Source of the DNA: Neocallimastix sp. 'constans'
Taxonomy: Eukaryota
Length of the DNA stretch: 64,000 bases
Assembly: GCA_050613775.1 (NCBI GenBank)
Contig: JBODTK010000106.1
Coordinates: 62,001-126,000, forward strand
Direction of reading: 5' to 3'
In this document: positions 1 through 64,000 of the stretch, piece after piece
Layout of the letters: each line of letters opens with the position of its first letter
How positions within the stretch are numbered: the stretch's first letter is position 1
The notes under the pieces: model-generated
Told to the model about the DNA's origin: nothing
The model's database searches: none
The model's input: only the letters and a program-made list of their open reading frames with translations
Program-made: the position numbers and the translations under genes

Positions 1-666
1 ATTATTATTAAATTATATTTAAAATTTTTTCCATAATTAATATTTTTAGTATTTTTAAAAAAAACATTAAATAAAATAAATAAAAAAAAATAATACATCT
101 TTTTTATTCCATCAATTGACATAAAATTTTAATAATCGAATCATAGTATTAATTCAAACGGTAATTGAATATATTTAACTAATAATAATAAAAAAAATAA
201 CATTATTAAAGGTTTGGAAATTTAAAATGTTTTTAAATATGAATTCACGGAATTCACAAATTTATTAATATATTAGATATTAAAATTTAAACAAAAAAAA
301 TATATATATATAATCTTAATAAATAAATATATATAATTAATATAAATATTTCATTTTCATAAATTTACTGTGATAGTAATAAATTTATTATGAAAAAATA
401 AATAAAATATATATTATGTAATATTACATTTATTATTATTTGAAAAATTATATTTATATATATATATAACAAATAAATATTTATCTTAATAAAGGAATTT
501 TAAAAGTATAATATTTAAAAATAATAAAATAATAAAAAATTAACTAAAATATCTTTATATATAATTATTATTATTATAATAATAATAATTAAAAACAGAA
601 ATTATCGCTAACATCATCAATAAAGAAGAAATTAAATATTTAAATAAATAAATTTAAATAATAAAT

Positions 667-2115
667 ATGGATTTTGTAACTTTTGGTAAAAATAATTTTA
701 TTTGTTAATATTAATATTATTTATTATTATTATTATTATTATATATTCAATATATATTAATTAATATGCATTTCTTATAATATATTTAATTATATATTAA
801 TAATAGAACCTAGTGATAGTTTACATTTTGTCAAAAAATCAAATAGTAGAAATCTTGATGGTAAATTAATATATTTTTAGAAGTATATTTTTTTTTTTTT
901 TTTTCTATTAGAAATAAATTACAAAAATATGTAATATTTTTATGATATAAAAAATAATATTTATTAATGTATCTAATCTTCAATATATTAATACATCAAG
1001 AAACTGGATCACCAAAGAATGAATCCAATGCAAAGTCAATTATAACAATAAGCAATAACAATCCCGACCAGATAATCGGTATTTAATAATTTTTTTTTTT
1101 GTTTGAAAATCAATATATTCCATATACATATTGGTAGATATTATATATATATATTAATTATATTATTTTTATTTAATGAAAAATACAGGATTTAAAATTA
1201 AAACAACCTCCCCTCATAAATTTTGTGTTCGCCCAAGTGTTGGAAAAATTTTACCAAATAAAAAATCTGAAATTTCGGTTTATATTAGAATCCATGAAGT
1301 AATAATTATTTTATCACTATTTCTAATTTAATAAATGAATTTTAAGAGTATTAAATTAATGATATTAATAACTTTTAATATATGTATATGCTTCTATGAA
1401 TTATTTTAAACTTTTATTATTTATTTATTCAAAATAATTTTTAATAATTTTACTTATATAGAATAAAAAGTTAAATTCAGTAAGTTCTGACAAATTTTTA
1501 ATTCAAACAACTGTAATTTCAAGTGACATTGCTAATCTTAGCCAAGAACAGTCTATAGAAAAAATTGGTGAAGAATTTAAAAAATTAGATAAATTAAAGA
1601 AGACTTCACCTGCTGAAGTTGCTAATTTATTGAAAGAACATAAACTTCTTTGTGATATATCTGGTCTACCGAATATCAGTATCGATGATTCAAAGAAAGC
1701 AGTAACCTTAAATTCTTCAGAATCACCAAAGGACAAATCCTTAGCTTCTCCATTAACACCAAATGTTGCATCACCAGATAAAAAATCCCGAACAGAATTA
1801 AACGAAAACGAACTTTTAGAAAAGAATCCAAATAATATTGGGGAAGCTAATGCAATTATAAAAGAATTGGAAAATGCTATTCAAAAGTATTCTGCTGATA
1901 GTTTAAAGAATGATTTAGTTAAAACAGGAAGTTTTATCAGTGAATCAATAAATGATGATACTACAAAAAAGATTAATGAACAAACAGGACTTTTAAGTGG
2001 ATGGAACAAAAAAACTGCTGAAAAAAGTAAATTTCCATTAAATAAATCAATTCAATGGCCGATTGCACTCGTTATTGTTGTGATTGCTTTCATAATTGGT
2101 GCCTATTCATTTTAA
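667..2115 (+). CDS. VAP/Scs2-family ER membrane protein (N-terminal MSP domain, C-terminal TM anchor), multi-exon
   Basis: ATG at 667 followed by GT-AG introns. The exon at ~1188-1298 reads GFKIKTTSPHKFCVRPSVGKILP (MSP/VAP signature FKxKTTxPxxxCVRP). The last exon ends in the hydrophobic WPIALVIVVIAFIIGAYSF*. Internal exon borders are approximate. Confidence 0.85.
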
Positions 2116-2889
2116 AGGAATATTTTATAATAAAAGGAAAGAAGAAAAAAAAAAATAAAATAAGAAAAAATAAATAAAATATTTAACACTTAAAATAATG
2201 AGTCAAATCAAATAGATATCTTTAAAAAAATTTTTTTATAACTTTATTTTCGATTATTATTCAACATAATAGTAATATACGTTATTCTTTAAACTTAATA
2301 TTTTTTTTATTTTTTTAACAAAAAAGAAAAAAAAGAAAAAAGAAAAAAGGAAAATTTTAAATAAAAAATCTAAGCTAGTAATTATAATTATATATTATTA
2401 AAATTATGTATTATTTTAATAAACAATAAATAATAATAATAAATTAATTAATAATAATAAATAATTAAATAAAAAGAATTAAAAAATAGTAATGATAATA
2501 ATTTTTATGATGTATCATACATCTTAATTTAAATTATCATTATTATTATATTATTAAAAATAAAAATAAAAATTAATAATAATTATACAAAAAAAAAATA
2601 GATAATAATTAAAAAAAAAAAATAATAATAAATAAATATATAAATAACAAAAATAAATAAAAAATTAAGTATATATATGAATGTATATAGATAAAAAGTA
2701 TCATTAAAATATATATTATATAAATGTCATATACATAAATATATATAAATTTATAAATTCATCAAAAAAAATTTTCTAATATAGAAATTTAAAAATTAAA
2801 AGAATAATAAATAAATAAATTTTAACAATAATATTAATTATAGATTAATTATTTTTAATTAAATAAATTTATAAATAATCATATCTAAT

Positions 2890-3178
<289 letters not shown>

Positions 3179-3191
3179 TAAATTTGTCCAC

Positions 3192-4123
3192 TTTTTTTTT
3201 TTTTTTTTTTTTTTTTTAGAGTAGTAATAAAATTTACTTGTTAATTAAAAAAAAATACATGAAAATAATAAAAAAGAATTATGAGTTTCGACTAAGAAAA
3301 AATCTCTAACACTTTATATTCATTCATCAATAATAACTCATTGAGGATTAATATTATCATTCGAATTTATATCAGAAGTTTTTCTTTACTTCAACGTTTT
3401 AATGTTGACGCTCTTTACAACGATAAGTCCAATGGTGTATACAAATTGACCATAGTGTAAAAATTATTAATCAATATTATAAATTATTTAGGTATTCCGC
3501 AAGCTCCAAAAAATATGAAATAAGTGATATATAATATTTCAGCCATCAAAGATATACTACGTGAAAATTAATATTATCTTCAAAATCTTCCGCTGAATTA
3601 TCAGGATTGCTCAAAGATTTCTAATAAATAATCAGATAAGAATTAACAAAAATTTCACCAATAAATTAAATGAATTGTTGCTTGAATTCTTCAAATTCAT
3701 GACATAAAAGTATTTCCTACAAAATATGAAGTCGGAAAAGAAGACACTCTCCAAAGGTAATTGAAAGATATTAATGATAAATCTTCTTCTTTCCCCCGAA
3801 AATCCATCTTTAAAATTTCATATATTGCATTTCCACCAAGGAGACACAATACTTAAAATTAATATTATCATCTAAATCTTTCTCTTTGATATTCAAAGAT
3901 TTCTAATGAACAATCATAGAAAAAATAATAAATATTTTATCAACAAAATGAATGAATTGTTGCCTAAATTAGTTTGGACATAAAAGTATCAAATGTGTAA
4001 AACTAGTTATGATGTTACTTTCACCACAGCAAGGGCAATATGTTAGGTAATTTTATTATACCAATTTGTTTTTAACATTAGGTTTCACATTAAATATAAG
4101 TTCATATTTAACTCGTCCAATTC

Positions 4124-4155
<32 letters not shown>

Positions 4156-5390
4156 TTGAGAATATTTTAGAGATAGACGTTGAATAATTTTTTAAAACCA
4201 AATTTAAACTTCTTGTAATTAATTGATCGAATCATAGGTATATTTAAATAATGAACATTTTCCCTGTAAAACTTCCGTACTTCTCTAGGAAGTATATTAT
4301 TGTGTTTGTATATTGTTAATCTATGTGCCTTTTTCATCCATGAATAATGTGAAAGTATTGGAATATTTTTAAATAGTCGCCTTAGCACAAAAACTAGTTA
4401 TAAGAGATATAAATAGTTCATAAGATATATTATAAATAGTATTATAAATAGTATTATTGGAAGTTTTATATTTAAACTCAAAACTCTATAACAAACCTCG
4501 ATTAAAAATAGTTTGACCTTTTTTTTTTTTTTTTTGATCCTAATAAAGGTGTATAATAAAGAACTGAATTAGGGAAAAAAGGAAAATTGAGTACGAATTC
4601 TAAAATGGAAAGGTTCGTTTCTATTGGTTTAAAATATAAAGAAAGAATTAATCATATAATTTATTTTACTATTCATCTTAGCAATAATAGACTCTAAATC
4701 TAATGATTCATTAAAATGTATTCCATGATATCTATTTTGATTGGTAGATTGTTCATTCTAAGATTAAATGTAGAATTTTCATAATGTCTTGAAGGTATAA
4801 AGTTATTTAATTTAACAACGAGTGTTGCGCATTTACTAATTTCAAAGGTCATTTCATTTTTGATACCCTAATCATGAGCTTTATTTAAAATGTTTTTAAG
4901 AGAGAAGTTTTGTTAGGGTCGACAAAACAATATTATCAGCATATAGGATCCTACAATACGTTTTTCTTTCAGTAACCACACCAATTTTTTTTATATTTAT
5001 CAAATATGTCATTGATAAATCTATTAAATAAATAGGTGATAAGGGACACCCTATGATATATTGGAAATTCTGTTGAAAGTTTACCATTATAGTTTGTAAT
5101 AGCTTTTGAAGTAAGGTATAAATTAGTAATAAACTTATAGAAATTTACCGTGAATATCAATATTATTAAGTTTTTTAAATATATTATTAATTGGAACTGA
5201 ATCATAAGCTTTTTTGAAGCCAAGAAAAGCAAGAAAGGTAAATCGGTCATTAAATTTTCTTCTTTGGCAAATTTCACTAATTGAAACAAATAAACTAATA
5301 CATTCTTCTATATTTCTAAAACCAAAATGTTCTGGTATAATAATCCTATGATAAAAGCATACTTTTAGTCCAGGATTCAAAGTTATGAAT
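3192..5390 (-). mobile_element. Decayed, 5'-truncated LINE (RT and C-terminal fragments), relative of the element at 6055-11109
   Basis: Frameshifted fragments PEHFGFRNIEECISLFVSISEICQRRK, AFLGFKKAYDSVP, GCPLSPI and LYADNIVL match the intact ORF. The poly(A) tail appears as a T-run at 3192-3217. Confidence 0.85.
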
Positions 5391-5941
5391 AAAAATTAAA
5401 GTAATTTTATGGTTAGGACCAAAATGTCCCAGACTTCCATATGTGTATAGTAGACTTTTCAAAATAAGCACTAACAAATATTAATAAAAAAATTATTATA
5501 AAAATAAAATAAAAAAAATTAAAAAAAAAAAAATAAAGTCTTCGTTGTGATCTTTTCTTTTGAATTATTTTTATCTTTATTTTTTTCATCATTTTTTTTT
5601 ATATTATATTAATTTCATTCAGATTTATAACCAATTTTTTTTTTTCAAATTGTTAGTGAATAGTTTTAATTGTAAATGTTTTATATAATATTGAGTTTTG
5701 GTTTTTAATGGTTCTCTATTGATATTCTATTGATATCTAATAATATTTTATCATATAATTATTGGTGAAGTGAAAATATTAATAAAAATAAATTATTTTT
5801 TATAAAAAATGTAAATAATATAATAATATTAAGTATAAAAAGTATATTAAAAATATTAAAAAACTGAAAAAAAAAATACATGATGCGAAACGATTTCCTA
5901 CAGCAATTTAAAAAAGTCATAATTACATAACCATTCAAAAA

Positions 5942-5988
<47 letters not shown>

Positions 5989-6050
5989 ATGATAAATATA
6001 GTATTATAACAATTATACATGAATGATTCATATACGAAGAAGCAATAAAT

Positions 6051-6054
<4 letters not shown>

Positions 6055-6096
<42 letters not shown>

Positions 6097-9000
6097 CTTA
6101 GAGAAAACTTTATTTAATTTATAATAATAATAATAAAATTACATGAAATTAAATGAAAAAATAACAAATAAAATACATGAAATAAAATATTATATATTAT
6201 AAAATTATAAAAGTGCGTTAGAAGCAATAGCCTCTAACTTTTCCCATTCCTCGATAATAACACCACGTCCATTATTGTGAGTAATAATTTCAGTATTAGT
6301 GTTATCAATCGAATCTGTATCTGGAGGTGAAAATCCATGCCTTATCATTTCGACGTCGACGCTCTTGGTAACGGTAGATTCAACGGAATACCATTTCATC
6401 ATCAAACTAAAAGATCGACAAATTAATGGTATTACGTTTGTTAGAAACTCCGCAATCCCCACAAAATACGGAACTGTTGACGAAGTTGAACTTTGTTTAA
6501 AAATATTGTCAACTAATTGTCTTTGTTCCCCATCATTAACTTTAATTTTTGAATATATTGAACGCCCACCAAGAAGTGCACTCAATATATAATAATAAAT
6601 ATTATTATCATAATCCTTTTCTGAATCTAAAGACACATCCAAGGATTTTTGTTCAATTATCAATGCAAACTTCAAAAAGAGATCATCTAGAAAAGGTAAA
6701 GATTTATTTCTGTAATTTTCCAATTCTTTACAGGCAAAGATCCAGTGAGAAAAGCTAGGTACACTAACACCACAACAAGGGCAACATTTAGGGCAATCTT
6801 CTGAGACGATTTTTCTTTTAATGGAAATACTAATGTCGAATTTAAAACCACACCTAATACGAGAAATCCAAAAGAATCCCAACTGATACTTAGGATATTG
6901 AAATGTTAAGTTTCTGATTTCTGAAATAAATCCAAAATCATTCTCCTTGTAAATAATTGCTTTTTTAGCTTTTGAGGGTTTGAAGACATCTCTTTCCCAA
7001 TAAAACTTTTTTATTTCACTTGTTTTTTTACCATTTAATTTCTTATCCAATTCACGAGTAATATTATAGAGACTAACAGAAGAATTGCGAGATTTAAATC
7101 CGTAACTCCAATAAAGTCCTCTATTAATAATTTTTTGAGCTTTAGAACATCTGCTCTTATTTGAACCAAAGAGAGGAGCATAATATATAACAAGACTAAG
7201 AATAAACGAAATTAAAACATATTTCTTCAATGGGAGAGGAACAGATTTATTAATAAGAAATCGAAAGTACAAATTTAACTTGACATTTAAATTACTGTTT
7301 AATTTGGATTGTATAGGTTTCAGTGATAAAGATTCATCAAAAGGAATACCAAGATAGGTATAGTTGTCAGTTTTAGGTAATTTTTTACTACCAATAAAGA
7401 AAGATGGATCTTCATAATTTATCGATTTAACAAAGTTAATCGGTTTTAAAACAAGAGTAGCACACTTATTAATTCCAAAAGTCATTTCATTTTTAATAGC
7501 CCATTCATGAACTTTATTCAAAATTTTCTTAAGAGCTTGTTTAGATGGAGCAACTAAAACAATATCATCCGCAAAAAGTCCACCACAACAATATTGAGAA
7601 TCTAAATATACACCATACTTATCACAATTATCCAGTATATCATTAATGAACAAATTGAATAAAATAGGAGATAGAGGGCATCCTTGTCTAACACCACGAT
7701 TAATCGAAAATTCTTCTGAGAGATTACCATTAAAAAAAGCACGAGCTTTAGAGGATAGATAAAGATTCTTTAAAAACAGATGACATTTATCTCTAATTCC
7801 TAAGTTATATAATTTGGTCAAAATATTAAAGATAGGAACTGAATCATAGGCTTTTTTAAGATCGAGAAAAGCAAGATAAGTAAAATTTCCTTTAAATTTT
7901 CTTCTTTGACATATCTCTCTAATTGAAATATACAAACTTATGCATTCTTCTTTATTTCTAAATCCAAATTGTTCAGGTCTAACAAATTTATGTTCAAGGG
8001 CATATTTAGCAATTCTATTAGTAACAATCTTCGAAATAATTTTTAAGCCAACATTAATAAGAGAAATACCACGATAATTATTACAATCCGAAAGATCTCC
8101 TTTTTTTGGAATTGATATTATAGAAGCCGAATTCCACTCTTCAGGGAAATCACCATCCCAGATTTTGTTAAATAATGAAAGTAAACATTTAGCACACTTA
8201 GAGTAGTGATCATCTGAAGAATCATCTTGATTATCGGATAAATCAGATTTACTAAAGAAGGCTTTAAAAAATTCAATCGGAATACCATCGGGTCCAGGAG
8301 CTTTATTATTTTTCATTTCAAGCACAGTGTTTTGAATTTCTTCCATAGTAATAGAATCATTAATATCCCAAGTAAGATTATTATTAGGATTAGTTCCAAA
8401 TAAACTTACCCAGTATTCATTATCCAAACTGTGTTGAGTAACATCAGAAGCTAGTTCACTGTAATGTTCAGCAAATCGATTTAATTGATCCGAATGAGAA
8501 AATAAAAAGTTACCCTGCTTGTCCTTTAAAACACTTGACGAAATAGAATTAGAGTACATAGGGCGAGATAGCTTCTTTAATTTTAACCAAGCACTCCTAG
8601 CATTTTTATTACTAAAATCATTACATGCAGATTCTATTGACTGATGAAATTGTTTTGATTTAATAGAAAACTTAATTGACCTGACTTTACCACATATATT
8701 TTTATACTCACGAAGCAAATTTAAAAATTCATCAAGGTTTTCAAGATTAGAACCTAAAGAAAAATTTTTGATTTCATTAAATGCAACATGCTTTTCATGA
8801 GAAAGTTTCTTGATATAATAAGGGCAGTGGAAAGCTGATCCTTTAAGATCACAAGGAACTCTAGCATGAACTTTATCACCAACTTTATTAGCTGTTTCTA
8901 TAAATTTATTGACAATTTCATTAGAACTTAATTCTTTATTATCATCAAATTCATTAAGAAGAATTGAGAAGTAGTTACTTGAGAATATTTCATTATGCTT

Positions 9001-11109
9001 TTCATTACACATGCGTTGGGACCACTTGAATCTTCTAGAAGGAGTAGGAGCACGAAAACCTTCTGAGTCATCTTTCTTACAGGAAAGGATAAGAGGGAAG
9101 TGGTCAGATATATCATTGAATGTACTACAAACAGATACCTTATTAATGTATTCCTTCATTTTACAATTAAATAAAACATGATCAATACAAGACGATCTAC
9201 CATCCCGAGCCCATGTGAAATCGAGACCTGATAAGTATTTAGTGAACCACTGATAAGATGATTTATTAAGTAAACTATCTAATTGGGATTTAGACATATT
9301 AAAGTCACCTACAAGAATAGAAGGTGTATTAGTATGTTTCTTTATCCAATTAGTAATTTCTGAAAAGGCATTCTTTCTTTCTTCCTTATGAGTGACCGTA
9401 GGAACATAAATATTACCAATAGTGCATTTAATTCCCCAAAAAGAAGTAATGTTGACAGAAATGATATACTTATATTCAAAGGGATCAGGAGAAAATGAAC
9501 ATGAACGATGTACACTTATACTAAGACCTCTCATACCGGGTATATTTGGATCAGCTTTACGTAAAATTGTATTATAGTGACAAAGAAATGGGTAATTATT
9601 TGAATGTGCATTAAGGTATTGGCTATTACCGACCTCTTGCAAGCAAATACAGATGGGTTTAAAAATTTCATTAAAGTATCTAATACCATCACGTTTTTCA
9701 TCATTCCATCCATTAATATTCCAACTGACACAAAGATTAAAGAACTGAGTAGACGGTGAATAAATATTACTGTAAAGAAAATCTTTAGCCATTGATTTAG
9801 TTTCAAAAGAAGAAAATTTGTTGTTAAATTTCTTAACTTCACTGAAAGTTCTGATTTTGTCGGTTTGGATCCAATTAATTTTATTGATTGGAAGGCAATG
9901 GGTAAGAAGAAATAAAATATTTAGGTAATAAGTGGGTTTATCATAGTTTATCCTTAAAATGAAGTAATTTTCCATATTAGGTGTGTGTGTTTTTATAATT
10001 CCATGAACTATTTCATTGCAATTGGAAATACGTTTACTAAGAAATTCCCAAAGTTTACTAACAGACCATGATTGAAGATCATGAATAAAGATAAGAATGA
10101 AATCTTTATTCTGAATATCGTATCTTCGAAGACCACGTCGCAAAACAGGTATAGTTGCTGAATTTGAAGAAGTATTATCCATATCAAGAAAGCCTAAAAA
10201 ATAAAATAAAAGAAGAATAAAATAAAAATAATAAAAATAATAAAAAAATAGATAAAAAAATTTTTTTTTTTTTTTTTTTATATATATATATGTAATAAAA
10301 TAAATTAAAAAATAAAAGAGAAAGTAAATTCTCTTTAAATAGTAAAAAAAAAAAAATATTGGTGTTGAATATTTGAAAGCTTGAAATATAAAATTGTTCT
10401 TGATGATTGAATAGATTTTAGATTTTGTAAATAATTGATTTTATCCTGTATAACTGATATAATATTTATAAATTTACTCAAGGGTTAGTAATTTATTGAT
10501 ACAAAATTACTTGTATATACTGTAAAAATGAATAATTGTTTCTTTTTATCTTTTGAATGATTGTAATTCTTTCAATTAATAAAGCGCTTTAAGATGTTAA
10601 AAATTTTCTGTTGAATAATCATAAATTAGCTAAAAGTATATTTAAAAAGAAAAAATATTAGTAGAGAAAGACTATAAAAAAGATTCCCATCCGTTAAATA
10701 ATGTCTTAAACACAAGCTTTGGAGTGAATCAATCTCCTACATTTCCATTTTACAATAGCTACATGAAAGTATAAATAATACTATAGAAAAATACATATAC
10801 AAAATAATGCTAAAGTAAAAAATACAATAGATTCATTACAATGATAATATGTAGAAACTACATGATATTATTAATTATACAACTCCAATGTTACTACATA
10901 TCCAGTTTAAAACAATATAAAACATCAGGTTCACTTTCTACAGTCTTCCAGTATTCCAGTTTTCACTCTTCGTACTAGAAGCCACTTTAGAAAGGATAAC
11001 CATCGATTATCATCAGAATCACAGAAAGCTGTAATTAGTACACCTGATATAGGTTATTCCTTTTCCATCAACCCTCCATGGACCTGGAAAAACAGTCCAC
11101 ATCACTGGG
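6055..11109 (-). mobile_element. Full-length non-LTR retrotransposon (LINE) with single APE-RT ORF, poly(A) tail and 16-bp TSD
   Basis: T-run 6054-6093 is the poly(A) tail. Direct repeat GAAGCAATAAATAAAT lies at 6039-6054 and 11110-11125. About 930-nt 5' leader with no ORF of 60 aa or more. Confidence 0.92.
6205..10182 (-). CDS. LINE ORF: AP-endonuclease, reverse transcriptase and C-terminal CCHC knuckle (1325 aa)
   Basis: APE motifs SWNING, CLQE, GDFN, IDH, SDH. RT motifs KAPGPDG, YRGISL, QFGFR, LDLKKAYDSV, GVRQGCPLSPILFN, FADD, YLG. C-terminal CPCC..HWIFAC. Confidence 0.95.
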   Translation of the reverse strand: MDNTSSNSATIPVLRRGLRRYDIQNKDFILIFIHDLQSWSVSKLWEFLSKRISNCNEIVHGIIKTHTPNMENYFILRINYDKPTYYLNILFLLTHCLPINKINWIQTDKIRTFSEVKKFNNKFSSFETKSMAKDFLYSNIYSPSTQFFNLCVSWNINGWNDEKRDGIRYFNEIFKPICICLQEVGNSQYLNAHSNNYPFLCHYNTILRKADPNIPGMRGLSISVHRSCSFSPDPFEYKYIISVNITSFWGIKCTIGNIYVPTVTHKEERKNAFSEITNWIKKHTNTPSILVGDFNMSKSQLDSLLNKSSYQWFTKYLSGLDFTWARDGRSSCIDHVLFNCKMKEYINKVSVCSTFNDISDHFPLILSCKKDDSEGFRAPTPSRRFKWSQRMCNEKHNEIFSSNYFSILLNEFDDNKELSSNEIVNKFIETANKVGDKVHARVPCDLKGSAFHCPYYIKKLSHEKHVAFNEIKNFSLGSNLENLDEFLNLLREYKNICGKVRSIKFSIKSKQFHQSIESACNDFSNKNARSAWLKLKKLSRPMYSNSISSSVLKDKQGNFLFSHSDQLNRFAEHYSELASDVTQHSLDNEYWVSLFGTNPNNNLTWDINDSITMEEIQNTVLEMKNNKAPGPDGIPIEFFKAFFSKSDLSDNQDDSSDDHYSKCAKCLLSLFNKIWDGDFPEEWNSASIISIPKKGDLSDCNNYRGISLINVGLKIISKIVTNRIAKYALEHKFVRPEQFGFRNKEECISLYISIREICQRRKFKGNFTYLAFLDLKKAYDSVPIFNILTKLYNLGIRDKCHLFLKNLYLSSKARAFFNGNLSEEFSINRGVRQGCPLSPILFNLFINDILDNCDKYGVYLDSQYCCGGLFADDIVLVAPSKQALKKILNKVHEWAIKNEMTFGINKCATLVLKPINFVKSINYEDPSFFIGSKKLPKTDNYTYLGIPFDESLSLKPIQSKLNSNLNVKLNLYFRFLINKSVPLPLKKYVLISFILSLVIYYAPLFGSNKSRCSKAQKIINRGLYWSYGFKSRNSSVSLYNITRELDKKLNGKKTSEIKKFYWERDVFKPSKAKKAIIYKENDFGFISEIRNLTFQYPKYQLGFFWISRIRCGFKFDISISIKRKIVSEDCPKCCPCCGVSVPSFSHWIFACKELENYRNKSLPFLDDLFLKFALIIEQKSLDVSLDSEKDYDNNIYYYILSALLGGRSIYSKIKVNDGEQRQLVDNIFKQSSTSSTVPYFVGIAEFLTNVIPLICRSFSLMMKWYSVESTVTKSVDVEMIRHGFSPPDTDSIDNTNTEIITHNNGRGVIIEEWEKLEAIASNALL

Positions 11110-11125
11110 GAAGCAATAAATAAAT

Positions 11126-11375
11126 AAAAATGATACTAATTCCAAAATTCATCATATTAAATTCATCATATTAAATTTAGCCCATTCATTTACCTTCTTA
11201 AGCATTTTATGGCATTGTGTTTTTTTTTTTTATAAAAAAAAAAAAAAAAAAAAATAATGTCATCTGCAAAAAGACCTCCACAACAACGTTTAGATGCCAT
11301 ATTTATTACAATTAATAAAAATATAATAAAAATATCATTAATGAACAAGTTAAACAAAATTGGACAAGAAGGAAC
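11126..11375 (-). mobile_element. Older LINE RT fragment adjacent to the 5' TSD of the intact LINE
   Basis: The minus strand encodes PILFNLFINDI and RCCGGLFADDII-like pieces interrupted by A/T runs. Confidence 0.7.
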
Positions 11376-11490
11376 AAATATATATAATGATTGATATAAT
11401 CTTCAAAATCAGAAATAGAGTCATAGGAAGAAAGAGGATTATCCCCATTTATAATTTCAACATGTACTAATTATTATTTATATCACTATC

Positions 11491-11492
11491 AT

Positions 11493-11591
<99 letters not shown>

Positions 11592-11593
11592 TT
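11491..11593. repeat. (TTTA)n microsatellite
   Basis: Direct observation. Confidence 0.9.
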
Positions 11594-12452
11594 TTATATA
11601 TATATATATTATTTATATATAAACAATAAAATTGATAAAAAAAAAAGTATTAATTAATATAATGTAAATTATTTTACATATCATTAACTAATTGCGCATT
11701 TACTAAAAAGAAATTAAAGTTTTTTATGATTCTTTAGATACTTTTTTAATAATATTTACATTTAATATTTAATATAAAAATTAAATATTAAAAGGATAAT
11801 TAATGATTTAAATTATATATATACATTATTTACAATTATTAATTAGATTATAAATAAATTATAAATTAATTAGAATATCTTTATATACAATAAAAAAAAA
11901 TTAAATGTAAAAATAATCAATAATTTTATACTTATATACATATTTTACTCTTGTACTAAATTTTAACTAAAAATTAATAAATTTTCTCAATGATAATTTA
12001 ACTAATAAATTATAATATAATAGATATAATAAATCTAAAATAATAAATATTATTAATCATTTTTTAAATTAATTAATTTACAATACTTAAATATTATTCC
12101 AATAAATAATAGAGATTATTTTTACTTAATTATTTAATAAATAATAAATAAATAAGAATTATATTATTCATATAAAATATGATTTTATAAATATTTATAA
12201 TTATGAATTGTGTGGAGCATCCATTATTTAACCATAAAACGCCTTAATTTCTGTTATTTTAATAAAATAAATTTCAAAATTTTCGTTTTTCTTAAATTAA
12301 AAATATTATTAAATTAATTATGTCTTGATTTGTGTTTTTTTTTACTTTTTTGTTGGTTTTTTGTTTCTTAAAATATTTTTTTCCTTCCTTCAAATACAAA
12401 TCAATTATATTATTAAATTAAATGTTTAATTTTAAATAATAAAACATTAAAT

Positions 12453-13737
12453 TTAGCAAACTTTTTGGTAGCAACCTCCAATCATTTCAAAACGGCATCC
12501 AGCCATTTCAAATTCTGATGGATAGGTTAACCTTGGATAATCATGACACTTCTTATATTCATTACTTTGAATATTCATCCATGCTGGGAAAGGTCTCATA
12601 CCTAAATCCATACTAAGAGTTTGAAGTGCTAGTGCAGTTTCAACAGCTTCAAAAATTTGATTAGTATCAATATTAAGATTAACAGAATGATTTACTTTCT
12701 TTCCCATATTTGAGTTATTCATATTATTTGGACTATTATTATTATTATTATTGCAAATATTTTCCCAACTCTGTCTTTGGACAGCATTACAGTTATTCAC
12801 ATTATATCCATCATTAACTGGATAAGAATTACTACGACTGTTTGTATCTATTGGCATATTATTGTAGTTCTTTATATTTGATGTATTCTTCACTTGAAGT
12901 GATGAATTCATTGAATTATTACGGGCTGCAAATGCTTTAGAAGCATTAACTTTTGGATGAGATCTTCTTCTTTTTCTTTCAGTTGTGATTCCATTATCAG
13001 ATACGGATGATCTACGTTTCCTAGAAGTACCAGTAATGGTTGAAGAATACTTAGCTGAAGAATTTTTAGACAATGGAACTGGAGTATTTGTCGCGGTAGA
13101 AGCAACACTTGAAGAAGCCGAAGATGAAGAATAAGTATCAATATCTGAAGGAGGTGGTGTTAATTCATTCAAATTATATTTTAATGAAGATATGGTATTA
13201 GATTTATTATTATTGTTGTTATTATGTTTTTGATGTTTTGCTCTTTTTTTAGTTGGTTGAACAGAAGTTGGTGCTTTCGGTCTAGCTTCTTTTGCAAATT
13301 GTTCACCAAATATTTGAGTTAATTCATAACGAATACTATAGCAATATTCTTTAGCGGCTTCATATGCATCATCAAAAGGTATCCAGGTTCCTTGAATTTT
13401 TAAAATACCACCTCTATTTAATAATATATTTAAATCATATTTTTAAAAAATTAAATTAACAAACTTTTAATAAAAGCATTTTTTAATAATATCTTTTAAT
13501 ATACCTTATCTTTCTAATATCTTTTGCTGTTTTTTCAACATTTTCCATCTCTTTCATTATATTTCTTCCTTCACCCCTTTTACTCCATCCCATGGCTTTA
13601 CGAATACTAGTCCAATTTACATAACCACATTCTGAATCCCACATAACTATAGTACCATTAGAACTAATAAATTCGTATACAGATATATAACCGCGTTCAT
13701 CTTGTGAGGTATTGTAGATATTCTTATTAATAGTCAT
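12453..13737 (-). CDS. APSES/KilA-N domain transcription factor, Xbp1-like; two exons (13737-13505, 13413-12453)
   Basis: Splicing out the GT..AG intron 13504-13414 gives VMWDSECGYVNWTSIRKA...KIRGGILKIQGTWIPFDDAYEAAKEYCYSIRYELTQIFG, the Xbp1-type APSES signature, followed by an S/N-rich tail. Confidence 0.85.
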
Positions 13738-14411
13738 TTTTAAAAATTTATTTTAATTAATTTAATAAAATAAAATAAAATAATTGTTTTATAATTATAT
13801 AATATTCGAAATATTATTTATAAATTTAAAATTGAATATAAAATTAGCTGTTATTAGCTTTTTATCAATATACAGCAAATATTATATTGAATGTAAATAA
13901 ATTAATGGGTGTAAATCTTTTAATTTATATAAAAATATATTAACTTGAAAATTAAATTAAAATGAATTCAATTAAAGACAAGAAAAATTTAAAATAAAAA
14001 ATGTTTTTTCGACTTTATAAATCTTTTTTTAAATTTTTTATTTTTTTATTTTTTTTTTTTCTTTAGTATTTTTTTGTGTTTGTTCTTATTTTGTTTGTAT
14101 TTTTTCTTATTTAAATTGTTAAACTAATACTGCTATTATTATAATTATATTTATACTTATATACATATAATATATTGATTAATATTGATTAATGGGAAAG
14201 CACTTTTATATATTAATTAATAAAATAATTAATAATAAACTAATTTTAATCGAACGATAATTATTAATTTATAATAACAAAATAAAAAAAAAAAGGATTC
14301 TTTAAAGATATTTATATATAAAAAATATGATTAAAAAAAATGAATAGTTAAATTAGTAACATATAAAATATAAAAGTAATTAAAATTTATAAATTTTTAA
14401 TTAAAAATTAT

Positions 14412-14463
<52 letters not shown>

Positions 14464-14982
14464 ACTTATTCTATGGTAATATATACATTAAATTGTAATA
14501 AATTATTTTTATTTTATTGTAGTAAATATGTAATATATCTAAATTTATTATAAATTAAAATTTCGTATTATCATTATAAAAATATCATAATTCCAAATAT
14601 ATATGACTTAAAAAACAATTAATATTTGAGTTATTTATTAAAAAAAAATATTCATAAATTAATTATATACACCATATAAATAAAAGTATTAATTGAATAA
14701 TTTGTTTAAAATTTGAAAAATATTTACCATAAAATTTTCTTTAATAAGAACAGAGTTCAATTAAAATAACAAACTTTAAAAATCACAACATATATTTTAT
14801 TTTAAACTATTATAATATGGTAATGGATGATACATACATAGTATATGTAAATGAAAATTGACTGTAAAATAGTTATTTTGATAAATTGATAAACAATTAT
14901 AGAATTTTTTTTTTTATATAATGGAAGAATTATTTTTATTTTTTTATTTTTATTTTTATTTTTTTTATTTTTACTTTTTTAA

Positions 14983-15025
<43 letters not shown>

Positions 15026-15968
15026 AATTATTATATTATAATGAACTTTTTGAAAAAATAATTAAAAAAAGGAACATATCTAAAAGATTACTAAAATAAT
15101 AATATAAACTGATTTATTGAAATTATATATTAACTTTAATATAAAAAATTTTTAAAACAATACTAATCGCGAAACTTCATTTAAAATAAAATAAAATGAA
15201 AAAGAATAATGTTAACAATTTTTAAAATAAAATAAATTAATTACTATTAGAATATAATTAATAATAAGCTTATATTAAATTTTTTAAATTTGAAAAATAT
15301 ATTCAAATATGATTTTTTTTAAAAAAAGTTTTAAAAATGAATAAATATAAAATAATTAATTTTTTTTTTTTTTAATTATTAAAATAAATGGTACATTAAT
15401 ATTTAAAAAGTATTATTATTGCAAAAATGTAATAATAATAATAATAATCATTATATTTAAAATATTATAATATAATAATTAATTATCATAAGTTAAATTT
15501 TACAATACTTCACTAAATTATATAAATTTCAAAATTATCAAGTTAAAAAAAATTTCAAATACGATAAAAAAAATCTATCTATATCATATTCAAATTATGT
15601 AATAATGTATAATAATTCAAATATATTTTGAAATTAATTTTTGACAATAAAATTTAATTACTTAACTTTGTTATTTATTAAACTATTTAATTAAAATTTA
15701 TATACATTTATATACATTTACTCAATTAAAACATTTATAGAAAGAACAAACTAAAATTATAAAATATATACATAGAAACATAATAGAACCGAATTTTAAA
15801 GTCAATTATTTTATATTTATTGCAATAAATTAACAAAAAAATATGACACATAAAAGTTTTAAGAAATGAAAAAAACAGTTTAAACTAATTATATCTTTAT
15901 TATTTAATTTTTATTATTTAGTTTTTTATGATTAATTTATTTTCATAGCATAATAAATGTATTATATG

Positions 15969-16007
<39 letters not shown>

Positions 16008-16810
16008 AAAAAAAAATTAAAAATAGAAAATATAATATACATATTCATATATATATATATATAACAAATTTTTAAAATAATTTTAAAATTAAAAAAAATA
16101 TGACTCGAGATAAAGAGATATATTGAATGAATATACTAATAGTTTATTATATATTAATAATATAAATATAATTTTAAAATTTCATATTTAATATTATTTA
16201 TATTGATTATCAAGCTATATAAAGTTTAATTAAAAAACTCGATTATTAAATTTATTAAACTTAAATTTTAAGGATTAGAATAAATACTGTTGATTTAATA
16301 AAATAATAATAATTATAAAAAAAATGAATCGAGTATTTTCTGAATATATATAAATTTTGTTATGAATTTAATTGAATAAATTTTTGTTAAGATAAATTTG
16401 AAAAATATTGTCCATTAAGACATAAACGTATTAAATATTATATTTTCATTATAAATATAACATAAATATGTATATGTAAATAAAAAACAATTTATTATTT
16501 TTTTTAAACTTCCAATTGATATATTTATACTATAATTAAAAAATATATTAAATATAATATATTAAAATATTGGTATTATCGAATTAAAATTTTGATATAA
16601 AACTTTATTTATTCATGACTTATTTTAAAATAATAAATTACAACAAAAAATTATCTCCGACAACTTAAAAATGAAAAGAAAATATATAATTATTATATTG
16701 AAATTTGTATATAAATTTTTTAACAATTTTAGAATTCTGTAACAACAAAGAAAAAAATTGCTTATTAAAAATAATCAAAAACAAGCTTTGCCAACATTAA
16801 CATTTTTTTT

Positions 16811-16846
<36 letters not shown>

Positions 16847-18859
16847 GATTCAATTAAAATATATTATTTTGATACTTTATTCATTACAGATTTTATATAT
16901 ATTACTTAATTTTCAAACAATATTTCTTTTATTTATTTTTTATTCAAATATAGGATAATATTTTCGTATGTAATACCAAAATTTTTCTCTAATTTAATTA
17001 ATATCAAAGGTTTGTTTTAATTAATAATCATTTTTTTCTTAATATTCATAATACAAATTTTAATGTAATATAATAAAATAATTAATTATTGAAAAATTAA
17101 TTTATTATATTATTCTTAATATAACCTTCTACTAATTTTTTATAATAAAATTTATAAATTAATTATTTTTATTAATAATCATTAATGAAAAAACTATTTA
17201 ACTGAATATACAAATGTGCATATTATATATTATGTATAATAAAAGTTTACATACGAAAAAATTGATATAACAAATAATAATATAAAAACTATAAAAAAAA
17301 AAATAAAAAAATTATATATATATTACTAGTATTTGTTACTCAAAGAAATTCGAATATTCAGTTTATATAAAATTTATGTAAAATTTTGGTATAAATTGAA
17401 TGTTAAAGATATCATAAAATATATTATACATATTCATTTATATTAAATTTCAAAAGTATATAAACTATTTAAAATTTTTAAAAGTTGTTCTTATTTTTGT
17501 ATCCTTTGTTTTCTTATTCTTATTGTTATTTTTAGCTAATAAACTATTTATAAATTTATTTTAAGAATTAAGTATTATCACTAAATATAAATATTTTTGT
17601 TTGAAAAAAATGATTGAATACTAAAAATTTAAAGTTTTCACTGAACATATATATATATTTTTTATAAAAAATGAATAGTTATTATTAAATATTAATAAAT
17701 AAATTATTTAGATCATTTATGAATCTTTTTTAAATATAAAAATATTTAATAAGATATCAGTAAAATATTTGTTTAAATAGACTAGTTATTAAACAAAATC
17801 TAATTAAAATATTAATCTTGGATTAAGTGTACATAATAAAAGTAATATAATAACAGTAATATTAATAATATAAAAAATTTTTAGTTATGTTATTTAATAA
17901 TTATTTCATAAATAAAATTTTTAATTATTTATTTTATCTTATTATTGGCTATTTTCCAGCTTTTTTTATTTAATTTATTATTTCTTATTTTAAATATACT
18001 AAATGCAAGATTATCCATGCTAGAAAAAAGTATTGATTGCTAAATTAAAAAGTTGATTATATATAAAATAAATTTCTTTAATACAATCAATACGATTAAT
18101 TGAAATATATAATTTCTTAATATTTATTTTTCACTTAATCTTAAATATTAAGGGTTATTTTTATTATTATATATATATTGAAGGTTACACAAAAAATTTT
18201 TTATACTGAAATTGAAATTGTTTATTTATATCACATTTAATTTATTGATAATAATTTTAATTATGACATGATAAAAGAAATTACAAAATTCTCGAAATAT
18301 AGATTTAATTATTTTAATTACAATTTTAGTTATTTTAGAGTCTTCTTATGAAGTATTTTTTTATTGTGAATTATAGATGTTAATATATTTTTATATTATT
18401 AAAAATAAGTTTTATTATGTTATTATGAATTAATTTATTAACCATATCTTATTATTACTAACGGTACTAATTCATTTAGATTATATTTAAAAACCTTATT
18501 TAATGAAGATATACAAGTATATGCAGTAAAATAAATTCATTCTTTGAGTAAAAGAAATCATATTATCATTTTTTTACAGTTCTTTTTAGTTTTGTTTTAT
18601 TATCCCTTTTTTTTGTTTCTAATTAAATATTTTTTTCTTTATTATTTTTATTACTATTGTAATATATTATTTGTTATGTATTTATTTAATTCAGTTTTGC
18701 TAATGAGAAATTATATTATCAAAACAATTACTTATCATGAAGTCTGTTTGAAGATAGGAAATAAATAAATGTATAAAAAATAAAAAATTATATTAAATTA
18801 CATACCAATAATAAGTTAAAGAGAAATAATGAAAAAAAAAAATTTACAAAAGACTAGTA

Positions 18860-18960
18860 TAAATAAAATAAATAAATAAATAACTAAATAAATAACTAAC
18901 TAACTAAATAAATAAATAACTAAATAAATAAATAACTAAATAAATAAATAACTAAATAAC

Positions 18961-19023
<63 letters not shown>

Positions 19024-19030
19024 CTAAATA
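18860..19030. repeat. (TAAA/TAAC)n microsatellite abutting the Copia 5' LTR
   Basis: Direct observation. Confidence 0.9.
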
Positions 19031-19032
19031 AT

Positions 19033-19291
19033 TGTTAGAATACAAAGAAAAATATATTAAATTTATATTAAAATAATTTATGTGTATTAAATAAATTAAA
19101 AGATATTTTTATAATACAACGAACTCGTTGTTAAGCTAATACAATGAAATATATTATGTAATAATTTCTCGTTATATTTTTATTTAGCCACAAATAGTAT
19201 AAATACAAATGTAATCTTATAAATTTTAAAAATCAAGTAATTACTCATATTAAAATAAATAAACTTTAATCAATAAAATATTTTATAAACA
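19033..19291 (+). repeat. Copia 5' LTR
   Basis: TGTTAG...AAACA, repeated at 25329-25586. Confidence 0.93.
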
Positions 19292-19293
19292 AA

Positions 19294-19314
19294 AGATTAA
19301 GAGTCTCATCCTCT
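19294..19314 (+). promoter_or_regulatory. Primer-binding site complementary to the anticodon/D-arm region of tRNA-Lys(CUU)
   Basis: AGATTAAGAGTCTCATCCTCT is the reverse complement of AGAG(C)ATGAGACTCTTAATCT, the conserved eukaryotic tRNA-Lys(CUU) sequence as recalled (one mismatch). Confidence 0.75.
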
Positions 19315-19329
19315 TATACTATCTACGAC

Positions 19330-22300
19330 ATGTCTAACGAAACCAAATTAAGAACTGAAGATATTCTCAATAAGGATAACTTCGAAAACTGGGAATTCCT
19401 TATTAAAAACATTCTCAAATCTTTAAAAATTTTACAGTATGTAAATGAGAATGTAATCGGTAAATTAAATGATAAGCTTAAGGAGGAAAAGGGAAAACCC
19501 AAATCCGACGAAACCGTCAAAGCTATCAAGGACTTGGAAAAGGATATCAAAGAAGCTGAAACTCAAGATGCCTTAGCCAGTACCATTATCAGTAAAAATG
19601 TAAGTCAAGAAGTTTTGAGCTACATAAGATATCTTACCACCGCCTATGATATTATGGAAAAATTAAAGGTCTTATATGGAAAAAAGAAAACTGCTGATCT
19701 CAACTACTGGTTGAAGAAGTTATATTCTTTAAAAGCCAAAAATCTTTCGGAATGCAAGGATATCATTAATCAAATTAAAGAAATCTTTGAAGTAATGGAT
19801 AAGAACAATATCAGACTCGGAACTTGGGAAAAGATCAGGGTTTTATATTTGTCTTATCCAAAAGTTTTAAGAGACCTTATTCATCCTAGTGGAACAGAAA
19901 CAGTTGATGACTTCCTCGAAGAGTCAATCAACAAGATTAATTTCCACATTTTCCTGCATAGTGCTATCAATTTCGATAGAAGCGTCACAGATAAAGGTGA
20001 CTTCATGGATATTGATAACATTGAGTCAAGCGGTTCAAAAAATAATAAAACCAGACCAAGTCCGGAGCCAAACTATTGTTACCTGTGCAAAATGTTTGGA
20101 CATACTACCGATGAATGTAGATTTAACCTTATCAACAAAAACAGGAACAGATCGACTCAAAAAGGCAAGAAGCAATCAAACAAAAAGAAAACTAAAATCA
20201 ATAAAAGGAAAGGTAAAAATAGCCACCAAAAATCAATTGCAAACGTCGAATATGAAGAACGAAATTCTGATGAAGAACTTTCCTTAGAAGAACTTAGGAC
20301 CATGTATGATAAAAATTTAGACAGCTTTGAGCCGTTAGAAGAAAAAAAGAACACTAAAGAAAACTACGAAAATAAATGCATTTCTTTAGTATTAAATTCT
20401 TCAGAAGATACAACGATTTGGACCTTTGATACTGGTGCTTCAGTGCACATTACCAATAACAAAGATATCCTCTCAAACTTTAGAGAAGAAAAGATCTCTA
20501 TGCAGTGTGCAAATAATTCAATCTGTGAGTTTGACGGGGTTGGTACCTATGAAGGAAGTATTAATGGTTACAACATAAAATTCGAAAATGTCCTCTATTC
20601 TAAACAAGTTAACAAGAATCTTCTGAGTGGAATTAAACTTGCGAAGAATGGATTAAAAAGTAACATTAAATCCAGGAGAGACAAAGTTTTTCTCACTTTA
20701 AAAACCACACTTGAAAACAAAAGAACAATTAACATAGGCACATTTAAAGCTAATAAAAACAATACAATTCATATACTTACGAAGAATAAATCGAATTTAA
20801 AGAATTGTATTGACATCGTTTCACCTGAAGAAACAATGGACATAAATGACCAGTCTAAAATGCTATGGCATAGAAGACTTGGACATTTTTATCAAGACAA
20901 TTTAACTAAATATCTAAAACTCCACAATGTCAAAATTAATGAATGCTTAAATTGTAAAATTGCCAAATTAAATAGGAAACCCCATAATGGAGACACTCCA
21001 AAGGCAAAGCATTCACTAGATGTAATCCATTCTGATGTTATCGGTCCTATTTCAAAATCATACTCAGGGAAAAGGTATGTTCTTACTTTTATTGACGAAT
21101 ATACTCGCAAAAGTTGGATCTTCCTCTTGGAAAACAAATCAGAAGTTCCAAGAACAATTATAAATTTCTTTACTTACTTAAATAATCAATTATATTATAA
21201 TATTAAAACTTTTCGTTCGGATCAAGGTACTGAATATAACAATAAAAAGGTACTAAACTACTGCAAGGAACACGGTATAATAAAAACATTTTCACCACCA
21301 TACAATCCTCAAAACAACGGGATTGCTGAACGATTCAACTACACCATTGTAAGTTGTGCAAAAACTTTAATTCAGTGGAGCAAAATGTCTAGTGAGTTTT
21401 GGGATTACGCTATCAAATATGCAAATTTACTTTATAACATAACTCCACATAAAGGAATTGGAAATAAAATTCCAAATGAAATCTATTATAACATAAAGAT
21501 CAGTCTTAAATATATTAAAGTTTTTGGTTGTGATGCCTACTATAAAGATTTTTCACAAGGAAAAATGAAATTTGATAGCAACAGTAAAAAGGGCGTATTT
21601 TTAGGAATAAGCATTGAATCCAATTACTATATAATTATGGATTCAAAGGACTACAGTATTCACTTAGTAAGAGAAGCAGTATTTGATGAAGAAACTCCAT
21701 CAAATTTAACAACCAAGATACGCAACAATAAATTACCAACCAACATTTTCAATAACGACAATTATATTTACGAATTACCAATTATCAACTCTAACGAAAA
21801 TGAAAATACATACGATGATTCTGGAAAATTGATATACAATGAAGAATCTAATGAAGAATCTAATGAAGAATCTAATGAAGAATCTAATGAAGAAAATACA
21901 GAATCCAAAGAAAATAATTCTTCATCAAGAAAAGGTAAGGAATCAGAAATTGATTCACCTGTTTCATCTATTAAAAACAATTATATTAATAAAATTATAA
22001 ATACTCCTATTACTAACAACAAGAAAGATGAGAATAATAACTCTGCTAAAGGTAAGGAACCTGAAGACAATTATCTAAATGATGAAAAAATTGAATCCAT
22101 TGATGATCTCGCTTCAGATTTCCAATCTATTAGTGTTTCAAATGATGAATCAAATTTCTCTGGGGACATTTCTTTAGAAAAGGATAAAATAAAATTTAAT
22201 CCATCCACTAAAAGAAAGTCATCAACTTGTAATATTTCACCTACCAAAAAGAAGATTAACTTAAACAATGAAATATTAAACACTGTTCCCCTTAAACATA

Positions 22301-22506
22301 AATTGATTCATTCCGAACATCCAGAGAGTAAGAAATTAAGACCATCCATGAATGAATCGCATAAAAGACCTGGAAACCCTATTCAATCAGTAACAAAAAG
22401 CACAAGATCTCCCTCGACAATGTTGAAACTTCTAAAAGATGTATTACTGAAACACCTCTTTCATATAAACAAGCCATCACGCGTTCAGATAAAATTCGGT
22501 GGATAG
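19330..22506 (+). CDS. Copia gag-protease-integrase ORF
   Basis: CCHC knuckle CYLCKMFGHTTDEC, protease WTFDTGAS, GAG-pre-integrase LWHRRLGH, integrase HSDV..FRSDQGTEY..PQNNGIAER, FGC..KGVFLG. Confidence 0.93.
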   Translation: MSNETKLRTEDILNKDNFENWEFLIKNILKSLKILQYVNENVIGKLNDKLKEEKGKPKSDETVKAIKDLEKDIKEAETQDALASTIISKNVSQEVLSYIRYLTTAYDIMEKLKVLYGKKKTADLNYWLKKLYSLKAKNLSECKDIINQIKEIFEVMDKNNIRLGTWEKIRVLYLSYPKVLRDLIHPSGTETVDDFLEESINKINFHIFLHSAINFDRSVTDKGDFMDIDNIESSGSKNNKTRPSPEPNYCYLCKMFGHTTDECRFNLINKNRNRSTQKGKKQSNKKKTKINKRKGKNSHQKSIANVEYEERNSDEELSLEELRTMYDKNLDSFEPLEEKKNTKENYENKCISLVLNSSEDTTIWTFDTGASVHITNNKDILSNFREEKISMQCANNSICEFDGVGTYEGSINGYNIKFENVLYSKQVNKNLLSGIKLAKNGLKSNIKSRRDKVFLTLKTTLENKRTINIGTFKANKNNTIHILTKNKSNLKNCIDIVSPEETMDINDQSKMLWHRRLGHFYQDNLTKYLKLHNVKINECLNCKIAKLNRKPHNGDTPKAKHSLDVIHSDVIGPISKSYSGKRYVLTFIDEYTRKSWIFLLENKSEVPRTIINFFTYLNNQLYYNIKTFRSDQGTEYNNKKVLNYCKEHGIIKTFSPPYNPQNNGIAERFNYTIVSCAKTLIQWSKMSSEFWDYAIKYANLLYNITPHKGIGNKIPNEIYYNIKISLKYIKVFGCDAYYKDFSQGKMKFDSNSKKGVFLGISIESNYYIIMDSKDYSIHLVREAVFDEETPSNLTTKIRNNKLPTNIFNNDNYIYELPIINSNENENTYDDSGKLIYNEESNEESNEESNEESNEENTESKENNSSSRKGKESEIDSPVSSIKNNYINKIINTPITNNKKDENNNSAKGKEPEDNYLNDEKIESIDDLASDFQSISVSNDESNFSGDISLEKDKIKFNPSTKRKSSTCNISPTKKKINLNNEILNTVPLKHKLIHSEHPESKKLRPSMNESHKRPGNPIQSVTKSTRSPSTMLKLLKDVLLKHLFHINKPSRVQIKFGG

Positions 22507-23245
22507 AAGCTATGAATTCCGAATTACAAAACTTCTATGACAACCGAACCATGATTTTTGTTAAATCGCTTCCTCCTGATGTTAAACCCATAACTACTAA
22601 GTGGGTCTATATTCTAAAAAAGGACGGTAATGGTAATATCTCAAAATACAAGGCTCGTCTGGTTGCTCGTGGTTTCACCCAGAGAAAGGGAATTGATTAT
22701 AACTTAACATATTCTCCTACCCTTAGTTTAGATAGTCTAAAACTTATAATTGCGCTTGCTTCAAAATTCAATTGGGATCTAATGCAGCTTGATATTAAAG
22801 CTGCCTATCTTAATGCTCCGTTGGATAAGGATATTTATGTTAATATCCCCCCTGGTGACAAGAATTTTGGTAAAGGTTATTAGCTTCTTAGAAAAGCTTT
22901 ATACGGATTAAAACAGTCAGGTCGCCAATGGCACATCCACTTCACAAACTTTCTCAAAAATAATGGTTTCACTCAATTGACATCTGAACCATGTATTTTT
23001 GTTAAAATGGAGGGAGGAAGAGCTGTCTGTATTATTGGAGTTTACGTGGATGACTTATTAATAACAGGAATAAAATACTATATAAATAAAATTATTAAAA
23101 GAATTAAGAAAAACTTTAAAGTTTCAAAATGCAGTGAAGCGGATTATATTTTAGGAATTAATATTGAAAAGGAAAATACAAGCTACGTAATTTCTCAAAT
23201 TCAATTAATAAATGATATATTACAAAAATTCAAAGTTTGTAATGA

Positions 23246-23322
23246 AACCTATTAGTCTAGTGGTTAATAGTTGGAGCTCAGTACAAGATGTCACTGGTTC
23301 GACTCCATCTATTACACTTTTT
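23246..23322 (+). ncRNA. tRNA-like Pol III unit in U3 of the 5' LTR
   Basis: A box TAGTCTAGTGG 23253-23263, B box GGTTCGACTCC 23296-23306 at tRNA-like spacing, T5 run at 23318-23322. Cloverleaf stems are degenerate. Confidence 0.7.
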
Positions 23323-24207
23323 GTTTATTGAAAATATTATTTTGTTAAATTTTATTATAAATTATTTTACCAATCAAATTATTAGTTTTGATTTTATTTT
23401 GATATAAAAACATGTAGTTTAAAATTAGTTTAATAATTTCGAGGTTTCATTAACATTAAACATTAAATAAATAAATAAATAAATAAATATCTTGATAAAA
23501 TAAATGATTTGTTAAATAATATTTTAATATTTAAAGTGTTTTTCAATATTTTACATTTATTTGTTTATTTAAGTTAATACACCAACCTGGTGATTAACCT
23601 AAATCGTTACAATGAAACCTCCCTAAAGCAACTAAGTCACCACCTTGGTGTATTTTGGCTCGTTTTAGTAAACTTTAACTAACTCTATTTATATAATTTC
23701 TTTATATAATATATATTCATATATTTAGATATAACTCTGAAAAACACTTTCTTTGGTCAGTGCTTCTGTAATCCTTATCCGACGTTCTATGTTTTCTGTT
23801 ACACCTGATTCTCAGTTCTAGAATGTTCGTTCCATCAAGAAACTAACCCATCCATCAAGGAAAAATCACTTTCTACCAGTTGGAACCCTTTAGCTCATAT
23901 TTTCTCAACGTTTTATGGAAATTTTTGATCTTCTCGGAAACAAGCCCTTCTCCGCGCATCTTTGCTTCTACCACTATTTCTGCCACTGACTTCTGACTTA
24001 TGGCTAAATCAACCACGAATCCACTAGTTGTAATTTCTCCCAGTCTCTGCTGCTGGTTACCTCTAAACTCGCTGTAATTTCTCCCAGATATACTTCCTGG
24101 TTAGCACTTTTATTCTGTGTAATTTCTCCCAGTTTTCATTGCTGGTTACTTAGTTATTAACCTTAGAACGTCTGGAATCCGTTCCTTGGAGGAGAGCGTT
24201 GTAATGA

Positions 24208-24284
24208 AACCTATTAGTCTAGTGGTTAATAGTTGGAGCTCAGTACAAGATGTCACTGGTTCGACTCCATCTATTACACTTTTT
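24208..24284 (+). ncRNA. tRNA-like Pol III unit in U3 of the 3' LTR (second copy)
   Basis: Same sequence offset by 962 bp. Confidence 0.7.
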
Positions 24285-25328
24285 GTTTATTGAAAATATT
24301 ATTTTGTTAAATTTTATTATAAATTATTTTACCAATCAAATTATTAGTTTTGATTTTATTTTGATATAAAAACATGTAGTTTAAAATTAGTTTAATAATT
24401 TCGAGGTTTCATTAACATTAAACATTAAATAAATAAATAAATAAATAAATATCTTGATAAAATAAATGATTTGTTAAATAATATTTTAATATTTAAAGTG
24501 TTTTTCAATATTTTACATTTATTTGTTTATTTAAGTTAATACACCAACCTGGTGATTAACCTAAATCGTTACAAAGTTAAAAATATAAGAAAGTCAAAAA
24601 CGCCTTGTTCAAGCATCTCAAATTCAGCAAAGAATAATGAACCATTCGATAAAACAACATTTAAAAGTGCAATCTGATCGTTAATCTATCTAGCCAGGTG
24701 TACCCGTCCAGATATTACTTACGCTGTAGGAAAGATTGCTAGAAATTCTGAGAATCCTACCATAGCTGATTGGAAAATGGTAATAAATATATTAAAATAC
24801 TTAAATTATACTAAATACTACAAAATTAAATATAAAGGACAGGGGGAAATTATGGCATATACTGATGCTGACTACGCTGGTGACCCAAAAGATAGGAAAT
24901 CTACTTCGGGGTATATAATATCAATGAATAATGATCCAATATGTTGGCAATCCAAGAAACAAACAGTAATTGCCACATCTACCGCGGAAGCTGAATACAT
25001 TGCTACCGCTGAATGTACTAAAAAGGTTTTATGGATCCGAAATATTTTATATGAAATATTCAACATTAAAAAACCAATAAAAATATTCACTGATAACTTA
25101 GCAAGTAAAACGACAATAGAAAACGGTGAACTCAACAATAAATTAAAACATATAGAAATAAAATTTTACTTCAATAAAGATAATATCAAAAATAACAGAA
25201 TAAAATTAGAATACATCAATACCGAAAGGATGTTGGCCGATCCATTAACAAAAGATTTTAATGGACCAAAAATGACTAAGTTTACAAACCAAATCTTTGA
25301 CAAGCAAACATTCTGGTCTGAGGGGGAA

Positions 25329-25586
25329 TGTTAGAATACAAAGAAAAATATATTAAATTTATATTAAAATAATTTATGTGTATTAAATAAATTAAAAGAT
25401 ATTTTTATAATACAACGAACTCGTTGTTAAGCTAATACAATGAAATATATTATGTAATAATTTCTCGTTATATTTTTATTTAGCCACAAATAGTATAAAT
25501 ACAAATGTAATCTCATAAATTTTAAAAATCAAGTAATTACTCATATTAAATAAATAAACTTTAATCAATAAAATATTTTATAAACA
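25329..25586 (+). repeat. Copia 3' LTR
   Basis: Follows the PPT and matches the 5' LTR. Confidence 0.93.
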
Positions 25587-26429
25587 AAATATATATATAT
25601 ATAGAGATTATAATTATTATTTTTAAATATTTTCTTCAGTAAAATAAAATCTTTATTATACATATAATAATAATATTTTTTATTCAAAAGCGATAAAGAT
25701 AAAAGAATATAGTAAAAATTTAATATATATTTTGATAAAAGTATATAGTAAAAATTTATTATATATTTTAAGTAATATTAAAAATTTGAAATTACTATTA
25801 TTTATGTATAATTCAAGAAATAAGTTTTGTGATACATTATACGTTATACATTTTTTATTACATTTTAATATGTGGAAGAAGCAATTTTATAAATTAAATC
25901 TTTAAATTTTAAATATTCAATTCAACTATAATAATTAACATTATTGGTTGAAGTTTTATTAATTAATAATATTAAAATAGTGGTAGAAATGAAAGTAATA
26001 TTTAATTTTTTTGTTTTTGGAATTAAAAATATTTTAATTTATTATATGCAATAATATTAAATAAATTGACTACTGATTTGATTGACCAATCATATCTATT
26101 TGGCTTTTTATATTTTTATATTTATACGATTAAATAAAGAAAGACCCAATATAAATGTAGAATGATACGTTTTTATATATACATTTATCATAAGCCATAT
26201 ATATTACAGTTTTTATATTCCTTGGTTCTTAATTTAAGAATAAGTAATTCTTAATAATTAGAAGTATTTCTTTACTATTTTATTTTAATTATATTTTACT
26301 ATATGTTATTATTTACTAAAAAAAAAATAGAATTATGAAAATATTTAGATTAGTGGATAATAAATAATTATTTCACACTATTAAATATATTTAAAACAAT
26401 TTTTAAAATAATTAATGAAGAAAATTATA

Positions 26430-26466
<37 letters not shown>

Positions 26467-26628
26467 TTTCAAAATATTGCTTTATTTTGAATATATTAGA
26501 ATATAAGAAAAATCTTTAATATTTTATTATAAAACGTTTTTTACATTTTTTATTGCAATAAGAAAAATTTTCAAACAGCATTCTTTTATATATATGTTTA
26601 TTAAATTTAAGAAGTACATATATTTACA

Positions 26629-26719
<91 letters not shown>

Positions 26720-26721
26720 AT
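26629..26721. repeat. (TAAA)n microsatellite
   Basis: Direct observation. Confidence 0.9.
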
Positions 26722-28001
26722 ACGTACTAATTAATGTAGTATTTATTTTTTGTTTTATATTTGATTAAATTATTTAAAATTATTATATATAATGATATAT
26801 TTAAAACATTGACATTTTAATTGCTAAATTTGATTAATATATACTATTACTATTACTTGAAATATGATCAAATTGATATGAACAAACTAGTAACAAGTAA
26901 AAAAAAAAAATCAGATTATGAAATAAATTATAATGAAATATAATATAAAATATAATATAATAAATTTTAGTACTAATATATAAATAATAATTATTATTAA
27001 TAAGTATTAATTTTTTTTAATAATTATTATAAATTTTATTCACATTTATTAATAATTTTTTTTTTTTCTATTTTTAAATTTTAAATATTTTTTTATATAA
27101 TAATTTATTTATTTAAAGAAATATATATAGATATTATTTCTTTATATTAACTAATTTTATTTGTATTGATTTATCTCTTCTTTGTTTTTTATTAAAAATA
27201 CGTTTTTATGTATGTAAAATATAAATTTTAGCTTAATATTCATAAACACCATTTAAATAGGAATTTTCATAATAATTTAAAAAGTTGTTTACGATGAAAT
27301 AATTGAATTATATAAATGTAGATGAAAAAATATGATGATGGCTGTATACAATAATAATACAACAAAACTAAGCTAAATAAAAATATAAATTTTAAAAAAA
27401 TTATTTTTTTTGATTAAGATTTATGATAAACTTTCGAATAATACAACCAAATTTATAAAATATTATTTATTTAATAAATAAATTGATGATAAATTTATTT
27501 CAAAAAATGAATTCTTTTAAAAATTTAAATTAGAATATGAATAGAAACAAAATAATTAATTTGAAATGATGTAAAATAGATATAATATTAAAATATTAAA
27601 ATATACTATGAGTAGATATTATATATTGAAATTAATAAAAAATAAACAAAAAATAATTTAAAAGAAGTATTTTTATTTTTTTTTAAAAAATAAACAAAGA
27701 AATAAATAAATAAATAAATAAATAAATAAATGTGAAGAATTAAGACTTCTTTCAAAGTTAATAAAAATATAAAAATAAATATACAAAATTTTAAGTATAA
27801 ATATATTTTATTAAGTAACGATTAGCAAATAGATTATACATAATAATAGTTTTCATTAATAACTTCTGGATGAATAAAAACCAAAAATTATATTATAAAG
27901 ATAAATATATTTATTATTAGTACTAAATATTTATTCTTTTTTTTTTTTTTTTTTTTTTTAATTTTATAGTTATTTTTATTTCTTATTTATAATATATAAA
28001 A

Positions 28002-30161
28002 ATGGCTTCTGGCTTAGAACAAACCAATGATTTGTCCAATGATTGTAAAAGTTTATATGTTGGAAATCTTGGTTAGTGTAAAATAGATTATTATTGTTTT
28101 AATTGTAATTAATAATATATATTATGATTTGTTATTCCCGAATTATTAATATTTTATTAATATAAAATATTATTAAAAATTTAACAAAAATAAATGGCTT
28201 TTTTATAAAAAATTTATATCGAAAATTTATATTAAATAAAGATCCAAGAGTTACAAATGAAGTTTTACAACAAATTTTTTCATCAGTAAATGGTGATGAA
28301 GTTCTTAGTGTTAAAATTATTATCGACAAGAATGTTAGTATATGAATATATAAACATAATTTTTTGAAATAAATCTTTATTAATCAAAAATTTCTATTGA
28401 TTTATAATATAAAGTATACTCATGGTGGTTTAAATTATGGTTTTGTCGAATATGGTAATCATCGTGCCGCTGAATTTGCTTTACAAGCCTTAAATGGTAG
28501 AAAAGTTATGGATTCTGTAAGTATAATTAAAAATGAAATTTTATTAATTTTTTTTGAATTAATTTATAATATTTTATTTTAATTTTATTAAAAAGGAAAT
28601 TAGAGTTAATTGGGCCTTTGCCGGTTCAAACAGTCATAAGGAGGATACATCAAACCATTACCATATTTTTGTTGGTGATCTTAGCCCAGAAGTTAATGAT
28701 ACTAATTTAGCTAAAGCTTTTAGTGCTTTCAGTAGTTTATCGTAGGTTTTTTTATTGTTAAAAAAAAGAATTAATAATAAATTATTAAATTATTTTAAAT
28801 AATAAAAAAATTAATAGTGATGCAAGAGTAATGTGGGATGTTAATTCTGGAAAGTCTAGAGGTTATGGTTTTGTTGCTTTCCGTGATAAAGCTGTAAGTT
28901 TAATCTTATAATATATATTTCTTATTGTATATTATGAATTAAAAGTTAAATGTATTAAATATAAAAAGGATGCTGAACAAGCAATTTCAACTATGAATGG
29001 TGAATGGTTAGGTAATCGTCAAATTCGTGTTAATTGGGCAAACCAAAAGGGTATAAACGCTGGTCAAAATGACAACATGAACAATCAAAATGGTAAGAAT
29101 ATAATATATATAATGAAGAAAGCAATAGAGAAATCATTATATTAATATTGAATTTATTTTTTATTATATTTTACTTTTTTATGTAAATGATATATTATTT
29201 TTAAGGCCAACCATTAACTTATGAAGCTGTAGCTAATCAATCCTCATACTATAATACAACAGTTTATGTCGGTAATTTCCCACCAAGTACAACTCGTATG
29301 TATATAGTATAAATATAAATATAAAGAAGAAACTGAATCATTTTAGTTCTTATTAAAATATATCTATTTATTAATTAAAAAAAAAAAAAGAGGATGATCT
29401 TTTACCTCTTTTCCAAAGATTTGGATATATTGTTAATATTCGTGTTCAAGCTGATAGGGGATATGCATTTATTAAGTATGTTGATTATTAAAAATTCTAT
29501 TATAATATATGTATATATAAAATTTATTTGCATTGTTTTGTTTATAAATAGAAAAAATAATAATAATAAAAAAATATTAATTTGAATTAGGTTTGATACT
29601 CATGAAAATGCCACTAGTGCTATTGTTGCTTTAAATGGTACTATGATTAAAGGTCGTCCAGCTAAGGTATTTAGAAATGATATCTATTTACTATAATATA
29701 AACAATAAATTAGTATGTATATTTTTTTAATTAAAAAAAATGATAAATATAAAATATATAAATTATCGAAATAGTGTTCATGGGGTAAAGATAAAGGTCC
29801 AGATCCATACTATCAAAATGCTGCACCTCCACAATACATGTATCCAATGGCAACTGGATATCCATATTATCCAAATCCAGCAATGGGCATGAACGGAATG
29901 ATGGCTGATACAACATCCACTAATACATATTATTATGGTGGTAATATGGATCAATCAAGAACTGATGGTAATGATGTTAATCAAAATTCAAATGATCAAA
30001 ATAATAAACGTTCTTCTCTTAATGCTGGCTCAAATATTTCTGGCATGATGAATAATAATGCAAATAATGCTCCACCAACGACAAGTGGTTATGAACAATA
30101 CAATAGAAGTGCTGGATATTCTTATGATCAATATTATAATGGTGGTCATTATTTTGGATAA
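28002..30161 (+). CDS. PUB1: Pub1/TIA-1-like triple-RRM RNA-binding protein with N/G/Y-rich C-terminal tail, multi-exon
   Basis: Exons read [106 protein letters not shown]. Confidence 0.88.
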
Positions 30162-30524
30162 ATGGATATTAAATAATTAGATTATATATATTTTAATTTT
30201 TAATATCTTTTTTTTTTTTATAATTCAAATTTTTTTATTTTTATATAAATCAATATATAAAATCTTTCATTTTCTTTGATTTTATTTAAATTTTAAATTT
30301 AAAATTTTATATTATTTTAATTACTTCATTACAATTTCTTTAAACATTAAAATTTTTTTTTATTTTTTTATTTTTTTTTTATTTTTATTATTATTTTATA
30401 TATTATATTTTAATTTTTGAAATATGTGATATAATATTTTTTTATAAAAGAATTTAATTAAAAGGAAGCAAAAAGTAGAATAAAGCAAGATAGAAAATAT
30501 GAACAAATCAGAAATTAATACATT

Positions 30525-30574
<50 letters not shown>

Positions 30575-30755
30575 GATAGGAAAAAATATTACACGCAGAT
30601 TAAAAATATAAATTATTAAATATAGTTAAAGGTAAAAGAAAAAAGATTTTTTTTAAATAATTTAAAATATAAATAAAAGAAAATAAATTGGGATTATTTG
30701 ATTTTTTTTTATATATTAATCTTATTTATATATATCTATGTTCTTTTTTATTTTA

Positions 30756-30811
<56 letters not shown>

Positions 30812-31278
30812 ATTTACTTTAATTACTCATATACAAAAATGTTTATTAGATATTTTTTTAAAACATTTATTATATTAAATTTTATTATAATAAAATAATA
30901 ATAATAATTATATAATAAAATAATAAAAATAATAAAAAATTATAAAAATAAAAGTTATAAATATAAAAAAAATAATGAGTAAAAATTAATTTTAGAGTAA
31001 AAAAAAATAATATTAATAAAAAAATAAGATGAAGAATAATGAAATAATGTCATTTTCTTTATCAAAATAAATTAGAAATAAAATAAATAAAATAATATAA
31101 AAATAAGAAATATTAATAAGTTAAAAATGCATATATTAATATATTTAAAATGAATAAATAAAAAAATTAATAAAGGATATATTAAATAAAATTCTTTTAT
31201 TGTTAATATATTTATATTTTTTATTATTTTGTTATTAATATAAATTTTCTTTTATACAAATATATATATATATATATA

Positions 31279-32410
31279 AATGCGTATAAAACTTCATCAA
31301 ATTTAAAAACCAATACTATTATTTATATGTCCAAGGAAGTATTTATACCTTCTATAACTAGTTTCTGTATTAAGGCATTTATTCTATGCTTTAAAAAGTG
31401 GAAAGAGTCTTCTTGTATTTTTTTTCATATAGTTAACAATATACCAACAATTTCACATTATTTATGGACGAAAAAAGCACGAAAATTAACAATACGCAAA
31501 CACAAAAATAAAATTTCTGGAAAAATACGGAAATTTTACTGGGAAAATGTTCATTTTTCAAGTACTCTTGCGATTAAACCGATTATATTCAAGATATTTA
31601 GATTTGGTTTTAAAAATTTTATTCAACGTCTATCTCTAAATTATTAATAATTTTCTCTTGAATTTTTTTTTTGGATTGGATGAATTAAATATGGATTCAA
31701 AATTGATGTGAAACCTTATGTAAAAAGCAAACTGGTATCAGAAGATTGCCCAACATGTTGCACTTGTTATGGTGAAAGTAATAGCATACTTAGTTTTATA
31801 TACTGGATACTTCTATTTCCTAAATTTAAGGAATTTGAGCAACAATTCATTTAATTTGTTGATGAAATTTTTTTTTATTTTTTCTCTAATTGTTCATGAG
31901 AAATCTTTGAATATTCCTGACGGCAAAGTGGAAGATTTTAATGATAATATTGATTTTACATATTGTGTCTCCTTCTAGACTGAAATGCTGTATATGAAAT
32001 CTTTAAGATCGGCTAGGGGGAAAGAAGATGTTTTATTGGTGAGATCTTACAATCACCTTCTAAAGAGTCTTCTTTCCAGATTTCATATTTTGTGGGGCTT
32101 GCGGAATTCATATCTAATATTATACCTATTATAATTAGTGATTTTTACACTATGATCAATTTGTATACCATTAGACGTACCATTATCAAGAGTGTTGACG
32201 TCGAAACAATAGGACAAAGAAGAAATTTTGATACAGATTTAAATGATAACTTTTATCTACATGGAGTTATTATCAATGAATGGGAAGAATTAGAGGCCAT
32301 TTCGTCCTCGAAACTCATAACGGTATTTTTTTAGATATTTATGTAAAGATTTCATATTTTTTTTTTAATAAATATTATTAAGCAAAGTTTATTTCTAATC
32401 CAAAAAGAAA
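31279..32410 (+). mobile_element. Decayed 3' part of a LINE, relative of the intact element
   Basis: Fragments RKFYWEN, SEDCPTCC, GLAEFISNIIP..KSVDVE..IINEWEELEAI match the C-terminus of ORF 6205-10182. Confidence 0.85.
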
Positions 32411-34237
32411 TAAAGAAAAATTTGAAAATTCAACTAATAGTTATATTTCAAAATTAAATCTATTAAATATTTTTTTCTTTGAAATTAATTAAAAATGAAT
32501 GAATGAACAGATAAATAAGTATAAATCAATTTTTTTTTTTTTAGACTAGAAATAATAAGTAAATTAAATAATATAATATAAAATTATTATATATAAATGG
32601 AATTAATTTCAATTTTTTCTTTTTGAAGTTTTTTATTTCTCTGACATTATTATATCAATATTATATTATTTGCTCTTAAGAAATACAGGATCTTAAACTA
32701 TTTATAAACGATATTAGAAATAGTAAAAATAATATTAAAGTGACATAAATTATTTTCGAATGATGGAAATAAAGATAAAATACTGACAAGCTTAAATGAA
32801 ATTTCAATAATATAACAATAACAATATTCTAGGGAATTCAATTTTAATTAAATTTATATTTATATTTTGTTTTTTTTAACATTTTAAATGTTTGTAATTA
32901 CTAAATAATGTATACGTTATACTATACATATGTGATATGTGATACATTTATATAAAATATTTTTTTTAAAATATTGATAATAAATTTTGTAATTTAGTAT
33001 TAATTAAAAGATATATTAAATCACTTAGACTATTAATTTTTTATAAATATTTATATTCTAAAATAAATTATTTACAAATGATAAATATATTGTAAATTTA
33101 TTAATATTATATATATCTCTTGATTTGTTATTTTTGTATTATATGAATAGCTTGTATATTTTTTTAAAAGTATTATACACAACATAAAAAAATATCAATA
33201 GTCCATTCAAAAATCTATGATATAAAAATTTTTGTGATTTAAACCTTATTTATTAATATAATTTTCGAATTTTTTTTATATTCTATTATTTATAATACAA
33301 TAAAAATTTTTTTTATAATTTTTTTTTTTTTTTAAATAGACCTTTCACTATTTATTTTAATCCTTTTATTAATAAAAATATATTTATTTTATTTTTAATT
33401 CTAATTTTTATTTCTCTTTTAATATTATATTTATTAGTATTGATAAACTGATATAATAATATATTATTTAAATGAAAGAGAAATAAAATAGAATAATAAA
33501 ATAAAAAAAAAAAAAAATAAATATACATATATATAAATTAACAATCAATGAAACAATAATAAATTAATAATATAAATTAACAATAAAATTATAAAATTTT
33601 AATTTATTAATTAACAATAAAAGAAAGGAAAAAAGAGAACGATTATAAATTTTATATTATTAATAAAAAATAATTAGGTAATAAATAGCAACATAAAAAT
33701 TTGTCAATAAAAATTAATAGATATAAATTATTATTTACTAATAATTTTATTATACATTAAATAATTTGTTTATTATTAAAACATATTTAACTATATGTAT
33801 ATCTTTTATTTATTTATAAGAAAAATAAATAAATAAATAAATAATAATAGGAGTAAATCTTTTATTATATTAATTAATTATTTTTTAAGACAAAAATATG
33901 TAAATAAATTATTTATATTCATATTCTTTCTTTAATAATTTAAAAAAAATTCTTTAATTAAAGATTTTTTTTTTTTATTTTTTTTATTTTTATTTTTATT
34001 TTTTATTTTTTAATATATATGTAACTAATATTAATAATTATTTAATGTTATATTTTCTAACTGAATTTGATTATAAATGTAATCCTAATTGTGTCGATTT
34101 ATTTTCATAATAAAATTTCAATTATTTACATTGCTACTACGTATAATTTGTATCAAAGTAAGATTAATAATATAAACATATAAATTCAAAATATAGAAAA
34201 TTATTTTATTTTAAATATATTGTTTAAAAAAAGGAAA

Positions 34238-35021
34238 ATGGGTAAAGGAAATAATTTAGAAACATTTCCTGAATTAAAATGGTCATATATTATTAATTCA
34301 GAAATTGTGTCACTTATTAATGTAATGAGAAAAAATCAAAGATGGAGTATATCAATTAGTAACATATTGGAAAGAAGTAATTCAAACATTTCTAAAAATC
34401 AAATCACAGCTTTATCTATTATGGGAGGAAAAAAATATTATGAAAATTTAATGAATGCTGAGGATATTTCAACAAATGTCAAATTCGAAAAAGTAAAAAT
34501 TTTTATTTAATAATTACAAAGTTTTGATGAAGAATATTAAAATTTTTAAAATTATAATATAAAATTTATTAATTAATACCCGTATATATAATTTATTATC
34601 ATTATCATTTTTAATTTTAAAAAGAATAGTAAATTATTACAAGATTTAATGAAATTACAAAACAGACTACCATATATTAATTGTAATTTAAAATATTTTC
34701 ATGTAATTTATTTTATACAAAATAATGCTTAAATATTTTAATATTTACGTAATTATTTAATATTAAACTTTTTAATTTAAAAGCTGTTAGTGAGCTAGAT
34801 CCATTTGAATTATTATATCCATTTTTAGAAATTATTAGAAGTGGTGAAACAACTGGTCCTATTACTGGTGCAGCACTTTCTAGTGTTGAAAATTTTATTA
34901 AATACGAAATAATAAGTAAAAAATTTTTAAATCAAACTAAACAATATAAATATATTATAAATAAGCATAAATGATTATATAAAATCCAAAAAGAGAAGGG
35001 TATTTTACATATTCTAATTAT

Positions 35022-35064
<43 letters not shown>

Positions 35065-37418
35065 TTTATTTAAAGATATAAAACATCCAAATTTATACTA
35101 TGCAATTTCAGCTTTAGTAACATCAGTTACTCATTGTAAATTTGAAGCTACAGATGTAGCATCAGATGAAGTCGTATTATCTCAAATTTTACGTTTATTA
35201 CAAATTACTGCTACAAGTAAAGCAGGTAAATATGGTCTTGATGATAAGGCTATTTGTGAAATGGTTGAAGCTGCATTTGGAATGTGTTTTCAAGTTAGAG
35301 TTAATGGTATATAAAAAATCTAATAATTAGTATAATTTTCATTAGTTAAAATTAAAACTAACTTAAGTCATAAAATATATAATTAGAATTATTACGTAGA
35401 TCAGCTGAACACACTCTTGTAGTTTTAATTCAAGTTGCATTTACAAGGTAATATATTAATATTAAATATTAATTTATTAATTACTAAATAAATATATAAA
35501 TTATTATTATTAATATTGCATTTAATTTTGTTGATATTATTAATTATTATGATTTAATCTTTAAATAATATAAAGATTAAGTAAAATAATATATTTAGAT
35601 AGTCAAATATTAAAGGAGACTCTTTTGATTAAACAGCAAGAACCGATAGTAGATAATAATGATACAAACAATGAACCATCTATTTTTAAATATGAAAAAA
35701 ATCAAAAAACTAGATCTTTATCTATTATTACTAATAAAATTAATGATACACATACCAAAAGACAAGTTCAACAATATCCAACTGAAAAAGTATTTTTAAT
35801 GGATACATCTTTAACAAAAGATGAAGAGCCATTATTAGAGCAAGAAAAAATGGAAGAAACATTTATTCCGTTTGGTAAACCAGCAATTTTAGAAACTTTA
35901 AGTGTTTTGGTTTCATTAGTAAATCCAAAAGATAAGAAACATACTGATACAATTCATAGAATTGTTGCTATTCGTTTATTAAATACGGTTTTGGAAGTTG
36001 GTGGTCAAAGTTTGAAAAAATGGATTGAAGTTGCCGAAAAAATTGAAAAAAATTTAAATTCTAGTTCAAAAAATAAACATCGTAAAAATTCATCTGTTCA
36101 AATTGATCCAAGAAAAGAATTAAAAATGTCATCTAACGCAGATAGTATTGTTGATGAAAAACAATTTGTACAAGTTGGTAATTTCAACATTAATGAAGAT
36201 CAAAATAAAGAAGAATCTATTGAAGCTAATGAAAATGGGGAAAGTCCAAATTCCTCTAATGGAAATTTAATTAAAGTTAATGATAGTAATAAAGACCTTC
36301 AAGATACTTCATCATCAATTGAAAACCAACCTGAAGTTGGATCTACTGAATCATTTGAAAACTTATTAAGTGAAGAAGAATCAATGGCTTTAACTATTAA
36401 GGATCTTTTATTAAATGAATTATTCAAACATCTATTCCTCTTGATTCGTATGGAATCGTTAACATTCGCTTCACCACCATCATCAAACACTTTATCACTT
36501 TTATCTGCATCCCTTAGATTGATTATTGCCTTATTCCAAATTTTCCATGGCCACTTAAAGCATCAATTAGAATTCTTTATGATTTATATTATGAATCAAA
36601 TAGATTGTGGTGTTGTTGTTTGGGATTTAAACGAATTTATATATGATAATAAAAATAATTCTAAAAATCAGGAATCCACTGAAAATGAAGATGAAAATCA
36701 AGAAAATCAAGAAAATAAGATAACTACCCCAAATCAACAAAATTCTACAGAGGAAAATAAAAATAAGGGACCAAACGATAGCCAAGGATTTAATACATTA
36801 CAACAAAGAAACCAAAGACAACGTAATTCCAATTGGTCAATTGTTCCAGAAGTTCGTGAACTTTTCCTTCAATGTCTTCTTCAACTTGTTCAAATTCCAT
36901 CATTTATTGCAGATCTTTATGTTAATTATGATGGCTCAATTTCAAGTCAAAACAATCTTTTTGAAATTTTCATCTATTTCTTATCCAAACATGCTTTTCC
37001 AGATTGCACTCCTGGTGGTCCCGTTACTTCTTCAATTCATCAAATTTTATGTTTAGATGGATTATTAAGTTTTTTAAAGGGAATTGTTAATCGTAGTTGT
37101 AATAAGGAATATATGCCAAATGTCAGTGATGCTTTATACTTATCACCAGAATTATTATTAGAACATAAACAAAAGAAAGAAATATGGAAGGAAGGTGCTA
37201 GAAGATTTAATATTAAACCTAAAAAAGGTATTGAATTTTTACAACATCATAAATTCTTACCAACACCTATTGATTCTTATAGTTTAGCTGTATTTTTAAA
37301 AACTACTCCACAAGTAAATAAAAAGGCACTTGGTGAATTTATTGCAAAACCTGATAATGTTGATTTATTAACAGCTTTTATTAGTCTTTATGATTTTCAT
37401 AATGTAACTTCATTAATC

Positions 37419-37450
<32 letters not shown>

Positions 37451-51342: not shown

Positions 51343-52054
51343 TATCCTTTTAGGGAAAAATAATAATAATAATAATAATAATAAAATAAAATGAAGTAAA
51401 TAATAATTTATAAAAAAAAAATTTTTTTAATTAAAACTGATAATTACAATATTTTTAAATAAATACATTTTAATATTATAATTAGATAAATAAATAAATA
51501 ATTCATTTATAATGATAATAGAATTCATTTATATATTAATAGAACAAAATAAATAAAGTATTATTTTAATTTATATAAATATAAATAAATTATAGATATA
51601 ATAAAATAATATTATATTATATTAATAAAAATTATAATAATATTATAAAAAAAAATAATAATAAAATAAAAATAAAAATATCAATTGTTATAATAATTTT
51701 TTATTTTTTAATTTTATTTTTTTACTCCTTTATTATTTTTTCATTCCTTCATTTATTTAAAAAAAAAAAAATAATTTTTCAATATTTTTTTTTTTTTTTT
51801 TTAATATTGCTTCTTTAAATAAATTAATATATACATTTTTTTTCTCTCTAATTAAATGGGCTGATATAATTTATAAAAAAATTTAACGTCAAGTTTGTTT
51901 TATTTCTTTAAATCAATGTGAAATAACAATAAAAAAAAAAAAATTTTTTTTTATTTCATTTTCTTTTTATTTTTTCATTTTTAGTAATCGTTATTTTCAC
52001 TATTGAGTCGCTTACAGTAATATTATTAGGCTGTTAAAACAAACTTGACCTTTA

Positions 52055-53493
52055 CTATCTTTTTTTGAAACCTATAGGATATTAAATTTATATATATATA
52101 TATATATATATTAGTATTATAAATGCATATTATAAAGTAAAATATAACATAAAATTTAAAAATATTTTATGATATAATATATGTTTAATTATTCATAAGA
52201 TTATTTAAATATTAATTTTTACCATATTTCTTTCTTTCATAGAACAAATCAGTTTTAGAACTTCCCAGGTTCACACTAAAAAAGAAATTTCAAATAAAAT
52301 ATTAATATATATAATATTTAATATATTTAATTTATTTAATAATAAAAAGAAAAAAAAATTACATTTTCGGACACCCATCTCTATCTTTCTCTTGAATAGT
52401 ACACTCCTTTTAATATTCATTAAAAATTAAAATTGTTAATATGATTATATTTTATTTTATATTTTATATTATTCAATTTGAATTTAAAGTTTAAATATAC
52501 TTACTTTACAATAATAAGCATCAGAAATACCTGGTCCTCCACAGACTACGCATCTACCTTGGTAACTACCATAGTTACATTCATCACAAATATGAACAAT
52601 AGTACATGGTCTAACGAAGGAATCACAAATTACACATTTTCCATCACACTAATTAGAATTATTAAATAGAAATTTAGCATAGAATTTTATTAATTTCTCA
52701 AATTTATTTATAAAATATATATTATTTTCATTATAAAATAAATTATATATACATACCTTTTCGCAGACTCTACCAATGGCTAAAAATTATTATATTTTAT
52801 TTTGAAATATAATAAAAAATTAAATTCCATATTACTAAAATAAATTGATATACATATAATAATATATTTAAAAATATTATCTAAAAATGAGTGGCTTACC
52901 AATGCCAGGCTGTTTTCTACAAAAAATCAAATCTTTCAATAAATAAAATACAAATTGAAGATTTTATTAATATATTCATTAATTATATAATATATTAATT
53001 TAATTATATACATACCTGGATGATGTCTTGCTAAATTTTTGAATTAAAATTAAAATTGTTAAAATAAAAAAATTTAAAACATATTAATAAAAATAATATT
53101 AGTATATCAACATTATACTTTGAAATCTCAATTGCTTTTAATAAAAAAAAATAATAAAATAATTTTTAATTTTAATTTAAATTCTTATATAAAATTTTAA
53201 TAATATAAAAAAAACTCTTCAAAATTTAATTATATAAGTTTTCTTTAAAGAATCTATTATTATTATTATTATTATTATTATTATCATTATTATTATTAAA
53301 AATTCTTAATTTATGCTTAAAATAATAATAATAATAATAATAATAATAATTTTTAATTTCAATTTTAATATTTATATAAAAATTTAATCTCAAAATTTAA
53401 TAATTTTTTTTATATTTTATTATTATTATTATTATTATTACTAATGTTAATGTCATTACTAGTATTTTATTTTTTCATTAAAATAAGCCTTAA

Positions 53494-53547
<54 letters not shown>

Positions 53548-53775
53548 CATTTTTAAATCAATTTCCAATTCAAAAAAAGTTTCATCCCTAAGTAATGTTC
53601 CACAATATATATTATTATATATTTTTTCTTTTATTCAACAGTATATTAAATTTTAATTTTATTTTTATATATTCACAAATTTTATAATTTTATTTTATTT
53701 TTTTATTTTTTTTTTTTAATTTTGCTTTTTTAACTATATTTTCAAATTCTAAACTATTTAAATTCACTTACCCAT
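52055..53775 (-). CDS. RDS3: PHF5A/Rds3 SF3b splicing factor, 8 coding exons
   Basis: Exons 53775-53772 (ATGG|GTAAGT), 53030-53016, 52932-52900, 52779-52757 and four more assemble to [110 protein letters not shown]. Confidence 0.93.
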
Positions 53776-54589
53776 TTATTCTTTAATTAATAAAAAATAA
53801 ATTAACAGTGATTAAATAAAAATAAAAAAAAAATATCTATTATTCATTTTTATTACATATATACATATATGAAAATTTTAAATCTTATTTCATATATGTA
53901 TAATATGTATACATATATATTTTGTAATATATAATTGTAATAGTAGAATGAGTAACTTTTTATCATTTCACTAGAAATACATAAACTTATTTTATTACAT
54001 TTATGACTTAATTTTATTACAATAATGTATTTAATAATGTACATATATAGTAAAAATGAAAGTTTATTATTATCAATACATTTTAGTTTAGATTAACATA
54101 ATGTAAATACCCATAAGTCAACTATTTTAAATAAATAATAATGATTTTAACAGTGACGGAAATTCACTCTAAATTATAATGTATTCAGTGATTTAAAATA
54201 TTTTATTAAATCACCCAAGTCATCAAGGTAATATTGCCTTTACATAATACCTAAGCCTGTGGTTTTACATCTTTTCTAAATATTAAATTATACAATGTTA
54301 CTTTTAAATATTAGACTAACATTTGATAATTTAATTTTATTAACAAAATTAGGAAAAAGGATACTTATTTTTCTTTAAATTAATACATTCTTTTTTTTAA
54401 CAAAGTTTACTAAACTATACATAGAAAAACCCATAATCGTTTAGTTTTTTTATTTATTAATTTTAGATTTATATAATTTTATTATTTAATTAATGATTAT
54501 TAAAAAATATTTATTCATTATTTATAAAATCATTATTAAGAAATAAATATTATATATTATATATTAATTTATATTATTCAAAATACAAT

Positions 54590-55013
54590 TTTTTTTTTTT
54601 TATAGACTGAAGACTTTGGTCTTCCCCATATAGTAATATGGGTGTATGATTAACTGCCATACCGGTACGGCGTCGACGCTCTCAACTCCCCATAAGCAAA
54701 GAAACTCCATATAGAAGCACCCTACGCGATCCTCGAGGGAAAGCAGAGCCAACTATAGGTGGCGTCCTTGCCATCCCAGAGGAGCTGGACACTGTAAATC
54801 CTCTCAGACAAGGCTTACGCAATGGGATTCTAATAGTGTTAGAAATATAGAAAACTTAGAAAGTATACCTACCTGAGTATCGTTTAACCCCTAACCTTTC
54901 ACGCAAAACCCAAAGGGAAAAATCGTGAAGATATGATACTTGTGGGGGTCGATCCAGAGACCTTTGGTATGATAAGCCAACGACTTAACAACCCAGGATA
55001 AGAACTGGATGAC
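54590..55013 (-). mobile_element. tRNA-derived SINE with poly(A) tail and 15-bp TSD
   Basis: TSD TATTCAAAATACAAT at 54575-54589 and 55014-55028. T-run 54589-54601. GC-rich island. The minus-strand head has a degenerate A box, a TTGG/CCAA anticodon-like stem and AGGTCTCTGGATCGACCCC (B-box-like). Confidence 0.85.
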
Positions 55014-57353
55014 TATTCAAAATACAATATCAACAATGTTTATAAAGATAATTATTTTTTATTTTATTTTATTGTTTATATTTATAAAAAGAAAAACATT
55101 TTAATTGAGAATCTTTATAAAAATCATTATAAATAAAAGTAATTAAATATATGTAAATTATTAATATTTTCTTGTTTATTCCATTTTTTAATTCTATTTC
55201 TAAAATTATTTTTTATTTTATTTTATTTTATTTTATTTCATTTCATCTTATGATAATTATTTATTATGTTTCTATTTAATATTTATTGAGATAATTCAAT
55301 ATTTTAAAACTAACAAAAATATAATGAAAAATGACACTAATAAAAATTCACAATTCAAAATTATACTAATAATTTAGGATTATATTAAAAAGGATTATTA
55401 AATAGTATTCAAACATTATAATTAAAGTTATTAATAAAAATAGTAATCACTGATAAAAAATGTATTGATAAAAAATGACACTAAAAAAATGTTTATTTAA
55501 ATATATATAAAGAAATTTATATATTTCAGTAAATTGGACTTACGTATTTATATATATATATATTAAAATTTTTTTAATTTTATTTAAATATTAATAAATA
55601 ATAATAATACAAACTAATTTTTTTTTTATTTTTTAAAAGTTTTTATCTATTTTATATTTATTATTTATTTTTTATCTATTTTGATTAATTTAAATATATA
55701 TATATATATTGCATTATAATTTATTATATTGCAAAATCTTATACAATAAATTTGTAGAATTTGAATATATTTATAGTGATTATGTGATTATATATAATAA
55801 AAAGACGACAGAGTATTACAACTTTATTTTATTTATGTGAAAGTATAAAATTAAAGTTTATTTTATATATAAATTTATATTATATTTTATTGAATTCATC
55901 TATACACCCTAATAAATTATATATATATTGTTATACTTCACCTAAGCAAATATATTATTTGATTTATACAAGTTGAAATATTATATTTATTATATTTATT
56001 TATAATGATTTAAAAATATTTTAATATAAATATATTATAAAGCATTAAACAAAAAAAAATAAAATACATAAAATATAAAAAATGTGTAAAAATTATAAAA
56101 TATATAAAATATAAAATGTATATGTATTATCATTAAAGTTAAACTGTTATTTAAAGCGGTTTAACAATACTATTTATTCAATTTATTCTAAATATATTTA
56201 TATATTTATATATTATTCATATTATAATTATAAATTTAATATGTTTATATTAATATACAAATCCTTAATAAATTATTTTATTTGAACTATTTTCAAAATT
56301 AATATAAAAATAGCTTTTTTTCAATAATTTTTTTTTTTTATTTTCTTTATATTATTAAATGTAAAAGGATTATGGATGATTTTCATTTCAAAGTAGATAT
56401 AAACAATTTGAATAGATTATAATTTATATTATGTTGTTGATACATTAAGAAATTGAAAAAAAAAAGAAATATTTTGAGTTTCAATAATTATATGCTATAT
56501 CATATGATTTATATAGAAAAAATTTAAATGTAATTATTTTTTTTTCATTTAATCTTTATATTGAAATTTCACATTATTATTAAATATAGATTATTTTATT
56601 TATTAATTTTTTTTTTTTTAATAGAAAAATCATAAAGTACCACAAACTTTTGAAATAAATTAAATTTTAAATAAATAATTAAAATTGATTAACTAAAATA
56701 ACAATAGAAAACAAAATAATAGTATATATATATATATATTTAATTTTTTTTAAAGTAAGAAAATATATAGATTTTTAAACAATTAATTTTGCTTTAAAAA
56801 TTTCAAATATATTAGCTACATACAAAATTTTAATTTTATAAACAAGCAATATTAAAAAATTATATTAAAAATTCAAAAAAAAATCAAATCCTTAAAAATT
56901 AATAAGTATAAGAAAAGTTATATAGAATTTTATGTATTATATGTAAATATTTATTAATACAGGTGTTTTATTTACTTTTCTTTTTTAGAAATAAAATTGA
57001 TAATAATAATAATAATAATAATAGTAATAATTAAAAAGAAAACAATAAACTTTCAAATAATATATTTCATCAAAAAGAAAAAAAAGAAAAATTTTTTTAT
57101 AATTCAATTTTTATTTTTTTTTATATTATTATAAAATTTTCATAAAATATAAAAATCCTGTATCAATAATTATAAACCTGGCTGTTTATTACATCAAGAA
57201 AAAAGATATAATTCCGTTTAAGTAATATTATCATATTTTAATAACTATGATAATGACAATAATGGTATATTAAATTTGATAATATAAAAAAATTTTATAA
57301 TAAATAATACAAAAATTGCAAATTCAAACAATAATAATTTAAGTAATAATCTC

Positions 57354-60300
57354 ATGGATAATAATTATAAAAACGGTTATTTTGTCACTAATGACAACAG
57401 TAATTTGGAATATTATAATTCTAAATTTAATTTTAATCATTCACGGGAACAAGATATAAATTCAAACGAATCTATTGAAATACCGTCATCTTCTAAAAAG
57501 TTCAATATTTACTTTGTAGATGACAATAAAAAATCAAATCAATCAAGTAATTTACAAAAACCACGTGTACGATTTAGTTTTAATGATGATTCAAATATAT
57601 TTGATAATGATAATGATAACAATAATATATTATATCGAAATAAAATAAAAAATAGAAAAATAAATCCAAACGGAGTGAATTCAATTTCAATATCAAATAT
57701 TAACTCTTATGATGATCCTTCATATTTTGAATATTTTGGAGGAAAAATTAAAAAATCTTCCATAAATACAAAGAATAATTATTTTAAATGTCAAAACAAT
57801 AATTATTTATCTTCTTCTTCTTCCTCATCCTCATCTTCATTTAGTTCTAATAATAAAGTGAATAGACTATTAAACAATAATTATATAAAATCTTACTCTC
57901 CACAAGAAAATTCATTTCATCTAACTAATAAATCATATAAAATATTATTAAATGGCAATGATAATTCATTCATTAACCAAACTGAAGATAATAGAAATAA
58001 TAAAATTTCAAATCATCATAAAAATTTTGTTAATACAAAAATAAAAAATATTGAAAGTAATTTAATAACAGGTAATTATTCAAGAAATGACAAGGAGAAT
58101 AATTTAGTTATTGATACTATAAATTATGAAGAAAATAATGAAAATAAAAGATATGATGAAAAAAATAAAAACCAAAATTATTTAAGTTCTAGTTCAGATA
58201 TTGAATCACCAATAAGTAGTTCTTCTAATTCAAATAGTCTAATAAATACTGAATATTCTGGAAATACTGAAAGTGAATCCTTAATAAGGTTAGAAAAGAT
58301 ATTAAATTATAAATTACCTCGTTTAACAAATTTTAATGAATTAAAATTAAAATATAACATTGAAGATAAAAATGATATTAATGAAATTGATAAACGTTCT
58401 TCTGATTCTTCAAATAAAAATATGAAAAAGTCAATTCCAAATAAATATAATCATTATATACATCATGAAGAAAGAATAGAAGAAGATTACCTTATGAAGA
58501 GTTTAAAGAAGAATACGAATAACAAAAAATCAGAAATAATTATTACTCAAGCACTTTCTAATCATAATAGATATTATACTAATTCATTGAGTTTTAAAAG
58601 TTTAAGTTCAAATTCTGATAGTTCAAATTCTGATAACTTGGATTCACAAAGTAAAAATAGTAATAGCTCTATAGTAGAAAATATTGAACAAAAGAAAATT
58701 AGAACCATAAATTTTAAAAATAACAAAAAAATAAATAAAATTATTCCAAATGATCATTATAATTATGAATCTTATTATAATGATAAATACTATAATAGAT
58801 CAGAAAGTGATGAATCTTCAGTTATCTCTTCAAAATATCATTACACGAAAAGTTATGAAAATGATAATATTCAAATTAATACTAAAAGGGAAAATGAAAA
58901 TAAGAATAAATTAATTAGAATACCAAATAATGAATCAAGTTCAAATAATTTGACCTCAAATTCTTCTTTTTCTTCTTATTATAGTAACAAGCAAGATTTA
59001 GTTGTTAAAGAAAAACAATCATTATCACCTGCCCTGGTTAAATATTTCAATACAAAATTAAAATCAAACAATAGTTCAAATTCTAAGAGTAGTAAAATTT
59101 CAAAAAATGGTTATTATCTATCGAATAATAATGAATTTTATCTTGATCCAAAAGATAATAGTAATAATAATAATAATAATATTAATAAAGTTGATAAAAA
59201 ATTATATAAAACTATTAAAAAATATTTAGATAAAAATAAACATGGTAATAAAGATGTCGTTATGATTATACTTAATGATAAATCATTGGAAGGAAATAAT
59301 TTCAGTTATAGTAGAAGAAGTAGTAGTTCTAGTACTTCAAGTTCAAGTAGTTTCATTGGTAAGAAATATAAAAAGAAATGTAAAAAGAGAAAACATCATC
59401 ATCATAAAAAAAGTAAATATTCAAGTGAGAAAGCCAAAAATGATGATAAACAATCCAGAAATACAAATAAATCCAAATCAAATAAAAAGAAAAACAAGAA
59501 AGAAGGTAGTAAAAAATCAAAAGATAAAGCAAAAGGTCATCATAATCTAAAAGATAAAAAAGATAAAATAGAAAGTGCTCTTAATAATGTTGAAAATAAT
59601 AATATTAATCATAGAATTGATCATAATAATAATAATGATAATAATGATAGTAATAAAAGTAATGTTAATAATAATAATAGCAATCATTCAGAAACAAAAA
59701 ATATGAAAGAAAGTGATTTAAGGCCATCTATTATTGTTAATTCGTCAACCTCCCTTCTGTCATTTGCTGATTTTTCAAGTGTTAAACATGAAGAAATTCC
59801 AAAAATAATAATTGAAGAGGTTTCAAATTCTAGAAATGAAATTGAAAATACAAATTTTGAGACGAAGATGAATCAAGAAGAATATTCAAATCCATATATT
59901 ATTGAAAATATTCCAAGATCCATAGTTAATATGGAAAATTCGTATAATGAAAGTTATTCTTCGAATCAATCATCCACCAAAAAAGAAGAAACATCTTTTA
60001 TTATTTCTGAAGAAAAAGTACCCGAATTAAAAATTACATCACCAATCATTAATCCAATTGAAATAAGATCAAGAGAAATAAATGAACCTCCATTACTATC
60101 ACCAAAAATGGATAATATCGATATAATAGAACCAATTGAAATTAAAGAAAGAGAAATTCCAATTATAGAATTAACTCTTCAAAGTAATGAAAATATTAAT
60201 AATTCTAATATTAATATAGATTCCGAAAATAAAATTGTTGAAAATAGTTCATTATTATTATCTTTAAACGATGAAGCTTCTCCACCAAAATTAAAAGATC

Positions 60301-62147
60301 TAATTATAGAAGTCAATGAGTCTTCTTCAGAAGCAGAAATTTCAAATCCAGATGATATAAATTCTTCTCATTCCACTGGTTTTTTCAAAAATAATAAAAA
60401 TTTAATCGAAAATATATCATCTCTTCCATCATTAAGGGATATTGATGTAAGTCATATTATGACATCATCAGTTCCTTCTTGTACAAATATTATCATTGAT
60501 GAAGATAATGACTATTTATCTGATGAAATTATTACTGAAAGTGATAGTATTAATATGAGTAAATCATTAGTGTTAGATTATGTTAATACTAAGCCAAAGG
60601 AAATTTCTTTTATTAATGAAGAATCTAAGCCTAGTGAGGCCTATACCCCATCTGTAATTAAGAATAAACAGATTCTTTCAAAAGAAGAACCTAAATCGTC
60701 TATTGAAAGTACAGAAGCCACAAAAGTTAATTCCAGTTTAGATACTATTGGTGGTAATAATTCAAATGTTTTATTGAAAAAATTAAGTACTATTGAAGAA
60801 ATTATGACTGAAAGTCCAGGTGATACTATTATTGAAAATTATCAAGTTCAAACTGATATGATAAAGATACCAGAACAGTCATTATCCAAAGAAGAAAAAG
60901 AGAAAGAAAAAGAAAAAAAAAAAGAAAAAGTTAAAATTTCACTTGAAAATGAATCAACAATTAATAATAACAAGACTATTTATAATGATTCTATGAAAAA
61001 TATTGATTCAACAGAACCTGTGATGAATAAATCTTTAAATAATAATACAACCTTTGTTTTTTCTCTTTCTACTATTCCTCTTATAATACAACATACTAAT
61101 AATGAAGAGATTGAAGATAAAAATGTAGGTATTTATGGAAGTAAAAGTGAAGATAAAAGTGAAAGTGAAAATGAAAGTGAAGGCGAAAATATAAATAAGA
61201 ATAAAAATGAAAATGAAAATGAAAATAATGAAAATTGTTCAAAAGAATCAATAGAAAAATCATCATTATCAAATAAAAATAATACTATACAAAGTGTCTC
61301 AAAAAAAATAAAATTAGATGATAATATCATAAGAACAAGTGATTCAATTCTACTTCCTTCAGTTATCGCTACATCAAATTCACTTCAATCGAAACCACAA
61401 TTTCATGGTCAAGGCCCAATTGAATTTATTAGATCACCTTCACCAATTAGACAAATCGGATCACCAATTACAAGAACTAAATCACCTACACCAATAGAGT
61501 CAAGACCTTTAAGTCCAACACCAAGAATTATTTCACCTTATATTCATGAAAGACAATCCTTTAAACCAGAATTTGAAAGAAGTAATAGAAGAATAGATAT
61601 TAGTAAATTTATTTCTAGTATTAGAAGTAGGGAAGAAAGTCTTAAAGCAAAAGAAAATGAATTTTTGAAAATAATTGATGAAGAAACAGAAAAGAATAGA
61701 GTTCAAAAGGATATGATTCGAAAGACTTCAGATGAATTAGATGATAAAATAAAAGAAGTGCGTCAATTAGCTCGTGAAGTCTCCAAACATAAAAGGATTC
61801 TTTTAGAACAAAAAGAAGCAAATAATTTATTACAAGAAGAATTAGAAGAAGAAAAGAAACAAGCTTTATATTTACAACAACAATTAGATTCTCAGTATGA
61901 ATTAAATTCTAAACAAGAGCAAGAAATTTCTTACTTTAAAGAAATTCATAACATGTATTTAGAAGAAAATCAAAGACTTCAAGCTCTTCTTATGAAGTTA
62001 ACTAATACGAAATCTATTCAAAGAATTTCACCCATTTCTATGCCTTCATTAACTCTACCACCACCTACTTCTCCTTCAATATCCGTCACTTCTTCACCGA
62101 AAAACACCATACTTTCTCCTGTCTCCTCTGTCAATACATTAATATAA
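57354..62147 (+). CDS. Hypothetical 1597-aa low-complexity (N/S/K/E-rich) protein with C-terminal coiled coil
   Basis: A 4.8-kb uninterrupted ORF in very AT-rich DNA. It has a basic K/H tract, SP-rich repeats and a heptad-like E/K/Q/L segment near the C-terminus. No family recognised. Confidence 0.75.
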   Translation: MDNNYKNGYFVTNDNSNLEYYNSKFNFNHSREQDINSNESIEIPSSSKKFNIYFVDDNKKSNQSSNLQKPRVRFSFNDDSNIFDNDNDNNNILYRNKIKNRKINPNGVNSISISNINSYDDPSYFEYFGGKIKKSSINTKNNYFKCQNNNYLSSSSSSSSSSFSSNNKVNRLLNNNYIKSYSPQENSFHLTNKSYKILLNGNDNSFINQTEDNRNNKISNHHKNFVNTKIKNIESNLITGNYSRNDKENNLVIDTINYEENNENKRYDEKNKNQNYLSSSSDIESPISSSSNSNSLINTEYSGNTESESLIRLEKILNYKLPRLTNFNELKLKYNIEDKNDINEIDKRSSDSSNKNMKKSIPNKYNHYIHHEERIEEDYLMKSLKKNTNNKKSEIIITQALSNHNRYYTNSLSFKSLSSNSDSSNSDNLDSQSKNSNSSIVENIEQKKIRTINFKNNKKINKIIPNDHYNYESYYNDKYYNRSESDESSVISSKYHYTKSYENDNIQINTKRENENKNKLIRIPNNESSSNNLTSNSSFSSYYSNKQDLVVKEKQSLSPALVKYFNTKLKSNNSSNSKSSKISKNGYYLSNNNEFYLDPKDNSNNNNNNINKVDKKLYKTIKKYLDKNKHGNKDVVMIILNDKSLEGNNFSYSRRSSSSSTSSSSSFIGKKYKKKCKKRKHHHHKKSKYSSEKAKNDDKQSRNTNKSKSNKKKNKKEGSKKSKDKAKGHHNLKDKKDKIESALNNVENNNINHRIDHNNNNDNNDSNKSNVNNNNSNHSETKNMKESDLRPSIIVNSSTSLLSFADFSSVKHEEIPKIIIEEVSNSRNEIENTNFETKMNQEEYSNPYIIENIPRSIVNMENSYNESYSSNQSSTKKEETSFIISEEKVPELKITSPIINPIEIRSREINEPPLLSPKMDNIDIIEPIEIKEREIPIIELTLQSNENINNSNINIDSENKIVENSSLLLSLNDEASPPKLKDLIIEVNESSSEAEISNPDDINSSHSTGFFKNNKNLIENISSLPSLRDIDVSHIMTSSVPSCTNIIIDEDNDYLSDEIITESDSINMSKSLVLDYVNTKPKEISFINEESKPSEAYTPSVIKNKQILSKEEPKSSIESTEATKVNSSLDTIGGNNSNVLLKKLSTIEEIMTESPGDTIIENYQVQTDMIKIPEQSLSKEEKEKEKEKKKEKVKISLENESTINNNKTIYNDSMKNIDSTEPVMNKSLNNNTTFVFSLSTIPLIIQHTNNEEIEDKNVGIYGSKSEDKSESENESEGENINKNKNENENENNENCSKESIEKSSLSNKNNTIQSVSKKIKLDDNIIRTSDSILLPSVIATSNSLQSKPQFHGQGPIEFIRSPSPIRQIGSPITRTKSPTPIESRPLSPTPRIISPYIHERQSFKPEFERSNRRIDISKFISSIRSREESLKAKENEFLKIIDEETEKNRVQKDMIRKTSDELDDKIKEVRQLAREVSKHKRILLEQKEANNLLQEELEEEKKQALYLQQQLDSQYELNSKQEQEISYFKEIHNMYLEENQRLQALLMKLTNTKSIQRISPISMPSLTLPPPTSPSISVTSSPKNTILSPVSSVNTLI

Positions 62148-62403
62148 ATTATTTTAAAAAAAAAACACCCTCTTCCACCAAGAAAATTTATTGATAAGAA
62201 AAATAAAAATAAAAATAAAAATAAATATAAAAATAAAAATAAAAATGAAAATGGAAATGAAAATTTATTTCAAATAATAATAAAAAATAATGATATTATA
62301 AATAAATAAATAAATTTATATAGATTTTATATTAAAATAAAAATAAATACATTATAAAATAATAATAATAATAATAATAAAATAAAACAAACAAACAAAC
62401 AAA

Positions 62404-62441
<38 letters not shown>

Positions 62442-63039
62442 AAAGAAAAAGGAAGAAATAACTACGAAGTTTTATATTCTATCAAAAAAAAAAAAAAATA
62501 ATAAATAAAATAATATCATATAATATAATATAATATAATATAATATAAAAATAATATAAAATAAAATATCAACATATTTTTACCTTTTATTAATATTAAT
62601 AGTTTATTAAATACAATTTATTTATTTATTTTTCACCATTAATAATATACATTTTATTTTATTTTTATTTTTATTTTTATTTTTATTTTTATTTTTATTT
62701 TTATTTTTTATTTTTTATTCATTTACAAATTTAAAAAAAGAAAAAAATAAATAAATAAAATACATGTTAATATAAAATCTTTATTAATATTATTAAATAG
62801 GTAAAGAATATTTTAATTAAATCAATAAATAAAAATAAAAATAAAAAACTAAAAGAAAAAGAAAACTATCTTTAAAAACAATAATAATTATAAATATTGA
62901 ATAATTATTAAAATCTATTACATATACACATAGATAAAGACAACATAATAATTATTATTTAATTTTTTTAATATATGTATATTTAAATTATTTATATACA
63001 TATTTAAAATAAATAATAATTTATATATAAAAGTATGAA

Positions 63040-63102
<63 letters not shown>

Positions 63103-63578
63103 TTAAAAATTAGCAAATAAAACAATATTAAAAAAGAAAAGAATTTTTTAAACATTTTTTTTTTTTACTTTATATATATATATATAATATTCATATATTT
63201 AATATAATTTATTTTTTATTTTTATTTTCATTATTTATTTTTTTTTATGGTATATTTCTTTTCATTTTAAAAAATATTATATTTCTATTATTTAATTATT
63301 CTTTTTCTCAACAATGACAACAACCTATCACTAAAAGATAGTAATCATAAGGAATGGTATATATATATATATTTTATTTTATTTTTTAAATTTTATGTAT
63401 AAATTCCTTAATAACAAAATATGAATAAAAAAAAAAAAAAAAAAAAGACAAGCCTCCAAACTTTTTTTTTTATTAAAATACATATATATGTATTATAAGT
63501 AACTTAATTAAAAAGAATATAATTTTCTATTTTTATAAATAGAAAAGTTTTGAATATTAATAATACATATAAATACAA

Positions 63579-63610
<32 letters not shown>

Positions 63611-64000
63611 AAGCTATATATTCCTTTTTTTTTTTTTTTTTTAAATATAAATATTTAAATGTCAAAAATTTAAATGTCAAAAACTAAATAATAATTAAAT
63701 ATACAATAAATATATTTTAATAAATATATAATTAAAAGACAATTAAAAATATTAATTTTATTTTTTTTTATCAATTATTATTTCAATTTATGAAATTAAT
63801 ACAGAAGAGTATATAACATATATATATTTTATAGCGAACTTATGCATTTAATATACATTATAAAACTAATTATAGTATGCATTACATTGTAAAAGAAAGA
63901 AAAAAAAAATTTTTTATATTAAAATTATTGAATCCATAATATCTGATATATAATATATGTAATAAAATATGTATTATAAAAAGTTTTTTTTTTTTATTTA

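What the first reader, a model, noticed from the sequence alone, without database searches (positions are those of the whole stretch)
23238..24573. Young non-coding mini-LTR element combining tRNA-like LTR heads, self-priming and internal repeats, nested in a Copia RT
Seen: a 1336-bp element with two 374-bp LTRs identical by eye, a perfect 5-bp TSD, a PPT and no ORF. Inference: a recently mobilised TRIM that depends on a Tf1/sushi-type Gypsy partner rather than on the Copia it sits in. The combination of a Pol III cassette in the LTR with self-priming is not one I recognise from described fungal elements.
Basis: partly seen in the sequence, partly recalled or inferred. Interest (0 to 1): 0.88.

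Follow-up and report, generated by a model that had tools for sequence, protein, structure and literature searches.

The report
Self-priming tRNA-headed mini retrotransposon, gut fungus
This is a real, recently inserted, gene-less 1.3-kb jumping element of an anaerobic gut fungus, present at several sites, that carries tRNA-gene promoter signals at the front of each end repeat and likely starts its own copying with the front end of its own RNA; both tricks are known separately, so it is an unusual variant rather than a new kind.

Summary
Positions 23238-24573 form a 1336-bp element with identical 374-bp LTRs, a 5-bp target duplication, a polypurine tract and no ORF over 75 aa. It is inserted cleanly into a Copia RT gene in a Neocallimastigomycota genome. 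Two antisense gene models of Neocallimastix lanati cross further copies with other flanks, so this is a young multi-copy family. The primer site pairs with the element's own LTR (11 bp, 0 of 5000 shuffles), and a 22-pair U5-leader helix completes a Tf1-type 'pretzel'. The tRNA-like A and B boxes are real (3 of 5000 shuffles). tRNA-bearing mini-LTR elements are already described (Helenus/TRIMp3, Kojima 2024), but those use tRNA primers, and in the 26 rust-fungus LTRs I read the boxes sit near the LTR's 3' end. Here they sit at the 5' end, ahead of a T5 run and a TATA box, so they are probably not the promoter of the template RNA. No helper element and no transcript start could be found or tested. 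My searches found no paper on the combination, but this scan noted self-priming TRIMs with tRNA-like boxes before in other fungi (unchecked). New variant of a known kind; interest 0.42.

The parts
23233..23237 (+). Left copy of the 5-bp target-site duplication (AAGTT)
23238..23611 (+). 5' LTR, 374 bp, TGT...ACA
   Evidence: identical to the 3' LTR, 374 of 374
23238..23322 (+). tRNA-like head: A box 23253-23263, B box 23296-23306, T5 run 23318-23322; folds as a hairpin, not a cloverleaf
   Evidence: no ARAGORN or Rfam tRNA call
23240..23250 (+). Second copy of the PBS sequence at the LTR head, complementary over 11 bp to the self-primer; role unexplained
   Evidence: 1 of 5000 shuffles; in-silico decoy test negative
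23403..23409 (+). TATA-like motif 38 nt upstream of the predicted RNA start; weak in an 80% AT LTR that holds two such motifs
23441..23454 (+). Predicted self-primer (23441-23450/51, inferred RNA 5' end) plus a 4-bp extension pairing with 23606-23609 around a bulged terminal CA
   Evidence: pair probabilities 0.98-0.99 and 0.78-0.79
23466..23504 (+). AATAAA cluster, a candidate polyadenylation signal, inside a long R-U5 hairpin
   Evidence: function inferred
23572..23595 (+). U5 arm of the U5-leader helix
23612..23621 (+). Primer-binding site, directly after the LTR, complementary to the element's own LTR
23635..23660 (+). Leader arm of the U5-leader helix (22 pairs, -21.9 kcal/mol with the PBS held unpaired)
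   Evidence: 0 of 500 shuffles as stable
24029..24149 (+). Three 32-nt repeats (72-84% to the first copy) in a 44-nt-period array; function unknown
24188..24196 (+). Polypurine tract, 3 nt before the 3' LTR
24200..24573 (+). 3' LTR, with its own tRNA-like head at 24200-24284
24574..24578 (+). Right copy of the TSD
19033..25586 (+). Host Ty1/Copia element (gag, PR, IN, RT, RH; LTRs 19033-19291 and 25329-25586 differ by 1 substitution and 1 indel). It is the insertion target and is already broken by a frameshift and premature stops.

Best explanation
It is a young, multi-copy, non-coding LTR retrotransposon of Neocallimastix-type gut fungi that likely primes its own reverse transcription in the Tf1 manner, using enzymes borrowed from a predicted self-priming Gypsy helper. 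Shown: the anatomy, the clean insertion, further copies at other sites, and complementarities far beyond chance. Inferred steps: (1) RNA polymerase II starts near 23441, behind the TATA-like motif. (2) The first 10-11 nt pair with the PBS while U5 pairs with the leader, forming the pretzel. (3) The helper's RT/RNase H cuts behind the primer and extends it. (4) After strand transfer, the PPT primes the plus strand. (5) The helper's integrase inserts the DNA with a 5-bp duplication. The tRNA-like A/B boxes lie about 135 nt or more upstream of that start and ahead of a T5 run. They probably bind TFIIIC and yield at most a short (about 80 nt) Pol III RNA, working as an insulator or booster carried in U3 rather than as the promoter of the template RNA.
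For: PBS:LTR complement of 11 bp, 0 of 5000 shuffles; it meets the >=10 bp, 0-5 nt criterion of PMC6317226. The fold from 23441 has z -7.5, 0 of 200 shuffles. Primer:PBS probability is 0.98-0.99 in RNAs starting at 23441, including the roughly 1-kb predicted genomic RNA. U5-leader helix: 22 pairs, 0 of 500 shuffles; a 10-bp Watson-Crick core in 5 of 5000. This matches the three-duplex pretzel described in PMC10085805. The PBS has no TGG start and its complement forms no anticodon arm, whereas the host Copia's does. Further copies: N. lanati model KAG4082282.1 crosses a full two-LTR copy that matches this one at the amino-acid level and ends in a different flank. KAG4105159.1 crosses a diverged copy with a third flank that keeps the PBS junction, leader arm and head. 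One 47-aa interior peptide is on record from 28 JGI/IMG contigs. 20 of 24 listed runs hold 86-93% of the element's 91 sampled words.
Against: No helper element was found, and no genome was available to look for one. No transcript start was measured: laid almost nothing on the element. The pretzel is a pseudoknot that ViennaRNA cannot fold whole; the unconstrained fold prefers a local U5 hairpin (probability 0.65) and gives the U5-leader helix 0.0. U5 and the leader hold twin palindromes, which makes cross-pairing easier. The TATA-like motif is weak evidence in AT-rich DNA. The element has T5 but no T6 runs, so Pol III read-through is not excluded, although the absence is not significant (9% of shuffles). 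The other copies are seen only through spliced gene models, so their TSDs and exact bases were not seen. Stronger conservation of head and PBS than of the interior in the diverged copy is not significant (1 of 40 against 8 of 97 differences, counted by eye; Fisher p 0.28).
Confidence: 0.6

Rival explanations
1. A true TRIMp3 that also self-primes: Pol III starts at the LTR head, reads through the T5 runs and makes the template RNA. The self-primer is then released from inside a 5'-extended RNA.
For: Canonical A and B boxes lie where a Pol III start would fall at about LTR +1. There is no T6 run on the + strand of LTR plus interior. Primer:PBS still forms in RNAs starting at 23238 (0.99 in 463 nt, 0.74 in 1243 nt). 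Kojima proposes this promoter role for Helenus, without experiments (PMC10886601).
Against: Three T5 runs lie in LTR plus interior, the first directly behind the B box. The absence of T6 is not significant (9% of shuffles). In the 26 complete rust Helenus LTRs read by eye the B box lies about 30-65 nt from the LTR's 3' end, against 305 nt here. In Tf1 the primer is the RNA's very 5' end (PMC7175516). The element is longer than any Helenus (1336 against at most 1263 bp).
Confidence: 0.2
2. A plain internal-deletion derivative of an autonomous self-priming Gypsy that itself carries this LTR, so the tRNA-like head belongs to the parent and is not a TRIM invention. This is compatible with the best explanation's priming steps.
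For: Pretzel, PPT and TGT...ACA ends look like those of an autonomous Tf1/sushi element. The LTR has a normal U3-R-U5 layout and is longer than any Helenus LTR (374 against at most 323 bp).
Against: No coding relic was found. The 75-aa antisense frame has no Pfam match above the cut-off, and its only homologues are gene models over copies of the same element. Two other copies show the same short interior, so the deletion was at least not a one-off.
Confidence: 0.15
3. The helper is a Copia: either the host family or a self-priming Copia lineage akin to plant TAR/Houba.
For: Fungal Helenus depend on Copia and make 5-bp TSDs (PMC10886601). TAR Copia are predicted to self-prime (PMC6317226). The element sits in a Copia.
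Against: The host Copia shares no blastn similarity with the element. Its PBS is the complement of an anticodon arm with a CUU loop, and its LTR ends and PPT differ. The copy in KAG4105159.1 sits in non-Copia flanks. The three-duplex pretzel is described for Tf1/sushi Gypsy elements (PMC10085805).
Confidence: 0.1

Closest known systems
Helenus / TRIMp3 (Kojima 2024, PMC10886601; fungal families of Pucciniales and Agaricomycetes)
   Same: Non-coding LTR element with a tRNA-like A/B-box unit in both LTRs that is not a working tRNA, a PPT and a 5-bp TSD.
   Different: Helenus PBSs match tRNA 3' ends or anticodon loops, and fungal families are tied to Copia; this PBS matches the element's own LTR. 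The unit sits at LTR positions 16-69 of 374, not near the 3' end. The element is longer (1336 against 311-1263 bp). Six gut-fungus or chytrid names and four sequence motifs gave no hit in the supplement (line breaks can hide a motif).
Tf1/Tf2, Tj1, Tosmo1-3, Tcry1 (Tf1/sushi self-priming chromoviruses; PMC10085805, PMC7175516, PMC4600332)
   Same: Self-primer of 10-11 nt complementary to a PBS next to the LTR, with flanking duplexes (pretzel) and TG...CA ends.
   Different: Those are autonomous and encode Gag and Pol; this element encodes nothing. No tRNA-like LTR unit is mentioned for them in the passages read.
Cassandra and Ajax (5S-bearing TRIMs; PMC10886601)
   Same: Pol III-type promoter motifs inside the LTR of a non-autonomous element.
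   Different: They carry 5S rather than tRNA boxes and use tRNA primers (shown for Ajax in that paper). Cassandra's Pol III transcript runs from LTR to LTR.
TAR (Houba, Osr-1) Copia and Tcn1 Gypsy of plants (PMC6317226)
   Same: Predicted self-priming by the same >=10-bp criterion.
   Different: Autonomous plant elements; no link to this family was tested.

Membership tests
TRIM | Two LTRs, PPT, TSD, no coding capacity | tested here: met
TRIM | Shorter than 1000 bp | tested here: not met
   1336 bp; limit from PMC10886601 and PMC6934838
TRIM | Repeated family with independent insertions | tested here: met
   three different flanks: window, KAG4082282.1, KAG4105159.1; TSDs of the other copies not seen
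Helenus (TRIMp3) | tRNA-like unit with B box (GGTTC) in both LTRs | tested here: met
Helenus (TRIMp3) | A box with TRGCY and YGG, as in most families | tested here: inconclusive
   TAGTC...TGG: YGG met, one mismatch to TRGCY
Helenus (TRIMp3) | PBS complementary to a tRNA 3' end or anticodon loop | tested here: not met
   no TGG start, no anticodon arm, complementary to its own LTR; the host tRNA set was not available for an exhaustive test
Helenus (TRIMp3) | Length 311-1263 bp, LTR at most 323 bp | tested here: not met
   1336 bp and 374 bp
Helenus (TRIMp3) | Pol III promoter drives the template RNA | not testable with these tools
   no raw reads; one search gave no starts or ends
Helenus (TRIMp3) | Sequence kinship to a described family | tested here: inconclusive
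   4 motifs absent from the supplement; no full alignment run, 2 of 11 supplement parts read
Tf1/sushi self-priming group | LTR segment complementary over >=10 bp to sequence starting 0-5 nt after the 5' LTR | tested here: met
   11 bp, 0 of 5000 shuffles
Tf1/sushi self-priming group | Three-duplex pretzel | tested here: met
   in silico only; the pseudoknot was not folded as a whole
Tf1/sushi self-priming group | Self-primer is the RNA's 5' end and is cut off by RNase H | not testable with these tools
   no transcript data
Tf1/sushi self-priming group | Own Gag-Pol with chromodomain integrase | tested here: not met
   no ORF over 75 aa; it works like the group but is not an autonomous member

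The most novel reading that the evidence does not exclude
It represents an undescribed class of self-priming Pol III-box TRIMs in fungi in which the tRNA-like cassette is uncoupled from both priming and template transcription. The cassette would be a mobile TFIIIC site or short-RNA gene, and its 5' end, which repeats the PBS, could act as an anti-primer that regulates the element or its Gypsy helper.
Probability: 0.25. Interest if true: 0.65.

Novelty: new variant of a known kind. Interest (0 to 1): 0.42.

Why it matters
The TRIMp3 idea assumes that tRNA-like LTR units are the promoter for the template RNA, and this is untested for Helenus. Here the layout points the other way, so one 5'-end mapping experiment in a culturable fungus would test the assumption. 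It extends tRNA-bearing mini-LTR elements and Tf1-type priming to Neocallimastigomycota, whose elements had no hits in my literature searches. A practical point: copies are mis-annotated as protein-coding genes on the antisense strand in N. lanati.

Tried and rejected
No whole genome was held. The window holds no other copy.

Collection scans: viral contigs gave 0 hits, 5 chance hits, no Copia relative and 1 chance locus without a blastn match. Metagenome contigs gave 21 hits, none related. Genome contigs gave 0 hits, then 120 loci for a 15-mer; across all 146 loci then held, blastn found only two 21-22-nt matches in Vibrio contigs.

Reads: laid contigs of 4 of the 24 listed runs on 22300-23690. 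Only two short pieces under 90% identity fell on the element, although those runs hold 87-93% of its words; the tool warns that a filter drops records, so expression, start sites and copy number were not learned. One contig of X15 matches 23179-23237 exactly and leaves at the TSD, a hint of an empty Copia copy; its loose letters were not shown.

Rejected: a functional tRNA; snoRNA matches at E 1.4-9; a coding relic in the interior. The idea that the PBS copy at the LTR head is needed as a decoy for the 3' R copy was not supported: it pairs with 3' R at 0.92, but scrambling it (3 trials) left primer:PBS at 0.97-0.98. Depletion of T6 runs is not significant. The likeness of the internal repeats' ends to the LTR ends (TGTAAT...GTTAC) was noted after the fact and not tested. 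The Atlas search on Sua5 did not place the host; one search did.

Full report
Observation. The element spans 23238-24573. Its two 374-bp LTRs are identical (374 of 374), begin TGT and end ACA, and are flanked by the duplication AAGTT; no frame is open for more than 75 aa. A 9-nt purine tract lies 3 nt before the 3' LTR. It interrupts the RT of a Ty1/Copia element (Pfam RVT_2, rve, Retrotran_gag_2). Seven uninterrupted Copia relatives, of 8 proteins aligned (the eighth ends before the site), continue straight across the site with no residue lost. The Copia's LTRs differ by 1 substitution and 1 indel, while the insert's LTRs differ by none (95% upper bound 0.8%), so the insert is the younger event. 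The host is an anaerobic gut fungus: the best named relatives of the neighbouring Sua5 gene are from Piromyces (89% and 76% identity).

The tRNA-like head. Each LTR carries an A box at positions 16-26 and a B box at 59-69, followed by T5 at 81-85. These are the only B-box matches in 64 kb, and an A+B pair arose in 3 of 5000 dinucleotide shuffles of the LTR. It is not a tRNA: ARAGORN found 0 genes, Rfam gave no tRNA match among 5 hits at E<=10, and it folds as a hairpin.

Priming. The sequence directly after the 5' LTR has no TGG and its complement makes no anticodon arm. By contrast, the host Copia's PBS is the complement of a stem with a CUCUUAA loop (reading it as tRNA-Lys is recalled knowledge). 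The mini-element's PBS is complementary over 11 bp to LTR positions 204-214; 0 of 5000 shuffles met the published >=10-bp criterion (criterion from PMC6317226). An RNA starting there folds with z -7.5, and the primer:PBS helix has probability 0.98-0.99 even in the roughly 1-kb predicted genomic RNA. A 4-bp extension pairs around the LTR's terminal CA (0.78-0.79). With the PBS held unpaired, U5 (23572-95) pairs with the leader (23635-60) in 22 pairs at -21.9 kcal/mol, which 0 of 500 shuffles reached. These are the three duplexes of the Tf1/sushi pretzel as described in PMC10085805. Caveats: the whole is a pseudoknot that was not folded as one; without the constraint the model prefers a local U5 hairpin (0.65) and gives U5-leader 0.0; and both arms are palindromic twins. 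A TATA-like motif lies 38 nt upstream of the primer and an AATAAA cluster just downstream; both are weak evidence in 80% AT DNA.

Is it a family? No genome was held and the DNA scans gave only chance hits. Evidence came through spurious antisense gene models. The 75-aa antisense frame found 1 protein among 38 candidates: N. lanati KAG4105159.1. It crosses a diverged copy collinearly from near the PPT to the LTR start (blocks 8/10, 59/62, 30/34, 18/22 and 22/23 identical) and then continues into a different flank. A search with it returned 20 proteins, of which 1 matched the element and most of the rest matched its flanks. The cluster of that one holds KAG4082282.1, which crosses a full two-LTR copy matching this one apart from residues at model joins and ends in a third flank. 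It also holds a 47-aa peptide identical to the window's, on record from 28 JGI/IMG contigs. Two N. lanati models show the two flanks of the KAG4105159.1 copy together without the element, so that copy also sits in a repeat. Splicing in these models could hide detail, and no other TSD was seen. Also, 20 of 24 listed runs hold 86-93% of 91 sampled words: 14 from two coded organisms (RNA guessed) and 6 faecal metatranscriptomes; the 4 same-study additions hold none. Laying 4 runs gave almost no cover on the element, so expression is not shown.

How it most likely works. See Best explanation. In short: a probable Pol II RNA from LTR position 204, self-primed through the pretzel, copied and integrated by a helper that is probably a Tf1/sushi-type Gypsy (not found). 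The A/B boxes lie upstream of that start and ahead of a T5 run, so they are more likely a TFIIIC site or short-RNA gene than the template promoter. Pol III read-through remains possible, because no T6 run exists (not significant, 9% of shuffles) and the primer helix survives a 5' extension (0.74-0.99). The LTR head also repeats the PBS (1 of 5000 shuffles). It pairs with the 3' R copy at 0.92, but scrambling it does not weaken primer:PBS, so its role is unexplained.

Comparison with what is known. Kojima 2024 (PMC10886601; main text parts 1-5 of 6 read, supplement parts 1 and 10 of 11 read, two supplement searches) describes Helenus: TRIMs with tRNA-like LTRs in rusts, agarics, animals and Selaginella. 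All reported PBSs match tRNAs, and fungal families are tied to Copia. In the 26 complete LTRs of supplement part 1 the B box lies about 30-65 nt from the 3' end (read by eye), against 305 nt here. No gut-fungus name occurs in the supplement. Self-priming is known for Tf1/sushi and predicted for Tcn1 and TAR (passages of PMC6317226, PMC7175516, PMC4600332, PMC10085805). Passages of PMC6934838, PMC6875170, PMC3248453, PMC12859917 and PMC13570524 added no self-priming TRIM. The original Levin papers were seen only as reference listings. Ten full-text searches showed no paper on a self-priming tRNA-bearing TRIM or on such elements in anaerobic fungi; the library lacks most subscription papers, and Repbase and Dfam were not searchable. 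This scan's own notes report Helenus-type elements, self-priming TRIMs and at least two cases combining the two in other fungi. I did not check them; they are not support, but they suggest the combination is not rare.

Verdict. Real, and well supported as a self-priming non-autonomous LTR family. It works like Tf1 in priming and resembles Helenus in its LTR boxes, but it fails Helenus's PBS and size features and is not filed as a member. New variant of a known kind; interest 0.42.

Noticed in passing
window 19292-19307: The host Copia's PBS is the complement of an anticodon stem-loop with a CUU anticodon (half-tRNA-Lys type; identity recalled), a primer type not among those listed for fungal Helenus or Copia in PMC10886601.
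   Followed up: partly
window 19033-25586: The host Copia has nearly identical LTRs yet carries a frameshift near 22387 and premature stops at 22881 and 24675; no clear TSD at its ends.
   Followed up: partly
window 6205-10440 (-): Long ORF (1411 aa) with endonuclease and RT domains: a LINE-type retrotransposon.
   Followed up: no
window 46851-47078: Isolated Copia RT fragment next to a microsatellite.
   Followed up: no
window 12453-13442 (-): ORF whose start looks like the end of an APSES/KilA-N DNA-binding domain (recalled motif; no Pfam hit).
   Followed up: no
window 23238-23244 and 23310-23316: The LTR's first 7 nt pair with the 7 nt that would be the 3' acceptor strand, so the 80-bp head has TG...CA ends of its own and may be a captured miniature LTR.
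   Followed up: no
window 24029-24149: Each internal repeat begins like the LTR start (TGTAAT), and two of the three end like the LTR end (GTTAC); seen after the fact, significance untested.
   Followed up: no
P0140, P0162 (N. lanati KAG4105159.1, KAG4082282.1): Annotated 'hypothetical proteins' that are antisense artefacts over copies of this element; several other N. lanati models (P0143, P0145, P0153, P0155, P0159) match the flanks of P0140 and are probably artefacts over another repeat.
   Followed up: partly

What the first reader, a model, noticed from the sequence alone, without database searches (positions are those of the whole stretch)
23246..23322. tRNA-derived Pol III promoter cassette built into both LTRs (tRNA analogue of the Cassandra 5S insert)
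Seen: TAGTCTAGTGG (A box) and GGTTCGACTCC (B box) sit 45 nt apart between the T8 and T54 equivalents, as in a tRNA gene. A short TGG/CCA T-stem and a TTTTT terminator follow, all starting about 8 nt inside the LTR. Acceptor and anticodon stems are eroded while the promoter boxes are consensus. Known: plant Cassandra TRIMs carry 5S rRNA Pol III promoters in their LTRs, and TFIIIC-bound B boxes can act as insulators and as targeting signals for Ty1/Ty3. Inference: the cassette could make a ~75-nt RNA, shield the LTR promoter from silencing, or attract further insertions.
Basis: partly seen in the sequence, partly recalled or inferred. Interest (0 to 1): 0.85.

Follow-up and report, generated by a model that had tools for sequence, protein, structure and literature searches.

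The report
Self-priming mini-retrotransposon with tRNA relic
A 1.3-kb gene-less jumping element, in what is likely an anaerobic gut fungus, carries a decayed tRNA copy with intact polymerase III promoter boxes at the outer edge of each terminal repeat; such elements were described in 2024 (Helenus), but this one is predicted to prime its own copying and likely does not use the tRNA promoter to make its replicating RNA.

Summary
The A box (23253-63), B box (23296-306), T8-T54 spacing of 45 nt and T5 run (23318-22) are there. The box pair arose in 0 of 20,000 LTR shuffles. A sequence-only tRNA profile scores it at E=1.5e-5; the stems are decayed, so it is not a tRNA gene. It lies 8 nt inside the identical 374-bp LTRs of a 1,336-bp non-coding TRIM (AAGTT target duplication) that interrupts a Copia RT in a Piromyces-like fungus. 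The 'tRNA analogue of Cassandra' is already named: Helenus/TRIMp3 (PMC10886601). What differs: a host lineage absent from that paper's lists, slightly larger size, the cassette at the extreme U3 edge, and a PBS that pairs over 11 nt with the LTR itself (fold z=-6.6), as in Tf1/sushi self-priming. The replicating RNA therefore likely starts about 195 nt downstream of the cassette, from Pol II. The cassette is most likely an accessory TFIIIC/Pol III site or a passenger. No family copies or RNA data could be obtained, so box conservation and transcription are untested. Verdict: new variant of a known kind, modest interest.

The parts
23233..23237 (+). left target-site duplication AAGTT
   Evidence: an identical Copia contig stops matching exactly at 23237 (X15 record 7)
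23238..23611 (+). 5' LTR of the TRIM, 374 bp, TGTAA...TTACA ends
   Evidence: 374 of 374 identical to the 3' LTR
23240..23250 (+). U3 start, 11 nt complementary to 23442-23452 (the self-primer region); unexplained
   Evidence: (39 of 20,000 shuffles reach 11 nt anywhere in the LTR)
23246..23317 (+). decayed tRNA-like cassette, 40% GC against 12% in the rest of U3
23253..23263 (+). A box TAGTCTAGTGG
23296..23306 (+). B box GGTTCGACTCC
23318..23322 (+). T5 run, candidate Pol III terminator
   Evidence: function inferred
23403..23408 (+). TATA-like TATAAA, 38 nt before the inferred RNA start (weak: AT-rich, another at 23356)
23441..23451 (+). predicted self-primer GAGGTTTCATT, the inferred 5' end of the genomic RNA
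23463..23572 (+). predicted long R-U5 hairpin holding the AATAAA cluster (23466-23487) and bringing the primer to the PBS
23612..23621 (+). primer-binding site ATGAAACCTC, complementary to the LTR (11 nt with the last LTR base), without the TGG start of a tRNA 3'-end PBS
23612..24199 (+). 588-bp non-coding internal region with three TAATTTCTCCCAG repeats (24031, 24075, 24120)
   Evidence: no unusual folding overall (z=-0.2)
24188..24196 (+). polypurine tract GGAGGAGAG
   Evidence: read
24200..24573 (+). 3' LTR with the second cassette copy (24208-24279; A box 24215, B box 24258, T5 24280)
24574..24578 (+). right target-site duplication AAGTT
19033..25586 (+). host Ty1/Copia element whose RT the TRIM interrupts (context, not part of the TRIM)

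Best explanation
This is a gene-less LTR retrotransposon with identical LTRs that is predicted to prime its own reverse transcription and is likely transcribed by Pol II from about 23441, while the decayed tRNA copy at the outer edge of each LTR likely serves as an accessory TFIIIC/Pol III site that would make at most a 75-85-nt RNA. Shown: element bounds, target duplication, identical LTRs, tRNA-like sequence with intact boxes and broken stems, 11-nt PBS-LTR complementarity. Inferred: (1) the RNA starts at the primer, 38 nt after a TATA-like box, and ends in the 3' LTR near the AATAAA cluster; (2) R-U5 folds into a long hairpin that brings the 5' end onto the PBS, and the helper's RT/RNase H cuts it to give the primer, as in Tf1; (3) the helper is a Tf1/sushi-type Ty3/gypsy element, not the surrounding Copia; (4) the cassette entered U3 once as a SINE or pre-tRNA copy and is re-made at both ends each cycle; (5) TFIIIC bound about 150 nt upstream of the Pol II promoter keeps it open against silencing.
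For: Structure. tRNA likeness beyond chance: 17.3 bits, next 9.1; 21.4 bits, next 6.3. Self-priming: 10 nt of PBS start at the LTR edge, meeting the criterion of PMC6317226 (at least 10 bp within 0-5 bp of the LTR; passages); 7 of 20,000 LTR shuffles reach 11 nt; leader fold z=-6.63, 0 of 200 shuffles; pairing probability about 0.99 for 9 of 11 pairs in the full 1,020- and 1,040-nt RNA. The host Copia has other LTR ends and a half-tRNA-Lys PBS. Three T5 runs lie between the cassette and the 3' LTR. tRNA genes and B-box sites act as TFIIIC-dependent heterochromatin barriers (PMC12409998 passages). A 40% GC island with full boxes persists in a 12% GC U3.
Against: Only one insertion was seen, so selection on the boxes within the LTR is not shown; a SINE donor would already have intact boxes and broken stems. 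No RNA start, Pol III product or TFIIIC binding was observed. No helper element was found. The TATA and AATAAA motifs are weak in AT-rich DNA. The barrier role is borrowed from yeast and mammalian work. Self-priming is also predicted for the plant Copia TAR lineage, so a gypsy helper is not certain. Three of the 19 tRNAs in the models were fetched with a pattern like the cassette's own boxes, which inflates the scores somewhat.
Confidence: 0.5

Rival explanations
1. The cassette is a neutral passenger: a SINE head or pre-tRNA copied once into U3 of a self-priming TRIM and carried along, with no function.
For: The element has a complete Pol II-type, self-priming layout without the cassette. SINE heads already show intact boxes with broken stems; Kojima proposes SINE insertion as the origin of Helenus. 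No second family member was available to show conservation.
Against: Identical LTRs show the cassette went through a very recent replication cycle intact. Both boxes match the strict consensus. A similar 5'-edge placement is seen by eye in the unrelated ctenophore family Helenus-1_MLe, which hints at recurrence.
Confidence: 0.28
2. Cassandra/TRIMp3 model: Pol III starts at the cassette of the 5' LTR and reads through to make the replicating RNA.
For: This is the model proposed for Helenus (PMC10886601). T runs follow the cassette in many Helenus LTRs too (by eye). Pol III read-through of several terminators over hundreds of bases is reported (10.1101/2025.10.17.683076 passages).
Against: The RNA would have to cross T5 runs at 23318, 23539, 23922 and 24280 plus many T4 runs. 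It would have to extend beyond about 24414 to give strong-stop DNA a landing site, so about 1.2 kb. The primer would lie 195 nt inside the RNA, while Tf1/Tj1 primers are the mRNA 5' segment.
Confidence: 0.1
3. The cassette makes a short Pol III RNA whose 5' leader (UAAUGAAACCU) is antisense to the self-primer and damps priming of this family or its helper in trans.
For: The LTR's first 13 nt pair with the primer (-14.3 kcal/mol against -16.4 for the PBS). An 11-nt match is reached by 39 of 20,000 shuffles even when allowed anywhere in the LTR. The simple in-cis explanation was not supported: shuffling this stretch left primer-PBS pairing unchanged.
Against: It needs a Pol III start at or before about 23240; an RNA starting at 23246 has only 5 nt of the match. 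The PBS pairing is intramolecular and stronger. In the full RNA the stretch pairs with the 3' copy of the primer sequence (p about 0.98), which may be its real role in strand transfer. No RNA evidence.
Confidence: 0.08
4. The cassette is a docking site for Pol III-targeting integrases (Ty3/Tj1 type), steering new copies to the edge of old LTRs.
For: Tj1, a self-priming element, inserts 5-11 bp upstream of mature tRNA 5' ends (PMC4600332 passages), and this LTR's edge is 8 bp upstream of position 1.
Against: This copy sits inside a Copia RT with no tRNA gene in the 64-kb window, and nothing has inserted at either cassette.
Confidence: 0.04

Closest known systems
Helenus (TRIMp3 with tRNA-derived LTR sequence), Kojima 2024, PMC10886601
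   Same: Non-coding LTR element with PPT; tRNA-like sequence in the LTR with boxes kept and cloverleaf lost; 5-bp target duplication as in fungal families; T run after the cassette, as in many listed LTRs (by eye).
   Different: Host lineage not in Table S1 (fungi there are Pucciniales and Agaricomycetes). 1,336 bp and 374-bp LTR exceed the listed maxima (1,263 and 323). Fungal Helenus use tRNA primers and Copia helpers; here the PBS matches the LTR. The cassette is at the LTR 5' edge with about 290 nt after it; in the fungal LTRs I read (Data S1 parts 1, 5) it lies near the 3' end. 'self-prim' has 0 occurrences in the paper.
Helenus-1_MLe of Mnemiopsis leidyi (same paper, Data S1)
   Same: By eye only: cassette at the very start of a 266-bp LTR, a PBS that does not begin with TGG, and an 8-nt complement of it in the 3' part of the LTR.
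   Different: Ctenophore host; no shared motif found; the 8-nt match is below the 10-nt criterion and the paper's text gives no primer for it. Likely convergent.
Cassandra TRIM (plants; 5S rRNA-derived Pol III promoter)
   Same: A Pol III internal promoter from a small-RNA gene carried in both LTRs of a TRIM.
   Different: 5S type (boxes A and C) and a tRNA-Met PBS (PMC7215508 passages). Its Pol III transcript runs from the 5' to the 3' LTR, which is unlikely here.
Tf1/sushi-group self-priming chromoviruses (Tf1, Tj1, plant Tcn1)
   Same: PBS complementary to a segment of the element's own LTR, directly at the LTR edge; structured leader.
   Different: Those are autonomous, protein-coding elements. 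The passages I read describe no tRNA-like cassette in their LTRs.

Membership tests
Helenus / TRIMp3 | non-coding element with two LTRs, PBS and PPT | tested here: met
   LTR-588 bp-LTR, stops in all six frames, GGAGGAGAG before the 3' LTR
Helenus / TRIMp3 | tRNA-derived sequence inside the LTR | tested here: met
   Rfam and default ARAGORN negative, so decayed
Helenus / TRIMp3 | box A TRGCY..YGG and box B GGTTC (most families) | tested here: inconclusive
   GGTTC and TGG met; TAGTC departs from TRGCY at one base, as some listed fungal LTRs also do (by eye)
Helenus / TRIMp3 | 5-bp target-site duplication (fungal families) | tested here: met
   AAGTT on both sides
Helenus / TRIMp3 | size 311-1,263 bp (first screen under 1,000 bp) | tested here: not met
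   1,336 bp
Helenus / TRIMp3 | PBS complementary to a host tRNA (3' end or anticodon loop) | tested here: not met
   PBS lacks the TGG start and matches the LTR over 11 nt; host tRNAs were not available, so a half-tRNA match is not formally excluded
Helenus / TRIMp3 | boxes conserved across family copies | not testable with these tools
   no genome held; no relatives found
Helenus / TRIMp3 | Pol III makes the template RNA (proposed for Helenus, shown for Cassandra) | not testable with these tools
   no raw RNA reads among the runs offered; anatomy argues against
Cassandra | 5S rRNA-derived boxes A and C in the LTR | tested here: not met
   no 5S match in Rfam at E<=10; boxes are tRNA-type
Tf1/sushi self-priming group | PBS of at least 10 nt, within 0-5 bp of the LTR, complementary to the 5' LTR | tested here: met
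   10 nt starting at the first internal base; criterion from PMC6317226
Tf1/sushi self-priming group | primer equals the RNA 5' end and is cleaved by RT/RNase H | not testable with these tools
   needs 5' RACE and particle assays
Tf1/sushi self-priming group | chromoviral RT/integrase phylogeny | not testable with these tools
   element encodes no protein; no helper found
functional tRNA gene | paired cloverleaf with canonical anticodon loop | tested here: not met
   (z=-1.19, not a cloverleaf)

The most novel reading that the evidence does not exclude
A self-priming retrotransposon has captured a Pol III gene at its LTR edge so that every LTR end, solo LTRs included, emits a short RNA antisense to the family's self-primer: a built-in, trans-acting brake on reverse transcription, with the TFIIIC site also shielding the Pol II promoter. 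This would be a separate class of tRNA-bearing TRIM in which Pol III regulates the genome RNA instead of making it.
Probability: 0.08. Interest if true: 0.75.

Novelty: new variant of a known kind. Interest (0 to 1): 0.36.

Why it matters
The TRIMp3 model assumes, without experiment for Helenus, that the captured tRNA promoter makes the element's replicating RNA. This element separates the two: the self-primer marks the likely RNA start about 195 nt downstream of the cassette and its T run. One 5' RACE plus a B-box mutant would show whether such cassettes are promoters for the genome RNA, chromatin barriers or passengers. It also extends tRNA-bearing TRIMs to anaerobic gut fungi and warns that such LTRs can give false tRNA calls at relaxed thresholds.

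Tried and rejected
Family copies were not found. No whole genome is held. The metagenome scan with the LTR-end/PBS junction gave 6 loci, all chance 19-21-nt matches in 45-56% GC DNA. Viral scans gave 3 loci with real tRNA genes and then 0 and 0. Prokaryote genomes gave 0. Host-Copia RNase H scans confirmed 0 of 9 and 0 of 74 candidates. Sequencing runs: 20 of 24 listed runs were said to hold 0.86-0.93 of the words, but in the 4 laid on the LTR and its left flank no contig of 95% or better covered the LTR. A 45-nt match with 8 differences over the B-box half in X1 and X16 could not be read further and is not used. Minus-strand orientation was rejected: the PPT-like tract and PBS-LTR match fit the plus strand. 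The idea that the U3 start protects the PBS from the 3' primer copy was not supported: 6 of 6 shuffles left primer-PBS pairing at 0.92-0.93, as in the native sequence. The host Copia as helper was rejected (different LTR ends and PBS). The weak Rfam hits (snoZ5, mir-359 and others, E>=1.3) are chance. The bacterial promoter scan is irrelevant for this host. Navaratna et al. 2024 on LTR elements of anaerobic fungi is cited in PMC13728883 but is not held; I saw only the citation, and it may describe this family.

Full report
Observation. A loose A+B pattern was met by 0 of 20,000 dinucleotide shuffles of the LTR and 6 of 10,000 of LTR plus internal region, and hits nowhere else in the window but the second LTR. 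I built two models from 19 of the 23 tRNA genes ARAGORN called in three viral loci, leaving out 4 longer ones. The sequence-only model scores the cassette 21.4 bits (E=1.5e-5, next hit 6.3), the structural model 17.3 bits (E=0.01, next 9.1). Three of the 19 tRNAs were fetched with a cassette-like pattern, so the scores lean high. Rfam and default ARAGORN are negative, the stems pair 0/7, 2/4, 2/5 and 3/5, and the 85-nt stretch does not fold as a cloverleaf (z=-1.19). It is a decayed tRNA-like sequence with intact promoter boxes. I could not assign an isotype.

Context. The host is AT-rich, and the best named relatives of a window gene are from Piromyces (91% and 77%), so it is most likely an anaerobic gut fungus. 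The cassette belongs to a 1,336-bp element, 23238-24573, with identical 374-bp LTRs, an AAGTT duplication and a 588-bp interior with stops in all six frames. It interrupts the RT of a Copia element at 19033-25586. One public contig identical to the Copia stops matching at the last base of the left duplication, and a related Copia contig runs on into letters resembling the right flank (about 21 of 30 by eye), consistent with an empty site. Identical LTRs mean a recent insertion and make the two cassettes a single observation.

How the element likely replicates. The first 10 internal bases plus the last LTR base are complementary to 23441-23451 in the LTR; 7 of 20,000 shuffles reach 11 nt. This meets the self-primer criterion of PMC6317226 (passages). 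An RNA starting at 23441 folds at z=-6.63 (0 of 200 shuffles), with a long R-U5 hairpin that brings its 5' end onto the PBS, and the helix persists in the full-length RNA (p about 0.99 for 9 of 11 pairs). A TATA-like box lies 38 nt upstream and AATAAA repeats downstream, both weak in AT-rich DNA. This is the Tf1/Tj1 arrangement (PMC4600332 passages). I infer a Pol II RNA from about 23441 and a self-priming helper, most likely Ty3/gypsy. The host Copia is not the helper: its PBS matches the anticodon arm of a tRNA-Lys(CTT) over 13 nt. No RNA start was observed.

What the cassette does. It sits in U3, about 195 nt upstream of the inferred start. A Pol III RNA from it meets T5 at once, and a full template would have to cross four T5 runs and many T4 runs. 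Read-through exists (10.1101/2025.10.17.683076 passages), so this is unlikely, not excluded. I therefore favour an accessory TFIIIC/Pol III site, since tRNA genes and B-box sites act as heterochromatin barriers (PMC12409998 passages), at 0.5. A neutral SINE or pre-tRNA passenger comes second at 0.28, because the conservation test could not be run: there is no genome and every search for copies failed. One feature is unexplained. The LTR's bases 3-13 are also complementary to the primer region (39 of 20,000 shuffles) and pair with the 3' primer copy in the full RNA. Shuffling them did not change primer-PBS pairing. If Pol III starts at the LTR edge, the short RNA would be antisense to the primer (-14.3 kcal/mol); this is the novel case, at 0.08.

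Comparison with what is known. This element meets that core definition and the 5-bp duplication, but fails the size range and the tRNA-primed PBS, so I file it as a Helenus-like variant, not a member. Six anaerobic-fungus genus names have 0 hits in the supplement, three motifs from this element have 0 hits, and 'self-prim' has 0 hits in the text. By eye, the ctenophore family Helenus-1_MLe has the same layout, with the cassette at the LTR start and an 8-nt PBS-LTR complement, so even the arrangement may have a precedent among listed families. T runs after the cassette are common in listed Helenus LTRs (by eye, not counted). Searches for 'TRIMp3', self-primed TRIMs and anaerobic-fungus LTR elements showed no listing that describes this family; I saw those results as listings only. 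Navaratna et al. 2024 is not held and may bear on it. Earlier notes of this scan report Helenus-like TRIMs in other genomes, one of them self-primed; these are unchecked AI notes and count as leads only.

Verdict. Real feature, known kind, new host lineage and a different priming and promoter layout. New variant of a known kind; interest 0.36.

Noticed in passing
window 19292-19307: The host Copia's PBS is complementary to the anticodon arm of tRNA-Lys(CTT) (13 nt match to the L001 tRNA-Lys), i.e. a half-tRNA-Lys primer. The papers read list half-tRNA Met, Ile, Tyr and Asp primers, not Lys.
   Followed up: partly
window 19033-25586: Host Copia LTRs differ by one substitution and one indel in 259 bp; gag-pol changes frame near 22400-22500, RT has a stop at 22881 and another at about 24675; no clean target duplication seen.
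   Followed up: partly
window 23238-23455: U3 plus the first bases of R is bounded by a near-perfect 13/14-bp inverted repeat with TG...CA ends; it may be an ancestral LTR or MITE-like unit.
   Followed up: partly
window 24031-24160: Three TAATTTCTCCCAG repeats, each followed by CTGGTTA, about 44 nt apart just before the PPT; possible packaging hairpins.
   Followed up: no
window 6052-10440 (-): LINE with an open 1,411-codon endonuclease-RT frame and a long poly(A) tail; a possible mobiliser of SINEs in this genome.
   Followed up: no
window 57288-62147 (+): 1,619-codon open frame with no Pfam match.
   Followed up: no
PMC10886601 Data S1, Helenus-1_MLe: By eye, this ctenophore family has its cassette at the LTR start and an 8-nt PBS-LTR complement, so it may be self-priming; the paper's text does not say so.
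   Followed up: partly
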